Position numbers and translations under genes: made by a program | Notes under the pieces: model-generated | What the model was told of the DNA's origin: nothing | Databases searched by the model: none | Seen by the model: the letters and a program-made list of their open reading frames with translations, nothing else | In this document: positions 1-64,000 of the stretch, piece by piece | Layout: the number at the start of each line of letters is the position of its first letter | Numbering within the stretch: position 1 is the first letter of the stretch | Origin: a virus | DNA: 64,000 nt | Direction: 5' to 3' (one strand) | Virus record (IMG/VR): IMGVR_UViG_3300024358_000010

Positions 1-749
1 CTGAATACGCCGTTGCCCACTAGGCGCAGCGCGTCACCATGCCTAAACTCGTAAACCGCGTCCGCTACCTGACCAGAGCGAATAATGTTCTTGGATAAAG
101 TTTCCAACTGCTCAACCTTAAGCAGATCTTTTATGGATTTGTTAGTTTTTGCCAGGCGAGATTTTAAATAGTGTGCCATAGAGTCAATACAGCAGTCGCG
201 CAACTTATTAAAATCGATCTCATCGATGTCATAAAAACCAACGTCAGATAATTCCGGTGTCGCTCTAAAAGTCGGAGTGTGATCTAGTCGAACTACATAA
301 GTACGATCTTTACCGTCTTCGTAAAGATCTCTCAGCAGATCCTTATCTATCTTGACACCGGTTTCTTCTTCTAATTCGCGAACAGCTGCATCTTTGTGAG
401 ATTCACCGTCATCTACGTGGCCACCAGGAAAAGACCATCTATAGTCGTCTTTAACTTGACGACCCATGAGAAGCTGGCCTTTATCGTTAACCACTATTAC
501 AGCAGCGCCACCTGCTGACTTTTCAAGTTTCTTTTTATGCTTTTCTTTATGCCGTTTATGAGCGCCATGGTTCCATTTTCCACCATGATGCGCTTTGCCT
601 TTATCTTCCGGCAGATCTTTATCAGATCCAGAATATTTTTCTGCAATAGATTTTGGAGGCCCGTTGTCGCCGCGCGATGTGTTTCCTGACTTGCCATGAA
701 GTATGGCCATCATCATGCGGTATTGTTTTTTAGAAGCGAACGCGGGCAT
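1..749 (-). CDS. Nudix hydrolase domain protein (3' end runs off the window; missing from the ORF track)
   Basis: Manual translation from ATG at 749 (GAGG upstream) gives MPAFASKKQYRMMM...WSFPGGHVDDGESHKDAAVRELEEETG, a complete Nudix box GX5EX7REUXEEXG. Confidence 0.85.
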   Translation of the reverse strand, partial: MPAFASKKQYRMMMAILHGKSGNTSRGDNGPPKSIAEKYSGSDKDLPEDKGKAHHGGKWNHGAHKRHKEKHKKKLEKSAGGAAVIVVNDKGQLLMGRQVKDDYRWSFPGGHVDDGESHKDAAVRELEEETGVKIDKDLLRDLYEDGKDRTYVVRLDHTPTFRATPELSDVGFYDIDEIDFNKLRDCCIDSMAHYLKSRLAKTNKSIKDLLKVEQLETLSKNIIRSGQVADAVYEFRHGDALRLVGNGVF

Positions 750-790
750 ATCTTACAACCTCTTAGGACCATTATATATTAATGCAAAAG

Positions 791-1609
791 TTAACTACCG
801 ATACCTGCTACTAATTTCTCTGGCTTATTAACCAAAAAGTCTCTCTTTATAACTAGTTGCTGCGGAAGTCTGACCGACATCTTTGTACCATCTGGCATCA
901 TCTGCTGAGTCACGCGAAGCTCCCGCATCGGCTGCAGAACGATATAAACCGGGTTTGCCCAGTATGAAACTGAATACGTCTGACCAATGTCGCTTATGTG
1001 GTCGTAGTTAGGCGTATGCCCAGGAATCCACTTAATATGGCCGTCTTCTATTGTAAAGTCGACGCCCTGCACAAACTCAACAACTTCGCTATCCGTTGCG
1101 GTTATTAGATAACCTACTTTTTCTATTGGGTATCTCAACTGTTGAAGATTGTCTGGTCGAGGCTCGTACTCCTTCAACTCCCACAACCTAACAGTATAGT
1201 CTAAAACTTCTAATTTATCGTACAGCGTAAAGTCAGCCTGCTCACCATCAGGGTATTCAGACGGCATAGTCACCGTTGCGCTACCTATTTCCCATGCGCC
1301 CTGGTATTCAAACTGCTTCTCTACTGAATTTGAAGAGAGTATCCCTACTATTTCTTTTGGATCATAGTATATGATGCCAGACCCGTCACACTGCTCGCAT
1401 GTTGGGTCATGGGAGTTATTATCTAATACTTTTAGATTTGGGCAGGGTAAGCTTTTATAATGTCTGAATCTTATCCCCCTCGCTACAAGAAGCTGATCAA
1501 AGTTTTGCTTGTAGCTAGAAGGGTCAGGCAGGACCTGCGGAAACATCGGGGGAGTAGACGTCGCTCCGGGCGCGAACACATGGTTTGGTTTTGACATCGT
1601 CTCCGACAT
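791..1609 (-). CDS. putative virion head-completion/neck protein
   Basis: 272 aa with CP..(x)..CxxCxGxG near the N-terminus, resembling structural proteins of large myoviruses; lies on the minus (structural) strand. Confidence 0.45.
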   Translation of the reverse strand: MSETMSKPNHVFAPGATSTPPMFPQVLPDPSSYKQNFDQLLVARGIRFRHYKSLPCPNLKVLDNNSHDPTCEQCDGSGIIYYDPKEIVGILSSNSVEKQFEYQGAWEIGSATVTMPSEYPDGEQADFTLYDKLEVLDYTVRLWELKEYEPRPDNLQQLRYPIEKVGYLITATDSEVVEFVQGVDFTIEDGHIKWIPGHTPNYDHISDIGQTYSVSYWANPVYIVLQPMRELRVTQQMMPDGTKMSVRLPQQLVIKRDFLVNKPEKLVAGIGS

Positions 1610-1650
1610 AAAATACTCCTAAGGTCTCTAATAAATTATACTGGGACTAA

Positions 1651-1917
1651 GTGGTGGACAAAGGCACAGATATACTTCAAAAAATAGCAGACACGGGCGA
1701 CTGCGAGCTTCTAGGGGAGAATCCCTGCTCCAAGTGTCCGCTTGCTAGACTGAAAAAACGTCCCGATGGTATGGGCTGGCTCAGCTGCTTTGAAGCTATT
1801 GGTGCCCCAGACTTCCAAGATATCCGCGCTAAGTATAAAAGAGCAGCTGAGGCCAAATTAATCGAGATGGCCATAGAGAGCGCGATAAATAATGAAGCGG
1901 AAAAATTGGATAACTGA
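1651..1917 (+). CDS. Cys-rich hypothetical protein
   Basis: 88-aa ORF with C-x6-CxxC..C. Confidence 0.5.
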   Translation: MVDKGTDILQKIADTGDCELLGENPCSKCPLARLKKRPDGMGWLSCFEAIGAPDFQDIRAKYKRAAEAKLIEMAIESAINNEAEKLDN

Positions 1918-2024
1918 TATCTTTAACTTAGAAGCGTCCAATACGGTCTATTTCATGTTTACACTTTACCGAATGATGGTCGTAGGTAAGAGTGCGCCGC
2001 ATGACGCTATGAAGGTGGTGCAAG

Positions 2025-2570
2025 ATGGTGCGAAAATTAAACGGTAACGGTCTAACCCTCATAAAATCTTTCGAGGGGTGCAAATTAGAAGCCTATCCAG
2101 ATCCTGCATCCCCTTTGGCCATAGAGATGAGAAGGCCGCCGAACGCAAGAAGGCCTGGGTGGGAGTCGCTGTCGGGTTCACCTTGGACCATCGGGTGGGG
2201 TTCGACCGGCTTAGACACGTTCAACCTGACACCAGACGGAAAACCTAGCCAGATAGGTCCGGGCACCAAGTGGACGCAGGCTCAAGCGGATGAAAGAAAA
2301 TCTGCGGATCTTGATAAGTTTTGCTCAGACGTTTCTAAGCTGCTGAAGATTGAGGTGACTGATAACCAGTTCGCCGCGCTGGTAAGCTTCGCGTACAACG
2401 CAGGCGTGGGCAATTTGAAAAGCTCTACCTTACTTAGACTGGTCAACCAGGGCAAGCATCTTGAAGCGTCAAACGAGTTTCTCAGGTGGACCAAGGCTCA
2501 GGGCAAAGAGCTTCCGGGCCTAGTCAGAAGGCGCGAAGCCGAGCGCCGCCTTTTCCTCACGCCCGGCTGA
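2025..2570 (+). CDS. GH24 lysozyme (endolysin)
   Basis: IKSFEG..L.AYPD, TIGWG, QFAALVSFAYNAG and GLVRRREAERRLF motifs; ~25-aa insertion after the catalytic Asp. Confidence 0.93.
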   Translation: MVRKLNGNGLTLIKSFEGCKLEAYPDPASPLAIEMRRPPNARRPGWESLSGSPWTIGWGSTGLDTFNLTPDGKPSQIGPGTKWTQAQADERKSADLDKFCSDVSKLLKIEVTDNQFAALVSFAYNAGVGNLKSSTLLRLVNQGKHLEASNEFLRWTKAQGKELPGLVRRREAERRLFLTPG

Positions 2571-2626
2571 TCGGTTTTTAGTTTTTATTTTGTGTTTTAA
2601 TCTAGTAATTTTAACTATTTACCACA

Positions 2627-3232
2627 ATGCCACGCTTAAGCTTGCAGCAAAAACGACAAGAAAACATATCGATCCTATCGCAGTCGCTGCCGTCAACTGA
2701 CCCGAATGCCTACGTGATCGAGCGGCGCGACTATTCCCGGAGCAACTCCGACGAGCGCCTCTACAAAACTAAGTGGTGGCCGACGCTGATGCGGCTCTAC
2801 GACTGCCGGTGCGCGCTGTGCGGTGCGGACCGCGACGGTATCGAGCTGGATCACTTCTGGATACCCAAGTCCCACGGCGGCAACCTCCTCCTCCGTCACC
2901 AGCTGACCAACCAGATCATCAACAACGGCGTGCCACTCTGCACGGCCTGCAACCGCCACAAGCAAGAGTCGATCGCCAAGCTCAACGATTCCCAGCTCGT
3001 GCGGATCGCCGACGCCAACCGCGAGATCACGGCCATGATAAACGGCGTTGCCGCCGTGGAGCCGCTGGCCAAGCTTCACCGCTATGAACCCGGCGATGAG
3101 CGTCGAGCGCTGGGCGTTGAGTCGGGCAGCGTGCTGTATATGGCTAGACTTTACAAAGCAGACCCCAGGCCGGAAACGCTTGAAAGTTTAAAAAGATATA
3201 TAGATCACTATCTACTGGTCCGGGAGGACTGA
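2627..3232 (+). CDS. HNH endonuclease
   Basis: CALCG...ELDHFWIPKSHGG...NGVPLCTACNRHK. Confidence 0.85.
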   Translation: MPRLSLQQKRQENISILSQSLPSTDPNAYVIERRDYSRSNSDERLYKTKWWPTLMRLYDCRCALCGADRDGIELDHFWIPKSHGGNLLLRHQLTNQIINNGVPLCTACNRHKQESIAKLNDSQLVRIADANREITAMINGVAAVEPLAKLHRYEPGDERRALGVESGSVLYMARLYKADPRPETLESLKRYIDHYLLVRED

Positions 3233-3234
3233 GC

Positions 3235-3411
3235 ATGGACTCGGCATATCTGGAGAATTACCTCAAGCGCGAGGGTCTCAGCGTGTGGCGGCTGCGCAGG
3301 CTGATACTGACCGTGAGGGTGCTGCGCCTTGCATCGTTCGATCCCGCGAACGGCGGACTAGCAGACATGGAAGCCTCGTTCAGCAGGAGGTGGGCAGATG
3401 CGCACGCATGA
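3235..3411 (+). CDS. small hypothetical protein (58 aa)
   Basis: GGAGG RBS; MDSAYLENYLKREGLSVWRLRRLILTVRVLRL... Confidence 0.55.
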   Translation: MDSAYLENYLKREGLSVWRLRRLILTVRVLRLASFDPANGGLADMEASFSRRWADAHA

Positions 3412-3685
3412 TTTTTGGCGCTTGGATAGCTTTTTAGATGTTGCCCTGAAGATGAGGATGCTGAGCAAGAGGTCGGCCGCTTTGGTAGCGTATGGCTTTG
3501 CGGATGTACTTTAGCCGCTGAGAGCATGCAACAAGGGACCCTACTTTTATTAGGGAGGGTAGCGGGTGGGTATGGGCCGGGCCTTTAATCGGGTGGTTCC
3601 ACCTTTATAGAGTATTTGCGCTGCGGGGACCCCATTTTCCGAGGGATTCCTTAGTGTTCTGGAGGCTAGCGGGTATTTCCGAGTC

Positions 3686-3808
3686 TATTATTAAATATAA
3701 TTAATTAAATAATTAAAATTAATTAATTATTAAATTTAATTAAAATTAATTATATAAATCTGAAACTATTAATATATATAATTAAATAATAATAAATATT
3801 ATTATATA
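3686..3808. other. extreme A/T-rich block (candidate origin, unwinding element or genome-end marker)
   Basis: 123 bp with only 3 G/C, built from TTAATTAA/TATAAT-like words; directly precedes the early-like cassette array. Confidence 0.6.
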
Positions 3809-3845
3809 GAGACTGGTGCCAATCAACACTATTGGGAGGTGTACT

Positions 3846-4217
3846 ATGGACAAGTTTGCCAGCCAACAAGCAGCCTTGCGTGCAGCCCTGACAATTGTGC
3901 TTGGATCCGAGCCTGTCAAGGGCCAACTGGTCATCACCGACGAGCAGCGTGCCGCCGTGGGACAATTGATGATGCAGTGGTTGAGGGAGGAGCGCTGGAC
4001 GATCAAGGAGGGTACGCGCGCCGCGGCCGAACCTATGATGTACATAACTGGTCGCAGGCCGACCGACCTGATCCAAGCCTGGGTGAACCCCAGGAAGAAG
4101 GAGAAGAGTGAGGAGGTTGGTGGTGACAAGCTCGCCCTCATCAAGCAGGCAGTTGACGCTGGGCTGATGAGCAAGGAGCAGGCGCAAGAGCTGATCATGA
4201 AGTTCCTGGCTGCGTGA
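3846..4217 (+). CDS. early-like protein, divergent member of the four-gene paralog family (with 5714, 9509, 25959)
   Basis: GGAGG RBS before ATG 3846; SQxxA N-terminus and a YITG...W segment align with the other paralogs. Confidence 0.65.
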   Translation: MDKFASQQAALRAALTIVLGSEPVKGQLVITDEQRAAVGQLMMQWLREERWTIKEGTRAAAEPMMYITGRRPTDLIQAWVNPRKKEKSEEVGGDKLALIKQAVDAGLMSKEQAQELIMKFLAA

Positions 4218-4235
4218 TCTGTAGCAGTGTCGGGC

Positions 4236-4257
4236 GGGACTCACGGATCCGAGTCCC
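4236..4257 (+). promoter_or_regulatory. GGA-loop hairpin 1 (CsrA/Rsm-site-like, 8-nt loop variant)
   Basis: GGGACTC-ACGGATCC-GAGTCCC, 18 nt after stop 4217. Confidence 0.7.
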
Positions 4258-4287
4258 CTAGAGGCAACCCGAAACTAGGAGGTAGCT

Positions 4288-4356
4288 ATGATCATTGAGA
4301 TAGCGCTGACGATAGCGACGATCATCGTGTGCAACCTGCTGCTCCGCGCAGCGTAA
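4288..4356 (+). CDS. 22-aa hydrophobic micropeptide
   Basis: AGGAGG RBS; MIIEIALTIATIIVCNLLLRAA. Confidence 0.55.
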   Translation: MIIEIALTIATIIVCNLLLRAA

Positions 4357-4370
4357 CCAGGAGGTCCGAT

Positions 4371-4595
4371 ATGAGAGTGCAGTTCAAGTCAAGGCACGAG
4401 GCAACCATCTCCTTCACGGCCGAGTCGTTCGAGAAGCTGATGTCTAAGCAGTTCGACGAGCTCGAGTGCGTGATGGTCGACGAGCGGGTGATCGTGATCA
4501 CGAGGTCGCAGCTCGTGTTCCTGTGGGCTAAGACGCGCGACTGGCGCAAGGTGCCGCACTCCAGCACTATGGTGAAGATACTGAAAGTAGCGTAG
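4371..4595 (+). CDS. hypothetical protein
   Basis: AGGAGG RBS before ATG 4371. Confidence 0.7.
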   Translation: MRVQFKSRHEATISFTAESFEKLMSKQFDELECVMVDERVIVITRSQLVFLWAKTRDWRKVPHSSTMVKILKVA

Positions 4596-4602
4596 CTGTT
4601 AT

Positions 4603-4620
4603 GGGCTCACGGATGAGCCC
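4603..4620 (+). promoter_or_regulatory. GGA-loop hairpin 2
   Basis: GGGCTC-ACGGAT-GAGCCC, 7 nt after stop. Confidence 0.8.
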
Positions 4621-4650
4621 CTAGAGGCAACCCGAAACTAGGAGGTTATT

Positions 4651-5025
4651 ATGAGCAGCAACAACGACATCATCCAAGTGATCATGAACGACCTCAACGC
4701 CCACCCGCAGCGCGGCCGCATCGACGTGATGGACCCGCTGGCGGATGAAATGGGCCTCGACAGCGTTCTGCCCGGCGACGTCGTGATCGCGCCCGACTTC
4801 GATGACGATGAGCTGTGTGCCGCCGGCGACACCGACGGCGTGAACGAGCTGGCCGAATGGTACAACGGCACGCTGTACATCCAGATCGACCGGGTGATGA
4901 ACTCGCTCGGGTACGAGATGATCCACGAGAACGACGGCAGCGGCGGCGGACTCTACTACGGCATAGTCCAGTACCGCAAGCGGTTTCTGACCGACACCAC
5001 GACCCGGCTGCGCATCGTCAAGTAA
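4651..5025 (+). CDS. acidic hypothetical protein
   Basis: 124 aa with AGGAGG RBS. Confidence 0.75.
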   Translation: MSSNNDIIQVIMNDLNAHPQRGRIDVMDPLADEMGLDSVLPGDVVIAPDFDDDELCAAGDTDGVNELAEWYNGTLYIQIDRVMNSLGYEMIHENDGSGGGLYYGIVQYRKRFLTDTTTRLRIVK

Positions 5026-5032
5026 TCTTTGT

Positions 5033-5050
5033 GGGCTCACGGATGAGCCT
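5033..5050 (+). promoter_or_regulatory. GGA-loop hairpin 3
   Basis: GGGCTC-ACGGAT-GAGCCT, 7 nt after stop. Confidence 0.8.
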
Positions 5051-5117
5051 TCTGTAGCAGTGTCGCCCGCATTCGCCATCCCCGAAACTATTATCAAGTA
5101 TAATAAGGAGATGCAAC

Positions 5118-5387
5118 ATGAGCAACCAAAACCTTATCACCCAGATCAAGCAGTTCTTGGACTCAAACGACTCAGCACCTGGCGCTCGCTGCTTTGTGCT
5201 GCAGCACATCCGCGATGTGCCTGATACTGAGTTCAGTGCGATCTATGAAGAGTCTGAGGGTGTCAATGACACAGAGCGCAACGCGCTGATCGATTCCATG
5301 ACTGATGCGCAATTGCTGGAGCTGTCTGCGAGCTTGCTCGAGATCGCCAGCGAGAAGATCCTGTATCTTGAAGACTCTGTACGGTAA
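5118..5387 (+). CDS. hypothetical protein
   Basis: AAGGAG RBS; CCGAAAC motif at 5081. Confidence 0.75.
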   Translation: MSNQNLITQIKQFLDSNDSAPGARCFVLQHIRDVPDTEFSAIYEESEGVNDTERNALIDSMTDAQLLELSASLLEIASEKILYLEDSVR

Positions 5388-5410
5388 CCAACTCAACTAA
5401 GGAGGTCAAC

Positions 5411-5611
5411 ATGTACGCCTTGAATGTCCGCTCTCCTGACTATGAGACTGCTATCGGGTTCGGGCCCACATGCGACGGTGTTGTCAAGATTATGCTGGTC
5501 GACGTGATGAGCGTCCGCGATCAAGTCTACTTCTACATCGCTGAGGATCTACTTGCCAACCTCGCTGAGGGTGAGATCTTGCCGCCAAACAGTCTACTGA
5601 CTATCTGCTGA
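5411..5611 (+). CDS. hypothetical protein
   Basis: AGGAGGTCAAC-ATG RBS. Confidence 0.7.
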   Translation: MYALNVRSPDYETAIGFGPTCDGVVKIMLVDVMSVRDQVYFYIAEDLLANLAEGEILPPNSLLTIC

Positions 5612-5618
5612 TTATCTC

Positions 5619-5636
5619 GGGCTCACGGATGAGCCC
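5619..5636 (+). promoter_or_regulatory. GGA-loop hairpin 4
   Basis: GGGCTC-ACGGAT-GAGCCC, 7 nt after stop. Confidence 0.8.
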
Positions 5637-5713
5637 AACTATCTCCGAAATTAACATTAAATATAAATGATGACGATCAAGTTAATCAACCAACCAAATA
5701 TCAGGAGAACAAC

Positions 5714-6220
5714 ATGAGCAAGCTATCACAACACGCCGCAGTCGTCCAAGTCACCCAAGCCCACTTCGGTGAGCGCTTCATCCCCGGCTCCGACATCAAA
5801 GAGATCGCGACCAAGTCCGACAAGCAAGTCATCGCCACCAAGATCGCCGAGATGATGCTCGAAGGTGCGGTCGAGCTGAGCGATGGCGCCCGAGCCAAGT
5901 ACGGCGAGTCCGCCGAGACCCTAACGAGCAAGTACGTGGTCGGCATGGTCACCAACTGGTTCAACAAGTCCAAGGAGCTTAACGGTGGCGTCAAGTACGA
6001 AGCCAAGAATCCTGGCTCGCGGTTCGGTGCCGGTGATGCGCAGCTGAAAGAGCTCAACCTCCTCCGCAAGCAGCTCGTCGAGATCGGCAACGAAGACGGC
6101 GTCGCGCGGTGTGACGAAGCCATCGCGCAGCGCAAAGAGTTCCTGCGCGAACAGAACCAGCCGAAAGTTGAGATCAACGCAGACAACCTCCCAGCTAACC
6201 TTCGCGATCTAGTCGGTTAA
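5714..6220 (+). CDS. early-like protein, paralog family (YVxGxxxNWFNKxxxLNGG)
   Basis: Strong similarity to 9509..10033 (NWFNK..LNGG.KYEAKNPGSR, RCDEAIAQR.EFL). Confidence 0.85.
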   Translation: MSKLSQHAAVVQVTQAHFGERFIPGSDIKEIATKSDKQVIATKIAEMMLEGAVELSDGARAKYGESAETLTSKYVVGMVTNWFNKSKELNGGVKYEAKNPGSRFGAGDAQLKELNLLRKQLVEIGNEDGVARCDEAIAQRKEFLREQNQPKVEINADNLPANLRDLVG

Positions 6221-6230
6221 TCAGCAGCGC

Positions 6231-6256
6231 GGATGAGCTCACGGACGAGCTCATCC
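6231..6256 (+). promoter_or_regulatory. GGA-loop hairpin 5
   Basis: GGATGAGCTC-ACGGAC-GAGCTCATCC (10-bp stem), 10 nt after stop. Confidence 0.8.
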
Positions 6257-6318
6257 TTCGCTTCTTCTGATCTTATTAATTAATATGATCAACAACTAAC
6301 TACGAAAGCGAGATCAAC

Positions 6319-6576
6319 ATGAGCAACGCACAGCACATCTTAGACAACTGTGATCTTCTCGTTAAAGCTGACTGCAAGATCGTTGATGACGTTGTGTACG
6401 AGCGCTGTAAGTTTGTTGACCCTCTGTTTACAAAGTCTGAGTTCGTAAATACTGATACTGAGACATACTATCTGAACGACGATGATCACGTGTATCGCTT
6501 CTTCATCACTGACGACGACTACGACTATGTGACTGACGCTGAGACTGTAAGCAAGCTCAACGATCTCTTCAAGTGA
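6319..6576 (+). CDS. acidic hypothetical protein
   Basis: 85-aa ORF between hairpins. Confidence 0.7.
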   Translation: MSNAQHILDNCDLLVKADCKIVDDVVYERCKFVDPLFTKSEFVNTDTETYYLNDDDHVYRFFITDDDYDYVTDAETVSKLNDLFK

Positions 6577-6583
6577 TCTGATC

Positions 6584-6605
6584 GCGAGCTCGAAGATGAG
6601 CTCGC
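6584..6605 (+). promoter_or_regulatory. hairpin 6 (variant loop GAAGAT, no GGA)
   Basis: GCGAGCTC-GAAGAT-GAGCTCGC, 7 nt after stop. Confidence 0.65.
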
Positions 6606-6835
6606 TTCTCTTCTCAAACCCAGCAACCACTCAGGAGACGCTATGAAAATCAATGATCGAGTGTCTACTCCAGAAGGTGATGGTGTTGTTGTTAGTTTAT
6701 CCATAGACAATGATATGTTTGAGAGCGAAGAAGGACCCAACATCTGTGTTCAACTAGATTCTGGGGATGTGCTTTACTTTTATAGCGATGAGTTAACTAC
6801 TTAAGCTTAGACTCACAACCGCTCAGGAGGTCAGC

Positions 6836-7111
6836 ATGTTTACGAGTGAAGATCTTGGTGGTCACGTCATTAAAGTTGATACTGTACTCCGCTATGATGA
6901 CAGCGACCGATCCCATATCCTCGTGCTGTCTGATACTGACTCTGATGGTCTAGTCCACATCTACTACGGACCAAGTCTGGCAGATGCGCTGCAAGAAATA
7001 TCTGAGCTGGTTGACTCCTCTGAGATGGCAACCTTAAGCAACCAGCTCAATACGTACCTGAGTGAGTATCACTCCAGCTTCTTAGCTCAACAACAAAGGA
7101 GGTCAACATGA
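6836..7111 (+). CDS. hypothetical protein
   Basis: AGGAGGTCAGC-ATG. Confidence 0.7.
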   Translation: MFTSEDLGGHVIKVDTVLRYDDSDRSHILVLSDTDSDGLVHIYYGPSLADALQEISELVDSSEMATLSNQLNTYLSEYHSSFLAQQQRRST

Positions 7112-7317
7112 TAACCAAGCGAGACATAGTGCGGATGGCGATGGTGTCGGCTGACAGCATGACAACCAACGTGTATGATCTTGACTACTACCGAGCGCGG
7201 ATCAAGTTCGTCGACGACTACCAGCCAAGCAAACCAACCACCAAGTTCAAGACCGACCGCGAGCGAGTTAAAGAGTTGCAGAAGAAGAATAACAACTACA
7301 AAGATATCCGCAGTTAA
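7108..7317 (+). CDS. hypothetical protein
   Basis: AGGAGGTCAAC-ATG; followed by hairpin GGTGCAGC-ctcaa-GCTGCACC (7324-7344). Confidence 0.7.
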   Translation: MITKRDIVRMAMVSADSMTTNVYDLDYYRARIKFVDDYQPSKPTTKFKTDRERVKELQKKNNNYKDIRS

Positions 7318-7597
7318 CCGTCTGGTGCAGCCTCAAGCTGCACCGACACTGCTACGCCCAAGCCCGCCACAGCGCGCCGGTTGTTTCCGAAACTATTAAT
7401 TAATATAATTAAGGAGGTCAAAATGAAAGTTATACTGTCGAACAGTGACGATAGTCTAGGGATCGGTAAAATCCTAGTCTTTGAAGAAAACGACGTGTCG
7501 ATATCGATCTCCTCAGAAGAGGAGTGGTGTGTAGTCGATCACTCCGATAATGATCGTTGTTACTACGGGTACGATCTGGTTAAACTCTAAAGTAAAT

Positions 7598-7617
7598 TGG
7601 GGTCATGGATGACCCCA
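7598..7617 (+). promoter_or_regulatory. GGA-loop hairpin 7
   Basis: TGGGGTC-ATGGAT-GACCCCA, 7 nt after stop 7590. Confidence 0.8.
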
Positions 7618-7666
7618 CTTGAGTTTCCGAAACCAATCTTACATGTGAATAACTCAGGAGGTCAAA

Positions 7667-7936
7667 ATGATAGCAAATGTCAAACTTGAAGGCACTATCA
7701 ACCGCATCGTTACTCTTGCTGGACACCGCTTTGAAGCGTTTGATGAGTCATTCCGCTTCGCAGATGGCCCTAACTGCGACGAGTACGTAGCCGACCATGA
7801 TCTCAAACTAGCCGAACAATTAGACTCACTGTGTGAATTGTTTGCTGTCACCGATAACCAAGACGTCAGCTATGATGTTGACCTTGCAACAAAACAGATC
7901 TCCAACCTTAAAGTTGAATTAGTTGATCTCGACTAG
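7667..7936 (+). CDS. hypothetical protein
   Basis: AGGAGGTCAAA-ATG; TCCGAAAC at 7626. Confidence 0.75.
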   Translation: MIANVKLEGTINRIVTLAGHRFEAFDESFRFADGPNCDEYVADHDLKLAEQLDSLCELFAVTDNQDVSYDVDLATKQISNLKVELVDLD

Positions 7937-7953
7937 ACCTTCGGAGGGCGCTC

Positions 7954-7973
7954 GGGACTCACGGATGAGTCCC
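7954..7973 (+). promoter_or_regulatory. GGA-loop hairpin 8
   Basis: GGGACTC-ACGGAT-GAGTCCC, 17 nt after stop. Confidence 0.8.
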
Positions 7974-7979
7974 ACTACC

Positions 7980-7989
7980 TCCGAATCAA
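7980..7989 (+). promoter_or_regulatory. conserved promoter-like motif TCCGAATCAA (representative copy)
   Basis: Exact 10-mer at 7980, 8691, 19591, 20019, 21213, 35887, 40932, 44600 and 53479, plus variants; mostly 33-48 nt upstream of plus-strand starts. Confidence 0.8.
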
Positions 7990-8728
7990 TTAGAGGGTAT
8001 AAATAGGAGGTCAACATGGACAATGCGCAGCTCAAGTCTCTCGAAGAGATCCTGACTTATCTCAACTCGATCGACATAGCTGAAGATCCAGACACTTTCG
8101 AGTATTTATCTGGCATACGCGACCAAGCCAGCCGTATCATGCGCGACACTATACAGTGGGTCGAAAGGGGATCACTATGAAAGTGGTATTCACCGACGAC
8201 GAGCTGATGCTGATGGCCGACCTCGTCGAGGATGCGCTGACTCGAGAGCCGAACCGAGACGATCTCAAGCAGCTGATGTCGCGGCTCGCTTACTTAACCA
8301 CCACCAAGTGGGAGGTCTAGCATGGATATTAACCAGGAGAAAGTGCTGCTGCTCAACGGCATCGCACACCTCAAATACGAGCTCATGCTGACTCGCGGTC
8401 CAAGAAGTATCGACATCCTCGAAAGGCTTGAGACGCTGCGTAATTGCCTCGAGATCTTGATCAGCAAAGAACTTCGAATCTTTTCCAAGGAGATCTAATA
8501 TGAAAGCGTTGACTAGCGCCGAACTCAAGAGGATCTACAAGGGTAAGCGTCCCAAGTCAGCCTGGGAAGTTCTTCTAACCCCGCCAAAGAAAGGATAGCG
8601 TGATGCTTGCTATGCAGATCATCAAAGCCACCGCTGTAGCAGCGACCATGCTGCTGATCGTCGCCGCGGTGAACATCGCTGTAAAGATCATCCGAATCAA
8701 TAAGTAAGTATAATAAACAGGAGGTTAT

Positions 8729-8965
8729 ATGGCTTACTCATCCATCCACAACGTCGATACTTCACTCAAATATGTCGTCCGCCTCGACGGCGAAGTGATC
8801 CGCAGGGATGTTCAACCGCACCACGTCAACTCGATCGTCTACTCGCTCGAGTCCGAAGGTATCAGCATCAGTGACGAGATCTGGAACGACGACGAGATGG
8901 CGGTTGATCTCATGACCACCACAGTCTTCGACGACTTCGAAACTGACGACGACTACATCGACTAA
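8729..8965 (+). CDS. acidic hypothetical protein
   Basis: AGGAGG RBS; motif at 8691. Confidence 0.7.
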   Translation: MAYSSIHNVDTSLKYVVRLDGEVIRRDVQPHHVNSIVYSLESEGISISDEIWNDDEMAVDLMTTTVFDDFETDDDYID

Positions 8966-8974
8966 GGAGCGACC

Positions 8975-9289
8975 ATGAGATACTTAGCTATCGCGCTGCT
9001 GCTCGGCGGCTGCGCCACGACCAAAGACGCAGACCAGCTCAGAACAGAGTTGACCACGACCCGGCTCCGCCTGGACGAGACGCGCTACCACGTTCAGATT
9101 GAATCCTGCCGAACCACCGCGCTCGTTTGTGGCCTTGTGACTAAGAACGAGGAGAAGTGTATCGATTCTTTCTCCGACTGCGTGACCTCGGCTATTGAAG
9201 GTTTCCGCATCCGATACGGCAAAGAACCCTCCGACCTCTTTGACAAGCTTGAAGTAGTAGACAAACTCGACCCCAAGCGTGCTCGCTAG
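8975..9289 (+). CDS. putative lipoprotein
   Basis: MRYLAIALLLGGC lipobox-like signal. Confidence 0.65.
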   Translation: MRYLAIALLLGGCATTKDADQLRTELTTTRLRLDETRYHVQIESCRTTALVCGLVTKNEEKCIDSFSDCVTSAIEGFRIRYGKEPSDLFDKLEVVDKLDPKRAR

Positions 9290-9508
9290 GGCGACCTCCT
9301 GATAAACCTCGGGGATCTACTCGGTCCCCGGGGTACTTCCCAACACAGCCGGGCCTCGCCGACACTGCTACGCCCACAGCCCACGCCCGACTATTTCCGA
9401 ATCTATCATTGAGTATAAGATGATGATGAAATTAAAATAATTGCTGCTGAGTTTATCCGATCCTATCTTTAACCATCGGGCAAATGTTATTGCCCAGCAA
9501 ACCAAGGA

Positions 9509-10033
9509 GTGTTATCCATGGCTATGAAGCAACGTGAAGCAGTCTACCAAGTCACCACCGAAGTCCTCGCCGCCAAAGGCATCGAGTTCATGCCCACCGT
9601 CACCGACGTGCGCGACCTCGTCAACTCCGAGATCCGCTCGGAGATCACCGACAAGATCGTGACCATGTTCCAAGAAGGTCAAGTGGAGTTCAAGTCTACC
9701 GAGTCCAACCAGGAGAAGATGTCCGACACCAAGAAGCTCCGCAGCTACGTCACCGGCCTCATCACCAACTGGTTCAACAAGGATACGCAGCTCAACGGCG
9801 GCGCCAAGTACGAAGCCAAAAACCCCGGTTCCCGCTCACCCGACGCCCAGCTGAAAGAGCTCCGCATCCTCAAGAAGCACCTCGAAGCCAAAGGTGACGC
9901 TGACGGTGTCAGCCGCTGCGACGAAGCGATCGCCCAGCGGATCGAGTTCCTCAAGGCAGAGAAAGCTCCAACTTCCCTCCCAGCCGTAGACCCAGACAAC
10001 CTCCCCGACTTCCTGAAGGACCTGGCTGTCTAA
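9509..10033 (+). CDS. early-like protein, paralog of 5714..6220
   Basis: Shared motifs; true start probably 9518 or 9524. Confidence 0.85.
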   Translation: MLSMAMKQREAVYQVTTEVLAAKGIEFMPTVTDVRDLVNSEIRSEITDKIVTMFQEGQVEFKSTESNQEKMSDTKKLRSYVTGLITNWFNKDTQLNGGAKYEAKNPGSRSPDAQLKELRILKKHLEAKGDADGVSRCDEAIAQRIEFLKAEKAPTSLPAVDPDNLPDFLKDLAV

Positions 10034-10039
10034 TCCTCC

Positions 10040-10067
10040 TAGGGAGGGAGACTAAACCTCTCCCTCC
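10040..10067 (+). terminator. stem-loop after paralog gene
   Basis: GGGAGGGAG-actaaac-CTC(T)CCCTCCC; weak U-tract. Confidence 0.45.
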
Positions 10068-10082
10068 CCTCCTTCTAAGGAT

Positions 10083-10626
10083 ATGAACCTTATGGCCGCG
10101 AAGCTATACCGCAAAGAACTAGTGCACAGAACTAAGTTCAACAAGATATACTCCATAAGGCCGGTGCAGAAGGTCCGCAAGTTCATCATGGCGCTCCATT
10201 TCTTAAATCTCGGTATAGATATCTCGCTGAACGCACCTAGAGTAAAAGTCGTCGACCAGAGACCCCGACCATGAAACCTGACCTATACGAAAAAGAAGCA
10301 GTCGGCCACAGTCGGACAGAAACGGTATACATGGTTAAACCCGTGCCCAAAGCTATACTGTTCATGCGAGTCCTACACCGTATTCGGGTAGAAAAGCAGA
10401 AAGCTTTCTGCAAGCTTGACTACGTGGAACGGAAGGATAGGTCGTGATGCGCAACCGCACCCCAAAGCCCCTATTCTCCAGGGAGAAGCTGCACAGCGGT
10501 CCCAGCAACCTGATCTACGTCGTCTCCCCAGTAGAGGAAGCCAGGAAGTTCCTGCTTACCCTCCACCTACTCTCCGTAGAGAGGAAGAACTTCTGGTCCA
10601 AGGTGGACTACCTGAAGAAGGGATAG
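10083..10626 (+). CDS. three tandem paralogous small ORFs (10083-10274, 10271-10447, 10444-10626)
   Basis: Each has L[YF]xxE-x9/10-YxxxPV-x5-FxxxLH; stop/start overlaps. Confidence 0.7.
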
Positions 10627-11893
10627 AGAGATGGACTTTGCCGACCACTACTACTCTTCAGACTCACTCTATATCTGCAAGAAGTTTATGGATCTACTCC
10701 AGGGCCTTAAGCTAGCTAAGCAAGAACCCTTCCCCTAGGAGAAGAGATGGACGACCGAACCGATCTGCTCAAGAAGAAGCTTGAGGAGATAAATGACCTG
10801 GCGCACCTGAAGATGATCTTCTTCACGCTGGCCCGCCTAGGTTTGGACATAGTGAAATATTAAGTGTTCCACTTAGTGGAAGTTGTTGGTTGGTGGGCGT
10901 CGCCACACCCCTCCCCTTTCCACTACACAACCATCGGCACCTTCTAAACCTAGAAGATACTACTTGCCCCAAAGACAGGGTGGAAAGCTTGACTACTTTT
11001 CCATTGCGATACTCTTCCCGGCTAGGAAAGCTGAGAAGTCTCTCTTTACCTATCCCATAAAAGGATGTTTATATGTCTGCTAGATGCTATGACGAGAACT
11101 GCATGGTTCACTTCTTAGAACTTGAAAGTTCTTTTGCCCACGTCTCTCCCCAGTTTGGTAACGTGAGGTGCTTGTGCTCCATCTCCGATAAGGAGACTTG
11201 GAGAGCCGCCCTTGCTGCTACGCTTGCGTATCGCTACCGCTTTCTTGAGGACATATAACAAGAGTTTGTTGCTTAGACCGTTATTTGGTAGAAGCCTAAC
11301 ATCCCAGGAGTATTGCTATGAACTATCAGCTCCAAATGGTTGAGCTTATTAAGGCCATTGCTCTTCTTTGCCAGACTGAGCTTGGAACAGAGTCGCCAGG
11401 GAGAGTGCTTGAAACCAGAAGGTTGTCTTGCATGTCCTACTATCTAACCTGCAGCTGTGATACCTCGCCTTCCGGCAACTTGACGTGCAACCCTAATATG
11501 TTTGAGAGGTTGACTGGTTGTATCTTGGAAAGAGCCCCGGTTAAGAGTAGGTGAAAGTATGGATGACCCTATTTCTAGTGAGGCTGAGAAATCTTTTGTT
11601 AAGGTGACTGGTCTTTTATGTAAAGTGAAGCTGGTTGACACAGAGACCTGGGTGGATCTGGTCGTAGATTTCCGATCCGAGGAATACGCACGTTCGTAAG
11701 CTTACTCAAACAGTAAACAAGGAGATTAAAGTGATCTTCGACATCCTCAACGTTATCGGCATTGTCATCACTGTAGTTCTTTTGTTTGGAGCTGTGAGCT
11801 TGTACCGCACCGTTCGCTCCTGGTTCCAACCCAAAGACTAGATCTCTTTACCTAAAGAGTGACGGAGGGTGAGCTTGTTTCTAATACTGTGAG

Positions 11894-12232
11894 GTGGGGT
11901 GCTTTGTGCAAATAAAAAGAGCTTACTGCGACATACTCTTAGATGGGTCAGATAGACCATACGTCGCCCTTCCTGAAGGTAATTTCATAGCAATATCAGT
12001 GCCGGATGGCGTTAGCTCTGGGTGGTTCACCTACCACCCCGAAGACCAGTTCGCCTACTACGAGTTTGATCCGTATCCACGTGACAAAGATCACTTTAGA
12101 TATCTTAGGTACCGAGCTTTCATGGGTTTAGGCTATACGCTTAAATTTTTGCACTTAATTAGCATAGGTGAGGCAGTTAGCTTGACCGGTGGCGTGTTTG
12201 ACGCGGTAGAAGAAAAAGATCTTAAAAAGTGA
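11894..12232 (+). CDS. hypothetical protein
   Basis: ORF within co-directional run. Confidence 0.55.
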   Translation: MGCFVQIKRAYCDILLDGSDRPYVALPEGNFIAISVPDGVSSGWFTYHPEDQFAYYEFDPYPRDKDHFRYLRYRAFMGLGYTLKFLHLISIGEAVSLTGGVFDAVEEKDLKK

Positions 12233-12620
12233 GTTGTTCTATCTATTTTCAGATAGTCTTCCAAGAAGGTATTTGGACTATGAGCCGGGGCTGATGTCTG
12301 ACCGAACGGGCTATGTCTTCACGGGCTGCCGCATCTACCGCAAAGAGATCCTCGGTAAAGATGAGGCGTTCGCCTTTGTTTCGACTAGCGATCTCAAGAA
12401 GATATTGCGGAAAAGATTGGGTCACAAGGCTAACCAGTGCCAAAAGTAGGTCGATAGGTTGGGAGAGTACGGTGAGTATAGGTTCAGAACTAGCCCGCAT
12501 CAAGAAGATAGATCCGGACTACTACCGGTACGTGTGGCTGGCGATAGCCCTCGGTCTTGGCACTTATAAGAAGTTAAGGCTGATGAGGCATAAACTTAAG
12601 TAGGAACTTTGGGAGGGCTT

Positions 12621-12968
12621 ATGCACTATCACGCGCACGTTTACTGGTCCAGCGAGGGTGAGCGGGAAACCGCACTCTCGCTCAGAAAAGACTTAGAAGA
12701 TCTCGGTCTTAGCTTGGGCCGAGTCTGGGATGTCGAGGTAGGACCGCACCCGCTCCCGATGTACCAGGTGAACTACTCCGACTCGGACGCTTATGTAGTG
12801 GAGGAGTTGCTGTCGTCTTCGGGGCTTAGTGTTTTACTCCATGAGGACACGGGCGACGACCTGCGTGATCATACCGAAGGTGCCCGGTGGCTGGGTAAGC
12901 CGCTGGATCTAGACCTGGAATGGCTGCGCGCCTACGCCGAGATGAAGCTGGACAATAAGGAAGTTTAA
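12621..12968 (+). CDS. DOPA 4,5-dioxygenase family protein
   Basis: YHAHVY, VGPHPLPMYQV, SVLLH..TGDDLRDHT..ARWLG.PL.L family motifs; GGAGG RBS. Confidence 0.85.
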   Translation: MHYHAHVYWSSEGERETALSLRKDLEDLGLSLGRVWDVEVGPHPLPMYQVNYSDSDAYVVEELLSSSGLSVLLHEDTGDDLRDHTEGARWLGKPLDLDLEWLRAYAEMKLDNKEV

Positions 12969-13809
12969 GCGTTGAAAACCTTAATAATCAAAACTTTAAC
13001 CGCCTGGGTGGTCGTAAACTGCGGTGACGGCTCTGCCAAGAGCGGTGCTGAAGTTGATTCCGCGTCGGACCACGTGGTGGTGATCTGTGTTCCGCCTGAT
13101 GGCGCCAACTCTTATTTGAGGGTCGCTCGCCTAGGCGGTGAGATGTGCCCCAAGAACCACGTTGCTCTTGACTGGTGCAGTCTAGCAAAATAATCAAGCA
13201 AGTATAATCCCTTAGCTTTCAAGGGGGAATACGATGTACATCCAGATATACGCTTGGTTTATATTGATTACTTGGCTGGGTTTGGCTTATTACTTCCACG
13301 GCAAAGAAGTCCCAGAGGACATGCGGGTCATCGACTTCCGCCGGACATTCACCTCGATCCTAGCTCATCTGCCGATTTTTGGCCGCGTGTTTGGTTGGTG
13401 GTGATCAATGGATGAGCGCTCCGTCAGGATATGGCAGCTCGCCCACACGCAAGATGCGCTTGAGATCCAGCGTTGTAACTCGCTGATATGGCGACTGCTG
13501 ATCACAGTTATCCGCCTGAAGATGGTGGCAGAATGAGGAAGTACGTCGCCTGCAAAGCATTACCAGTTTACGAGTGCGCCATGCTTTTTGGTGGCCGAAA
13601 CGGTTTTCAGAGGGCCAACCGCGCGTTGTGGATGCTGGTTCTCACAGCGACAAGATTAAAGATCCTGCCGCAAGGCGAGCCGTTAAGATGGCCGTAGCGA
13701 ATCCTTTTGGCCATTTTAATGAACAATCCATGTCTTACCGCGAATATCTTGCCCGCGGTAAGATGCGTGTTTCCGATCATATAATTCCTTACGAATTAGG
13801 AGGTTGCAC

Positions 13810-14397
13810 ATGAACATGGAAAGCTACGAAGAATACAAAGAAGTTAGACAGAAAATAAAAGCGCTTCTCGCTGAAAAAGAAGAGTGGCTTTCTGAGCATT
13901 GGCTTGAAGCTCATGAAGACCTGGTGCGGGATCAGTTCGCGGAGGAATTGAGTTCGCAGCCCGATGACGCGGTTAATCGACTGATATCCGAGCTAGACGA
14001 TGCTCACAGAAAACTATTCCATTATCTTTCTGGTAAAGAAATCGTAAACTTACTGAGATCTAAGATAACTGACGAGCAGATCGCAGATGTTCTCATCGAC
14101 GCTGGCGAGATCTATGAACGAAAACCAACTTCCTACTTGTCTATTGCTTGTTTTGCACGCTCCGACTTTGAAGCAGATGTCTTTATTGACGATCATAAAG
14201 ACTTAGCCGATCTCGTTGATCTGCTTCCCGACGATAGCATTTTCAAGAAAGATATGTTCACAGTTAACGTAGACATTGGTCCGTTTTATTTCTGTGTCAA
14301 AGCAGACGCTTTTCTTAAAGAAGTTGAACACTTAATAAATAATGCTCTAGCAGAAGGTTACATCAAAGAATTGCTTGAGATTGGCTCAGATGCGTAA
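13810..14397 (+). CDS. acidic hypothetical protein
   Basis: AGGAGG RBS; TCCGATC at 13772. Confidence 0.75.
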   Translation: MNMESYEEYKEVRQKIKALLAEKEEWLSEHWLEAHEDLVRDQFAEELSSQPDDAVNRLISELDDAHRKLFHYLSGKEIVNLLRSKITDEQIADVLIDAGEIYERKPTSYLSIACFARSDFEADVFIDDHKDLADLVDLLPDDSIFKKDMFTVNVDIGPFYFCVKADAFLKEVEHLINNALAEGYIKELLEIGSDA

Positions 14398-14658
14398 CGG
14401 CCAAGATCCATTAGTGCCAAGAAGGTTTCTCAAATCTTTGGAAAGACTCAGGGTGTTCTCGGTCCCATTGGGTAGATTAATCTGGTTAAAGGCCGGTTTT
14501 AACGACTTAAAAAGTCCTTGGAGCGATAACTTCGTCGACGATTGGACATAATTTGGAAAACGAATTTCGCATATTAAATATCGCTGAGACCATGAAAGAT
14601 CTTCGTATAATATCCCCAGAATATTTCTGGGAAATTTGGCATTATCTAGCTCTGAGGA

Positions 14659-15033
14659 TTGCAAGGGATTATGACTCAAAACCATGAACGACGAGTTATG
14701 ATGTACAGTGCTGCCGCCATCTTCTTTGTGTTCGCGATGTACTTGACGTTCTCTTTTTCTTTTATAAAGCCAAAGACTACGGTTCAGGTTTACAAGGGTG
14801 ACGTGGTTAAGTTTGGGTGGACGCCAGACAATGTCTTCTACAGCAAGACGTGCACCGACTACGGCACAGCGATCGACCAGTACGGAGGAGCGGACCACCC
14901 CGCTTATAAGGTGATGATCGTCTGTACCTCAAAGAACAAAGTGGAATTTATTCCAATACTTATCCAACCTGAAAATGTTGTGTCCTCTTCGCGGGAACCG
15001 CTCCCAACGCCGATAGATGACTTAGTAGAATGA
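14659..15033 (+). CDS. membrane-anchored protein, paralog of 15289
   Basis: N-terminal TM; C..G.....YG......YxVxxxC. Confidence 0.6.
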   Translation: MQGIMTQNHERRVMMYSAAAIFFVFAMYLTFSFSFIKPKTTVQVYKGDVVKFGWTPDNVFYSKTCTDYGTAIDQYGGADHPAYKVMIVCTSKNKVEFIPILIQPENVVSSSREPLPTPIDDLVE

Positions 15034-15288
15034 GGTACGGAGTAAAGTCAATACTGATTGACAGTGTGATCAAAGGTACTTATTCCGAGCGATCTACGGT
15101 TGGCGGATTTGCTTGGATACTTTTAAAGTTAAACTTATCTAGATACCCCATCGTAACTCGCTGGATGAACAGGGAGTTTTACAACAACAGATGATAAAGA
15201 GTAAACCGAATCCTGAAACAGCGTGGAAACTCCTCTTGGCCGCTAAGAGGCTGAAAATATATAGTCTTTCCGATAGAAAAGCCATGGC

Positions 15289-15675
15289 GTGGGCAATATC
15301 ACTTTACGAGTCTTTAGCATGAAAAAGTACATATCAATCATATTGGCGGCATTCTTTCTGGTAGGCGCCGGACATGTCCCTACAAATAAGAAGTATTTTA
15401 AAAAGCCGTCTTTCTCAAGAAAAAGACCAAAGAACATACCAATCAGAAAACCTAAACTATATAAAACACATAAACTAATTTACTTTACGTGGCCTATGGG
15501 TCTCGAAATGTTTGGGGCGGAATGTCCCAACAAAGGTTTTGTGCAGGAAGTTTACGGTCAACCACCTAATCTCCTTTACGAGGTGCGGGTAGAGTGCAAA
15601 GGTGACATCGAAAAGTACGAACACTTCTTTCTAATTCATCAGTCGCAGATAATCAAGATCATAAAGCGCGGATGA
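15289..15675 (+). CDS. membrane-anchored/exported protein, paralog of 14659
   Basis: MKKYISIILAAFFLVGAG signal; CPNKGFVQEVYG...YEVRVEC. Confidence 0.6.
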   Translation: MGNITLRVFSMKKYISIILAAFFLVGAGHVPTNKKYFKKPSFSRKRPKNIPIRKPKLYKTHKLIYFTWPMGLEMFGAECPNKGFVQEVYGQPPNLLYEVRVECKGDIEKYEHFFLIHQSQIIKIIKRG

Positions 15676-15789
15676 CAGAAACCGCACTAGATTTAATTTA
15701 GTGCGCAATGGCAATTTACCCCATAGCAAATGATTTGCTCTTAGTTTAAAGACTGATTCTGCGATTCTGAATTTATTTCCGATCATATT

Positions 15790-16254
15790 ATGATCCATAA
15801 CACAGACGGAGGTTTTATGTCGAGTTCGTCAATGGGGTTCTCGATGCCGAGATTAGTAAAAGCAAACCTTCAACTGATACTTGGAGATAAATATGACTCA
15901 TTTCTGTACGGGAGCATCCTCGCCTTCAAGGAAGCTTTGGCGGTTAAAATTAATAAAATTCGCATCGATAAACCTAATGATAAGTATTACACAACATTCA
16001 GCAAATCGTATAAAATACCAAACACAAACCTGAAACTTAAGTTTCAATCAACTATCTCTTTCAGAGATTATTCTAAGTTCTCAGGGCATGCTTCGTCTAA
16101 TCGGCAGGAAGAATATTGGTTTGATCCCAAGGCGACCCATGTTAAAGTCACAATACCGGCTTTTCAAGGAACAGACCACTACGGCTTCAATGATGTGCTT
16201 AACGAAGCTATCGCACACGCTTTCGATAAAGAAATACTGGGAGTAGGCAAATGA
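15790..16254 (+). CDS. hypothetical protein
   Basis: GGAGG before ATG 15817; TCCGATC at 15778. Confidence 0.7.
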   Translation: MIHNTDGGFMSSSSMGFSMPRLVKANLQLILGDKYDSFLYGSILAFKEALAVKINKIRIDKPNDKYYTTFSKSYKIPNTNLKLKFQSTISFRDYSKFSGHASSNRQEEYWFDPKATHVKVTIPAFQGTDHYGFNDVLNEAIAHAFDKEILGVGK

Positions 16255-16807
16255 TACCGTTCGCTTTATTCTTTTTGTGCGTGATGTTTGGTGTTTACGT
16301 AATATTCGTACCATGAGGCTTACCATGAAACATAGTATCGGCGATACTGTCTCCTACCAAGAATTAACTGGAAAAATCATCAACGTGTTTGATGCTCCAG
16401 CTGGAACTGTGCTTGAGATCGAGTGCCCAGCCAAAGTTGAAGGTGACCTCGACACCATCCTGTGGATACCTGAGGCAGAGCTCTCTGCCCCTAAAAAGGG
16501 GATCACGACATGAGCTTTAACGGCTTGCTTTTATTACTGTTGCTGGCCGTGCTACTCTCGTTGCCGGGGCTCACAATGGCCGACATTATTTCGCCGTTCA
16601 TGGCCAGCATGATCAGCCTTGGATCTACTTACTTAGTCTTAATATTTTGGCAATCTTAATGAAACACGACTCGGATATATACCAAGAATACTACAAGCAA
16701 ATTCTCGACCAGAAGAAGATGAATTTCTTTATCAGAACACTCACAACCCTCCGTCTCTCGGAGGATGTCCGATCTTATCCTGATTTTAATGATTTTGCCG
16801 TTTCATA

Positions 16808-17089
16808 ATGGGGGTTTATATGCTTTGCCGTGATTGCGGTTTTGACATGGAAAAACCTAAGAGATGGGGCTATGCCACGCTGTGCGACGCGTGTGACGAA
16901 GCCAGATACGAAGCGAAGCATGTCGGCGTCATGATTGCCGATGGTAAAACTGATTATGGAATTCAACTAGTTAGAAATCCAACCAAAGCTCAGGCCGAGA
17001 AGATCAGGAGTCTAGGGTTGGCGCACGACCCAAGAACTCAGTTGAGATTCACGGGCAAAGGTCAGCATAATGAGCGGGAAGAAAAGTAA
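16808..17089 (+). CDS. zinc-finger protein (CxxC..CxxC)
   Basis: LCRDCG...R..GYATLCDAC. Confidence 0.6.
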   Translation: MGVYMLCRDCGFDMEKPKRWGYATLCDACDEARYEAKHVGVMIADGKTDYGIQLVRNPTKAQAEKIRSLGLAHDPRTQLRFTGKGQHNEREEK

Positions 17090-17651
17090 TCTTATTGAAA
17101 CGACAGATCTTAATGTCGCCGACGCCGTGTGCATCGACCTTATGAACGTGGTGTTGTGCGATCTTCGTTTGCTGAGCCGCATATCGTGCGCTCAAATATC
17201 CGAGCGCCTCGACAATATCGTCCTCTTTGAGATTCAGTCTATATGAATGATTTTTACCGACGAGACGCAGAGCATTCAGCTTACTTTTTCGACTCGACCT
17301 ATCGACTGGGTCTTCTGGGTAAAAATGATTACGACAGAGTTTGGCGCGTGACGCGGAACATCATACTTTTCGAGATAGTCACGAGGAACGTTTGAGGTAT
17401 GGGCTAGGTGCCAGTTCGGGTACTTTGCTGAGTAAAATCAAATACAATTTTAGGTTGTTCCATCACAAAATAAATTTAGTGGATTCAACCGGTTATAACT
17501 TTTAACCGTTTATATTTTTCTGCTCAGAAGTGGAAACATAAAAGTCAACGATTTCAACTACTTTAAAATTAAATATTTTGACTCGACATCTGGCCGCTGG
17601 GGGTGTTAAAATAGAAATCAGTGAGTACAACTCTCCCAACCGGAGACACAG

Positions 17652-18473
17652 ATGATAAAGCATATCGCGGTCGTTGAGGGGTTTGAGAACTGGAACCAGT
17701 GGTACCAAGAGGGGCGAGTTGAGCTGACTAGCCTGACCTACGAAGGCGCCTTCCACCCCAACCAGGGCGTGGTACTCAAAGGCGGCGGGGCTAAGGATCA
17801 TGGTCTAGTCAAAGGTGACTACGTAGTACGAGTCGCTCAGTACTTCCCTTCCGGGGTCTCGCCTAAAAACACCGAGCAGACAATCGCGCTCGGTCTGCTT
17901 AACGATCCAGGCGTCCCACTCACCATACTCAGCGGGGTCGCAGGATCTGGTAAGACGATGCTGGCGTGCGCCCACGCTCTTGAGCGATTGGACCGCAGGA
18001 ATGACAATATCACCAAGATTGTCATCGCCAAGAGCATGACGCCGGTTGGCCGCGAGATCGGGTTCTTGCCCGGCGACATGCAAGAGAAGGTGCTGCCCTG
18101 GCTCGGTCCGTACCTAGACAATTTTATCAACTGCGGTTACGAACCGTATCGCATTGAGAAAATGATTGAAGAAGGCGTGCTTGAAATTACCCCAGTTACT
18201 TTTATTCAAGGCCGTTCAATTACCAATGCTGTCATCCTTATCGACGAGGTCCAGAACTTGGACATCAACGTTATTAAGCAGATCGTGACGCGCGCTGCTG
18301 CTGGTACGCAGATCATCTTGCTTGGCGATCAGACCCAGGTGTTTGAGCGACTCAACGGAAAGTCTATCGACTATCTTCTGCAAAAGGGTAAGTCGTCGCC
18401 GCTAGTTGGATCTATCCACCTGGAGAAGACCTTGAGATCACCGATCGCTGACTGGGCTGTCCACAATCTTTAG
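17652..18473 (+). CDS. phoH: PhoH-like ATPase
   Basis: GVAGSGKT, EIGFLPGDMQEK..PW, FIQGRSI, IDEVQN, GD.TQ, RS.IA motifs. Confidence 0.93.
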   Translation: MIKHIAVVEGFENWNQWYQEGRVELTSLTYEGAFHPNQGVVLKGGGAKDHGLVKGDYVVRVAQYFPSGVSPKNTEQTIALGLLNDPGVPLTILSGVAGSGKTMLACAHALERLDRRNDNITKIVIAKSMTPVGREIGFLPGDMQEKVLPWLGPYLDNFINCGYEPYRIEKMIEEGVLEITPVTFIQGRSITNAVILIDEVQNLDINVIKQIVTRAAAGTQIILLGDQTQVFERLNGKSIDYLLQKGKSSPLVGSIHLEKTLRSPIADWAVHNL

Positions 18474-18503
18474 ACATGATAAAATTGCTTAGGAGGAATT
18501 GTC

Positions 18504-19589
18504 ATGACGCTTCTAAGCGATAAGTTAAAAAGACGCATTGTCATTGCCGTAACTAGTGAAAAGTACGGCAAAGAGCTTATCGATGCTATTGAGGGCATAC
18601 ATGAAGCTGTCGACACAGTGTTTGAAGGCATCGAACAACCTGTTGGTCTTAAAACCCCTAGCGCAGTTGGTCTGTCGGTTAACGATGCAAGCCGCACACT
18701 GACATTGACTCCGCTAACTGGCTCATATACGTACTACGTTGCTGGCAAAGAGATTGAGATTAAGTCAACACTGACAGCTCAGTGGTCAGCTGCGCACGGA
18801 CCGAATTACTTCTATCTAGACGAGAACAGCGAACTAAAGGTCGCGCAAACCTTTATGGAAGACATCATAACCAAGTACGCATTTGTGTCGATCGTGTACT
18901 GGGATCCGACCGCCGGCAAGCACATCTACTTTGCCAACGAGCGCCACGGCATACACATGGGCGATTACACCCATCTGTATCTGCACAGGACTCGCGGTGC
19001 TGCATTTGACTTCGGCTGTAAATTAGTAAATTTTGTAGTCGACGGCTCTGGATCCTTAGCAACAGAAGCGCAGTTCGCAGCACAATCCGGCCAAATCTGG
19101 GATGAGGATATTAAGCTCCCAATATCAGCACAAACAACGTTTCCAATCTTTTATCGCTCTGGTGCTACAAATTGGAAGCGCAAAGATCCAGATGCTTATC
19201 CAGTAATTTATTCTGGAAAAGAAGGCTATGCGGGAACAACGCTTCCGTATAATAGTTTTGACGGCACCAACTGGACTTTAACGCCGGTCGACGCAAATAA
19301 ATTCGTTCTGGTTCACGTGTTTGCTACTAATGATATCGACTATCCGTATGTTGGCATTCAGGGCCAAGCACAGTATACTTCAAAGTCCGAAGCTCGCGAC
19401 GGGGCGGTTGCCGAGATTAAAGCGCTGTCTGGTTTGCCTGTAGCAGAGTTCTGTCCTGTTGGTTCTGTTATCTTTCAAACCTCCGCCGCATACACCAACG
19501 CGCCGAAGGCAAAAATCGTGTCAACTTCAACCGGCGCTAACTACGAAGATCACCGAGCGACACTGCTACGGCCGGGCTCGCTGGCATAA
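18504..19589 (+). CDS. putative virion/tail-associated protein
   Basis: 361 aa, beta-rich and S/T/G/A-rich; own TAAAAT and AGGAGG upstream. Confidence 0.45.
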   Translation: MTLLSDKLKRRIVIAVTSEKYGKELIDAIEGIHEAVDTVFEGIEQPVGLKTPSAVGLSVNDASRTLTLTPLTGSYTYYVAGKEIEIKSTLTAQWSAAHGPNYFYLDENSELKVAQTFMEDIITKYAFVSIVYWDPTAGKHIYFANERHGIHMGDYTHLYLHRTRGAAFDFGCKLVNFVVDGSGSLATEAQFAAQSGQIWDEDIKLPISAQTTFPIFYRSGATNWKRKDPDAYPVIYSGKEGYAGTTLPYNSFDGTNWTLTPVDANKFVLVHVFATNDIDYPYVGIQGQAQYTSKSEARDGAVAEIKALSGLPVAEFCPVGSVIFQTSAAYTNAPKAKIVSTSTGANYEDHRATLLRPGSLA

Positions 19590-19628
19590 ATCCGAATCAA
19601 ATCTTCCCATGTAATATGGGGAGGTTTT

Positions 19629-20012
19629 ATGCACGGCATCAACAATATCGTGCTCAATGAAATATGCTGGATCGTGCAGCAGCGAAACGAGTGGGCAAAG
19701 CGCCGTCAACACTACCGCAATAAGTTTCGCCGCATCTTGAAGATGTCGCCCGCTGAGCAAATGCAGCTTCATACAGATTATAAAACCGTAAACGCAGAGA
19801 GCGCAAAGCTCAACAAATACACGAAGCGACTCAAATCTCTTCTTAAGAGGGTAGACGCCCGCCTTGGCTCAGACCATAATGCAGGGTATGCTCGCATTGT
19901 ATTTAACCCAACCCCGGACTCAATAGAGATCATCCATCGCGATGAGATCGCTGTCCGCGCTAAAGATTACGAAGTTGATCTGTATATGACCAATTTCTTC
20001 AAAGGTGCATGA
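19629..20012 (+). CDS. hypothetical protein
   Basis: Motif at 19591; GGAGG RBS. Confidence 0.7.
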   Translation: MHGINNIVLNEICWIVQQRNEWAKRRQHYRNKFRRILKMSPAEQMQLHTDYKTVNAESAKLNKYTKRLKSLLKRVDARLGSDHNAGYARIVFNPTPDSIEIIHRDEIAVRAKDYEVDLYMTNFFKGA

Positions 20013-20051
20013 AGCGCTTCCGAATCAATTTATTCCTCAATGGAGGTTCTT

Positions 20052-20666
20052 ATGACAAACAAATATGTTATTTTAGCCGCACTGTGCAGTGCAGGAACGT
20101 CATATGCGTACGACGACCACGCGTCTTGGTCCCAGAGCAGAGGCTCATACAGCGGATCTTACCAGTACATCACAGAAACAGAAGCTTGGCAGTCAAACGC
20201 TACTCTCTTATCAAAAGACCCTTACGGCAAGGAAACCGTCATGTCCACCCCGTACAAAGGGTTGGGTTTCCGCGTCGGAGTTGGAACTGAGTTAGCCAGG
20301 TTCGTGCGGTTCACTGCGTACTCATCTTCGCGCGATCTGTCTAATTCGCTTACCGACTCATTAAGATCCTACCAAATCGGTGGCGAAACCGCAGTGTCTT
20401 TCTACGGTCCCGTACTTAATCTCCAGTTTGGGTTAGGTCTGTTTGCAAGCAGGCAGCACCAGCAGAAACCCAACGAGGGACGAACGTTTATTGGCTCAGG
20501 TTTCACAGGGTCGGTTGGTTTTGAAAAGTTTATTTCACAGAAAGCATCTGTAATGTTTACCGTGCGGGGTCAGCAAGAAACGCTTAGACCTGATGAAAGC
20601 GAGTCCCGCGACGTGCTCGGCGTATCGTCCACCGGCGCCGCTTTCGCTCTTGTCCTCTGGATGTAA
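20052..20666 (+). CDS. putative outer-membrane beta-barrel protein
   Basis: Signal peptide (..SAGTSYA); alternating strands GLGFRVGVGTE, LQFGLGLF, GSVGFEKF; C-terminal FALVLWM. Confidence 0.6.
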   Translation: MTNKYVILAALCSAGTSYAYDDHASWSQSRGSYSGSYQYITETEAWQSNATLLSKDPYGKETVMSTPYKGLGFRVGVGTELARFVRFTAYSSSRDLSNSLTDSLRSYQIGGETAVSFYGPVLNLQFGLGLFASRQHQQKPNEGRTFIGSGFTGSVGFEKFISQKASVMFTVRGQQETLRPDESESRDVLGVSSTGAAFALVLWM

Positions 20667-20669
20667 GGG

Positions 20670-21131
20670 GTGTTTATGAGTTTCAAATGGGTAAACTGCC
20701 GAAAACAATTTGAGAAGTCAAATCTCACGTTCTGTCCAGAAACCGGTCGTGGACACTCATACGGATGGTACCGTATTGTAGACAGGATTGGTGACAAAAT
20801 CGTGCTAAATACCTATAACTACTCTAGAACAACTGTCGGCCATATTGGCGACATAAAAGCTCTTCTTCGCAGTCTTGAAATAAAGATAGATGTCGAGATT
20901 GAGGCGCCACATGGGTTGTCTAACCACGCTTCAATACAAAGACACTATGCGTCCATGATAGACGCCCATAAAGCGAAAATGGCCGCAAAAGGCTCGCGCA
21001 GTTCTAAAAATCAAGAACGGCAGAAGATCATCGGGTGGCTTAATCAAGAGTTGGCGCGCTATAACGAGGTTTACGCCGGGCATCTCTTTGAGAAAGAGAT
21101 ATCAAACCTTTTATCTGAGGAGGCGGTATGA
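20670..21131 (+). CDS. hypothetical protein
   Basis: 153-aa ORF with SYGWY and NTYNYSRTT motifs. Confidence 0.7.
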   Translation: MFMSFKWVNCRKQFEKSNLTFCPETGRGHSYGWYRIVDRIGDKIVLNTYNYSRTTVGHIGDIKALLRSLEIKIDVEIEAPHGLSNHASIQRHYASMIDAHKAKMAAKGSRSSKNQERQKIIGWLNQELARYNEVYAGHLFEKEISNLLSEEAV

Positions 21132-22449
21132 CGATCGATACGTTTCTCGCCATAGTTGGGTTCTGTCTGCTTCCACTGGTAGTCTCGTTCCTTTTCATCG
21201 CCAAGGGTTGAATCCGAATCAAATATTCCTCATGAATGGAGGGCAGTATGAGATACGTGTATAAAGTATGGTCTGATAATTTTGACGGTGATTTTTTATC
21301 AGTCGAAGCATATGAGGAAGCTATGCTTCACATGAGCGCGGCTGATTACGTTTTGCATAGGTCTCGTATGGTACGCTCTAATGACATCCCGTCCCGAGCG
21401 GATATTCTTTGCTACGATTTGCGCGAGGACGCGTGGTTCACGGTTTTAATTGAGGAGATGAGCGCATGAGCACGAAAGAAATTGTCTCTCTTAAAGACAC
21501 AGTTTTCCTTGGTTCCTTCCTGGACGAAGACGTGAAATACTTCTTTTACGAGGCGAAAGTCGCAGAATCTGCGTCCGACGCCGACATCGCAAACTTTCTT
21601 AAACTTAGGTATCAAAAATACGGTGACGTGATTTTTCAAAGAAAACCGGCCGAAGATAACCGCGTACTTTTTACTTTGATGGAAGCCGTGCCCAGATCGC
21701 TTTTTGAAGTTAACTAACGGAGTAGACATGAGCAACATCGTCAGCTTTTCTGACTTTAAAAAGAAACGTCAAAAAGATCCAGATTTTAAAGTCGAGCTTA
21801 ACAAGAAAAAAGTAAAAGATATCCAAGAGTCTCTCAGGAGAATTAACGATCTCATGAGGGAGATAAAGGCAGACGCACGTCGTCAGATTGATGCCTTGGA
21901 TAATAAAGGTAAAAAAGATGTTTAGCGACAACAGGATCGTTATCGTTGCTGTTTTATGTGTTCTGGTGTTCTTTGGCACGGTTTTTGGATTTTATCGCTT
22001 AGTCAAGCCTCTGGTCGAAGTTGAGAAGAAACTTGAGCCAATCGAATGCCAGCAGGCCTACGCTAAAGCAAAAGCTTGCATTGAGATGGAGTCGCGATAT
22101 CCAGAAAGGTTCAAGTATAACCCGTAGTGATGCGGGTTTTACATGAAAAACTTTGATAAGTACATAATTATTCTAATGTTTGCTGATTACACTGTGACAA
22201 TTGCGCAGTTAGTTTTTGGTAAACTTGTACCCCTTGAAAGGTACAGAGGGCGCCCAATATACGGCAGGTGGGTGTATGATTTTGGATTTGTGTTCTCGGT
22301 GGATGAGCCTTTCCATATACATTACAACCCGATGTATTTCATCACGATCGAGTCTGCAAGGCGATTCATAGACTCAGACGAAAAGCAGCAATTTGAATTC
22401 GAGTGCAGAAAACTGACTAAAGTCATGAAAAGAATGAAAGTTGTAAAAA

Positions 22450-22719
22450 GTGAATATTACCGCTAAAATCCTGTTCACCTCCATGCTAATTGCGGCAGGA
22501 TGCGCGCACCAAGAGCCGCACCGACCAGCGGTAAACACTTTTACCTGCCCGAGGCCTGCAATTAAAACATTAAAAGAAGCCTGGTCGAAGGAAGACGAGA
22601 GCATGATCCCTCATTTTAACGAGGGTTGCGCGAGGCATTTCACAAAGGACCACTGCCCTGTAAGGGTTTTGAAATCAAAAAAGTTGTCATATCGAGTGAC
22701 GTGCAAGAAAGTCAGGTAA
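22450..22719 (+). CDS. putative lipoprotein
   Basis: LIAAGC lipobox; 4 further Cys. Confidence 0.55.
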   Translation: MNITAKILFTSMLIAAGCAHQEPHRPAVNTFTCPRPAIKTLKEAWSKEDESMIPHFNEGCARHFTKDHCPVRVLKSKKLSYRVTCKKVR

Positions 22720-22925
22720 ATGTTCACAGATCTCATACACAACTCCTCTCTCACCGAGAAAATCAGACTTTTCGCTTGGTTTGTGTTGGCTGTCTATATG
22801 CTCGCTAAGTTCTCCTTCTGGATCTTTGATATCCGAAACAATTCATTAATAGAAAATTCATGCCGTCTTGGGGGCGGTACGAAAACACAAATGTTCGTGG
22901 TAGTCGACGGCGAGGTAATAGATAT

Positions 22926-23489
22926 ATGTTTAAGACATTAACGATTGTGTCTGCATTTTTATTGACCGCCTGCGGCGCGGAGGAAACTCTCCACGTTTCC
23001 CGCGGTCAGCGAGACATATCGTTTGACCGCCACCTAGAGTCGGCAGTGGATGCGCCAATCAGACCGCATCTCGTTGAGTTTGTTGAGTTCTGCAAACTTT
23101 CCAGCCAGAGCGATTCCGATACTTGCCTGGCAAACCTTCCAAAACTTAAAAACGTGCGCCTTAAATCAGGCGTGCTCGACCCAGCAAATCCGACCGTGAT
23201 CGGCCTGTGTGAGATGGCCATAGACAGAACCGTAACTATACGGTCTGACTTCTTTGACCACAGATCGATAGCTTTTAAAGCGCTAGTCTGGCATGAGCTC
23301 GGTCACTGTTTATTAGACCTCGACCACATTGACGGTACAAATAATCACATAATGAACGCGAACCTACCGTCAAGTAAAGTACTACAGTCGTCTTGGGAAA
23401 TCTTTATCAAAGATTTCTTTGAATCAAAAGTAAAATTATCTCTGCTTGGCTTTTTGGTATCTGACTCTTTCGAGGAAATTCATGAGTGA
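22926..23489 (+). CDS. lipoprotein zinc metallopeptidase (HExxHxxxxxH)
   Basis: MFKTLTIVSAFLLTAC; VIGLC; WHELGHCLLDLDH...IM (Met-turn). Confidence 0.75.
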   Translation: MFKTLTIVSAFLLTACGAEETLHVSRGQRDISFDRHLESAVDAPIRPHLVEFVEFCKLSSQSDSDTCLANLPKLKNVRLKSGVLDPANPTVIGLCEMAIDRTVTIRSDFFDHRSIAFKALVWHELGHCLLDLDHIDGTNNHIMNANLPSSKVLQSSWEIFIKDFFESKVKLSLLGFLVSDSFEEIHE

Positions 23490-23773
23490 TGATGCGCCTG
23501 ATCTGAGAGTTGAACGCGTAAAATCTGCACTTAACTCAACGGTGGGGCGTTTTTGCTTCACAACCGCAGTAACCCTGGCGGCAACTTTCCTGATGAAAGA
23601 GTCTCTTGAAAAAGAACCTAACGCATTGAAATGGTTATTGATTACGATATGGGTCGACGTTGCAGCGTACTTTTTCGGATACATGAACGGATACAAAGGC
23701 GGAGTTTTTGGACTGTATGACGCCCTTGTCGATTCTAGCAAAAATGATATAATAGGCGGTAAGGGAGACCGCC

Positions 23774-23995
23774 ATGAAGAGTAAACTATCGTTTATACTA
23801 ACGCTTATATCCGTTATTGGTATATTTATCCTCGCGTGGTTCAAGAACATCGATATTCAAATGCTTTTACCATCGGTTCTCGGCATATACATTATCGGAA
23901 GAACCACGACGAACGTTTCTACAGCTTGGGCTGCATCCAAGGACCCTCAGGCAGACACAATCAAAGCCTGTGAGATGATTGATAAAAAAGAATAG
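23774..23995 (+). CDS. two-TM small membrane protein (holin-like)
   Basis: Two hydrophobic segments and a charged tail; TGATATAAT upstream. Confidence 0.4.
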   Translation: MKSKLSFILTLISVIGIFILAWFKNIDIQMLLPSVLGIYIIGRTTTNVSTAWAASKDPQADTIKACEMIDKKE

Positions 23996-24493
23996 GTGAG
24001 GATAAAGATGATTTTCTTCTTCTTTGTCGGCGTCGGCCTGGTTGTGGTGCCGTCTCTGATTTATTGTCTGATGTCTGATGCGTCTCATGGCGGATATATT
24101 GCTGCAAATTACAGCAGAATGCAGTCTGTGCACGAGACTCAGAAAATATCTCAAATGCTGAAGCAACATATGTTCAATTCAACATTTGGCATATACCACT
24201 CAGGAGATAGACATGTATCAGATCAGATACAAAGACCCCATGACAGGAACAATCCTGGAAACTCAGGCCCATTCACTAACTGATGCAGTAACTGCAATTC
24301 AGAAAGCTAAAGACGATCTTTATTATCGCGGCCACTCCTTGCAGAAAAGCGAAGATCTTTCGACTCAAACTTCTGAAGATTCTGCCTCCGAGCAAGAACC
24401 GTCTTTAAACGAAGATGATTCAGTCGAGGATGACGATCACGCAGAAGACGATCAAGATTTAGACGAATTTCTATATCCGTATGGAGTTACCTT

Positions 24494-24931
24494 ATGGTAA
24501 GGTCGATATTAGTTGCGACGCTGGTAGCGTCAGCCATAAAAGCTGAAGCGCGAGATCTCTATCTCCTAGAACCCAGAGATATCTACATTGACGCCTTTAA
24601 ATACGAGTCGATGCACGATCCGTATCTCGCGCCGATAGATAAAGATCTTCTTTACGGTGCGGCTTTTAACACGGATTTCAATGTCTTTCGCTACGGAAAC
24701 ATAGCTTTACATTGGAAAAATAGATTACATTTTGACCAGGTCGGATCAAGTGGGCACATAAAGCACGCTGGCTGGGAGTATGAACTTGGGTTGCCGCTCT
24801 GGATAGATAAGGGAAAGCCTAAAATAGAACTCTTCAAGCAGCACCATAGTCGACACGTTCTTGAAGAAGTTAGAGATACACACTTCCCTGTATACGACCG
24901 GATCGGCGTAAGAATAAGGTTGCTGCCGTGA
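24494..24931 (+). CDS. exported, possibly beta-barrel protein
   Basis: Signal ..AEA; strands AGWEYELGL and IGVRIRL. Confidence 0.45.
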   Translation: MVRSILVATLVASAIKAEARDLYLLEPRDIYIDAFKYESMHDPYLAPIDKDLLYGAAFNTDFNVFRYGNIALHWKNRLHFDQVGSSGHIKHAGWEYELGLPLWIDKGKPKIELFKQHHSRHVLEEVRDTHFPVYDRIGVRIRLLP

Positions 24932-25958
24932 ATTCAAAACAAATTCAAGCGCTGTGTGACAGAATAAGTTTCTCACTTTTGTACGAGGATTATGACTCAT
25001 GCGACGGTGAGCACATCTTGCTCCTGATCGAGGAGGCTCGAGAGATGCTTTCTGAGCTTAGAATTTCGGATCAGAAAGTATAATCTTTATATCAATATCG
25101 GTGGTAAAGTGACCCCCTTCTGGAAAAATTTGGTGATATATGCCCGCATCATCGTGATGGAGCCGGACGATGGGGCATTTAACCATCTTCTTCAATTAAA
25201 GATGGTGAACCGCCAGGACTATTTGGTTTCATATACTGGCCCAATAGCTCTCGGCCAAGAAGGCCGTGAAGTCAGGTTGCGTCTGCAAGACGTCTCCTGC
25301 AAAGAGGTTATAGGATGCGAAGAGCATCCCACCATTGGTCCTATCGGATACCGCGCGTGGATTTGCGATGCGGAAAAAGCAACATTATTGGAGGATTGAC
25401 ATGAGTTCGATGATGGGTACGCCTTCTAAGAAATTTTCGTGGATCAAAAAAATGGATGCGAAGATCAAGAAATCTTTGTCGAAAGAAGACTCGACTTCAG
25501 ATGAGCCACGGCGCGTCAAGTCTGCGCCGTCTGAAGGCGTGGAAATTGTCCGTAAATCGGAGTAATATATGTCTTTTGAAGTCGTAAAAAATGGATTGTA
25601 TGTGACAGAAAAAGGCCATCTAGTGCGCATTTTGAGCACCGCAGACGGCTCAAAGCACAAATTATTTGATTTTGCGGTCGGATGGGTTACTGACTCTAAG
25701 ACTGGTGAGAAAAGAGTCTATCATTGTACTAGGGGCGGGGATGCTGGCGCTTTGTCTGTTGCAGACGGAAGCATAGTTGAACATGCAGTCAAAGGACTTG
25801 AGATTGAGACATACGCGGTTGTTGCCACCGGACTAGGTAAGTATCCCAAAGGATTTATCCTCAATCTCACAGACTCTCCAGATAAAACCGAAAACTCGTC
25901 AATGCTCAATGATAATCCAGGTCATTGGGCTATAGTAAAACTAACCGGAAAACTATAG

Positions 25959-26261
25959 GTGATAAAGATGCTTTCTCAAAAAGAGGCCGTATACCAGGCC
26001 ACGTTAGAAGTGCTAACTCAAGCAAACCTGAAAACTAACGGTCTTCCAGTTTCACAAGTCATTCCCAGAGAGCTTAGGAAAATGGTTACTAGCAAAGTGC
26101 TAGAGCTTGTCAAGCAGGGTCAGGTTACCTTTAAGGGCACGGCTTCCAACTCTATGAAACACAAAGATCCCAGTAGAATGTCTGCGTATGTTAGCGGGTT
26201 GGTTTCTAACCACTGGAAACGCGACCCAAGATTAAACGGATCTCAAGCAACAGAAAAATGA
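25959..26261 (+). CDS. short paralog of 5714/9509 (N-terminal domain only)
   Basis: SQKEAVYQAT.EVL...GQVTFK...YVSGLVSNHWKRDPRLNG. Confidence 0.8.
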   Translation: MIKMLSQKEAVYQATLEVLTQANLKTNGLPVSQVIPRELRKMVTSKVLELVKQGQVTFKGTASNSMKHKDPSRMSAYVSGLVSNHWKRDPRLNGSQATEK

Positions 26262-26662
26262 GCAAGCATAAAATAGCAAAAGACTATGAGAGTTCTGTAC
26301 GAGAATTGTATGAGTCTTTTCCAATTGTAATGCGCACGCGACCCTACATCTCTGTTGATGTAGGGTGGCATTCTCTTATAGAAGACTTGTGTTTTGGCTT
26401 AGAGAAGCTTTGTGAAAACGAAATACAAAATAACGATAATCTTCCATACATAAACGATATGAAAGAGAAGTATGGATCTTTGTCCATATCAGTTTACGGC
26501 GTATTGCTGAACGATGAGCTCGGCGAGAAAATGTGGAAATTGATCGACGAGTGCGAAGAATTGTCATCTAGGACTTGTGAAGAATGCGGTAGACCCGGTA
26601 GTCCTACGCAACGCGGCTGGATTAAAACCTTATGCAAGGAGCACAACCATGAACGAAAATAA
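26258..26662 (+). CDS. conserved phage protein with C-terminal CxxC
   Basis: GW..LI, KEKYG.L, CEECG..G...GWIKTLC..H. Confidence 0.65.
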   Translation: MSKHKIAKDYESSVRELYESFPIVMRTRPYISVDVGWHSLIEDLCFGLEKLCENEIQNNDNLPYINDMKEKYGSLSISVYGVLLNDELGEKMWKLIDECEELSSRTCEECGRPGSPTQRGWIKTLCKEHNHERK

Positions 26663-26843
26663 AGTTATTAGTATCTTTTCGAAGCGAAATGCAGAAGATG
26701 AAGAGAATAAATCCGACAAGGCCATAGATCTCGAAGAAGTGCAAAAGGCTAACGCAGCAAAAGCAGAGCGGCTATCCCAAGAGAGAAAGCAGCACAACAG
26801 ACGAGTTAAAAACGAGTACAAGTTGTCGCCTAAAAAGTAAACT

Positions 26844-26867
26844 AAACCCACCTAAACGTGGGTTTTT
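26844..26867. terminator. bidirectional intrinsic terminator
   Basis: AAACCCAC-ctaaac-GTGGGTTTTT between convergent genes. Confidence 0.7.
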
Positions 26868-27132
26868 AAAGTATCTTGCCCGGTGCTACAGTTGCACCGG
26901 TTTGTGCCGCAGCAGATCCAGCAGTCGTAACAGGTATGCCTGGTGCAACCTCTGCTTGAGTCTGAATTGCTTCAATGATTACTCCAGCGATCTCAGCGGC
27001 AATTTTTGCTTGCTTCTGCCAGCTTTGGATGGCCTCTGGATTATTGGCCTGTAGATCGCCAAACTCGCGTTGATAAGCTGCAAGAACCTTGGCTTCTACA
27101 AGTTTTTTAATTACTGGCGCTACTAGTGCCAT
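26866..27132 (-). CDS. putative structural protein
   Basis: C-terminal GIPVTTAGS...TGAT..PGKI resembles small baseplate/spike-associated proteins. Confidence 0.4.
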   Translation of the reverse strand: MALVAPVIKKLVEAKVLAAYQREFGDLQANNPEAIQSWQKQAKIAAEIAGVIIEAIQTQAEVAPGIPVTTAGSAAAQTGATVAPGKIL

Positions 27133-27165
27133 ATTGGGCCCCACTCTAATCGTTAAAATTTATAC

Positions 27166-28128
27166 TTAAAAGTCCGCGTTGAGACTGAGTTCTGAACTCT
27201 CGGAGAGCGAGTACTCAGACACCCTCTTCTCAAAGAAGTTGACTTTGGTCTCCATATCATTCATGCGCATGAAATCAAACGGATTTTCTACGCCATAAAT
27301 CGCAGCAAAACCAAAGCGCCTAGATACGAGATCTGCGACATACTCGATATACTGGCACATCAGATCCGCGTTCATGCCTATCAGGCCGACGGGAAGAGCT
27401 TCGCGCACAAACTCTTTCTCAATCTCTACCGCGTCCATCATGATGTCCCCAAAGTCCTTTGGGGAAATCTTTAGGCCGAGAGTGTGGTACAAAAGCACCG
27501 CGAATTCCCAGTGCATCCCCTCGTCCCTCGAGATCCAGTTGTTGGCGGTTGCAAGCCCAGGCAAAAGCCCCCTCTTCCTGAACCAGAAGATAGCGCAGAA
27601 ACTGCCGCTGAAGAAGACGCCCTCGACCACGGCGAAAGCAACCAAGCGCTTGACAAACTCATCTTGCGAATCGATCCAGCGAAGCGCCCACTCTGCCTTT
27701 TTCTTTACCGCGGGTACGGACTCTATGGCATTGAATAGTCTTTGCTTCTCGATCTGGTCTTTAACGTACGTGTCGATAAGTAGAGAGTACATCCAGGCGT
27801 GGACTGCCTCGCGCTGAATCTGGTCGGCGTAGAACGCCCTCGCCTCTGGGATGTCGACCTCGTTATAGAACCGCACGGCGAGGTTTTCGTTTACTATACC
27901 GTCGGACTGCGCAAAGAAAGCTAGAACATGCGTGATGTAGTGGATCTCATCTTTACTCAACGATTTGAGCTGGGACAGATCTTGCGAAAGGTCTACATCC
28001 TTGATGGTCCAGAACGACTTATGGTGCGTCTCAAACGCGTCCCAGAGTCCTTTGTACCGTATCGGGAATATGGAATATTTGTTGTTAGATACTGAAATAC
28101 CGCTCATCGGGTTTCGGGCCTCGCTCAT
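27166..28128 (-). CDS. nrdB: ribonucleotide reductase class Ia beta subunit
   Basis: FFAQSDGIVNENL, EAVH..Y, VEGVFFSGSF, RDEGMH, NFFEKRV; C-terminal LNADF. Confidence 0.95.
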   Translation of the reverse strand: MSEARNPMSGISVSNNKYSIFPIRYKGLWDAFETHHKSFWTIKDVDLSQDLSQLKSLSKDEIHYITHVLAFFAQSDGIVNENLAVRFYNEVDIPEARAFYADQIQREAVHAWMYSLLIDTYVKDQIEKQRLFNAIESVPAVKKKAEWALRWIDSQDEFVKRLVAFAVVEGVFFSGSFCAIFWFRKRGLLPGLATANNWISRDEGMHWEFAVLLYHTLGLKISPKDFGDIMMDAVEIEKEFVREALPVGLIGMNADLMCQYIEYVADLVSRRFGFAAIYGVENPFDFMRMNDMETKVNFFEKRVSEYSLSESSELSLNADF

Positions 28129-28348
28129 CTATTGCCATCTTGTTCCAGTTGCAGACGTCTTCTTGCTTGATGTGGATGTGTTGACTTACACCCATCGGCC
28201 ACGGTTTGTGGCAATGACCAATGTTCCACCAGGATACGTAAAGTTTATAGCGACCGTCCTCATCCGGAGTTGTCTTTCCGTGAACAACTTCGAACGCGAC
28301 ATCCCTGTTGTTATTGTGCCTGTACAGACAGTCCTCTTCCCACCGCAT
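28085..28348 (-). CDS. small hypothetical protein between nrdA and nrdB
   Basis: GAGG RBS; 87 aa. Confidence 0.55.
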   Translation of the reverse strand: MRWEEDCLYRHNNNRDVAFEVVHGKTTPDEDGRYKLYVSWWNIGHCHKPWPMGVSQHIHIKQEDVCNWNKMAIDERGPKPDERYFSI

Positions 28349-28357
28349 ATTGTTACC

Positions 28358-30700
28358 TCACGAGCTGCAGACTACGCAGTCTTCTGGATTATCAATTGAA
28401 CATGCCGTGACGTCGTTTGCTTTCTGCTCTTGGACCGTAACCTTCACGGACTCTTTAGCTGCCTTGGTGCGCAGATAATACATCCCAGTCTTCAGACCTT
28501 TCTTCCACGCGTAGAGATGCAGCGAAGCGATCTGGTCTAGCGTGGGGTTGGCCATGTGGATGTTCATACTTTGACTCTGGCAGATAAATACTCCGCGGTC
28601 GGCGGCCATGTCTATCACGACCTTTTGGGATGTTTCCCACACGGTCTTGTAGATCTTCCTGACGTCCTCTGGTATCTCTTCTATACCCTGGACTGATCCG
28701 TTGCTGGAGATGATCTTGTCGACCATCTTGCGGTTCCACAGACCTAGTTCCTGCATATGCTTGACGAGGTGCTTGTTGACGACGACAAATTCGCCAGCGA
28801 GCGTTTCGCGCTTATAGAGATTGCTGGTGTGAATCTCAAACGCCTCATAGTTATCAAAGATCTGCGACGTCGAAGCGGTTGGCATTGGTGCTAGGAGAAG
28901 AGAGTTTCTTGCACCGTGCTTCTTAAGTTTCTCGCGAACAGTTTTCCAATGCTCTTCCCAAGTCAGTGGACCTTTATATCCCCACAGGTCGAACTGCAAA
29001 AGTCCTCGTGACAAAGGGCTGCCATCGTATGACTCATATGCACCATATTTTTCAGCTAGATCGATAGATGCCTGCATAGAACCCAAATAGATAGTCTCGA
29101 ACATTGACCGATTTAGCTCGCGAGCCTCAGGCGAGTCATAGGGAATACGCAGCATCATGAAGGCGTCTGCTAGACCTTGCACGCCGATCCCGATAGGGCG
29201 ATGCTTCTCGTTAGAGTTCTCAGTCGCTGGTGTGGGGTAATAGTTCTTGTCGATAACGCGGTTGAGGTTTACTGTGGCATCGTATGCAACTTGGCGAAGG
29301 TGTTCGACATCAATGCCGCCGTTCTTGACGAATTTAGGAAGACAGATCGAGGCTAGGTTGCACACAGCGGTCTCTTCAGCAGAAGAGTACTCGATGATCT
29401 CAGTGCAGAGGTTTGAGGATTTGATGGTGCCGAGATTTTGCTGATTAGACTTCTTATTCGCCGCGTCCTTGTACAGCATGTACGGTGTCCCAGTCTCCTT
29501 CTGGGACATCGCTATCCGGCGCATTAACTCAGAAGCCTTGACAGTTTTGCGGCCTCGACCTTCTTGCTCGTATTTTGTGTACAGCTTCTCAAACTCTTCG
29601 CCCCAGACCTCGTGTAGATCTGGCGCTTCATCAGGCGAGAATAGCGTCCAATCCTCGTTGTTTTCTAGGCGCTTCATGAATAGATCTGGGATCCACATCG
29701 CTGGGAAAAGATCATGGCATCTTCTCTCGTCGTCGCCGGTGGTCTTGCGGATATCGATGAAGTCCTCGATGTCGGCGTGCCAAGGCTCAAGATAAATTGC
29801 AGCTGAGCCTCGACGCTTTCCGCCCTGGTTCACGTATCGGAACGTCGCGTTGACGTGGCGGAGCATCGGGATTAGTCCATCGCCAAAGCGCTGGCTAGAA
29901 TTAATCACTGCGCCATCTGCGCGGACATTGTGAACCCACATCCCGACGCCACCGCTGTTCTTACTGATGAGTGCGCACTCCTTATCGGTGTCGTAGATGC
30001 CTTCGAGTGAGTCATCTTTCATGGCAATGAGGAAGCACGATGACATCTGCGGTCTAGCTGTTCCGGCGTTGAACAAGGTTGGCGTTGCGTGCGTGTAGTA
30101 TCCCAAAGACAAATAGTCATAAAGCTTTTTGACCTCGTTGAGGTCGACGCCGCAGATTGACACTGCTACACGCAGAAATAGAGTCTGTGGGCGTTCTAAG
30201 ACTTTTCTCTCAGCAGACCAGGATCCATCTGCTAGCTTCTTTCTCTTAGATTTGTCGATTATTCCCAGTAAATATCTGGATTCAAGAGTTTTAAAACCAA
30301 AATACGAAAATGTGAAATCCCGATCATAATCGATCACAGATCGAAGATCATCGCCCAAAGACTCTACGGTTTCCATAAAGTCGTCAGATAAAACGCCTAC
30401 AGAATAGAGATCTTTCCAAGCCTGAATGAAATCATCAGGAGTTTCTTTGTGCAGAGCTGAGGCAGCAATAGCTGAAGCTAATTTGTCATAATCTGGGTGC
30501 TCTGGTGCTAAAGATGCTGCTGTTTCAATTAGTAACCTATCTGTTTCGCGCGTAGTCACATTGTCATACAACCCCGCAACTACTTTTTGAGCGATCAAAA
30601 CCGGTTCGACCTGCAAACCTTTCGCGTGATTCCTTACCCGATTTAGTATTTTGTCGAATGAAACTTCTTCTGTGCTTCCGTTCCGCTTTACTACGCGCAT
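28358..30700 (-). CDS. nrdA: ribonucleotide reductase class Ia alpha subunit with ATP cone
   Basis: MRVVKRNG ATP cone, ATPTLFNAG, SSCF, SNLCTEI, APMPTAST, KTGMYYLR, C-terminal CxxC. Confidence 0.96.
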   Translation of the reverse strand: MRVVKRNGSTEEVSFDKILNRVRNHAKGLQVEPVLIAQKVVAGLYDNVTTRETDRLLIETAASLAPEHPDYDKLASAIAASALHKETPDDFIQAWKDLYSVGVLSDDFMETVESLGDDLRSVIDYDRDFTFSYFGFKTLESRYLLGIIDKSKRKKLADGSWSAERKVLERPQTLFLRVAVSICGVDLNEVKKLYDYLSLGYYTHATPTLFNAGTARPQMSSCFLIAMKDDSLEGIYDTDKECALISKNSGGVGMWVHNVRADGAVINSSQRFGDGLIPMLRHVNATFRYVNQGGKRRGSAAIYLEPWHADIEDFIDIRKTTGDDERRCHDLFPAMWIPDLFMKRLENNEDWTLFSPDEAPDLHEVWGEEFEKLYTKYEQEGRGRKTVKASELMRRIAMSQKETGTPYMLYKDAANKKSNQQNLGTIKSSNLCTEIIEYSSAEETAVCNLASICLPKFVKNGGIDVEHLRQVAYDATVNLNRVIDKNYYPTPATENSNEKHRPIGIGVQGLADAFMMLRIPYDSPEARELNRSMFETIYLGSMQASIDLAEKYGAYESYDGSPLSRGLLQFDLWGYKGPLTWEEHWKTVREKLKKHGARNSLLLAPMPTASTSQIFDNYEAFEIHTSNLYKRETLAGEFVVVNKHLVKHMQELGLWNRKMVDKIISSNGSVQGIEEIPEDVRKIYKTVWETSQKVVIDMAADRGVFICQSQSMNIHMANPTLDQIASLHLYAWKKGLKTGMYYLRTKAAKESVKVTVQEQKANDVTACSIDNPEDCVVCSS

Positions 30701-30858
30701 TAATCCTGCTCCGGATAGATATTTAATCAACAATATTAAAAATATACACTGCACAGCGCAGCAATCAAACAGACAAGTATATAATACCCTGCCGCACCGC
30801 CGAGGCAGTATATAAATCCGAATGTATAAATATCACAAATCGCAATGAAAGGATTGTT

Positions 30859-31221
30859 ATGTCGATTACGGATCAAAAGCAAGATGAGGTTCAATTTACG
30901 CCGTTAACAGATCTTTGCATTGACGGCGATGACTGCAAAAACATTAAAGATTTTTATACGCATTTTGGAATTGATATGGAGGCTGCTCTTAAAGAATCTA
31001 TTGCCGCTTTCGAAGATGCAGTTAAAGAGCATGCTCCGAAAGAAAAACTCATCGAACTTCAAAACAATTTAAGAGTTCAACTCTGCGTGTCCGTGTGCAG
31101 CTCCGAGCATCCTCTCTTCAAAGACCAACTATTCACTGAGGTGCGCGACAACGCGAAGCAGGTCGCGTTTCTATCAAATTTCAACAAACAACTAGAAGAA
31201 TTAGTCACCGAAAACGATTAA
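30859..31221 (+). CDS. hypothetical protein
   Basis: TCCGAAT at 30817. Confidence 0.7.
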   Translation: MSITDQKQDEVQFTPLTDLCIDGDDCKNIKDFYTHFGIDMEAALKESIAAFEDAVKEHAPKEKLIELQNNLRVQLCVSVCSSEHPLFKDQLFTEVRDNAKQVAFLSNFNKQLEELVTEND

Positions 31222-31715
31222 GATTTTTTGTAAATCTTGTCGTACAGGTCGTGCAGATGCGCCGGTATCATTGATTTATCAACTGCTGCCGGTGCTGCAG
31301 GTGTTGCTACCGGTGCCGGTGTAGCTGAAACTGCCGGTATTGCTGGTGCCGGAGCCGGTTGACTAGGTTTTGCAGATTTAATCTGGGGTGCTTCTTGTTT
31401 CTGTTGTCTTTCGTATTGTTTTGCTGCCGTGCGAACACTTTTAGGTACTTTGTATTGCTTATCGGCATGAGCTATTAAAGCATAGCGTATGTTTTGCTCA
31501 GCGTGCTTGGTGAAATCACCGAATTCTGGTTTGTAGGTGTGTATCGCTCTTAAAAGAGCCTGTTGACCAATATTATGCCATTCGCTTGGATTTTTGGTTG
31601 CGTCAGGTGGTAGTTTACCGGTTTTTAAGAGACCATTGTAATGTTTATTGACGTAAGGAGCATACGTCATGTAAACATAAGACAAAAGATCATCTGGATC
31701 GTCTATTTTAGCCAT
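31218..31715 (-). CDS. sigma-factor region-2-like protein with Pro/Ala linker
   Basis: GGAGG RBS at ATG 31715; IGQQALLRAIHTYKPEFGDFTKHAEQNIRYAL resembles sigma70 regions 2.2-2.4 (G..GL.KA...FDP..G.FSTYA...IR.AI). Confidence 0.55.
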   Translation of the reverse strand: MAKIDDPDDLLSYVYMTYAPYVNKHYNGLLKTGKLPPDATKNPSEWHNIGQQALLRAIHTYKPEFGDFTKHAEQNIRYALIAHADKQYKVPKSVRTAAKQYERQQKQEAPQIKSAKPSQPAPAPAIPAVSATPAPVATPAAPAAVDKSMIPAHLHDLYDKIYKKS

Positions 31716-31758
31716 AAAATCCTCCACTAGTATTATATACCAAAACGCAGGAGAAGTC

Positions 31759-32640
31759 ATGATAACTAAGCCCATGCTTGCTGTGGCCGCAGAGGATCTA
31801 GAAAAGATAGTATTTCCAGTGCTTTGCTCTCCAAAGCTTGACGGCATAAGGGCGCTGAAGGTCAACGGCAAACTGCTCAGCAGATCGTTTAAGCCGATAC
31901 CCAACGACTTCATCAGAACCGTGGTCGAGCATGTTCTGCCAGATGGAGTTGACGGCGAGCTGCTGGTTGGTCATACTTTTCATGAATCTTCTTCAGGTGT
32001 TATGTCTCAAGAGGGGCAGCCTAATTTCCAATACGCCATGTTTGACTACGTAACGGGCGCACTGAACAAACCGTTTATAGACCGCCTGGCGGATCTTAAG
32101 GCCATGCTGGAATCATCATCGCTGATGGGCAAACACTTCACTATCGTCAACCACGCCATCGTCAGCTGTGTCAGCGATCTGCTTGCCTTAGAGCAACAGA
32201 TGGTCGATCAGGGATACGAAGGATTGATGATAAGGTCACTTAGGGGGCCCTATAAATGCGGCAGATCTACGGCCAAAGAAGGCTATTTGCTCAAATTAAA
32301 GCGCTTCGAGGACTCTGAGGCCATCATCCTCGACTATGAAGAGCAGATGCACAACACGAACGAGGCCAAAAAAGATGTGCTCGGTCGGACCGAAAGATCC
32401 ACTGCCAAAGATGGACTCGTTCCTAAGGGGGTTCTCGGAACCATAATAGTTCGCGATATCCATTCTGGTGTGGAGTTTAAGATAGGCACGGGCTTTGACG
32501 ATACTCAGAGGGCTAAATTCTGGAAAGAACGATCATCTTTACCAGGCCGACTGGTAAAATACAAATACCAGCCATCGGGCGTGAAAGAGGCACCTCGTTT
32601 CCCCACCTTCCTCTCACTTAGGCACCAAGATGACCTTTAA
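31759..32640 (+). CDS. lig: ATP-dependent DNA ligase
   Basis: KLDGIR, DGEL, FD, EGLMIR, LLKLK, GTGF, PRFP motifs. Confidence 0.93.
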   Translation: MITKPMLAVAAEDLEKIVFPVLCSPKLDGIRALKVNGKLLSRSFKPIPNDFIRTVVEHVLPDGVDGELLVGHTFHESSSGVMSQEGQPNFQYAMFDYVTGALNKPFIDRLADLKAMLESSSLMGKHFTIVNHAIVSCVSDLLALEQQMVDQGYEGLMIRSLRGPYKCGRSTAKEGYLLKLKRFEDSEAIILDYEEQMHNTNEAKKDVLGRTERSTAKDGLVPKGVLGTIIVRDIHSGVEFKIGTGFDDTQRAKFWKERSSLPGRLVKYKYQPSGVKEAPRFPTFLSLRHQDDL

Positions 32641-33451
32641 TTTTCGGAGTCGCATTTGCTGTCCATAAGGTTAGAAAGAGGTAAAAATAACCTTTGGGCG
32701 ATAAAGGTACCGAGTACCGGTGCAGTTATCTCAGAAAGACGATGGGTCTCGCAGGTAGACGCGGTTCAGTGGTGCAGAGCGGTAATGTCGTCATTCGGCG
32801 TCAACTACTCGATCGAGGTGGCAGATGGAAGATCATATATCGAACAGCCGGGTGTTACGCAAGCTGCGAGCCCTAGAGACGATAAACAATAAATCAATAC
32901 ACCCGCTAGACATGGCAGGTGAGCTATACACGTATGGCGTGCTGTCGGCAAAGCAACTCGAAGAGATAAAAACTTCAAACAATAAATCTGAGCTACTGTT
33001 TAGGGCTCTAGAGCTTGCCAACAAAGAAGGCCGCGTAGATCTTTTAGACTACGAGTGGCAGCTGCTGCCAATGCAGAGGATCACGATAACGATCGTGACG
33101 TCCTCAGGCATAAAAGAATACAGACACGAGGAACCATGAAAAGAAGAAAAATATCTAGAGTACGGATATTCGATCCGATGGTTGACAATCCAACCAGCGT
33201 CGACGGCCACGAGTATGCGGCGACAAGATCTTTTCCAGTGTCTAAGAAGCTGAACGGCCTCAATTCTCCTCTGTCAGAGGAGTCAAAATCCCTGACGCGA
33301 GACGAGACAATACCAGCAGATTACAAAGGCTCGTACGGCATCAGGTCAAGTGCGTTCTTCGCCTTCTCGTCGGGCGACGACATCGACGATCTTAAGTATC
33401 TAATTAACAGATCCCCAGACATTTAATAAACACCCATAGACCGGGGCGCGC

Positions 33452-34453
33452 ATGGATTCCAACTTCAAACTGATATGCAAGACAAAATTCTCAGATATCA
33501 CGGAAGACACGGTGCTGCCAAAATCTGATTTGGCGTTGCAGTCCGATGACACGCTTTTTCAATTTAAATACGTACGCGTAAACGAGAAGGTTAAGAAGAA
33601 GATCATCTTTCCAGGCACCTTCATGATGAAGTATGTGTCCGGCGGTCTTAAGTTGTCGCCTGTTGTGCTCGGTAAAAAGCGTCTACTGTTAGATGCGGTG
33701 GGCTCAAAAAGCATAATCGATGAGGCAAGCCGGTTCTTCTCGAACCTGCACGTATACGAGCAACTAGATCGCCAGAAGAAGCGTGGAGTACTCATATACT
33801 CGACCCCAGGGATGGGGAAGAGTTCCACGATAGCGCACTTCTGCGCAGAGGCTGTCGCCGCCGACCCCGGCACTGTAGTAGTTGTGTGGCCAACTTCAAA
33901 GGTTGAAGCAGACGACGTGACCGACTTCCTCGCCACTGGAACAAAGTTCAGTAAAAGGGCTACACGCATGATCCTTATCCTTGAGGACATCGGTGGCGCT
34001 GAATATGAAAACGGCGGCGGTGCTAGAGGTGTTGATTCTGGGATCCTTAATCTGCTCGACGGTGTTTCGATGAACTTTAAAGTACCTACGTTCATCGTGG
34101 CGACTACAAATCATCCAGAAAATCTTCTAGCTTCTCTGGCAGACAGACCAGGACGCTTCGACCTTATGATCGAGCTCAGAGCCCCGGCGTACGACGAGAG
34201 AATTAAATTATTAGAGTTTATTGCCAAACGCTCGCTCTCCGACGAAGAGAAAGACGTCTTCAAGCACAAAGATTGTGACACTTTGAGCATTGCGCACCTG
34301 GACGAGATTGTCGTTCGATCTTTGCTGCATGGCAAGTCTTTAAAACAAACTCTCAAAGAGATCTTAGACCACAAGAAGAATGTGGCAGAAGCTTTTGAGA
34401 AAGCAAGAAAAACAGGTGGAATTGGGTTCTCAACGTCTGACGACGGCTTCTAG
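33452..34453 (+). CDS. AAA+ ATPase
   Basis: STPGMGKS Walker A, ILEDI Walker B, LNLLDG, TTN.PE, RPGRFD, C-terminal IGF. Confidence 0.9.
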   Translation: MDSNFKLICKTKFSDITEDTVLPKSDLALQSDDTLFQFKYVRVNEKVKKKIIFPGTFMMKYVSGGLKLSPVVLGKKRLLLDAVGSKSIIDEASRFFSNLHVYEQLDRQKKRGVLIYSTPGMGKSSTIAHFCAEAVAADPGTVVVVWPTSKVEADDVTDFLATGTKFSKRATRMILILEDIGGAEYENGGGARGVDSGILNLLDGVSMNFKVPTFIVATTNHPENLLASLADRPGRFDLMIELRAPAYDERIKLLEFIAKRSLSDEEKDVFKHKDCDTLSIAHLDEIVVRSLLHGKSLKQTLKEILDHKKNVAEAFEKARKTGGIGFSTSDDGF

Positions 34454-35225
34454 GAGAAGCATTTTATGACGTTCTTAGAGGCTTCGCTTTCTGGCTATAA
34501 GTTTAAGCGTGCTAACCATAAAAAGTATCTCATTTTTGATGAGCGAGGCGGTCTATCCTGGGAAGACGGTGAGATTGCGGCTCTGAATATCGACTGGCTC
34601 AGGGCAAACGACTGGGAAGTATTAGAACCACAGGTCACTATCACAAAATCCGAATTTATGGATGCCTACGCGAAGGCCTGCGACAAGGTGCATAGCGGTG
34701 CTAACTTCGTGAGCGTACTTGAAGTTGTATCTGAGATGGCTAAAACACTTAAACTGTGAGGCGTGTATGAATACTAAATGGCTAGCATGTGCTGCGATCT
34801 TGGCGACATCTACTGTGAGTCTAGCGAACTTAGATAAACCTAAGTTCGCAAAGGGAGACTGCGTCCAGAGAACAGCCGATGTGGAGCGCTGGGAGCAACC
34901 GGAGCCTATTATCAAGATTTTAGAGGTTGGCCGTAAAAAATATCGCACCATCGAGTGGAACCTAGAGACAAAGACGTTCGACCCAAACTGGGAGTCTCAC
35001 GCGTTCCTTATCATCGATACCTTCAACACTAAAGTGAGGTGTCCAAAATGAGAATTATGCTAGCACTTGCCCTGTTGACCTCGTGTACAGCTCCAGTTTC
35101 GCCAACATCTGCACAGGCATCAAACTTAGAGTGCTCGGTTGTAGCCGAGCACCAGCTGACGATCTGCCAGGATAAATTTGTGAGATGCTACATGCCGACA
35201 CATGGCGGCATATACTGCATGCCTA

Positions 35226-35999
35226 TCAGGTAGCTTCTTCAGAGATAGAGTCGTCTATCTCCTCTTCTCTCAGCTCGTTGAGCGAGAGTTTTGGTATCGA
35301 CTTCTTACTTATCCGCTCGTATATGCTTTTGATAGTTTTCTGCATCGTTTTGTTGTCGACTCGCTCGCTGAGCGCAGCATTTCTCGTGCGCCTTACTGAG
35401 CCTCTTTTGCGCTGCTGTATGACTTTGTCGGCCAAACCTAGTAAAACTGTCTCTTCTGCGGTTAAATACAAATCGCGCTGGCACACGTCCTGCCAAAACG
35501 CCTTAGGCATTCTAGAGTTTTGCTCAAAAATGTCATAAAGCTTATCTTGAAGATTTTGAAAGTGCTTGCTGGTGATCTGAAAGTCGGTGTGCCGGTCCTC
35601 TAACTGATCTGATCCGTCATGGACGAGAACGTAAGTATTTTTGTGCAGCATACGCAGATCGCATACCGCCATGATCCATGTGGCGGCAGACGCTATGAGA
35701 CCGCTGCCAACGAACTTAACTTGAACAGGGGACGCTTCGATCTCGTCTACTAATCTGAGCATCTCGTACGGATCGCCACCTGGACACGACATATGGATCT
35801 CGATGGGTGCCGAGTTCTTCTCATACATCCTGTGCATGCCGCGCACTACGGCCTCTATAGACCCCCAGCCGACGTCTGATCCATTATCCGAATCAATTAT
35901 TCCAAAGTATATGCGACGCTTTTCGATGTCAATACCGAAGGTTAAGATTTCATCTAGTGAGTTTTTGTCAGACACGGCATCCTCCATCAGCTTGAACAT
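35226..35999 (-). CDS. ClpP-like serine protease
   Basis: SCPGG, IASAA (Ser), LVHDG (His), RDLYLTAEETVLLGLAD. Confidence 0.85.
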   Translation of the reverse strand: MFKLMEDAVSDKNSLDEILTFGIDIEKRRIYFGIIDSDNGSDVGWGSIEAVVRGMHRMYEKNSAPIEIHMSCPGGDPYEMLRLVDEIEASPVQVKFVGSGLIASAATWIMAVCDLRMLHKNTYVLVHDGSDQLEDRHTDFQITSKHFQNLQDKLYDIFEQNSRMPKAFWQDVCQRDLYLTAEETVLLGLADKVIQQRKRGSVRRTRNAALSERVDNKTMQKTIKSIYERISKKSIPKLSLNELREEEIDDSISEEAT

Positions 36000-36024
36000 A
36001 TTTTACCCTTACAAGGAGAAAACC

Positions 36025-36345
36025 ATGAACGAAACAATCGAGCAATTCATAGCCCGAGGCGGCAAAATATCCAAGTTTGAGCCTCAAGAATCGCCAGAGA
36101 CTAAGCATATTTTGTCAGTAAAATTAACAGGTTCTATGGACATCATAGACCTGGCGGAGGGTGCTGATTTATATTCCGAAGCAGCTATGGCTGCTAAAGG
36201 TATCCGCAAGGTAAAAATAGATAGGAAGAAAAGGATTAAGATAAATCCAGATCTTCTACCCCCGGGTTTGCTTGGGTTACTAAATTCTTTAGGAGACGAT
36301 ATCGATGCAGCGCGACAACAAGAAGAAACTGTTTCTGAAGGATAG
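36025..36345 (+). CDS. hypothetical protein
   Basis: AAGGAG RBS; IEQFIARGGKI motif; C-terminal INPDLLPPGL. Confidence 0.7.
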   Translation: MNETIEQFIARGGKISKFEPQESPETKHILSVKLTGSMDIIDLAEGADLYSEAAMAAKGIRKVKIDRKKRIKINPDLLPPGLLGLLNSLGDDIDAARQQEETVSEG

Positions 36346-36707
36346 TCGAGGGTTTGTCGAGCTGTACTTTACACCTGATGAAGTTCTTTCAATGCTAGAA
36401 ATTTTAGCATTTACGCGTAGGTTATGCAATTCACTAATGACTCAGGAAAATTCCAGCATATCAGAAGACACTAAGAATCTTTTGCAAGATAAAACTCTCG
36501 CAGCTTCTCTTCTAGAAGAGAAGATTAAGATGGACGCAGACCCTGGAAAACCAGACGGACCGCTGCACTAAACCATGCACTTGCTGCATGCGTGTGGCCC
36601 CCAGGTATAAAACCTAGGTTGGTTTATTGTCGGCTAATTTTAGCTAGATTTCCAGGTTATTTTTCCGATTCTAATCATCATAGACAATTTCCAACGAAGG
36701 AGACGCA

Positions 36708-37829
36708 ATGAAACCATCTCGCATCCAAGAAGTTCTCGATCTTTCCCTTCAAGCTCGCTCTGTTGGTAAAAACCTAAACCCATTGTTTGCAGGCGCAGCT
36801 GGTATCGGCAAGTCAGAGATTTGCCAAGCTTGGGTCAAAAAGCAGCAAAAGACAAGAAATCCAAACTTTGGTTTCATTGACCTTCGGTGCGCGTATTTGG
36901 AGGCCCCTGATTTTATCGGCTTCCCAGGCGAGTCAGTCGATGCACACGGCGCCGTGAGAACATCCCACCGCCTCCCAGAATTCTGGCCAACCGACCCGGA
37001 ATCAGAGGGCCTTATCCTTCTCGAGGAACCTAACCGCGGCACGACAGCGGTCATGAACTGCCTGATGCAGCTCCTCACCGATCGAAAAGTTCACAACTAC
37101 ACCCTCCCAAAGGGATGGATCATCGCCGGCGCGATCAACCCGGATTCTGCCGAGTACGATGTAAACACGATGGATACTGCGCTCAAAAATCGTTTCGCCT
37201 CGTTCGAAGTTGAGTACGACCACAACACGTTCGTCTCCTTCATGGAAGAGAACAACTGGTGTCAGCATATCGTGTATTTCGTCAAATCAGGTACTTGGAC
37301 ATACAAGGACGCATCATCCGTCGGCAAAGACGCGGTCTACGTCTCCCCAAGAACATGGGCACAGCTGAACGCGGCCCATGCCGCTGGCGCCCTCGGCGAT
37401 AAGCAGCTACACCGCATCATCGCTACTGCAGTTCTAGGCAAAGACATCGGCAACGAATTCTGGAAATTCGTGCACGATGACGCGCCTGTCACAGCGCACG
37501 ATCTACTTAAGAGTAAAAAGAAAGCTCTGTCTAAGCTCAAGGAGCAGTCTAAGCCTGACGCGTACCAAGGCGACAAGATCGCGGTGACCGTTGAATCTAT
37601 TATCAAAGAGTATGGCGGCATCGAGCCTAAAGATGATCAAATCGGCGAAGACGTGATGGTTGAAGTTGCGAAGATCATCTCTTCTGACCAGGCAGTCAAC
37701 CTTCTAAAGGGTTGTGGCCTTAAGTCTCACAACGGCAACATCACAGACTTCTTCAAAGACTTTTGCAAGCGTCATCCAGATTTGGTTGACGTGCTCAAAT
37801 CAAACATCAAACTAAGCGGCAACAAGTGA
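36708..37829 (+). CDS. MoxR/dynein-related AAA ATPase
   Basis: GAAGIGKS, FIDLR, D..GFP, LLEE.NR, A.NP, D.ALKNRF, SPRTW. Confidence 0.88.
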   Translation: MKPSRIQEVLDLSLQARSVGKNLNPLFAGAAGIGKSEICQAWVKKQQKTRNPNFGFIDLRCAYLEAPDFIGFPGESVDAHGAVRTSHRLPEFWPTDPESEGLILLEEPNRGTTAVMNCLMQLLTDRKVHNYTLPKGWIIAGAINPDSAEYDVNTMDTALKNRFASFEVEYDHNTFVSFMEENNWCQHIVYFVKSGTWTYKDASSVGKDAVYVSPRTWAQLNAAHAAGALGDKQLHRIIATAVLGKDIGNEFWKFVHDDAPVTAHDLLKSKKKALSKLKEQSKPDAYQGDKIAVTVESIIKEYGGIEPKDDQIGEDVMVEVAKIISSDQAVNLLKGCGLKSHNGNITDFFKDFCKRHPDLVDVLKSNIKLSGNK

Positions 37830-38247
37830 GATCGAGAAATCTGCGAGATAAGCGTCGTCATGTGTGGCGGGGGTCAACGATTTCCCCGTCTGACGCGAGA
37901 AAGATCTCCGCCACACAGGTTAGACACTCTAACGTGGTGCTTTGCATCCAGGCGTCCACCATCGATAGTATCGCCCTCCATCTCGGTCTATCAAAGATAG
38001 ACGCGATGGCCAAGATTATGCAAGAAGTTAACAGCGTCGAAGAAAAACGCGGCGAACACCAGATTAAAATCATCAACACGCCGGTTGTCATGTGGATAAG
38101 CTTCAGAAAATACGAAAGCAAAATATGTGCTGAGATACAGCTCAGCACTAAAAATATCATAGTGTCTGTTGACAAGCTTTCATCTCTAGTTGCGGACGAA
38201 GCTCTGAAACGCGAGATGGATAGCCTTTAACCCAGATAGGAGTAGAG

Positions 38248-38985
38248 ATGTTTACCAAAACCCTAACCGCAATCTGCGCAGTCCTGGCTCTGTCGTGCAA
38301 CTACGAGCCACCTGTTAACAGTGGGATTGTTGAGTCCGCCAAAAATGTTACAACCTCTGATAGAGAATCAAAAGAGCTTGGCGATTACGCCCTCCTGATG
38401 ATGCGGATTGTTAACGCAAATCTTTCTGATGTCAGGAGAAATGTCGTTGCGCGCAGCATCGTGAACGTCGCCAACGATATCTTCTCATCCCTGGACGAAA
38501 AGAAGCAATTTGTGGTGATGATCGCTATTGAGTCCAAATTCAATACCGATGCCAAATCGTCAGCTGGCGCACTCGGGCTTACGCAGATCATGCCTCAGTA
38601 TGCCCGAGAATTCGGCACAGCGTGTGGTATAAAAGACTTAAGGGATGAAGACATGATTCACCCGGACGTCAACCTGATACTTGGGGCGTGTCGTTTCAAG
38701 GCGCTACTTGACGCTTTCAACGGTCAACCGGTACCTGCATTGGTAGCTTATAACGCAGGATTGGCATCTAACCAGTTAAAACAACTACAGTCTTTGAGAG
38801 AAATAACAAACACGGAGACTGCGTCATACGTAGTGAAATGGATTTATGTCAAAGATCAAGCGGACAAGCAAACCGAAAAGCGCAAAGTCCGGGTCAAAAC
38901 CGCCAGTGGATCTGAGCAAGGCTCGAAGAAAGAAGATATACGCGCGCAAGAAGGTAATAAAAAACAGGAAGAATCTGGGACTTAA
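38248..38985 (+). CDS. lipoprotein lytic transglycosylase (SLT domain)
   Basis: ALSC lipobox; IES.FN..A.S.AGALGLTQIMP; AYNAG. Confidence 0.88.
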   Translation: MFTKTLTAICAVLALSCNYEPPVNSGIVESAKNVTTSDRESKELGDYALLMMRIVNANLSDVRRNVVARSIVNVANDIFSSLDEKKQFVVMIAIESKFNTDAKSSAGALGLTQIMPQYAREFGTACGIKDLRDEDMIHPDVNLILGACRFKALLDAFNGQPVPALVAYNAGLASNQLKQLQSLREITNTETASYVVKWIYVKDQADKQTEKRKVRVKTASGSEQGSKKEDIRAQEGNKKQEESGT

Positions 38986-39089
38986 AAATAAGTGCGAGAC
39001 GTATACTTCGTATTCTAACTATCTCGAAAATATAAAGAAAAAGGTAGCTAGAATACAAGCCATAATCGATCAGCTGAAGGAACTAGCGG

Positions 39090-39749
39090 ATGACCAATCT
39101 AGATTCGACGAATGAATTTTCGGTCAAAGTGATATCGGTTACGCAGCCAGTCGACCAGTCCTTAGATCATGAGCAAATTATAGCTTACTGCGCTCGGGTT
39201 TCTAACCCAAACAACCAGAACAACACAGAGACAATGCCTAAACTCCTGAAATATCTTCAGGATCACAAGCATTGGTCTCCGTTTGAGATGGCCCACGCGG
39301 TACTCGAGATTGAGACTTCCAGGGGCATATCGCCCCAGATCCTTCGCCACCGGAGCTTCTCCTTTCAAGAGTTCTCTCAACGATATCAATCGGTTGATGA
39401 TTCTGGCGTGGTGATATACGCGGCTCGACGGCAAGACAAAAAGAACAAGCAAAACTCCATAGACGATCTTCCGGATGAAATAAAGCTGGAATGGCAAGAT
39501 CGCCAGCTCCAGAACTGGAAAACTACTTTTGAGCACTATACCTGGGCCCTGAACAACGGTATTGCCAAGGAGTGCGCTCGCTTTGTTTTGCCATTGGGGT
39601 CTAAAACTCGTCTTTATATGTCTGGTACTATTAGATCTTGGATGCACTTTCTCGAGACTCGAACCCACGAGTCCACGCAGAAGGAGCACCGAGATATAGC
39701 GATTGCATGCCGAGAGGCTCTAAGAGAACACTTCCCAAGCATATTCTAG
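39090..39749 (+). CDS. thyX: FAD-dependent thymidylate synthase
   Basis: HWSPFE, RHRSFSFQEFSQRY, KECARFVLP, TQKEHR. Confidence 0.95.
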   Translation: MTNLDSTNEFSVKVISVTQPVDQSLDHEQIIAYCARVSNPNNQNNTETMPKLLKYLQDHKHWSPFEMAHAVLEIETSRGISPQILRHRSFSFQEFSQRYQSVDDSGVVIYAARRQDKKNKQNSIDDLPDEIKLEWQDRQLQNWKTTFEHYTWALNNGIAKECARFVLPLGSKTRLYMSGTIRSWMHFLETRTHESTQKEHRDIAIACREALREHFPSIF

Positions 39750-40668
39750 AGGACACGATGTCAGACGATAAAGAGAAATCAAACGTAGTCGATTTATCGT
39801 CTAGGCGCACAAAGCCCGAAGAAAACGATCCCGAAGTCGAAGCCGTACTTCTTCTGTCCGACGATATCGATGATGTGCTGAACCGATATATCGCAGCTGG
39901 CACCCCTCCCGATCTAGTCGCAGCGGTCGTGTCTAACAGACTTGGAACCTTGCTAGCAGCGATGGAGGCTGCGGGTATATCAGATCCCATAGATGTGTAT
40001 CTTGATATCGTGGCTCAAGAAGCCGCGCGGAAGCACGACGAAGATTAAAATCTCACTGAGGTCTAACTATGAAACTGTCGTTTAAAGATGGGTTTAAAGC
40101 TGGACTGGGTTTAGCTGCGGCGCAGCTCGTGTCTGGCGTGCTCTCGGTTTTGGTTATTATCGGCGTGTTGCTGGCGCTTTCTGTTTTCTTTGCTGGCTAG
40201 TCAGACCATGATCACGAAAATACCACCTCACAGTATTATCGGGTGGGCGGTGGCTCTGGCGAAACCGGTGATCGAAGAGGATATAACTCGGGCTTACACG
40301 ATCATACCCTTCGCGTACTGTCTGTGGAAATTAAAGCTTAAAGGAATCAAGGTTGAAACGTTGTGATTGGCCAGATTTTGACTCATGGCCGTGGAGCATA
40401 GCTTTAGCGTCATCTCCTCTTCTTAAGAAGAGGAACTTCTTGCACCATGTAGGATACAAGCTCATGCGCTCCATGTGGAGGATGAAAGTTATATGAGATC
40501 TATATGGTAAGAATAACCTCCCCAAATACAGATGATTGGATGAGAGCGCTGATGGTGCTTGCTAGAGTTTCTTCGCACGGAGACAGCAGTGTTATGCCAA
40601 TGCTGCTGTTCGCTAGAGCACTATGGCATTTGCGACTTAAAGAGTGATCACTTAACAAAGTAGGCTAC

Positions 40669-40899
40669 ATGAAATATAATTTAAAACCTTGCCCGTTTTG
40701 TGGAGGCTCTGCTCAGATGGTTGAGCGCTCACTTATGAGCATACTCGGTCATATTAAGGCTTACTCAATACACTGCGAAAGTTGCTATGTCTCAACATCA
40801 GAAATAGACGAATCAGATGACATAAAAGACAAATCGATTCAAAATCATCTCATAAAAATATGGAATACAAGAAAAAGTAAATACTTAATTGCCGATTGA
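40669..40899 (+). CDS. Lar-like restriction alleviation family protein
   Basis: LKPCPFCGG...CxxC...WNTR. Confidence 0.7.
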   Translation: MKYNLKPCPFCGGSAQMVERSLMSILGHIKAYSIHCESCYVSTSEIDESDDIKDKSIQNHLIKIWNTRKSKYLIAD

Positions 40900-40969
40900 A
40901 ACACACGCGCGGTTACATTTTTAAATATATTTCCGAATCAAATGATCCTCAAACCCGAGGAGGAGATGC

Positions 40970-42757
40970 ATGAGCCAGGCCAATCCGAGTACGAATACGA
41001 AGAAAGCTGCATTGAAGTCCGTCGTAAAGGACGACGTTTCGGCGGAACTCATGCAACAATGTCTCAACACGTCGTTGTACGAGTTGACCCGCATGCATCC
41101 GTTTGTCGGATCGACCCTGCAGGTCATGAACATTATGTACTCGTATATGCTGCCAACTGCCGGCGTGACATTTAACGCGGACATGAAACGCTATGAAATG
41201 TACATAAATCCCTATTTTTTCTGCCGTTCTTTGAATGATAAACAGCGCGTCGCCGTGCTCATCCATGAGATGGCCCACATCCTCAATCGTCATCTTATCC
41301 GCGTGCCTTTCATGAAAGTGTCTGATCACAAGCGGATGTTGCTCAACGTGGCAGGCGATCTCGCGATAAACCAGACAATCCAGCATCTTCCGCGCGGCTG
41401 CAAACAATGCCCTCCCCTCGAAGACCAGAAGCAAGGCGCTACCTGCGAGAATGAGTTGTGCCCCGGCATGTGCCTCGACGTGGCCGACTACTACGATGAA
41501 GACGAAGCCACCGGCAAGAAAACACCGTGGCCCAAAAATAAGCCGATGGAGATCTACTTCGAGAAGCTCATGGAGATGTACGAGGAAAACCCAGAAGATC
41601 CCGACACCAAGAGCATCCTCGTCTCGTCTGCTACCACTGACAACCTAGACGTCTCTCCTTCCGGATCCAAGCGCGGCAAAACCCTCACGTTCAACGGCAA
41701 CGGCGCGCAAGTCGTTGATGGCCGTGACCTCAAGATTGGCCAGAACGTCCTCGTCAAGGATCAAACTGATGCCAGGGATAACGGCATCTACGTCGTGACG
41801 GCCGAGGGCGACGATTCTTCTCCTGCGATTCTTACCCGCCTCGAGGCTCATGACGGCTTCGACCAGACCGGCGTCGTGAAGCGCGGCGACGTCGCGGCAC
41901 CCAGATACGGCACGAGTAACGTCGGTAAACTCTTCAAAATTGAAGGCGAAGCCGGTGAGATATTCGACGTCGACACTCAAGACATGATCTGGGAAGAGAC
42001 GAAGGCTAAGGCCGGTAAGGGCAAAGGCAACGGCAAACCCCGCCAGTTCGACGTCCATGACTGGCACGCGAACGCCGAGGAGTCTGAGGTGCTAGACGCG
42101 ACCGAAGACCTCGTCAAGCGCGCCATGGTCAAGCAGGGTCTCGGCTATGACGACCTCCCCTCGTCCATCAAAGAACTCCTGGACGACATCAAGTCTCGCA
42201 AGTCCGAGCTCAACTATAAAGGCCTGATCCTGTCTGCGATCAAGCGCTCCGCGTCTGGTCACGACCGCGACTACTCCTGGACACGCCGAAGCCGCAGGTT
42301 CGGCAACAAAGCCCCAGGCACGAAGGAAGGCGCACTGCCGAAGCTTTCCCTGTTCCTCGACACGTCTGGTTCGATCTCAATCGAAGAGCTCACCTCGTTC
42401 CTCGATATCGTCGATGAGTTTCTCAAGGTTGGCTCTAGGAAATGCGAGCTTAATTTGTTCAGCGATACCAACTACTACACCGATAAGTACAAGCTCGCCG
42501 ACCGGTCGATGCAAGAGAAGATCCGCAAATCTGTCAGCATGGGCGGCACGTGCCTAGAATCAACGCTCAAGCGCATATACGAAACCAAACCTAACCTTTC
42601 GATCATCATCACCGACGGCTGCTACTCTGACGTCAAGTACGAAGAGTGGATGAAACCCGGTCAGCACATGCCTCAGGTTCTATGGATCATCTCCAAGGAC
42701 GGCGTTGAAGATCATCCATTGAAAAGATTGGGCAACACGGTAAAGATACCTAAGTGA
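40970..42757 (+). CDS. metallopeptidase (HExxH) + vWA domain protein, MoxR partner, with inserted virion-type domain
   Basis: PTAGV, LIHEMAHIL..H, N.A.DLAIN; DTSGSI MIDAS, GGT, TDG. Confidence 0.85.
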   Translation: MSQANPSTNTKKAALKSVVKDDVSAELMQQCLNTSLYELTRMHPFVGSTLQVMNIMYSYMLPTAGVTFNADMKRYEMYINPYFFCRSLNDKQRVAVLIHEMAHILNRHLIRVPFMKVSDHKRMLLNVAGDLAINQTIQHLPRGCKQCPPLEDQKQGATCENELCPGMCLDVADYYDEDEATGKKTPWPKNKPMEIYFEKLMEMYEENPEDPDTKSILVSSATTDNLDVSPSGSKRGKTLTFNGNGAQVVDGRDLKIGQNVLVKDQTDARDNGIYVVTAEGDDSSPAILTRLEAHDGFDQTGVVKRGDVAAPRYGTSNVGKLFKIEGEAGEIFDVDTQDMIWEETKAKAGKGKGNGKPRQFDVHDWHANAEESEVLDATEDLVKRAMVKQGLGYDDLPSSIKELLDDIKSRKSELNYKGLILSAIKRSASGHDRDYSWTRRSRRFGNKAPGTKEGALPKLSLFLDTSGSISIEELTSFLDIVDEFLKVGSRKCELNLFSDTNYYTDKYKLADRSMQEKIRKSVSMGGTCLESTLKRIYETKPNLSIIITDGCYSDVKYEEWMKPGQHMPQVLWIISKDGVEDHPLKRLGNTVKIPK

Positions 42758-43086
42758 GGACAGGCGATGGCCGACATTACCAAATGTCCCGGTGTATACT
42801 TAACAGCGTCTGGGGCAAAGTCTTGCCCCTACGCTAAGGGGTGCTACCGTTACACCGTAAAACCATCCATGATGCAGTCGTATATGATGTACGGCCCGTA
42901 TTCCTCTAAAAATCCACTTGGATGCGATTCGTTCTGGATTGATAGAAACCTTAGATTTACTCGAACAGATGAAGAGATAATGTTTGCAAGGTATATATCT
43001 CTTATTATTATGGATAACGTACCTAAAGTTGAATACGACGATGCTCGCGTTAAAATTCTTTAAACTCGTTGAAGAACAGGGATAAA

Positions 43087-43605
43087 ATGATACTAGAAAT
43101 TCGAAAATGGCCGGACCCAATTTTACGCCAAAAAACCGTAGCAGTGTCAGTGTTTGACGAGGACTTGGAAAAGTTGGCGCGCGACATGATCGAGACTATG
43201 CGCTCCGCGTCCGGCATTGGGTTAGCAGCTAACCAGGTCGGCGACTCGCGCTGCATGGCGGTCGTGGAAGTCCCATATCTACCTGGCGATAAAGTCGCAG
43301 AATATTTGGGCAAACCTATCGTGCTCGTCAATCCCGCCGTTGTTGAGACCGATGGCTCGGTGCTCAGCGTTGAGGGATGCCTATCGCTGCCGGATACGCA
43401 GGATACGATCCGCAGGTCTAAGACGGTTAAGGTGCGGTACCAGAATCTTTCTGGAGAACACTTAGAGATGGATGCTGAAGGACTCATGGCGCTCTGTCTG
43501 CAGCACGAAATTGACCACCTGAATGGTAAAACATTGATAGAGAAGGCATCGCGGATTAGAAAAGACATGATGATTCGGCGCCTTAAGAAAACAGGGAATT
43601 TGTGA
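43087..43605 (+). CDS. def: peptide deformylase
   Basis: GIGLAANQVG, EGCLS, QHEIDHLNG. Confidence 0.95.
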   Translation: MILEIRKWPDPILRQKTVAVSVFDEDLEKLARDMIETMRSASGIGLAANQVGDSRCMAVVEVPYLPGDKVAEYLGKPIVLVNPAVVETDGSVLSVEGCLSLPDTQDTIRRSKTVKVRYQNLSGEHLEMDAEGLMALCLQHEIDHLNGKTLIEKASRIRKDMMIRRLKKTGNL

Positions 43606-43612
43606 GGAAAAC

Positions 43613-44113
43613 ATGAGTTTAGTAGATAAGATCTGGGATTTTGTAGAAGAATTGATAAAATCTAAGTGCGTCCGATGCGGAAATTCTGTCTCTGGTGGAT
43701 CTAAAGGATCTAGGTGCTCTGAGTGCCGCGCTAAGTTGAACCGGGCGCGCCAAACGCCTGGCCACCCAGAGCGTGCGCAAAACAAGGCTCAGCAGGCGAT
43801 CCGCCGCGAAAAGCACGGCAATGGAACTGCGACCCCGAAGTCTAAAGGTAAGGCAAAATCCAATAAAGAACTTGCGGCTAAGATCCAGCGTGCCGAGAAG
43901 AAGACAGGTCAGAAACTCTCCCCTGATCGCAAGAACAATGGCGAAGGTTACAATTCTAAGAATACCAGGGCCGTGCCAGAAAAGCTTAACCGCGGACGCC
44001 ATAAAGTAGACGGCAAAAAGCTCCGCGAGTGGAAGAAGCGTCTAGCAAAAACTGGCATAACTGAACAAGAACTTAAAGTACTGCTAAAAGCAAAGCTTGA
44101 GGAAAAAGAGTAA
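43613..44113 (+). CDS. basic protein with CxxC pairs and degenerate HNH-like motif
   Basis: CVRC..CSEC; SPDRKNNGEGYNSKNTRAV resembles S.DRIDN..GY...N in HNH nucleases. Confidence 0.5.
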   Translation: MSLVDKIWDFVEELIKSKCVRCGNSVSGGSKGSRCSECRAKLNRARQTPGHPERAQNKAQQAIRREKHGNGTATPKSKGKAKSNKELAAKIQRAEKKTGQKLSPDRKNNGEGYNSKNTRAVPEKLNRGRHKVDGKKLREWKKRLAKTGITEQELKVLLKAKLEEKE

Positions 44114-44644
44114 TGATTTTTCAAGTAATCGCACTTACTGCCCTAACCATCGGCGTATCCATGATCTCCTACTGGGTAGGTAGAACAGTAGCCATGAATC
44201 AGATTAAAAGGTATTTGGAAAAATACTTGATGATTGAGAGGGTCTCAAATCAAGTATCAAGACCGTCAAAACCTAATTTGTACGTTTTTAACGGCGGTAA
44301 AAAATCTGAGGATAGACCGTCTAAATGAATTTTGAGTTTAAAGTGTTCGCCGCATGGATCGCATCGTTTATCTTTGCGATCCTCCTCTTTCCCAAAGAGC
44401 GCGGCCGCGATAGTAGCCTTATATGGCTATTCTTCGTGGCGCCTTTGGCATTTATCTTATTGCTGGGTTACCGCGTTTCGAGACTGGACGAAGAACCTAT
44501 AACTGTATCGAACAATGAGTTTATAGTCAAATATAAACTTTTTATGTCGCTGCACAAGCTTAAGGTCCGCAGCATAAACAAGATGATCCAGCGTTAATTT
44601 CCGAATCAAATGATCTATATCCGTAAACCTGCGAGGTATAAATC

Positions 44645-44932
44645 ATGCTCACTCAGATTCACTTAAAGCTGATCGAGCTCGACCGCCGGAAAGAAGAAGT
44701 AAAGAAGTTCTTCGAAGAATACAAATCTGCCGTAGATGCACTGGTCTCACAGCACGGCATCAATCACGCTTTTCAAGATGACCAGGGCATCGTTTATCAA
44801 TTGGTCGAATTAGACGGCAAATGGGTAAACTTTGAAAAGTTTGGCGTCGAGCGGACTAAGCGCCCCGGTGAGGCGAGAGGATCCCTCTCCGTCAAGAAGG
44901 CCAAAGAACTCGGCTTCAACGTAAAAGAATAA
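44645..44932 (+). CDS. hypothetical protein
   Basis: Motif at 44600; GAGG RBS. Confidence 0.7.
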   Translation: MLTQIHLKLIELDRRKEEVKKFFEEYKSAVDALVSQHGINHAFQDDQGIVYQLVELDGKWVNFEKFGVERTKRPGEARGSLSVKKAKELGFNVKE

Positions 44933-44941
44933 GAGGAAAAG

Positions 44942-45709
44942 ATGGTTATTCTTAAAGATTCTTACTATGAATCCATGGACCCGATATCGCAGATGGTTGA
45001 ACCGCTCATTTCGCCTCTGCTAGATGTGGCAGAGATCATACCGCATAAATATGCTATACCATTTTCTCAAATAAGAGATCGTGTTCTTGAGTCGTTTAAT
45101 CTTCTCAATCATAAAGATTCATCTATTTCACTGCAAAACGTATATAACAGTGCATATTTCTCAGCGGCCGAGCTGCTAATCGAGCACACCGACGCAGAGA
45201 AACATCTACTGAAACTGGATAATGCGCACCGCGGGTACTACAAAGATCTCTGGGACGTCACCATGCCCATGGATAATATATCGTTTGAGTTGACGCAAGC
45301 TGATTCTGCAGACTTCGGAGAAGTCATCCTGCATTTCGACGATAGCGGTCTAAAGCCAGAAATACTAAAAAATAGATTTTTACTTATTTTTCGAGAAAAA
45401 ATCAACAAGGCGTACGCTAGCAAAGAGCAAGTAAAGCTACTCGTCGATAGCCTATCCTTAAGTCCCAGCCTGGTTAAAGGCAAAACTCACAACGCCGTTT
45501 ACCGTATCGCGTGCGAGCTTAGCGAACTTATCGATGCAGATAAGTGGCGGATTAGATCTACATCTGTGATGGTGGATACCGCAGATGCTATTGTTAGGGT
45601 TTTAGAAGCTAAGCAGGGCTGGGGAGAAGATCTTGCAAATCTTGTGCATCTTAAAATAATGACCCATAGCAACAGTCCGATTTATACTTTCACAAAGGTA
45701 AAAGAATGA
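44942..45709 (+). CDS. hypothetical protein
   Basis: 255-aa ORF. Confidence 0.7.
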   Translation: MVILKDSYYESMDPISQMVEPLISPLLDVAEIIPHKYAIPFSQIRDRVLESFNLLNHKDSSISLQNVYNSAYFSAAELLIEHTDAEKHLLKLDNAHRGYYKDLWDVTMPMDNISFELTQADSADFGEVILHFDDSGLKPEILKNRFLLIFREKINKAYASKEQVKLLVDSLSLSPSLVKGKTHNAVYRIACELSELIDADKWRIRSTSVMVDTADAIVRVLEAKQGWGEDLANLVHLKIMTHSNSPIYTFTKVKE

Positions 45710-46193
45710 ACTACGTTCAAAGCCTTAAGGCAGATATAGCAAATCTCTCTGTCAAGGTGCTTATGAAAGCAGACCATCGCCACACCTGGACAGGTAGGAA
45801 TAAGTCAATTCGCTTCGAGACGTGCATAGAAATAGATACGCCAAACAAATTCATTGACTCCCTCTTTATAAGGGGTACCATCGACGGCGGCGTCAGTCTT
45901 GAAGACACCTACATCCGCGTAGTAGAGAATGCGACTCAGCGATGCGTAGATTTTCTAAAACATACACCTAAAAAAAGCAAAGTCGCCCAAAAAGGTGCAG
46001 AAGATCTGCGCGCCATATACCGAATAATGTGGAAACTAGCAGCAGACGACGTGATATCCGAAATTATATTGCGCACATGCGACGTGATCGAAAAAGATCC
46101 TAAATTCACTGTCAAAGACATGCTTAACGTAGTTAAACTGCTCAAGGTTCGGGCATCCCAGCACGTATCAAATCTTTTTACCGAGGAACAAAA

Positions 46194-46571
46194 ATGAGAA
46201 AAGTGACCAACGAAGACATTAAAAAATATTACGGCATGGTTGACCATTACATTCGCAAGTCGGTGGTTAAAAACTGGAACGAAGCATCAATGGTTAAATC
46301 CAAACAAAATGTTGCACTAGGCAATTCCGGTCTGACCGTGGCAGATATCCGCCAGTATCTCCTGATGGAGGTGGTCGTCGGCCTGCAGAAGTATAACCCT
46401 GAGTACAGGACGGCAGAAGGCTTGCCTGTCAAAGAGTCAACCTTCATATTCCGGCACCTTCAGAATCGCGGCGGCCAGATGATGAAACGCGTCACCAAGC
46501 GACGCTCTGGCTACGGGTTCTGGACCGTTCAGATTGAGAAGGCCTTAGGCGAGACCAAGGAAGAAGCATGA
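46194..46571 (+). CDS. sigma-factor region-2-like small protein
   Basis: IKKYYGMVDHYI ... DIRQ.....VVGLQKYNPE....ESTFIFRHLQNR follows the region 2.1-2.4 pattern. Confidence 0.45.
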   Translation: MRKVTNEDIKKYYGMVDHYIRKSVVKNWNEASMVKSKQNVALGNSGLTVADIRQYLLMEVVVGLQKYNPEYRTAEGLPVKESTFIFRHLQNRGGQMMKRVTKRRSGYGFWTVQIEKALGETKEEA

Positions 46572-47332
46572 GAACTTACAATAACATACATCAAGCGTAT
46601 TTAGGCACGATCCAAGATGTCCTAGACAATCCAGATTTTATCTGTGCTCCTCGTAGCCAGAGGATACTAGAGAAGACAGACTATTCATTTCGAGTGCGAG
46701 TGCCGTCTTCTGAGCCGGTCGTCACAGCCGATCCAGAAAGAAACCGTATCATAGCAGAGTATACGGCAAAAGAGATGGCCCTATACGATTCCTGCTCAAA
46801 TTCAGTTGAGGACTTCGCTAAAGCTTCTAAGTTTTGGGAGAAGATCGCCAACCCAGACGGGACGATCAACTCGGCTTACGGGTATCTGATTTGGAGTAAG
46901 AGATCTCAAGGCAACCCTGAGATGGAAAGATGGATAAACCCGTACATACATCCAAAACTTACAGATCGCACTCCCTGGGAGTGGGCAAAGCAGACTCTCA
47001 TTGCCGACAAAGACACACGCCAGGCTGTAATGGCATTCGCACTACCCGAGCATCGCTGGGCAGGCAACAAAGATCAGGTTTGCACCCTGCACGGGAACTG
47101 GCTGATCCGCGATGATTTGCTAAATTTGTCAATCGTTATGAGGAGTAACGATTTGTCGAAGGGGCTAGTGTACGATCTGTCGTGGTTCGTGAGCCTAATG
47201 GATAAGATGGTTCAAGAGCTAAAACCTACTTACCCAAACCTCCACAAGGGAACTTACACGCACACTGCGCACTCAATGCATATCTATGAACGCGATATTC
47301 CGCAGATGAAGAAGATGCTGGGACGCAGTTGA
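46568..47332 (+). CDS. thymidylate-synthase-fold enzyme, dCMP hydroxymethylase-like
   Basis: INSAYG, DTRQA, DQVCT, LIRD, MRSNDLSKGLVYDLSW, SMHIYE; Asp at the substrate-specificity position. Confidence 0.8.
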   Translation: MRTYNNIHQAYLGTIQDVLDNPDFICAPRSQRILEKTDYSFRVRVPSSEPVVTADPERNRIIAEYTAKEMALYDSCSNSVEDFAKASKFWEKIANPDGTINSAYGYLIWSKRSQGNPEMERWINPYIHPKLTDRTPWEWAKQTLIADKDTRQAVMAFALPEHRWAGNKDQVCTLHGNWLIRDDLLNLSIVMRSNDLSKGLVYDLSWFVSLMDKMVQELKPTYPNLHKGTYTHTAHSMHIYERDIPQMKKMLGRS

Positions 47333-47386
47333 GCTGATTAACTTGGGTATAAAAAATCAAAGGTTAATCAACGTTTCGGAGAAATC

Positions 47387-48103
47387 ATGAAAAAGATCGC
47401 GTCATTTCTAATGTGCATTCCGCTGTTCTTGGGGGCAAACGCTGCCGCGGCGACTACTCGCCACGTGGTTCCTAAAGGTGAAAGAACTTTTTATATCACA
47501 GGGCAAATCGACCCATCTGCTCTACCTGTAGCAAATGGCATCGAAAGGGTGTCTGCTGCAAGTTCAGATCCAATTCATTTAGTTATTAACTCTCCCGGTG
47601 GCATGGTGCTTGTGGGTTTTCAGGTAGAGCAGGCGATGGATATCGCACGCAGCCGTGGAGTTAAAATTGTGTGTACTGTTGGCGTTATGGCGGCAAGCAT
47701 GGCTTTTCAGATCCTGTCACACTGCGACGAGCGGTACGCACTAAAGAAAACCCTTTTGTTATTTCATCCAGCTCGAGTGATTGTTAGAGATCCGATGACT
47801 GCCGACCAAGCACTCATGGTTGGCCACGAACTACGAAAAGTAGACAAGCGAGCCGACAAAGAAAACACCGAGATGATGGGCGTAAAAGATCCAAAATGGC
47901 TTGAGCTGCACAATCGCAACGAAACCCTTTGGGTCGCAGAGGATCTCGTGGAAGAGACGCCTAAAAAATGGCTCAAGATCGTAGATGAAATTGAAACGCC
48001 AGATGGCATTTTTAATCTTGAAACTAGAACTGGTTCTAGCTCTAATCTAAATGAAAAATCTCAAGAACTTAGAAATCTACCGTGGATCATAGTGAACGAC
48101 TGA
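47387..48103 (+). CDS. exported ClpP/crotonase-fold protease
   Basis: Signal peptide; INSPGG.V..G, AASMAF, LFHP. Confidence 0.75.
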   Translation: MKKIASFLMCIPLFLGANAAAATTRHVVPKGERTFYITGQIDPSALPVANGIERVSAASSDPIHLVINSPGGMVLVGFQVEQAMDIARSRGVKIVCTVGVMAASMAFQILSHCDERYALKKTLLLFHPARVIVRDPMTADQALMVGHELRKVDKRADKENTEMMGVKDPKWLELHNRNETLWVAEDLVEETPKKWLKIVDEIETPDGIFNLETRTGSSSNLNEKSQELRNLPWIIVND

Positions 48104-48402
48104 TATGGTTTCAGAAACGTCTGCAGCTCAATGGTTAGCAGATCACGTTGGTGCCGATTGGCTTAATGTGACGCGAAAGTCTAATGACGTCGTCGGTACC
48201 AACTTTTTAGTAACGCTTAGATTCAATAAAGATTATTGTCAAAGTCTGATGAAACTACACTGCGATTACTCATCTCATGCAGAGTTGCATCAAACTTTGA
48301 TAAAACACATATCTCAGATGCGCGACGAATTCTTCCTGCTTAACATGCACGCTCTTCCCAATGAAGAGGGTGTAGAACTCGAAACTCGGTCAAGGAAATA
48401 GC

Positions 48403-48966
48403 ATGGGGTGCGATTCTCACTTCTTTCTAGAAAGAAGAGTAAATAACGGCCCATGGCACTTAGACCCAGGGCATAAGTTTCTTGAAGATCCTAGGGATGG
48501 AGGAGTCCATCCTTTGGAGATACCCTCTCTCTCTGGGAGAAGTTATTATTTGTTTGGCTTGATTGCAGGAGTCAGGTCCTACGACGTAACTCCTATCGCA
48601 CAACCTCGTGGCTTGCCCAATGACGTTAGCAAAGAAATCTTATCTTATTTTACAGATTACAAGCCAGACTTTCACACGCCGACGTACTTAACGCCTAAAG
48701 AGCTCGAAAAAGCTTTAAATAAATACTATAAATATATAAGAAAAGCGCATCCTGAAACTGATGAGCTCTATCTATCCTCGCTAATTGACGCCCCTGCAGA
48801 AGACGCTTTTAGATACAACACGCGACTAAGTGATGATTTCATCAGGATTAACTCGTCAATCATAAAATATATCCGATCCCATCTTGATTGGGAAAAGGTA
48901 GAGAATAAATTATTAGGCGCAAAGAACAAAACCGAGTACAGAATAATCGTCTGGTTTGATTCGTAA
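48403..48966 (+). CDS. conserved phage protein (MGCDxH type)
   Basis: MGCDSH, R.Y.LF..IAGVR, PRGLP.D, R.IVWFDS. Confidence 0.7.
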   Translation: MGCDSHFFLERRVNNGPWHLDPGHKFLEDPRDGGVHPLEIPSLSGRSYYLFGLIAGVRSYDVTPIAQPRGLPNDVSKEILSYFTDYKPDFHTPTYLTPKELEKALNKYYKYIRKAHPETDELYLSSLIDAPAEDAFRYNTRLSDDFIRINSSIIKYIRSHLDWEKVENKLLGAKNKTEYRIIVWFDS

Positions 48967-49378
48967 TTGATGGAGATTTCTATGAGCTCTTCCGATGGGT
49001 TTGTGCCTCAGATCGAGTCTATGGACCTTAGATCGCTATATGATCAACTTTTTATCGTAGCAGTCTCAACTGGCGCCAGAGATGATGGACGTCTTTTGGC
49101 GAAGACTATCCATGGCCCGTACTCATTCGACGAGATGCTGGGTGAAGTTGGAAGAATGTGGAACGAATCGCAAGATAACGCGAAAGTGTACATCCTAGAA
49201 AAAGATTATAAAAAGAAGCCTAAATGGCTAGACGCCAAAACTATTGACTATATTCAGGCAAAATACGTGGATATAATCATGGAGCGCATGATTGGATCAG
49301 ATGACAAGCCATATACGGTTGTAGCTGGCGTGGTAGAAGATCGCGAAACAGAAGAAACAAAACAGCAGGAGAATACTG

Positions 49379-50185
49379 ATGTCTGATTTAATTAAAGAAT
49401 ACGCTGGCGGTATGCCATGCAAAGGTCACGCAGAAGACGGCGATTCTTTGCTATGGGCCGGTCTCCTTCATGCATCTGGGATGAGGTTGGATGAATCTAT
49501 TGTCGCATCCCAAACAGATGATGGGCAATTTTTTAGATCCCCTCTGCGTGCAGAGAACGCTCGCCACGGTTTAGTTGAACTGAATTCATTCAGTCGAGAT
49601 ATGTCAACTGGACTTAATTTGGCCGCCGCTGCGGACTCTGCGCCATTTAAAGTTATTGATGCGTACGAGGCGTGGATTGATTATATCCGTAAAAATGGAT
49701 GCAGGGCATGCAAAGACACCGATGGCAGATGCATAATGACGCCAGCTAACTTCTGGATGGCTTCGTACGCCGGAGCAGACAACATCCCAGTTGGGTATGA
49801 GCTTACAAGATGGTTAAATAAACCCTATTTGCTTGTGGCGTCTACTTTTAACCCCAAAGGGTTCCAACTTCATCTAGTTGGCGTAAGCATATTCGCCATG
49901 GTTTTCCATTATGGTTCGCGAAAAAAGCTCCCTATCTCGCTGAGATTGGCCTGCGCGATGCTTAAACGACGCCAACCAAAAAACGCTTTCTTCGCATGGC
50001 TAGCTGGTGACAACGAGCATGCTAAAAAAATTAATGACGCTATCAAAGCACACCTAGCGGTCAACGGCCAGGGCGACAGAAGGCACCAGTGGTGCTGGGA
50101 GCGCGACGACGCCGAAGAAGCTTGGCGCGATTCTTGCGGGTGGGATGTAGAGTTTATTGATAATTTACTAAAACTGTCTATATAA
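49379..50185 (+). CDS. hypothetical protein (helical, enzyme-like)
   Basis: GDSLLWAGLL, DGQFFRSP, SFSRDM motifs; family not recognised. Confidence 0.6.
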   Translation: MSDLIKEYAGGMPCKGHAEDGDSLLWAGLLHASGMRLDESIVASQTDDGQFFRSPLRAENARHGLVELNSFSRDMSTGLNLAAAADSAPFKVIDAYEAWIDYIRKNGCRACKDTDGRCIMTPANFWMASYAGADNIPVGYELTRWLNKPYLLVASTFNPKGFQLHLVGVSIFAMVFHYGSRKKLPISLRLACAMLKRRQPKNAFFAWLAGDNEHAKKINDAIKAHLAVNGQGDRRHQWCWERDDAEEAWRDSCGWDVEFIDNLLKLSI

Positions 50186-50199
50186 CATAGAGTAAACGT

Positions 50200-50964
50200 A
50201 TGGTACGCTCAGCGATCGCAGTTGCATTGCTCACCTTTTCGACAAGCGCCTTCTCTTTTGAAGAGCCAAAATGCTTGTCGAAGAACGTTGATTTCTGGTA
50301 CGACGTGTACACGAAATTTGATGAAGGTGACGCGCTGATACTGGACGCCGAGTCTCCTGATCTTACCGTAATAAACAAGGCAAAACTGCCGCTGGACGAA
50401 AAACAAAGAAAACGGTTTCTCAAAAACCTAAAAAAGTCATACGAGAAAGATTCTAAGAAGGTTAGGATCGTGACCGGTATACGGTCTAAGTTTGTAGAGG
50501 GTCTCAAGAGGGACGCCAAATACCGCAAAGACGTGGAACACCAGATTAAAAAACTAAATCTGCCAATCGAACTTTCGGCGCTTCCGCATGTTGAGTCTAG
50601 CTATAACCCGAGGGCAAGATCTAAGGTGGGCGCAGTCGGCATGTGGCAAGTCATGCCCGCGACAGCCAGGATGCTGGGATTCAATCCTAAAAATTTGTTC
50701 TCGCCCAGCTATAACACTAAAGTAGGTCTAGCCGTCTTGATGGACGCCTTTTCTAAGCTCGGATCATGGCCGCTCGCGATAACAGCGTACAATCACGGCG
50801 TCAACGGCGTGTCAAAGGCAGTAAAAGAAACCGGCAGCACAGATATTTGCACAATAATGTCAGAGTACGATGGTCCCAGGTTTGGAGTATCGAGCAGAAA
50901 TTTCTACGCGAGCTTTCTTGCCGTTTTGAGAATCCTGAAGGATGAGGGCGTACTGGATGAGTGA
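50200..50964 (+). CDS. exported MltD-like lytic transglycosylase
   Basis: Signal peptide; LP.EL.ALPHVESSYNP.A.S.VGAVGMWQ.MP.TA; WPLAITAYNHG. Confidence 0.9.
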   Translation: MVRSAIAVALLTFSTSAFSFEEPKCLSKNVDFWYDVYTKFDEGDALILDAESPDLTVINKAKLPLDEKQRKRFLKNLKKSYEKDSKKVRIVTGIRSKFVEGLKRDAKYRKDVEHQIKKLNLPIELSALPHVESSYNPRARSKVGAVGMWQVMPATARMLGFNPKNLFSPSYNTKVGLAVLMDAFSKLGSWPLAITAYNHGVNGVSKAVKETGSTDICTIMSEYDGPRFGVSSRNFYASFLAVLRILKDEGVLDE

Positions 50965-51523
50965 AGTTGGCAAAATACCCGCTCTCGACAAGGGTTTTGT
51001 GCAGCTTAGATGCTGCGCGCCAAACTTTCACGATTTAGAAGTAATGAAGTCTGAACTGTTCCGCGGAAACCTGACACCACAGCTGATAGAAACTGTCCAC
51101 GTCTACTTAAATGTTAAGTGTCCATACTTTCTTCTGATACCTTTGCTGTCGTCCGGAATAAAGGCGATATCTCGCCCTGGAGCGCCCAGCGACGCGTATG
51201 TGCCTAGGGTAGACGACATAAAGTCCGGAAACCATGAATCGGATCTAGAGATCCAATACTCTATGAATCTGACCATAGATTCGTTAATGCTCAACCAGAA
51301 AGCTTATGCTAAAGATGGCTGCAACCCGTTCGTTGCGTCGGTGACCACGCCAGTCGCCGCATACTGGGAAGGAGTGATGTTTGGCCTGATGAGAGACTGG
51401 GTGCGCTTCGCTGCCGCACCTGGGCTGCACCCTCTGGTAAAAGAGTACCAGAAATCAGTTGTGGATGCACTTTCTGTAGAATACAAAAACATTAACGATA
51501 TCATGCGTATAATACCAAAATGA
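50957..51523 (+). CDS. degenerate ThyX-fold protein
   Basis: KIPALDKGFVQL and E.VH..L.VKCP.F resemble the ThyX N-terminus; RHR-x7-S motif absent. Confidence 0.5.
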   Translation: MSEVGKIPALDKGFVQLRCCAPNFHDLEVMKSELFRGNLTPQLIETVHVYLNVKCPYFLLIPLLSSGIKAISRPGAPSDAYVPRVDDIKSGNHESDLEIQYSMNLTIDSLMLNQKAYAKDGCNPFVASVTTPVAAYWEGVMFGLMRDWVRFAAAPGLHPLVKEYQKSVVDALSVEYKNINDIMRIIPK

Positions 51524-51712
51524 AGAAGACTAAAAAGCCCAAAAAAGTCGATGCCAGCGAGCCAGAGCTAACATACTGGACCGAGATAACGTATATCTGT
51601 CCAACTCGCGGCAAAGTGACTGAAAAAGTTCAAGTGAAGAAACTTAAACCGCAGCCCGTACCCGATGTGGGTCAGAAATACGAGCTAGAAATTCTTAAAG
51701 AAGCGGCGGAAG

Positions 51713-52432
51713 ATGACGAATAACATCTTAAAAAAGACGCTAGAAGCTAGTCAGATTGACTACAAAACGTACATAAATCTCAGCGCCTATTTTAGGACCT
51801 ATTTGTCCAACTGCGCCAAATTTGGTATCCCAAATCCTAAGAGCTCATTTGGGACGAACGACGTAGTTATTAGAAATATAAATAAATCGCCAGAAACAGA
51901 CGCGTATGGTGTGACTAAGAAATGGAAAGTTGTAGCATGCGCGTATGGACTAATTATTGGTCGAAGAATACTTCCTAAGCGATTGGGCCGGATAGAAGTC
52001 ATAAACGATATAGCGCGCTCGCAGCATCAGGTGACGGTAGAGCCAGACCCTGACCTTATCGACAGCTTCTTGCTCGGCGAAGAATCATTCGATCCAAACT
52101 CTAGACTGAATAAAAGTCTAAAACTTAGAAAACAGGCCTCAAAGTATAATAAATCTATATCCAAAAAGATCACTGCTCACAACGAGGCAGAAGATTATTT
52201 TGAATCACTTTCCGAAGGCGATGTCATATACTCATCGTCTTCTTTGATAGGTCTCACCACGCATCCGCGGTCTTTTACCGTGGTAAAGATTATACGCACC
52301 ATGAAGTGCGTAGACTTCATAATAGTTCGTCTCAAATCATCGACAGAGATATCTATAAGGCCTCGATCGATATTGAAATGTTTTGTAACGACGCAGCAAC
52401 CGTACCCATTATCCAAGATAATCTCAAAATGA
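51713..52432 (+). CDS. hypothetical protein
   Basis: 239-aa ORF. Confidence 0.65.
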   Translation: MTNNILKKTLEASQIDYKTYINLSAYFRTYLSNCAKFGIPNPKSSFGTNDVVIRNINKSPETDAYGVTKKWKVVACAYGLIIGRRILPKRLGRIEVINDIARSQHQVTVEPDPDLIDSFLLGEESFDPNSRLNKSLKLRKQASKYNKSISKKITAHNEAEDYFESLSEGDVIYSSSSLIGLTTHPRSFTVVKIIRTMKCVDFIIVRLKSSTEISIRPRSILKCFVTTQQPYPLSKIISK

Positions 52433-52878
52433 GACCATCAAAACTGTCGTTCTACATGGCCATGGCCGAAACAGCCGCATCTAGGTCGCATGACTTAGAA
52501 ACTAAGGTTGGCTCGGTGTTGGTTAAGGCTGACACTGGGGCTATCATAGCCACAGGCTGCAACGGCTTCGTTCGCGGCGCAGACGATGAGAAGCTTCCGG
52601 GAACGAGACCTAAGAAGTACGACTACATAGTGCACAGCGAGATGAATCTGATCGCCAACTGCGCGCGGCATGGGGTTTCTACAGAAAACTGCTTCGTGGT
52701 GTGCACGATGACGCCGTGCAAAGTCTGCATGAGGATGCTGTGGCAATGTGGGATAAGCCGAGTGGTGGCTAAGAATAAGTATCGCGACTTTGATTCTATA
52801 CTGACGATGGGCGACCTATCGGTCTCAATAAAAGAAGTTGAAGGTCTTATAGATCTAGAGTACGGAGGCAAGAGATGA
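52429..52878 (+). CDS. dCMP deaminase
   Basis: KVGSVLV, TG.NG, HSEMN, PCKVC. Confidence 0.9.
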   Translation: MRPSKLSFYMAMAETAASRSHDLETKVGSVLVKADTGAIIATGCNGFVRGADDEKLPGTRPKKYDYIVHSEMNLIANCARHGVSTENCFVVCTMTPCKVCMRMLWQCGISRVVAKNKYRDFDSILTMGDLSVSIKEVEGLIDLEYGGKR

Positions 52879-53291
52879 AGGTACTTTTTGTTGGTTCAAA
52901 TCCTGGATTCGCAAGCCCAGACAACTCTGCATTTCATCCAAGTTCTAAAACCCGTCTAACATTAGACTCATGGCTCAGGGGCATAGATTGCGAACGTCAC
53001 TACGTCAACGTAGCAGACTATAAAACCCCTAACAACCGAGCGCTGACATCTAAAGAGATCAGATCGCTTCTGCCGTCTTTAGAGGCAAAAATTTCTTCAC
53101 ATAAAGATTGCAAGATCGTAGCCGTAGGTTCAGCAGCCGCAAAGGCGCTGAAACTTATTGGCGCAGATTTTCTTGCCATACCGCACCCGTCGGGTCGCAC
53201 TCGGCAATACAACGACAAGGCTTTTAAAGCCGCTACGATAAACGCTTTGATTTTATTTATAAAAGGGTATAATATCAATACGGGTGTTTGA
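52875..53291 (+). CDS. uracil-DNA glycosylase-like protein
   Basis: VLFVGSNPG, IVAVG..A, PHPSG. Confidence 0.75.
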   Translation: MKVLFVGSNPGFASPDNSAFHPSSKTRLTLDSWLRGIDCERHYVNVADYKTPNNRALTSKEIRSLLPSLEAKISSHKDCKIVAVGSAAAKALKLIGADFLAIPHPSGRTRQYNDKAFKAATINALILFIKGYNINTGV

Positions 53292-53395
53292 TCTGCCTGC
53301 AAGTAGATCATGAACGATGCGACCGCTCCGTCTTTGCAGAGAACCTGTGCGCATCTTAGCCTGCTATTAAAAGGGTGGAGAGGAAGTCAGGACCC
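53282..53395 (+). ncRNA. candidate structured RNA (multi-stem junction)
   Basis: TATAAT at 53268; GGGT/ACCC closing stem around three internal stems. Confidence 0.35.
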
Positions 53396-53526
53396 TTTTA
53401 TCAAATGGAGTACTTATGGGTTTCCATGTTCCTAGTGATTTCGCTGATTTTAATCTCTTTAATCCTTTTCATTATTCATCCGAATCAATTAATAGACACA
53501 ACGCGCAATCAAAAAGGAGAAAGCGC

Positions 53527-53886
53527 ATGGTTACTCCCCGCAATCTTTCCAAAGTCAACAGCAAAAACTACACCGCAGCTTTTGACGGCCTCCGCGACAG
53601 CGTGAAGTTCACCCTCGCGTCCTCAAAAGACCGGTTTCCAACCGTCACAGCTGGCCGTCTCGGCATCCCCGCTCGCAAAAATCTGAACAAAATTAAAGTC
53701 ATCTTGGCTTCCAAGAAGACCCTGGCCTCTGGCGCCGGCACTACATACGAAGTAGAATTTCGCCTAAACCGCTTCGTCACTAGCAGCAACGCTACCTTCA
53801 TCGCTACCAACTGGCCAAAAGGTCTCCGCAAACCTAAGGTTGGTCAACCTTACGAGTTCGCAGTTCTTTCGATCGAGTCTGCCTAA
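53527..53886 (+). CDS. basic hypothetical protein (alternative start at 53416)
   Basis: AAGGAG RBS; motif at 53479. Confidence 0.7.
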   Translation: MVTPRNLSKVNSKNYTAAFDGLRDSVKFTLASSKDRFPTVTAGRLGIPARKNLNKIKVILASKKTLASGAGTTYEVEFRLNRFVTSSNATFIATNWPKGLRKPKVGQPYEFAVLSIESA

Positions 53887-53905
53887 TTCAGATAGGGGTT
53901 TCGCC

Positions 53906-54400
53906 GTGAACATCTTTTTTACGTCCGCTGATCCAATCGAATGCGCAATAGCATTAGATGACAAGCGCCTAGTTAAGATGCCAGTCGAGTCTGTGCAGAT
54001 GCTATCGTCTGCTATGGCTCGACACGGCGGAACCCCTGTATACCGCGTCGCCTGGACCAAGCATCCATGTACGATCTGGTCCGGCGACTCCCGCGAGAAC
54101 TTCGAATGGCATCTAGAGCATTTGAAAGCGATGAATGATGAATTTAGAATTAGGTATGGTAAAGACCACGGGTCGTTTAATGCGGGTTACGCTGCGCTTA
54201 AAGCTCAGATCCAGAGGATACCCGGCATCGGTCTTACGCAGTTTCCTAATTGCTCACTGTTCAAAACTGTATCCGACGTTCACGAAGCTTACCGATTAGG
54301 TTTCCACGAGAAATGGAAGAACGATAAGCGCGCTCCGCGGTGGACTAACCGCACGCCACCATCGTGGTACAACCCCCAAGAATATAAGGGGACAGCGTAA
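53906..54400 (+). CDS. pyrimidine-dimer DNA glycosylase / endonuclease V-like protein
   Basis: MNIF....DP..CA..LDDKRLVKM..E..QML, HPCT.W, WT.R..PSW. Confidence 0.75.
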   Translation: MNIFFTSADPIECAIALDDKRLVKMPVESVQMLSSAMARHGGTPVYRVAWTKHPCTIWSGDSRENFEWHLEHLKAMNDEFRIRYGKDHGSFNAGYAALKAQIQRIPGIGLTQFPNCSLFKTVSDVHEAYRLGFHEKWKNDKRAPRWTNRTPPSWYNPQEYKGTA

Positions 54401-54851
54401 TGATCGATAAATTAAACGCGAGAATGATCGATCTCTCTGAAGAGGCAGAAGTTCTGATCAACAAAAGATCAGAGCTACACGACGAGATCGAAAAAATAAA
54501 TGTTAGATTAGCCCACTTAGTGGGCGCCATGCAAGAACTGGATTCACTTAAAAGGAGTTTAGAAGATGGTAACGCGGAAGAAAAGCAAGTCTGAACCTAA
54601 GAAAGTCGCAAAAAAGGTTCGCGAACCTAAAGTTCGAGCGAATAAAGCAGAACAATCGTCCGCGGCTTGCGCAGTTAGCGATTGCGTAAAAGCTGCGCCA
54701 CAAGGCGCAAAAGAGCTCTTCTCAGAGCTTCTAGCTATTTACGGCAATAAATACTATATTTTGCTGCTTGGCGCTGCGGTGGGCTTTGCCGCCGGCGTGG
54801 TAATTGATCACTTGTTTATTAAAGGGTGATCTACCTTAATAAGGTAAAAAT

Positions 54852-54875
54852 AAAGGCGGCTTATAGCCGCCTTTT
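54852..54875. terminator. bidirectional intrinsic terminator at the plus/minus strand switch
   Basis: AAAGGCGGC-ttata-GCCGCCTTTT with A-tract upstream. Confidence 0.85.
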
Positions 54876-54898
54876 ACAGTTTATAAACCGTAAATCAA

Positions 54899-55207
54899 TT
54901 ATTGAGCGCGAAGAGCGATGTAGAGATCGTCGACAACTGCGAGACCAGCAGTTAAAACGTTGGAAGGCAAGGTATCCGCGGCAGTAACGACGTCAAAAAC
55001 TGCGCCGCCGGTGGTTCCTTGCTTTACGCGGACGACGATATCGCCAACTTCAAGTTCGGCCCATTGAGCACCGCTAGCAGAAGTTCCGGTGGCTTTTTTG
55101 GCCATAACAACAGCATGGGATCCCAGGGCGGCAAGAAGCTCATTCTTGGCCGCTCGGTTTGCTAAGGCGACTTCTAGGACTCTTTTGGTTTTGGTAGACA
55201 GGATCAT
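54899..55207 (-). CDS. putative small virion protein
   Basis: GGAG RBS at ATG 55207; lies in the minus-strand structural block. Confidence 0.55.
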   Translation of the reverse strand: MILSTKTKRVLEVALANRAAKNELLAALGSHAVVMAKKATGTSASGAQWAELEVGDIVVRVKQGTTGGAVFDVVTAADTLPSNVLTAGLAVVDDLYIALRAQ

Positions 55208-55270
55208 AGTGACTCCGATAAAGTTGAGGCGCTGCAACATGCAGCGGCACTATGGTATCAATATATCACG

Positions 55271-55684
55271 TTATTTACTTAAGATCTCATACATCAAAGA
55301 TGCAAAACCAATCAAACCGCCAATGAAAGCGCTTATTTTTGCTACCACTTTTATGATTGTCTGCTTTTCTATGTGCGACTTCTCAAGCGGTTCTAGTCTC
55401 GAATCCATCTTGTCGTTCATAGCCTTAAGTTCGCTTAGAGCTGCCTCATTTAGCTCAGTTCTGCGCATGTGCTCTATCAGAGATTCTGTATTCTTTTCAA
55501 GCGTTTTTCTGATATAGGTGATCTCGTGGCCCATCTGGCGGTCTGTGGCGATATGCTCGCTAAAATCTTTATGAAAATCCGACATTGATGATTCTAGGCT
55601 CGAAATACGCCGCCCAGTTTCCTGGACGGTATCTTTCACAAACTCTAAGTCCTTACTAATCAAATCAACTTTATCGTTTTCCAT
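55271..55684 (-). CDS. coiled-coil protein with C-terminal TM (holin/XhlA-like architecture)
   Basis: Heptad-rich body; hydrophobic C-terminus. Confidence 0.5.
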   Translation of the reverse strand: MENDKVDLISKDLEFVKDTVQETGRRISSLESSMSDFHKDFSEHIATDRQMGHEITYIRKTLEKNTESLIEHMRRTELNEAALSELKAMNDKMDSRLEPLEKSHIEKQTIIKVVAKISAFIGGLIGFASLMYEILSK

Positions 55685-55713
55685 AAAGATCTCCTACGCG
55701 CGCATAATATCTA

Positions 55714-58700
55714 TTATGTCACACTAATGCTCCAGCTTTGTGAGTTCAGGATCGAAGACGCGGGCACTGCGACGAAGTTGTTATTCTCGTCCTCGACGAT
55801 GATCTTGTGTATGACGAACTCTTCTGTGTCGCGGGTTATGAACTCTCCAGACATCTGTGAAAAGTCTGTGATAACAACAACAACGCGCTTGCTCGACGTT
55901 ATTGATTTATAGATCATGTGCACTTTTTTCCAGTTTGATGGCTTAGAGAGTGTTGGGTGGCTTGCAACCGCTGGAAGTGTTTTGATCTCGTCCTTGTTGG
56001 ACGCGATGACAACAGGTTGGTTGATCTCTACGGATTGTGTAGGTATTTCGACCAGACTGTTAGCCGTTTTCTGAGCGGCGGCAACATACACACTCTTGTT
56101 TCCAGCGGCGTCCTTTGCGATCACGTTAAAGTAGTAGGTCGTATTAGAAACGAGATTACTAATCAATGCGTGCGTTGCGCTAGAATACGCTTTAACGATG
56201 GTTCCATTTGCCTCAGTGTCTGCAACTGTTGAAAAGTCAGGGGCGACGCCTAAGTTAGACATAGCCATTCTTAATTGATACTGAATCTGCGAACCAGTGG
56301 ACGTATTGTCTTCTGCAGGGTTCCAAGTCACGATCATGCTATCTTTATCAACAGAGTTAAAAATAATAGCACCACCGCCGCCTGGTGTTGGGCCTGTTGT
56401 ATCGGCTAATGTTGTCATAGAAACGGCATTATATGCAGACATGTTACCGAAAGAATCTCTTAACACAACATTAAAATAGTATGTAGTTAGAGGACTAAGA
56501 TTTGCAATCGTAACGACCGAAATATCCTTAGTAAAGGACTTTACTTGCGTGCCATTACTCAACGTGGTAGGGAGATCCTCCATATCGTTTGAATACGACA
56601 TATACACCGCATATTGCAGCGAACCTTCGGAGGTGATGTTATCGCTACCTTTTGTCCAATTTAACACGCAGCTATCGGCTGTCACCATTGACGCACTCAA
56701 TATGCCCGAATTACCTGGCGACGGAACTGTTGTGTCTATGATTGTTGTCGCATAGGTTGGTGCGTATGCAGCCTCATTCATTGAGCGATCTTCAACTATT
56801 AGGTTGAAGTAATACGTAGATGATGGATTTAAACCTGTAACTGTATAACTTGTTTCACCGTTTACAAATAAAGCACAAAATGTTCCGTTTGTTTTTGCCT
56901 GAGCGACAGTGGTAATGTTATTACTTAGCGATCTATAGAGCCTGTATTCAAAATCTGAATTAACATCGACGTCATCAGACGCAGGCGACCAAGACAACGA
57001 AACGGACGTTTGCGTTATGCCAGTAGTCAAAATAGCACCATTAGCGCCAGGTACAGGCGGGGTGACATCTGCTGCAGTGTATACGGCTCCAGCTGTGTAT
57101 GCTGTTTTGTTTCCAAACTCATCCTTCGCAACAACATTAAAGAAGTACTGAGTTCCAGGTTCAAGATCGGTTATTATAGCATACGACACGTCTGCTAAAT
57201 AATCTTGCACCAAAACTGAAGCCGATTCCATTTGATTTACGCTTGCAACAGCCGTAAGAAGTTGAGACATATACACCGCGTATTGTATCTCATCTTGTGG
57301 TGTTGACTTATCAGTTGCCTTAACCCAAGACACGCGAAGCTGTTGTTTTTCAATCTGACTAAATGTCAACGAACTGTTTGAAGGCAGCAGCGGACCAGAA
57401 ACGTCTGCAGATGTTGCCACCGTTGTGGTTTGGTATACCGCTTTGTTACCGGCGACGTCCATGACCATAACGTTTGCATAGTAAGTAGTATTAGGCATCA
57501 ACCCGGCAACGGTCGCTGTATTCACATCCGACGTGAAAGGCATAGCAATTATGCCATTTTTAAATGTATCAACCGTGTTTATGTTATTTTGCGTAGATAC
57601 GCGAACTTCATAACGTAGACGATTCTGAGCAGAATAATCGTCAGAAGCCTTATTCCACCCTAAAACAAAACTAGATTCATTAACGTAGCTAGTTGTAAGA
57701 GCTCCGCTTACCCCTGGCGTTGGCGCACTAGTGTCATTAAATGTCCAAACCCTAGCCGCATTGTATGTGGTATGTGCCGCAGTGGCATCTCTGACAACTA
57801 CGTTCACCATATATTCAGTGGCGGGAAGAAGGTTGGTGATCGTGAACGACGTCATGCCCTGAGTGTACGGTGATGCTTGTGTAACCAGTCCCTGCTGAAC
57901 ATGTACCTCAATGTTATCAGCGTTGTTCATCGCAGGGAATTCATTTTTCAAAAAAGCATTAGTTTTACGAGTCGCATAGTAAACAGCATACTCAAGAGAT
58001 GAGGCCGCTTGAGATTCATCAGATGCGGGAGACCAAGATAGATTTAATGAGCCAGATCCGGCAACGACAACGTTAATCTTGCCGCTATTGCCGACGACAG
58101 GTGCAACCCACTGAGAGGATGTTTTTGCAAACACTGACGCATACCCGGATCTATTACCAGCAGCGTCGACTGCCATGATGTTGTAGTAAAAACCAGTATT
58201 GCCAGGCAGATTAGAATCACGGAACTGGACATAGCGAGTTGAATTGTAAATTAACTCATACGTATACGGATTAATCCACGGGACTACAACAGCATTGCCG
58301 ACGTAGGTGCCGTTTGAAATCATCTGAGCAACAGTTGAAATATTGTTACTAGACGAGCGGTATACGCGATAAATTACGTTTTGTATGGGCGTAACGTTAT
58401 CAACAGCGACAGTTGCGTTTAAGTTGATGTAATTATAGCCAACGTGAGTAATCTCGATATTGCCGACACCAGGAACAACAGGTGCGGAGGTGTCGTTAAG
58501 TGTTAGCGCATTCACTGGTGCATAAACTGATTTATTGCCAGCTTGATCTCGAACAACAACGCCAAAGAAGTAACGAGTGTTTCTATTCAGTTCGGTTGCC
58601 GTATAGCTGCCGGTGTTAACAGTCCAATCGAGAATCTTAGTGCCAGCTTCGACAGACGCAACTGTTTGCGACATTTGACTGGTTGAACGATACACTGCAT

Positions 58701-61700
58701 ACTCTAACAGGTTGGAAGCCGTCTTGTTGTCTGTTGCCAATCCCCACGTCAACGATATTGTGGTATCGGTTACGCTACCGGTGCTCAGCGAGAGCGGCGC
58801 AATTACCGGCGGAATGTTTTCATTAAGCGTGGACGTAGCCAAACCTGTATACGCAGTTCTGTTTCCAGCCCCGTCGCGTGCGATTACGTTAATATAATAC
58901 GGAGTTCCATCTGTTAAACCGGTAATTGTGTAGCCATTTGTCGCAGCTATACCCAATCCACTATAAGTACCAGATATAACTAATATCCCGTTTGCCAATA
59001 TATTTGACACGCTGCCGATATTGTTAGAAGTGGAGTAATAAAGATCATACTGTACGGTAGATGGGGAATGAATATCCGTTGCTTGACCCCACGAAACTTT
59101 GATACTGTTTGGCGTTCTGTTTACAAGAGTTAATAACGTGGAATTGTTCAGTATTGGTGGGTAAATATCACCCGGCGTAGTAAATGTAATTTTAGAATAC
59201 GCGGTTTTATTGCCCAAAGAGTCTTCTGCGACAATGTTTACAGAATACTGCGTACTCATTGCGGCGGTCGCATCTGGAAATTGAAATTCAGTTCCATCGG
59301 TGCCCATCACAACCCAGCGTCTTACATTGGTGATGCTTTCGATCTCTTGAACGGTCGACATCGAAGGGCTGCCAGGCGCAATGTATACGGAATATTTGAT
59401 ATTGCCTTGCGATGTCTGATTGTCCGTTGCGGCATTCCAACTTATCTTTACAGTGGGCGACATAGAAAGTGGAGAAGAAATGGAATTTGTTATTAAAGAT
59501 ATGTTTGAATTGCTTACCGAAGGAGCGGTGACATCAACTTGCGATCTGCCTGCTTTCGACACGTATGCGGCCTTATTACCCTCGGTGTCTCTTACGATAA
59601 CATTAAAGAAATAAAATTGACCGGGTACAGGCACGATTACGTCGTAAAAACCGCCGTTGGTAAATGTAGCCCAATCGCGTACCACAATACCGTTAGCTTC
59701 TGCATCCGCAACCGTAGATATGTTGTTTAGCGGAGAAATTACGATCTTGTATTGATTTTGTGAAAAGTGCGAAAAATTATCAAGAGCCAGTCCATGCTGA
59801 ATCGTGACAGCGCTATATCCATTAGGCGTTAACGTCAAAATTCCTGAGTTTCCTGGAACTGGAGCCGAAATATCTGACGAGTTTCTGCTGCTGACAGTTT
59901 GATATTTTGCCTTATTCCCACGGGAATCGCGCACAACAACAGTATAGTAACGCGTTAATGACGCGACTAGGCTGATATTTGCGGTCACCAAATCTTTAGT
60001 GAAAGGAATTTCAAATGCCGCGCTAGATCCAGGCGCAGAAATTGCATCTAACGAACCTAAATTAGATTCATCAGAACTATAGTATAAGGCATACTCTAGA
60101 TCAAGCGAGTTGGTTATGTCGTCTGTGGCTCGAGACCACGACATCGTAAAACCAAAAGATGTTACATTGGATTTTGTAATAAAACCACTTGCACCCGGCA
60201 CTGGTGGCACAGCGTCTTGCTGAGTTGTCTTTGAGAAAGACGAGTATAGTGTTTTATTGCCGGCTTCATCTTTTCCAATAAGAGCAAAATGATACGTAGT
60301 GCCGGAGTTTAAATTCGGCACGACGATATCAGAAGTGCTGGCTATATAATCTCTTGCTAAGATCCCGTACTGCTCAATGTAAGCTATACTAGTTGAGCTG
60401 GTGGGCACTCTATATAAGGCATATTGTATGTTTTGAGAAGAAGTGAGATCGTCCTGGGCGGCCGAGTAGGAAACAGTGATTGAATTGTAGTCTGCCGTAG
60501 CGGTTGGCTGAGAGCTGTAAGTTGGACCAGTTGTATCTGCGAGCGTACTAACAGAGGCAGACGTATATGCAAGCTTGTTTCCTGCGGCGTCCCTGGCGAT
60601 TACGTTATAGTATTTGGTGGAGTTTACAGATTTACCTGTAACGCTAAAAAACTGTGAAGCAGTGTCAGCACCAAAGAACTGAGCTATCGCTGTGCCATTT
60701 GATTCTGCGGCTGCAACAGTGCTAATGTTATTAGAACTAGATTCATAAACTAAATAATAGATGCTGGTTCTAGAAGAAAAGTCGTCAGAAGCAGAGTTCC
60801 AAGTTATTTTGTATCCAGTGAAAGAGTGCTCACTGAAAGACAGCGACGCGTTCGATACGGTTGGCGCGATATCATCAGCCTGCGTGGTTGCGCCAACTGG
60901 ATTATAAGCTACCTTATTGCCGGACGCATCCTTAGCTATAACGTTGTAGCCATACAAACTACCGGGGAGAAGAGAGGAATCTGTGTATGTCGCTATATTT
61001 GCTGTGTACGGCATCAATAGCGTACCCATTGATTCCGTTGTGGCAACGCTACCGGTGTAACCTGCCGTAAAAATTGGCACACTATAAACTGCATACTGAA
61101 TTAGCGGCTGCTGGGTGACGTTATCGCTTGCAAGCGGCCATGTAAGAGTTACACTAGTTTTTGTTGATGTGTAAGATATTGGGGCGCCGTCGGTAACAGG
61201 TATGGGCGGCGTCAAGTCGGCCAGGGTGGCGCTTGATATAGTGTCGTATTTAACTTTGTTGTTAGCTAAATCGCGACCGATAATTGTGAAATAGTATGTG
61301 GAGTTCAGAGCAAGATCGGATACGGTTGCTTCTATTACAGACGAGCTCACACCGGTCACAGTTTGCGAAAGAGTGCCATTTGCCTCAGCGAGTGCCAGAG
61401 TTGACATATTGTTAGAGGAAGAGTAGCGGATATCGTAGCGCATACTTGACGCAGACGAGATGTCGTCTACCGCAGCAGACCATCTTAAGGTGATAGAAGA
61501 GTATGTTTGATCTTTAGCGACAATAGAGGAGTCGGAAATCGTTGGAGAAATAAGATCAGACAGTCCAGAAACTTGGATTAAAGAAACAGCGCCAGCAGAG
61601 CTTGCGGTAAAATTAGGCAAAAAGACGCGCGCTGGTTTAGAAGAATACCCTAAAGAATAGTTAGCGCCATCTAATACTGTGTCGCTTCCAGTCCACTGAG

Positions 61701-62757
61701 CGCCATCGTAATCAAAAACGTTGTAATAAAAGTAATCTTTTGCTGTTCGACCGTAAGACGTATAGCTAGCAGAATATATTACTGCTACAGAGTTTGAATT
61801 TACAGACATCTTGACGTCGATTATGTTATAAAAATACACAGAAAGCGACGTCATGAAGGAATTGGAATCAAGAGACCAAACGCCAGCTGATAACTTATAA
61901 ACAACGAGCGGTTTGTTTAAGTTTGAACCATAATCCACGCTGGCCGCGACAGAGTATTCCGTGTCGTCTTTTCCAGCTGCACCGATTGCGAGTCGCTGGC
62001 CGTTTCCTGCCATAGATACAGAACTACCAAAGTAAGTTCCTGCATCGCACTCATCTGCTGTGATTTTCTTAACAAGCGAATTAGTGCTTAAATTATATAT
62101 ATAAACTGCACCAGTTCTTGTGGCGGATGGGTTGTCTTCGCCAACAGAACCAATTGCCAAAGTAGAACCGTCATTTGAAAGCGAAACATCGTATCCAAAA
62201 TAATCTTCCAAACCTTGGTTTGGGTTTGATATCGTGTTGGAGAGGGCCCAAGTGCTGCCAGATCTAGAATAAACAAGAACAGAGCCAGAATTGTCAACGC
62301 TCTGCGACTGATTGTTTGTGATAGTTGCGCCAGGAAAACCGACAGCCAACACGTTTCCGCTGTCGGAAAAAGATAAGGACTCGCCAAATCCGCGAATCGA
62401 ACTGGTGAACGTGGCTTGAAGCGTTAGGCTTCCGGTTGTGGCACTCGTCATGTTGAGGGCGTAAATTTTGATAGAATCTTGCGTTGCGCCCTCAAATTTT
62501 GCAGCCACTGTTGAGCCGTCTGGCGACATGGCAACCAAAACATCACCATCGGCTGCGGAGTTATCGCCAAGAACCGTGGCCACAAGTGAACTCTGCGTAG
62601 CGCTATCGCTTTCTCTAACGTATACGCGCATTCCGCTAAAAGATCCCAACACAAAACGTCTTCCGTCTGTCGAAACAGAAATCGATGTCGGTTGAGCGTT
62701 GGTTAGTAAAGAATCATTTAAAACGAGAGATGACGTTAAAGTATTAAACGAGGGCAT
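55714..62757 (-). CDS. giant virion surface/adhesin protein: N-terminal FG-GAP-like propeller + ~16 fibronectin type III repeats
   Basis: FG.S.S.S..G..LAVG blades; 16 copies of W..A.D...Y.VY.S...YYFNV...D..GNK..Y; AAGGA RBS at ATG 62757. Confidence 0.8.
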   Translation of the reverse strand: MPSFNTLTSSLVLNDSLLTNAQPTSISVSTDGRRFVLGSFSGMRVYVRESDSATQSSLVATVLGDNSAADGDVLVAMSPDGSTVAAKFEGATQDSIKIYALNMTSATTGSLTLQATFTSSIRGFGESLSFSDSGNVLAVGFPGATITNNQSQSVDNSGSVLVYSRSGSTWALSNTISNPNQGLEDYFGYDVSLSNDGSTLAIGSVGEDNPSATRTGAVYIYNLSTNSLVKKITADECDAGTYFGSSVSMAGNGQRLAIGAAGKDDTEYSVAASVDYGSNLNKPLVVYKLSAGVWSLDSNSFMTSLSVYFYNIIDVKMSVNSNSVAVIYSASYTSYGRTAKDYFYYNVFDYDGAQWTGSDTVLDGANYSLGYSSKPARVFLPNFTASSAGAVSLIQVSGLSDLISPTISDSSIVAKDQTYSSITLRWSAAVDDISSASSMRYDIRYSSSNNMSTLALAEANGTLSQTVTGVSSSVIEATVSDLALNSTYYFTIIGRDLANNKVKYDTISSATLADLTPPIPVTDGAPISYTSTKTSVTLTWPLASDNVTQQPLIQYAVYSVPIFTAGYTGSVATTESMGTLLMPYTANIATYTDSSLLPGSLYGYNVIAKDASGNKVAYNPVGATTQADDIAPTVSNASLSFSEHSFTGYKITWNSASDDFSSRTSIYYLVYESSSNNISTVAAAESNGTAIAQFFGADTASQFFSVTGKSVNSTKYYNVIARDAAGNKLAYTSASVSTLADTTGPTYSSQPTATADYNSITVSYSAAQDDLTSSQNIQYALYRVPTSSTSIAYIEQYGILARDYIASTSDIVVPNLNSGTTYHFALIGKDEAGNKTLYSSFSKTTQQDAVPPVPGASGFITKSNVTSFGFTMSWSRATDDITNSLDLEYALYYSSDESNLGSLDAISAPGSSAAFEIPFTKDLVTANISLVASLTRYYTVVVRDSRGNKAKYQTVSSRNSSDISAPVPGNSGILTLTPNGYSAVTIQHGLALDNFSHFSQNQYKIVISPLNNISTVADAEANGIVVRDWATFTNGGFYDVIVPVPGQFYFFNVIVRDTEGNKAAYVSKAGRSQVDVTAPSVSNSNISLITNSISSPLSMSPTVKISWNAATDNQTSQGNIKYSVYIAPGSPSMSTVQEIESITNVRRWVVMGTDGTEFQFPDATAAMSTQYSVNIVAEDSLGNKTAYSKITFTTPGDIYPPILNNSTLLTLVNRTPNSIKVSWGQATDIHSPSTVQYDLYYSTSNNIGSVSNILANGILVISGTYSGLGIAATNGYTITGLTDGTPYYINVIARDGAGNRTAYTGLATSTLNENIPPVIAPLSLSTGSVTDTTISLTWGLATDNKTASNLLEYAVYRSTSQMSQTVASVEAGTKILDWTVNTGSYTATELNRNTRYFFGVVVRDQAGNKSVYAPVNALTLNDTSAPVVPGVGNIEITHVGYNYINLNATVAVDNVTPIQNVIYRVYRSSSNNISTVAQMISNGTYVGNAVVVPWINPYTYELIYNSTRYVQFRDSNLPGNTGFYYNIMAVDAAGNRSGYASVFAKTSSQWVAPVVGNSGKINVVVAGSGSLNLSWSPASDESQAASSLEYAVYYATRKTNAFLKNEFPAMNNADNIEVHVQQGLVTQASPYTQGMTSFTITNLLPATEYMVNVVVRDATAAHTTYNAARVWTFNDTSAPTPGVSGALTTSYVNESSFVLGWNKASDDYSAQNRLRYEVRVSTQNNINTVDTFKNGIIAMPFTSDVNTATVAGLMPNTTYYANVMVMDVAGNKAVYQTTTVATSADVSGPLLPSNSSLTFSQIEKQQLRVSWVKATDKSTPQDEIQYAVYMSQLLTAVASVNQMESASVLVQDYLADVSYAIITDLEPGTQYFFNVVAKDEFGNKTAYTAGAVYTAADVTPPVPGANGAILTTGITQTSVSLSWSPASDDVDVNSDFEYRLYRSLSNNITTVAQAKTNGTFCALFVNGETSYTVTGLNPSSTYYFNLIVEDRSMNEAAYAPTYATTIIDTTVPSPGNSGILSASMVTADSCVLNWTKGSDNITSEGSLQYAVYMSYSNDMEDLPTTLSNGTQVKSFTKDISVVTIANLSPLTTYYFNVVLRDSFGNMSAYNAVSMTTLADTTGPTPGGGGAIIFNSVDKDSMIVTWNPAEDNTSTGSQIQYQLRMAMSNLGVAPDFSTVADTEANGTIVKAYSSATHALISNLVSNTTYYFNVIAKDAAGNKSVYVAAAQKTANSLVEIPTQSVEINQPVVIASNKDEIKTLPAVASHPTLSKPSNWKKVHMIYKSITSSKRVVVVITDFSQMSGEFITRDTEEFVIHKIIVEDENNNFVAVPASSILNSQSWSISVT

Positions 62758-62812
62758 ATAAAGATTCCTTTTCAGGAAGTAAGAGTTTAATTTAGATGCA
62801 AACCTAGGAAGG

Positions 62813-62836
62813 GGACCGGCCAATTAAGGCCGGTCC
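62813..62836 (-). terminator. stem-loop between fibre and FN3 genes
   Basis: GGACCGGCC-aattaa-GGCCGGTCC. Confidence 0.5.
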
Positions 62837-62890
62837 ATCGCTTAAACTGGCGCGGATGCTCTCTCACACATCCGCTAAAATAACTTTAAA

Positions 62891-64000
62891 TTAGCCTTGG
62901 TAACGATACATTACGCGAACAATGTCACCAATCATTAACTCTTCGTCGCCGTTCTGAGCAAGACTTCCAGCGAAGGTGATTCTGGTTACACCGCCAACCA
63001 CGGACAAGGTGTAATCGTCGCCAGCATGAGCAACTAGACGATCAACAGTGACCATGATAGACTTTTCGATTGCCATGTGGGCCAGATTAATGTAGCCATT
63101 AGATACGTCAGCGCTTGCGAGCACAAACTTCTCTTTTTCATGGACAACGGCGTTAATCGTGTCGATCTGATCTTGAAGAGCATTGTCAGCGGTTGTGCGC
63201 TCGGAAGCTTCATTGGCAACTTCGCTGTCGGTGTAATCTTTGGCGTCTTTGAGAGCTTTAGCAACCGAACCAGCAACGCTGTCTGCGCCCTCAAGGATAT
63301 CCAAACGAGCGTCAAGGGCGTTATCAGCAGATTCGCGAGCGGATACTTCTGCATCCAAGTTGTCTTGGAGAAGATCGTCGGCAGCGGCGCGCGTAGATGC
63401 TTCAGAGTTAATCGCGGCAATGCGAGCAGACTCTTCGGCATCGATGTTGCTTTGCAGTACACCTTCGGCAGCAAGAGCACGAGTTTCTTCAGCAGAAACT
63501 TCGGAATCAGTATAATCTTTAGCGTCTTTAAGAGCTTTAGCAACAGAACCAGCAACGCTGTCTGCACCTTCAAGCACGTCGAGACGGGCATCAAGGGCGT
63601 TATCAGCAGCTAGTCTAGTAGCAGCTTCAGTGTTAAGATCGGTTTGAAGCGCAGTGTCACCGGCGATGCGGGCAGCTTCTTCAGCAGAAACTTCGGAATC
63701 AGTATAATCTTTAGCGTCTTTAAGAGCTTTAGCAACCGAACCAACAACGCTATCTGCACCTTCGAGGACATCGAGACGGGCATCAAGAGCGGAGTCAGCG
63801 GATTCACGAGCAGACTGCTCGGCGTCAATGTTACCTTGGAGCACACCTTCGGCAGCCATAGCGCGAGATTCTTCGGCGTCAATGTTACCTTGGAGCACAC
63901 CTTCGGCAGCCATAGCGCGAGATTCTTCGGCAGAAACTTCAGCATCGGTGTAATCTTTAGCATCCTTAAGAGCTTTAGCAACCGAACCAACAACGCTATC
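62891..64000 (-). CDS. coiled-coil repeat fibre protein (5' end outside the window)
   Basis: Repeated ALDARLDVLEGADSVAGSVAKALKDAKDYTDSEV and E..R.AA heptads; small C-terminal beta domain. Confidence 0.75.
   Translation of the reverse strand, partial: DSVVGSVAKALKDAKDYTDAEVSAEESRAMAAEGVLQGNIDAEESRAMAAEGVLQGNIDAEQSARESADSALDARLDVLEGADSVVGSVAKALKDAKDYTDSEVSAEEAARIAGDTALQTDLNTEAATRLAADNALDARLDVLEGADSVAGSVAKALKDAKDYTDSEVSAEETRALAAEGVLQSNIDAEESARIAAINSEASTRAAADDLLQDNLDAEVSARESADNALDARLDILEGADSVAGSVAKALKDAKDYTDSEVANEASERTTADNALQDQIDTINAVVHEKEKFVLASADVSNGYINLAHMAIEKSIMVTVDRLVAHAGDDYTLSVVGGVTRITFAGSLAQNGDEELMIGDIVRVMYRYQG
63819..63931 (-). repeat. 54-bp in-frame tandem duplication
   Basis: EESRAMAAEGVLQGNIDA encoded twice with identical DNA. 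Confidence 0.85.

Follow-up and report, generated by a model that had tools for sequence, protein, structure and literature searches.

The early region of an uncultured freshwater myovirus carries a series of GC-rich hairpins immediately downstream of stop codons, most of them with a GGA-containing loop of the type bound by CsrA/RsmA proteins. We analyzed a 64,000-nt stretch of DNA (the window) from the 109.9-kb IMG/VR record IMGVR_UViG_3300024358_000010, together with related contigs. Between 4.2 and 8.0 kb, the window contains nine GC-rich stem-loops, each 6–18 nt 3′ of a stop codon, and seven of the nine have A-N-GGA-N loops. The original prediction listed eight of these hairpins, all of which we found at the coordinates given for them, with stop codon spacings, in order, of 18, 7, 7, 7, 10, 7, 7, and 17 nt (five of eight at 7 nt); it overlooked the ninth, at 7324–7344.

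4236–4257, + strand: hairpin GGGACTC-ACGGATCC-GAGTCCC, an 8-nt loop variant with ACGGAU inside; stop codon 18 nt upstream, CCGAAAC 11 nt downstream; identical copy in relative G001.
4603–4620, + strand: hairpin GGGCTC-ACGGAT-GAGCCC, 7 nt past stop codon.
5033–5050, + strand: hairpin GGGCTC-ACGGAT-GAGCCt, 7 nt past stop codon, with the 12-mer GTAGCAGTGTCG next.
5619–5636, + strand: hairpin GGGCTC-ACGGAT-GAGCCC, 7 nt past stop codon, CCGAAAT 8 nt downstream.
6231–6256, + strand: hairpin GGATGAGCTC-ACGGAC-GAGCTCATCC, 3′ of gene F, 10 nt past stop codon.
6584–6605, + strand: hairpin GCGAGCTC-GAAGAT-GAGCTCGC, a decayed member that has lost GGA, 7 nt past stop codon.
7324–7344, + strand: hairpin GGTGCAGC-CTCAA-GCTGCACC, a second element type, joined to the conserved 3′ flank GACACTGCTACGCC.
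7598–7617, + strand: hairpin TGGGGTC-ATGGAT-GACCCCA, 7 nt past stop codon.
7954–7973, + strand: hairpin GGGACTC-ACGGAT-GAGTCCC, 17 nt past stop codon, with outer inverted repeat TTCGGAGG/CCTCCGAA.

The + strand has exactly six copies of the TCAYGGAYGA core, as had been described, spanning 4607 to 7968; elsewhere in the window, exact copies occur only at 35617 (+) and 41259 (−), and both lack a stem. A strict census of the whole record on both strands, requiring a C-ANGGAN-G hexaloop on at least five Watson-Crick pairs, returned six hairpins on the + (sense) strand, all inside 3.4 kb, and none on the − strand, compared with a mean of 0.14 and a maximum of 2 in 300 block shuffles. Compensatory stem changes are also real: both bases are altered in three outer pairs, and the score for covariation, 0.377 against 0.183 in shuffles, was reached by 0 of 500 shuffles. 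Among these covarying stems, the inner pairs and the loop A, G, G, and A are invariant. The ACGGAU loop could also close to a CGGA tetraloop, but the hexaloop is the shared form because the ACGGAC, AUGGAC, and AUGGAA loops of relatives cannot.

In 13 related freshwater contigs we found 22 distinct further hairpins. Their stems are unrelated (GGGCUC, GGGACUC, GGGGUC, GAGCUC, GGGAUC, GGGCC, GGACC, CUGAGCU, GUGCAC, and GGAGC), with compensatory differences and complete divergence that includes the second base pair, yet their loops are all ACGGAU, ACGGAC, AUGGAU, AUGGAC, AAGGAU, or AUGGAA, with A, GGA, and the closing C-G constant and variation at the two N positions only. Endolysin identity among the contigs sharing this constant A-GGA-C-G loop is only 61–81%, and, with the exception of one inverted copy, the GGA hairpins of relatives lie on the sense strand. 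Free variation of loops among homologs, which had been proposed as the mark of ordinary terminators or processing stems, is therefore not a property of the GGA class. It is a property of a control hairpin whose position is kept in all relatives and whose loop reads CCACAAC, CAA, CGACCAAA, ACTCTTC, or GATCAGAA among them.

10042–10068, + strand: control hairpin GGGAGGGAGA-CTAAACC-TCTCCCTCCC, 3′ of gene R.

Orthologous positions also show loops being exchanged. After gene F (6231), the loop is an inverted AUCCGU in G001, UCCG in L111 and L112, ACCGA in L019, and CCUAGC in L018. The counterpart of hairpin 6584 in L016, L017, and L113 is GAGCTC-AAGGAT-GAGCTC with the same 3′ flank, ttctcttccaaacc, while L015 and L017 also carry GGGACTCA-CAG-TGAGTCCC. 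Orthologs of 7598 retain the class (TGGGCC-ATGGAT-GGCTCA in L111 and TGGGCC-ATGGAA-GGCCCA in L112), as do those of 7954 (AUGGAC in L015, ACGGAC in L112), and the second hairpin type (7324) has covarying stems and CCGA-type loops in relatives. Several relatives have one GGA site or none, with no GGA hairpins in L114, L116, L021, and L022. Concerted evolution among recombining cassettes could inflate the apparent conservation between close copies.

The hairpins are modules of cassettes in which a stop codon is followed by the hairpin, a promoter-like motif, and a strong Shine-Dalgarno (SD) site. The original prediction correctly placed the sites in 3′ intergenic positions, but missed that they belong to mobile cassettes that shuffle ORFan genes and resemble PeSLs, the promoter-early stem-loop cassettes of T4-type phages (Arbiol et al, 2010, PMC2839356; Comeau et al, 2014, PMC4122927).

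3816–8180, + strand: 13–14 small early ORFan genes (A to M), all in one orientation, without Pfam or PHROG match.
3679, 3760, 5082, 5645, 7387, 7981, and 8692, + strand (region 3679–8717): promoter-like motifs C(C/T)GA(A/T)(A/T)C-N10-12-TATAA(T/A).
4268 and 4631, + strand: truncated CCGAAAC+SD copies.

The promoter-like motif occurs 11 times on the + strand of the 110-kb record and 0 times on the − strand, and none of these motifs matches TTGACA-17-TATAAT. Motifs lie 7–11 nt (once 32 nt) past hairpins and ahead of AGGAGG SD sites, although motifs without hairpins and hairpins without a motif both occur. Because the motif follows the hairpin and precedes the next SD, transcripts initiated at it would lack the hairpin, a point against a CsrA reader. 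With relatives included, hairpins are 6–21 nt past the stop codon (mode 7) and mostly 6–11 nt before a CCGAA motif. Shuffling of gene order and gene content among relatives coincides exactly with the hairpin-bearing stretch, with A-B-C-D-E-F..L-M in the window and F-D-B-I-J-C-M in G003. The K cassette (gene 7424–7590, hairpin 7598, and a promoter-like motif) is deleted in G001 with a junction within the repeated SD, and in relatives hairpin 7954 stays with the downstream gene M though the upstream gene differs.

The likeness to the Pseudomonas hcnA site stated in the original prediction is borne out by the printed sequences: hcnA SD RNA is GGGCUUCACGGAUGAAGCCC and RsmZ SL2 is given as ..AUCAAGGACGAU.., and the phage 10-mer UCANGGAYGA is matched exactly within each of them (PMC13287468). 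Hairpin 4603 differs from hcnA SD RNA, a published RsmE ligand, by one U-A pair, and the L018 hairpin GGGAUC-ACGGAC-GAUCCC is nearly equal to the 4bpSL2 ligand (PMC13287468). CsrA recognizes A(N)GGA when it is presented in an apical loop, and is also able to promote termination or stabilize mRNA (PMC5207318).

We favor, with moderate confidence, the explanation that these cassette hairpins bear a selected protein-recognition loop, most likely for a CsrA/Rsm-type reader. It draws on what was observed: the structure and its covariation, the constrained loop, the bias to one strand, the position, the mobility of the cassettes, and the identity with RsmE ligands from the literature. On this view, the hairpins are stem-loop modules of portable intergenic cassettes that separate small early ORFan genes and double as crossover points for gene shuffling, in the manner of the PeSLs of T4-type phages. 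Acting as RNA, the hairpin would fold in the sense transcript just past the reach of the terminating ribosome, where it could mark, attenuate, or protect the upstream message at its 3′ end. In one subclass, selection maintains the C-ANGGAN-G apical hexaloop, which must therefore be read by a sequence-specific factor. A CsrA/RsmA-family protein of the host is the best candidate, as proteins of that family are proven to bind this motif with high affinity. Binding might protect the 3′ end, control termination, gate read-through translation, or act by titration. The interpretation in the original prediction is partly supported: the hairpins are a strand-specific, RNA-type family with an apical motif under selection that matches the CsrA/RsmE site. 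Against a CsrA reader stand the swapping of GGA loops for UCCG, ACCGA, or others at orthologous positions and the relatives without any. A check for csrA in this record and in five relatives found none. NrdA comes closest to Bacteroidota (51–57%), a phylum that may not be that of the host and in which only 21 of 151 sampled genomes have CsrA, and CsrA is not known from many abundant freshwater lineages. The phage sites are also isolated, and CsrA dimers prefer paired ones.

A rather unlikely alternative is that another factor reads the loop, either a phage RNA-binding protein or a different host protein, such as a terminator, antiterminator, or processing factor serving each cassette (compare N/boxB or RegB-type systems). 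A conserved loop on covarying stems and tight spacing to the stop codon and CCGAA motif fit such a factor, as does a region full of ORFans, and the second hairpin class, with its own flank in the same cassettes, suggests phage-specific signals. However, no candidate was found: 10 early proteins lack any match in Pfam or PHROG, and the conserved F protein, predicted to be all-helical, has no structural match. This factor would also need to share, by coincidence, the exact specificity of CsrA, free positions included.

Next in order, and improbable, is the distributed sponge first proposed for this locus, in which abundant early mRNAs, each with a high-affinity CsrA hairpin at its end, titrate host CsrA/RsmA and thereby reprogram translation in the host at an early stage of infection. 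As many as seven near-ideal sites, with a core identical to the RsmZ SL2 and hcnA ligands, would be present on the first transcripts made, and the early region is found in riverine RNA libraries (metatranscriptome contigs). Site number differs among relatives while the class is retained, which suits a dosage device, but a single site or none in several of them does not. Further, the sites are 350–1000 nt apart on coding RNA rather than packed as in CsrB/RsmZ, and have no Rfam match. Phages do interfere with Csr through carried csrA genes (PMC7366521; PMC8450108), but that known strategy adds CsrA instead of removing it. RsmA represses CRISPR-Cas in Serratia (PMC8450108), and therefore its titration could help the host.

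A reading of the hairpins as ordinary structural terminators, attenuators, or 3′-stabilizers is more doubtful still; their shared loop would then be no more than a legacy of recent cassette duplication and gene conversion. PeSL stem-loops function as terminators (PMC2839356), the location directly past stop codons fits, GGA loops are replaceable at the same site, and a simple scan labels 6584 and 7598 terminator-like. The originally reported lack of a U-tract is true of five of the seven GGA hairpins, which argues against this reading, but U/C-rich tails are present at 6231 and 6584. Neutral decay also predicts the opposite of fully diverged stems around a constant A, GGA, and closing C-G, and the loop of control hairpin 10042 does vary freely.

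Finally, a role at the DNA level is very improbable, with the element extruded as a single-strand hairpin and used as an N4 vRNAP-like promoter element or a recombination/nicking site for cassette mobility: the early promoters of N4 are formed by DNA hairpins with GGA in the loop (PMC4496689), our hairpins lie 6–11 nt upstream of a promoter-like motif, PeSL crossovers map within the loop (PMC2839356), and G001 has one loop inversion, but the N4 loop is 3 nt on the template strand whereas the phage GGA is in a 6-nt loop on the coding strand, so that an N4-type enzyme would transcribe antisense, no vRNAP-like gene was recognized (a 2369-aa ORF has only a weak tail-protein match), and motifs and hairpins occur apart.

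Several known systems resemble the one favored here, cassette hairpins with a CsrA-type recognition loop. N4 vRNAP promoters are likewise short GC hairpins with GGA-containing loops beside early genes, but require a giant vRNAP (PMC4496689), which was not found in this phage. CsrB, CsrC, and RsmX/Y/Z sponges and mRNA-borne CsrA decoys also present multiple GGA hairpins of one type on abundant transcripts; the sponge RNAs, however, hold many sites per 100–400 nt of non-coding RNA, whereas the phage has one per gene over 3.7 kb of coding RNA and no evident Gac-type control. Like the phage cassettes, PeSLs are repeated composite intergenic modules of stem-loop, promoter-type motif, and SD, placed on either side of small early ORFans within a hyperplastic region, with indels, replacements, and reordering between close relatives and junctions in the cassettes. 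In contrast to PeSL phages, this phage is not T4-type, its promoter-like motif is not the sigma-70 consensus, its stem-loop is always upstream of the motif, and its loop sequence is selected, which is not reported for PeSLs (PMC2839356, PMC4122927). Its portal and sheath have their nearest matches, at 28–31%, in Myxococcus phage Mx1 and SPO1-like phages. Unlike established CsrA/RsmA/RsmE sites, those of the phage, where binding is predicted from sequence, are isolated and lie just past early-gene stop codons rather than over a ribosome-binding site, but they share C-ANGGAN-G in a hexaloop, and variation within the phage family falls on the N positions of the consensus.

The early region of this phage carries a strand-specific hairpin with a selected loop on mobile cassettes. 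All eight hairpins of the original prediction are present as described, each shortly after a stop codon, and a ninth, of a second type, had been overlooked.

Hairpins and promoter-like motifs of the early region (window positions; hairpins named by their start)
4236: hairpin, 18 nt after the stop codon
4603: hairpin, 7 nt after the stop codon
5033: hairpin, 7 nt after the stop codon
5619: hairpin, 7 nt after the stop codon
6231: hairpin, 10 nt after the stop codon
6584: hairpin, 7 nt after the stop codon
7324-7344: ninth hairpin, second type
7598: hairpin, 7 nt after the stop codon
7954: hairpin, 17 nt after the stop codon
3679, 3760, 5082, 5645, 7387, 7981, 8692 (+): promoter-like motif CCGAA(A/T)C-N10-12-TATAA(T/A), also found in L110 intergenic regions

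The window spans bases 11533-75532 of a 109.9-kb linear IMG/VR virus record (66% complete by CheckV estimate, GC 46.7%) that originates from riverine metagenomes and also occurs in six metatranscriptome runs. The phage is a myovirus lacking any close relative in culture; its portal (28%) and tail sheath (31%) are closest to Myxococcus phage Mx1 and then to SPO1-like phages; a nucleotide search of cultured phages gave no match to the record. Searches also returned no match for a 991-aa structural protein, no Pfam match for six structural ORFs, and no tRNA in the record. Sigma-like proteins suggested in first-stage notes lacked Pfam support, and no Cpn60 was found in the record for the GroEL suggested there. 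A long plus-strand gene block, bordered by minus-strand structural genes, begins at an AT-rich stretch at ~3.5-3.8 kb, and the hairpin array lies within its first 4 kb, across 13-14 small genes. Ten early proteins were searched against Pfam and PHROGs, and none gave a match. Early genes A (3816-4217, divergent), F (5714-6220) and R (9509-10033) encode a paralogous protein family, which is the early marker best conserved across all relatives; protein F has no PDB sequence match, and its all-helical model (pLDDT 86, confident) has no structural match to a PDB fold. A conserved micro-ORF of ~21-29 aa with its own Shine-Dalgarno (SD) sequence lies between the first early gene and gene B (4289-4354; L015 5838-5925) and encodes a hydrophobic peptide (MIIEIALTIATIIVCNLLL..).

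GGA occupies the apical loop of seven window hairpins and of 22 distinct hairpins in relatives. Six plus-strand copies of the 10-mer TCAYGGAYGA lie between 4607 and 7968, and two further exact copies in the window are stemless. Of strict elements, defined as an ANGGAN hexaloop closed by C-G on at least 5 Watson-Crick pairs, the whole 110-kb record has six, every one on the plus strand; 300 block shuffles average 0.14 and never exceed 2. In an alignment of 12 copies, double, compensatory substitutions affect three outer stem pairs, while both inner pairs and the loop A, G, G and A are constant; the covariation score is 0.377 versus 0.183 in shuffles, and pairing is lost when the partner is slid. 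By RNA folding, the hairpin dominates the predicted local structure of eight of the nine intergenic regions; the remaining one (5026-5117) is predicted to fold without it. The hairpins match no Rfam family, and they do not have the GC-rich stem followed directly by a U-tract that marks an intrinsic terminator: only 6584 and 7598 pass a lenient scan, and the U-tract is absent from five GGA hairpins. An outer inverted repeat, TTCGGAGG ... CCTCCGAA, surrounds hairpin 7954 at 7937-8003, so that the CCGAA promoter-like motif could pair upstream of the hairpin (predicted fold -27.8 kcal/mol, z -2.9). Counts of G-U versus A-C wobbles were uninformative as proof of RNA polarity. Kissing between the loop and CCGAA (CGGA:UCCG) was dropped, since substitutions at the N position of the loop lack compensation, and the in-frame UGA of GGAUGA could act as a back-up stop only in the GGAU copies spaced by 7 nt, not in general.

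Relatives were collected as nine viral contigs from a search with the conserved early protein F and seven more loci, from rivers and lakes, from endolysin homologues. Their GGA hairpins lie in sense orientation directly past stop codons, on varied stems (GAGCUC, GGGAUC, UGGGCC/GGCUCA, CUGAGCU/GGCUCAG, GGACC/GGUCC, GUGCAC and GGAGC) that present the loops ACGGAU, ACGGAC, AUGGAU, AUGGAC, AAGGAU and AUGGAA. All 22 distinct hairpins keep the A, the GGA and the C-G closing pair; loop variation is confined to N1 (C, U or A) and N2 (U, C or A), and more distant contigs differ even in the second base pair (U-A, C-G, A-U or G-C). The original prediction had named loops varying freely in homologues as the result that would count against it, and we compared the GGA class with an internal control, the hairpin at 10042 after gene R, which keeps its position and stem composition in all relatives while its loop varies freely. 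The GGA-class loop is constant outside its N positions, unlike the control loop, and is therefore under sequence selection. After gene F, the loop is ACGGAC in the window and ACGGAU or ACGGAC in G003 and G004, is inverted (AUCCGU) in the 90% identical G001, and elsewhere reads UCCG (L111 and L112), ACCGA (L019) or CCUAGC (L018). The GAAGAU loop of 6584 is a decayed AAGGAU copy, as relatives retain GAGCUC-AAGGAU-GAGCUC with the same 3′ flank. No GGA-class hairpins were found in L114, L116, L021 or L022, and the complete 177-kb relative G007 matches the strict core (TCAYGGAYGA) at chance level only.

A second hairpin class in the same cassettes has covarying stems, CCGA-type loops and the conserved 3′ flank GACACTGCTACGCC; CCGAA also occurs within its loops. 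The 12-mer CGACACTGCTAC adjoins hairpins in both orientations, at 4221-4232 (-), 5054-5065 (-), 7344-7355 (+), 9360 (+) and 19558 (+), with one further copy outside the window. In relatives, a covarying hairpin always runs straight into it through the 3′ arm (stem-CCGA-type loop-stem-ACACTGCTACGCC), and the copies at 4221 and 7344 form inverted repeats flanking most of the shuffled region.

CsrA recognises A(N)GGA in apical loops (PMC5207318; PMC7366521), and the printed ligands of its homologue RsmE include the hcnA SD RNA 5′-GGGCUUCACGGAUGAAGCCC and RsmZ SL2 5′-GGGCCAUCAAGGACGAUGGUCC (PMC13287468). The phage core UCANGGAYGA has exact instances in both. A single U-A pair separates hairpin 4603 from the hcnA construct, and GGGAUC-ACGGAC-GAUCCC of L018 is nearly equal to the 4bpSL2 ligand. 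Conservation follows the extended consensus (A/U)CANGGANG(U/A), and the phage family varies only at its N positions. The case for a CsrA-type motif is strong, and by analogy with the established structures a CsrA-family protein would very likely bind these hairpins in vitro. The motif is unusually clean and is the same as in ligands whose RsmE complexes have been solved, so binding is testable at once in vitro with any CsrA/RsmE protein. Dimer bridging of CsrA/RsmA sites calls for a second GGA 10-63 nt away. From the hairpin GGA to the next GGA, in the downstream SD, the distance is 29-76 nt in the window, with none for one hairpin, and 30-134 nt in relatives; the promoter-like motif sits between the two. 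The exact 18-mer GGGCTCACGGATGAGCCC also occurs in L002, an unrelated 67-kb viral contig, a single match being close to the chance expectation for a collection as large as the one searched. There (IMGVR_UViG_3300005549_000009, 4531-4580), two GGA hairpins, GGGCTC-ACGGAT-GAGCCC and then CCTCCGGGGC-ATGGAT-GCCTCGGGGG followed by a U-tract, neighbour each other at ~20 nt, a spacing that would suit one CsrA dimer.

We tentatively suggest that a freshwater myovirus lineage might mark the 3′ ends of its first transcripts with exact mimics of Rsm/Csr ligands, soaking up or recruiting the host's global translational regulator. The hairpin is placed immediately beyond the footprint of the terminating ribosome and immediately upstream of the promoter-like motif. 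It would work as RNA, attenuating or stabilising the upstream message at its 3′ end, and its loop would recruit a CsrA-type protein. The consequences could be 3′-end protection, factor-assisted termination, gating of read-through translation across the interval between hairpin GGA and SD GGA, or CsrA titration. A CsrA decoy or recruitment array of this kind would be the first one carried by a virus, and the mobile cassettes would bring each newly acquired early gene its own CsrA handle. A literature search returned no report of phage RNA sites that bind or titrate CsrA, and to our knowledge none has been described. Known phage interference with the Csr/Rsm network is only by carrying csrA genes (PMC7366521, PMC8450108).

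Titration of host CsrA by the hairpins is possible. Of the original prediction of a distributed sponge, the CsrA-type motif stands, while the sponge function is unproven and meets specific difficulties: the sites are dispersed, the known phage strategy adds CsrA instead of removing it, and at least one host has its CRISPR-Cas repressed by RsmA (PMC8450108). Sponge RNAs of the CsrB/RsmZ type pack many GGA hairpins on one non-coding RNA, whereas the phage has one hairpin per gene, 350-1000 nt apart with ORFs between them, and no Rfam match. CsrA binding in vivo hinges on the host. Neither the phage record nor five relatives yielded PF02599 (csrA). The class Ia RNR large subunit (28358-30754, minus strand) is nearest to Bacteroidota chromosomal NrdA (51-57%) and ~50% identical to proteins of Tenacibaculum and Cellulophaga phages, an affinity that is too distant to name a host and is at odds with the strong SD sites of the phage, which are atypical for Bacteroidota. 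In the phylum nearest by NrdA, 21 of 151 sampled genomes have PF02599, so the presence of CsrA is patchy and not predictable. The GH24 endolysin, whose nearest cultured homologues are enterobacterial prophage lysozymes (48%), points only weakly to a Gram-negative host. The region is also covered by contigs assembled from four riverine RNA runs, which as such give no transcript ends, strand or levels; no meaning can be read into the contig breaks near 4592/4632, 5643/5681 and 7324/7352. In a host that lacks CsrA, the same data would indicate an RNA-binding factor with CsrA-like specificity. That the loop is read by some other RNA-binding protein, of phage or host, seems unlikely. Quite unlikely, too, is that the hairpins are purely structural and homogenised by recombination, a reading contradicted by stems that diverge around a fixed loop. 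Action at the DNA level is very improbable, as the analogy with N4 fails on loop size and strand: the virion RNA polymerase (vRNAP) promoter hairpin of N4 has a 3-nt loop on the template strand, a 5-7 bp stem and an encoded vRNAP, whereas the phage loop has 6 nt on the coding strand and a search for a vRNAP gave no match.

The dominant context of the hairpins is a cassette system resembling the promoter-early stem-loop (PeSL) cassettes and had gone unnoticed in the original prediction. Intergenic order is fixed: stop codon, hairpin (after 6-21 nt), promoter-like motif (usually after 6-11 nt), AGGAGG Shine-Dalgarno. The plus strand of the record has 11 copies of the motif, C(C/T)GA(A/T)(A/T)C-N10-12-TATAA(T/A), and the minus strand has none. 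The motif does not fit sigma-70 TTGACA-17-TATAAT, and it often abuts the SD, so that a sigma-70-style start would remove the SD; it may be a promoter for a phage factor, or an RNA signal. The genes run A-B-C-D-E-F-G-H-I-J-K-L-M in the window but F-D-B-I-J-C-M in G003, with G004 and L016 similar, and the downstream genes M to R are collinear among relatives. The K cassette (gene, hairpin 7598 and motif) is missing from G001, where the junction lies in the repeated aggaggtcaaaATG, and hairpin 7954 with its 5′ flank travels with the downstream gene M despite a different upstream gene.

In T4-type phages, PeSL cassettes are modules of a stem-loop and an early promoter that stop upstream transcription and mediate ORFan shuffling (PMC2839356, PMC4122927). 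Of their repeated composite of stem-loop, early promoter and SD flanking ORFans, the stem-loop and the SD are present here, along with a repeated, non-sigma-70 motif that may or may not be a promoter. As with PeSLs, close relatives differ by indels, replacements and reordering whose junctions fall in the cassettes. PeSLs reside in T4-type myoviruses, whereas the portal and sheath of this phage are nearest Mx1 and SPO1-like phages (28-31%). Since this is no T4-type phage and its promoter-like motif differs, the likeness is one of function, that of an analogue and not a member. Mobile regulatory cassettes of the PeSL type are thereby extended past T4-type phages, and a stem-loop module with a selected recognition loop ties gene shuffling to post-transcriptional control.
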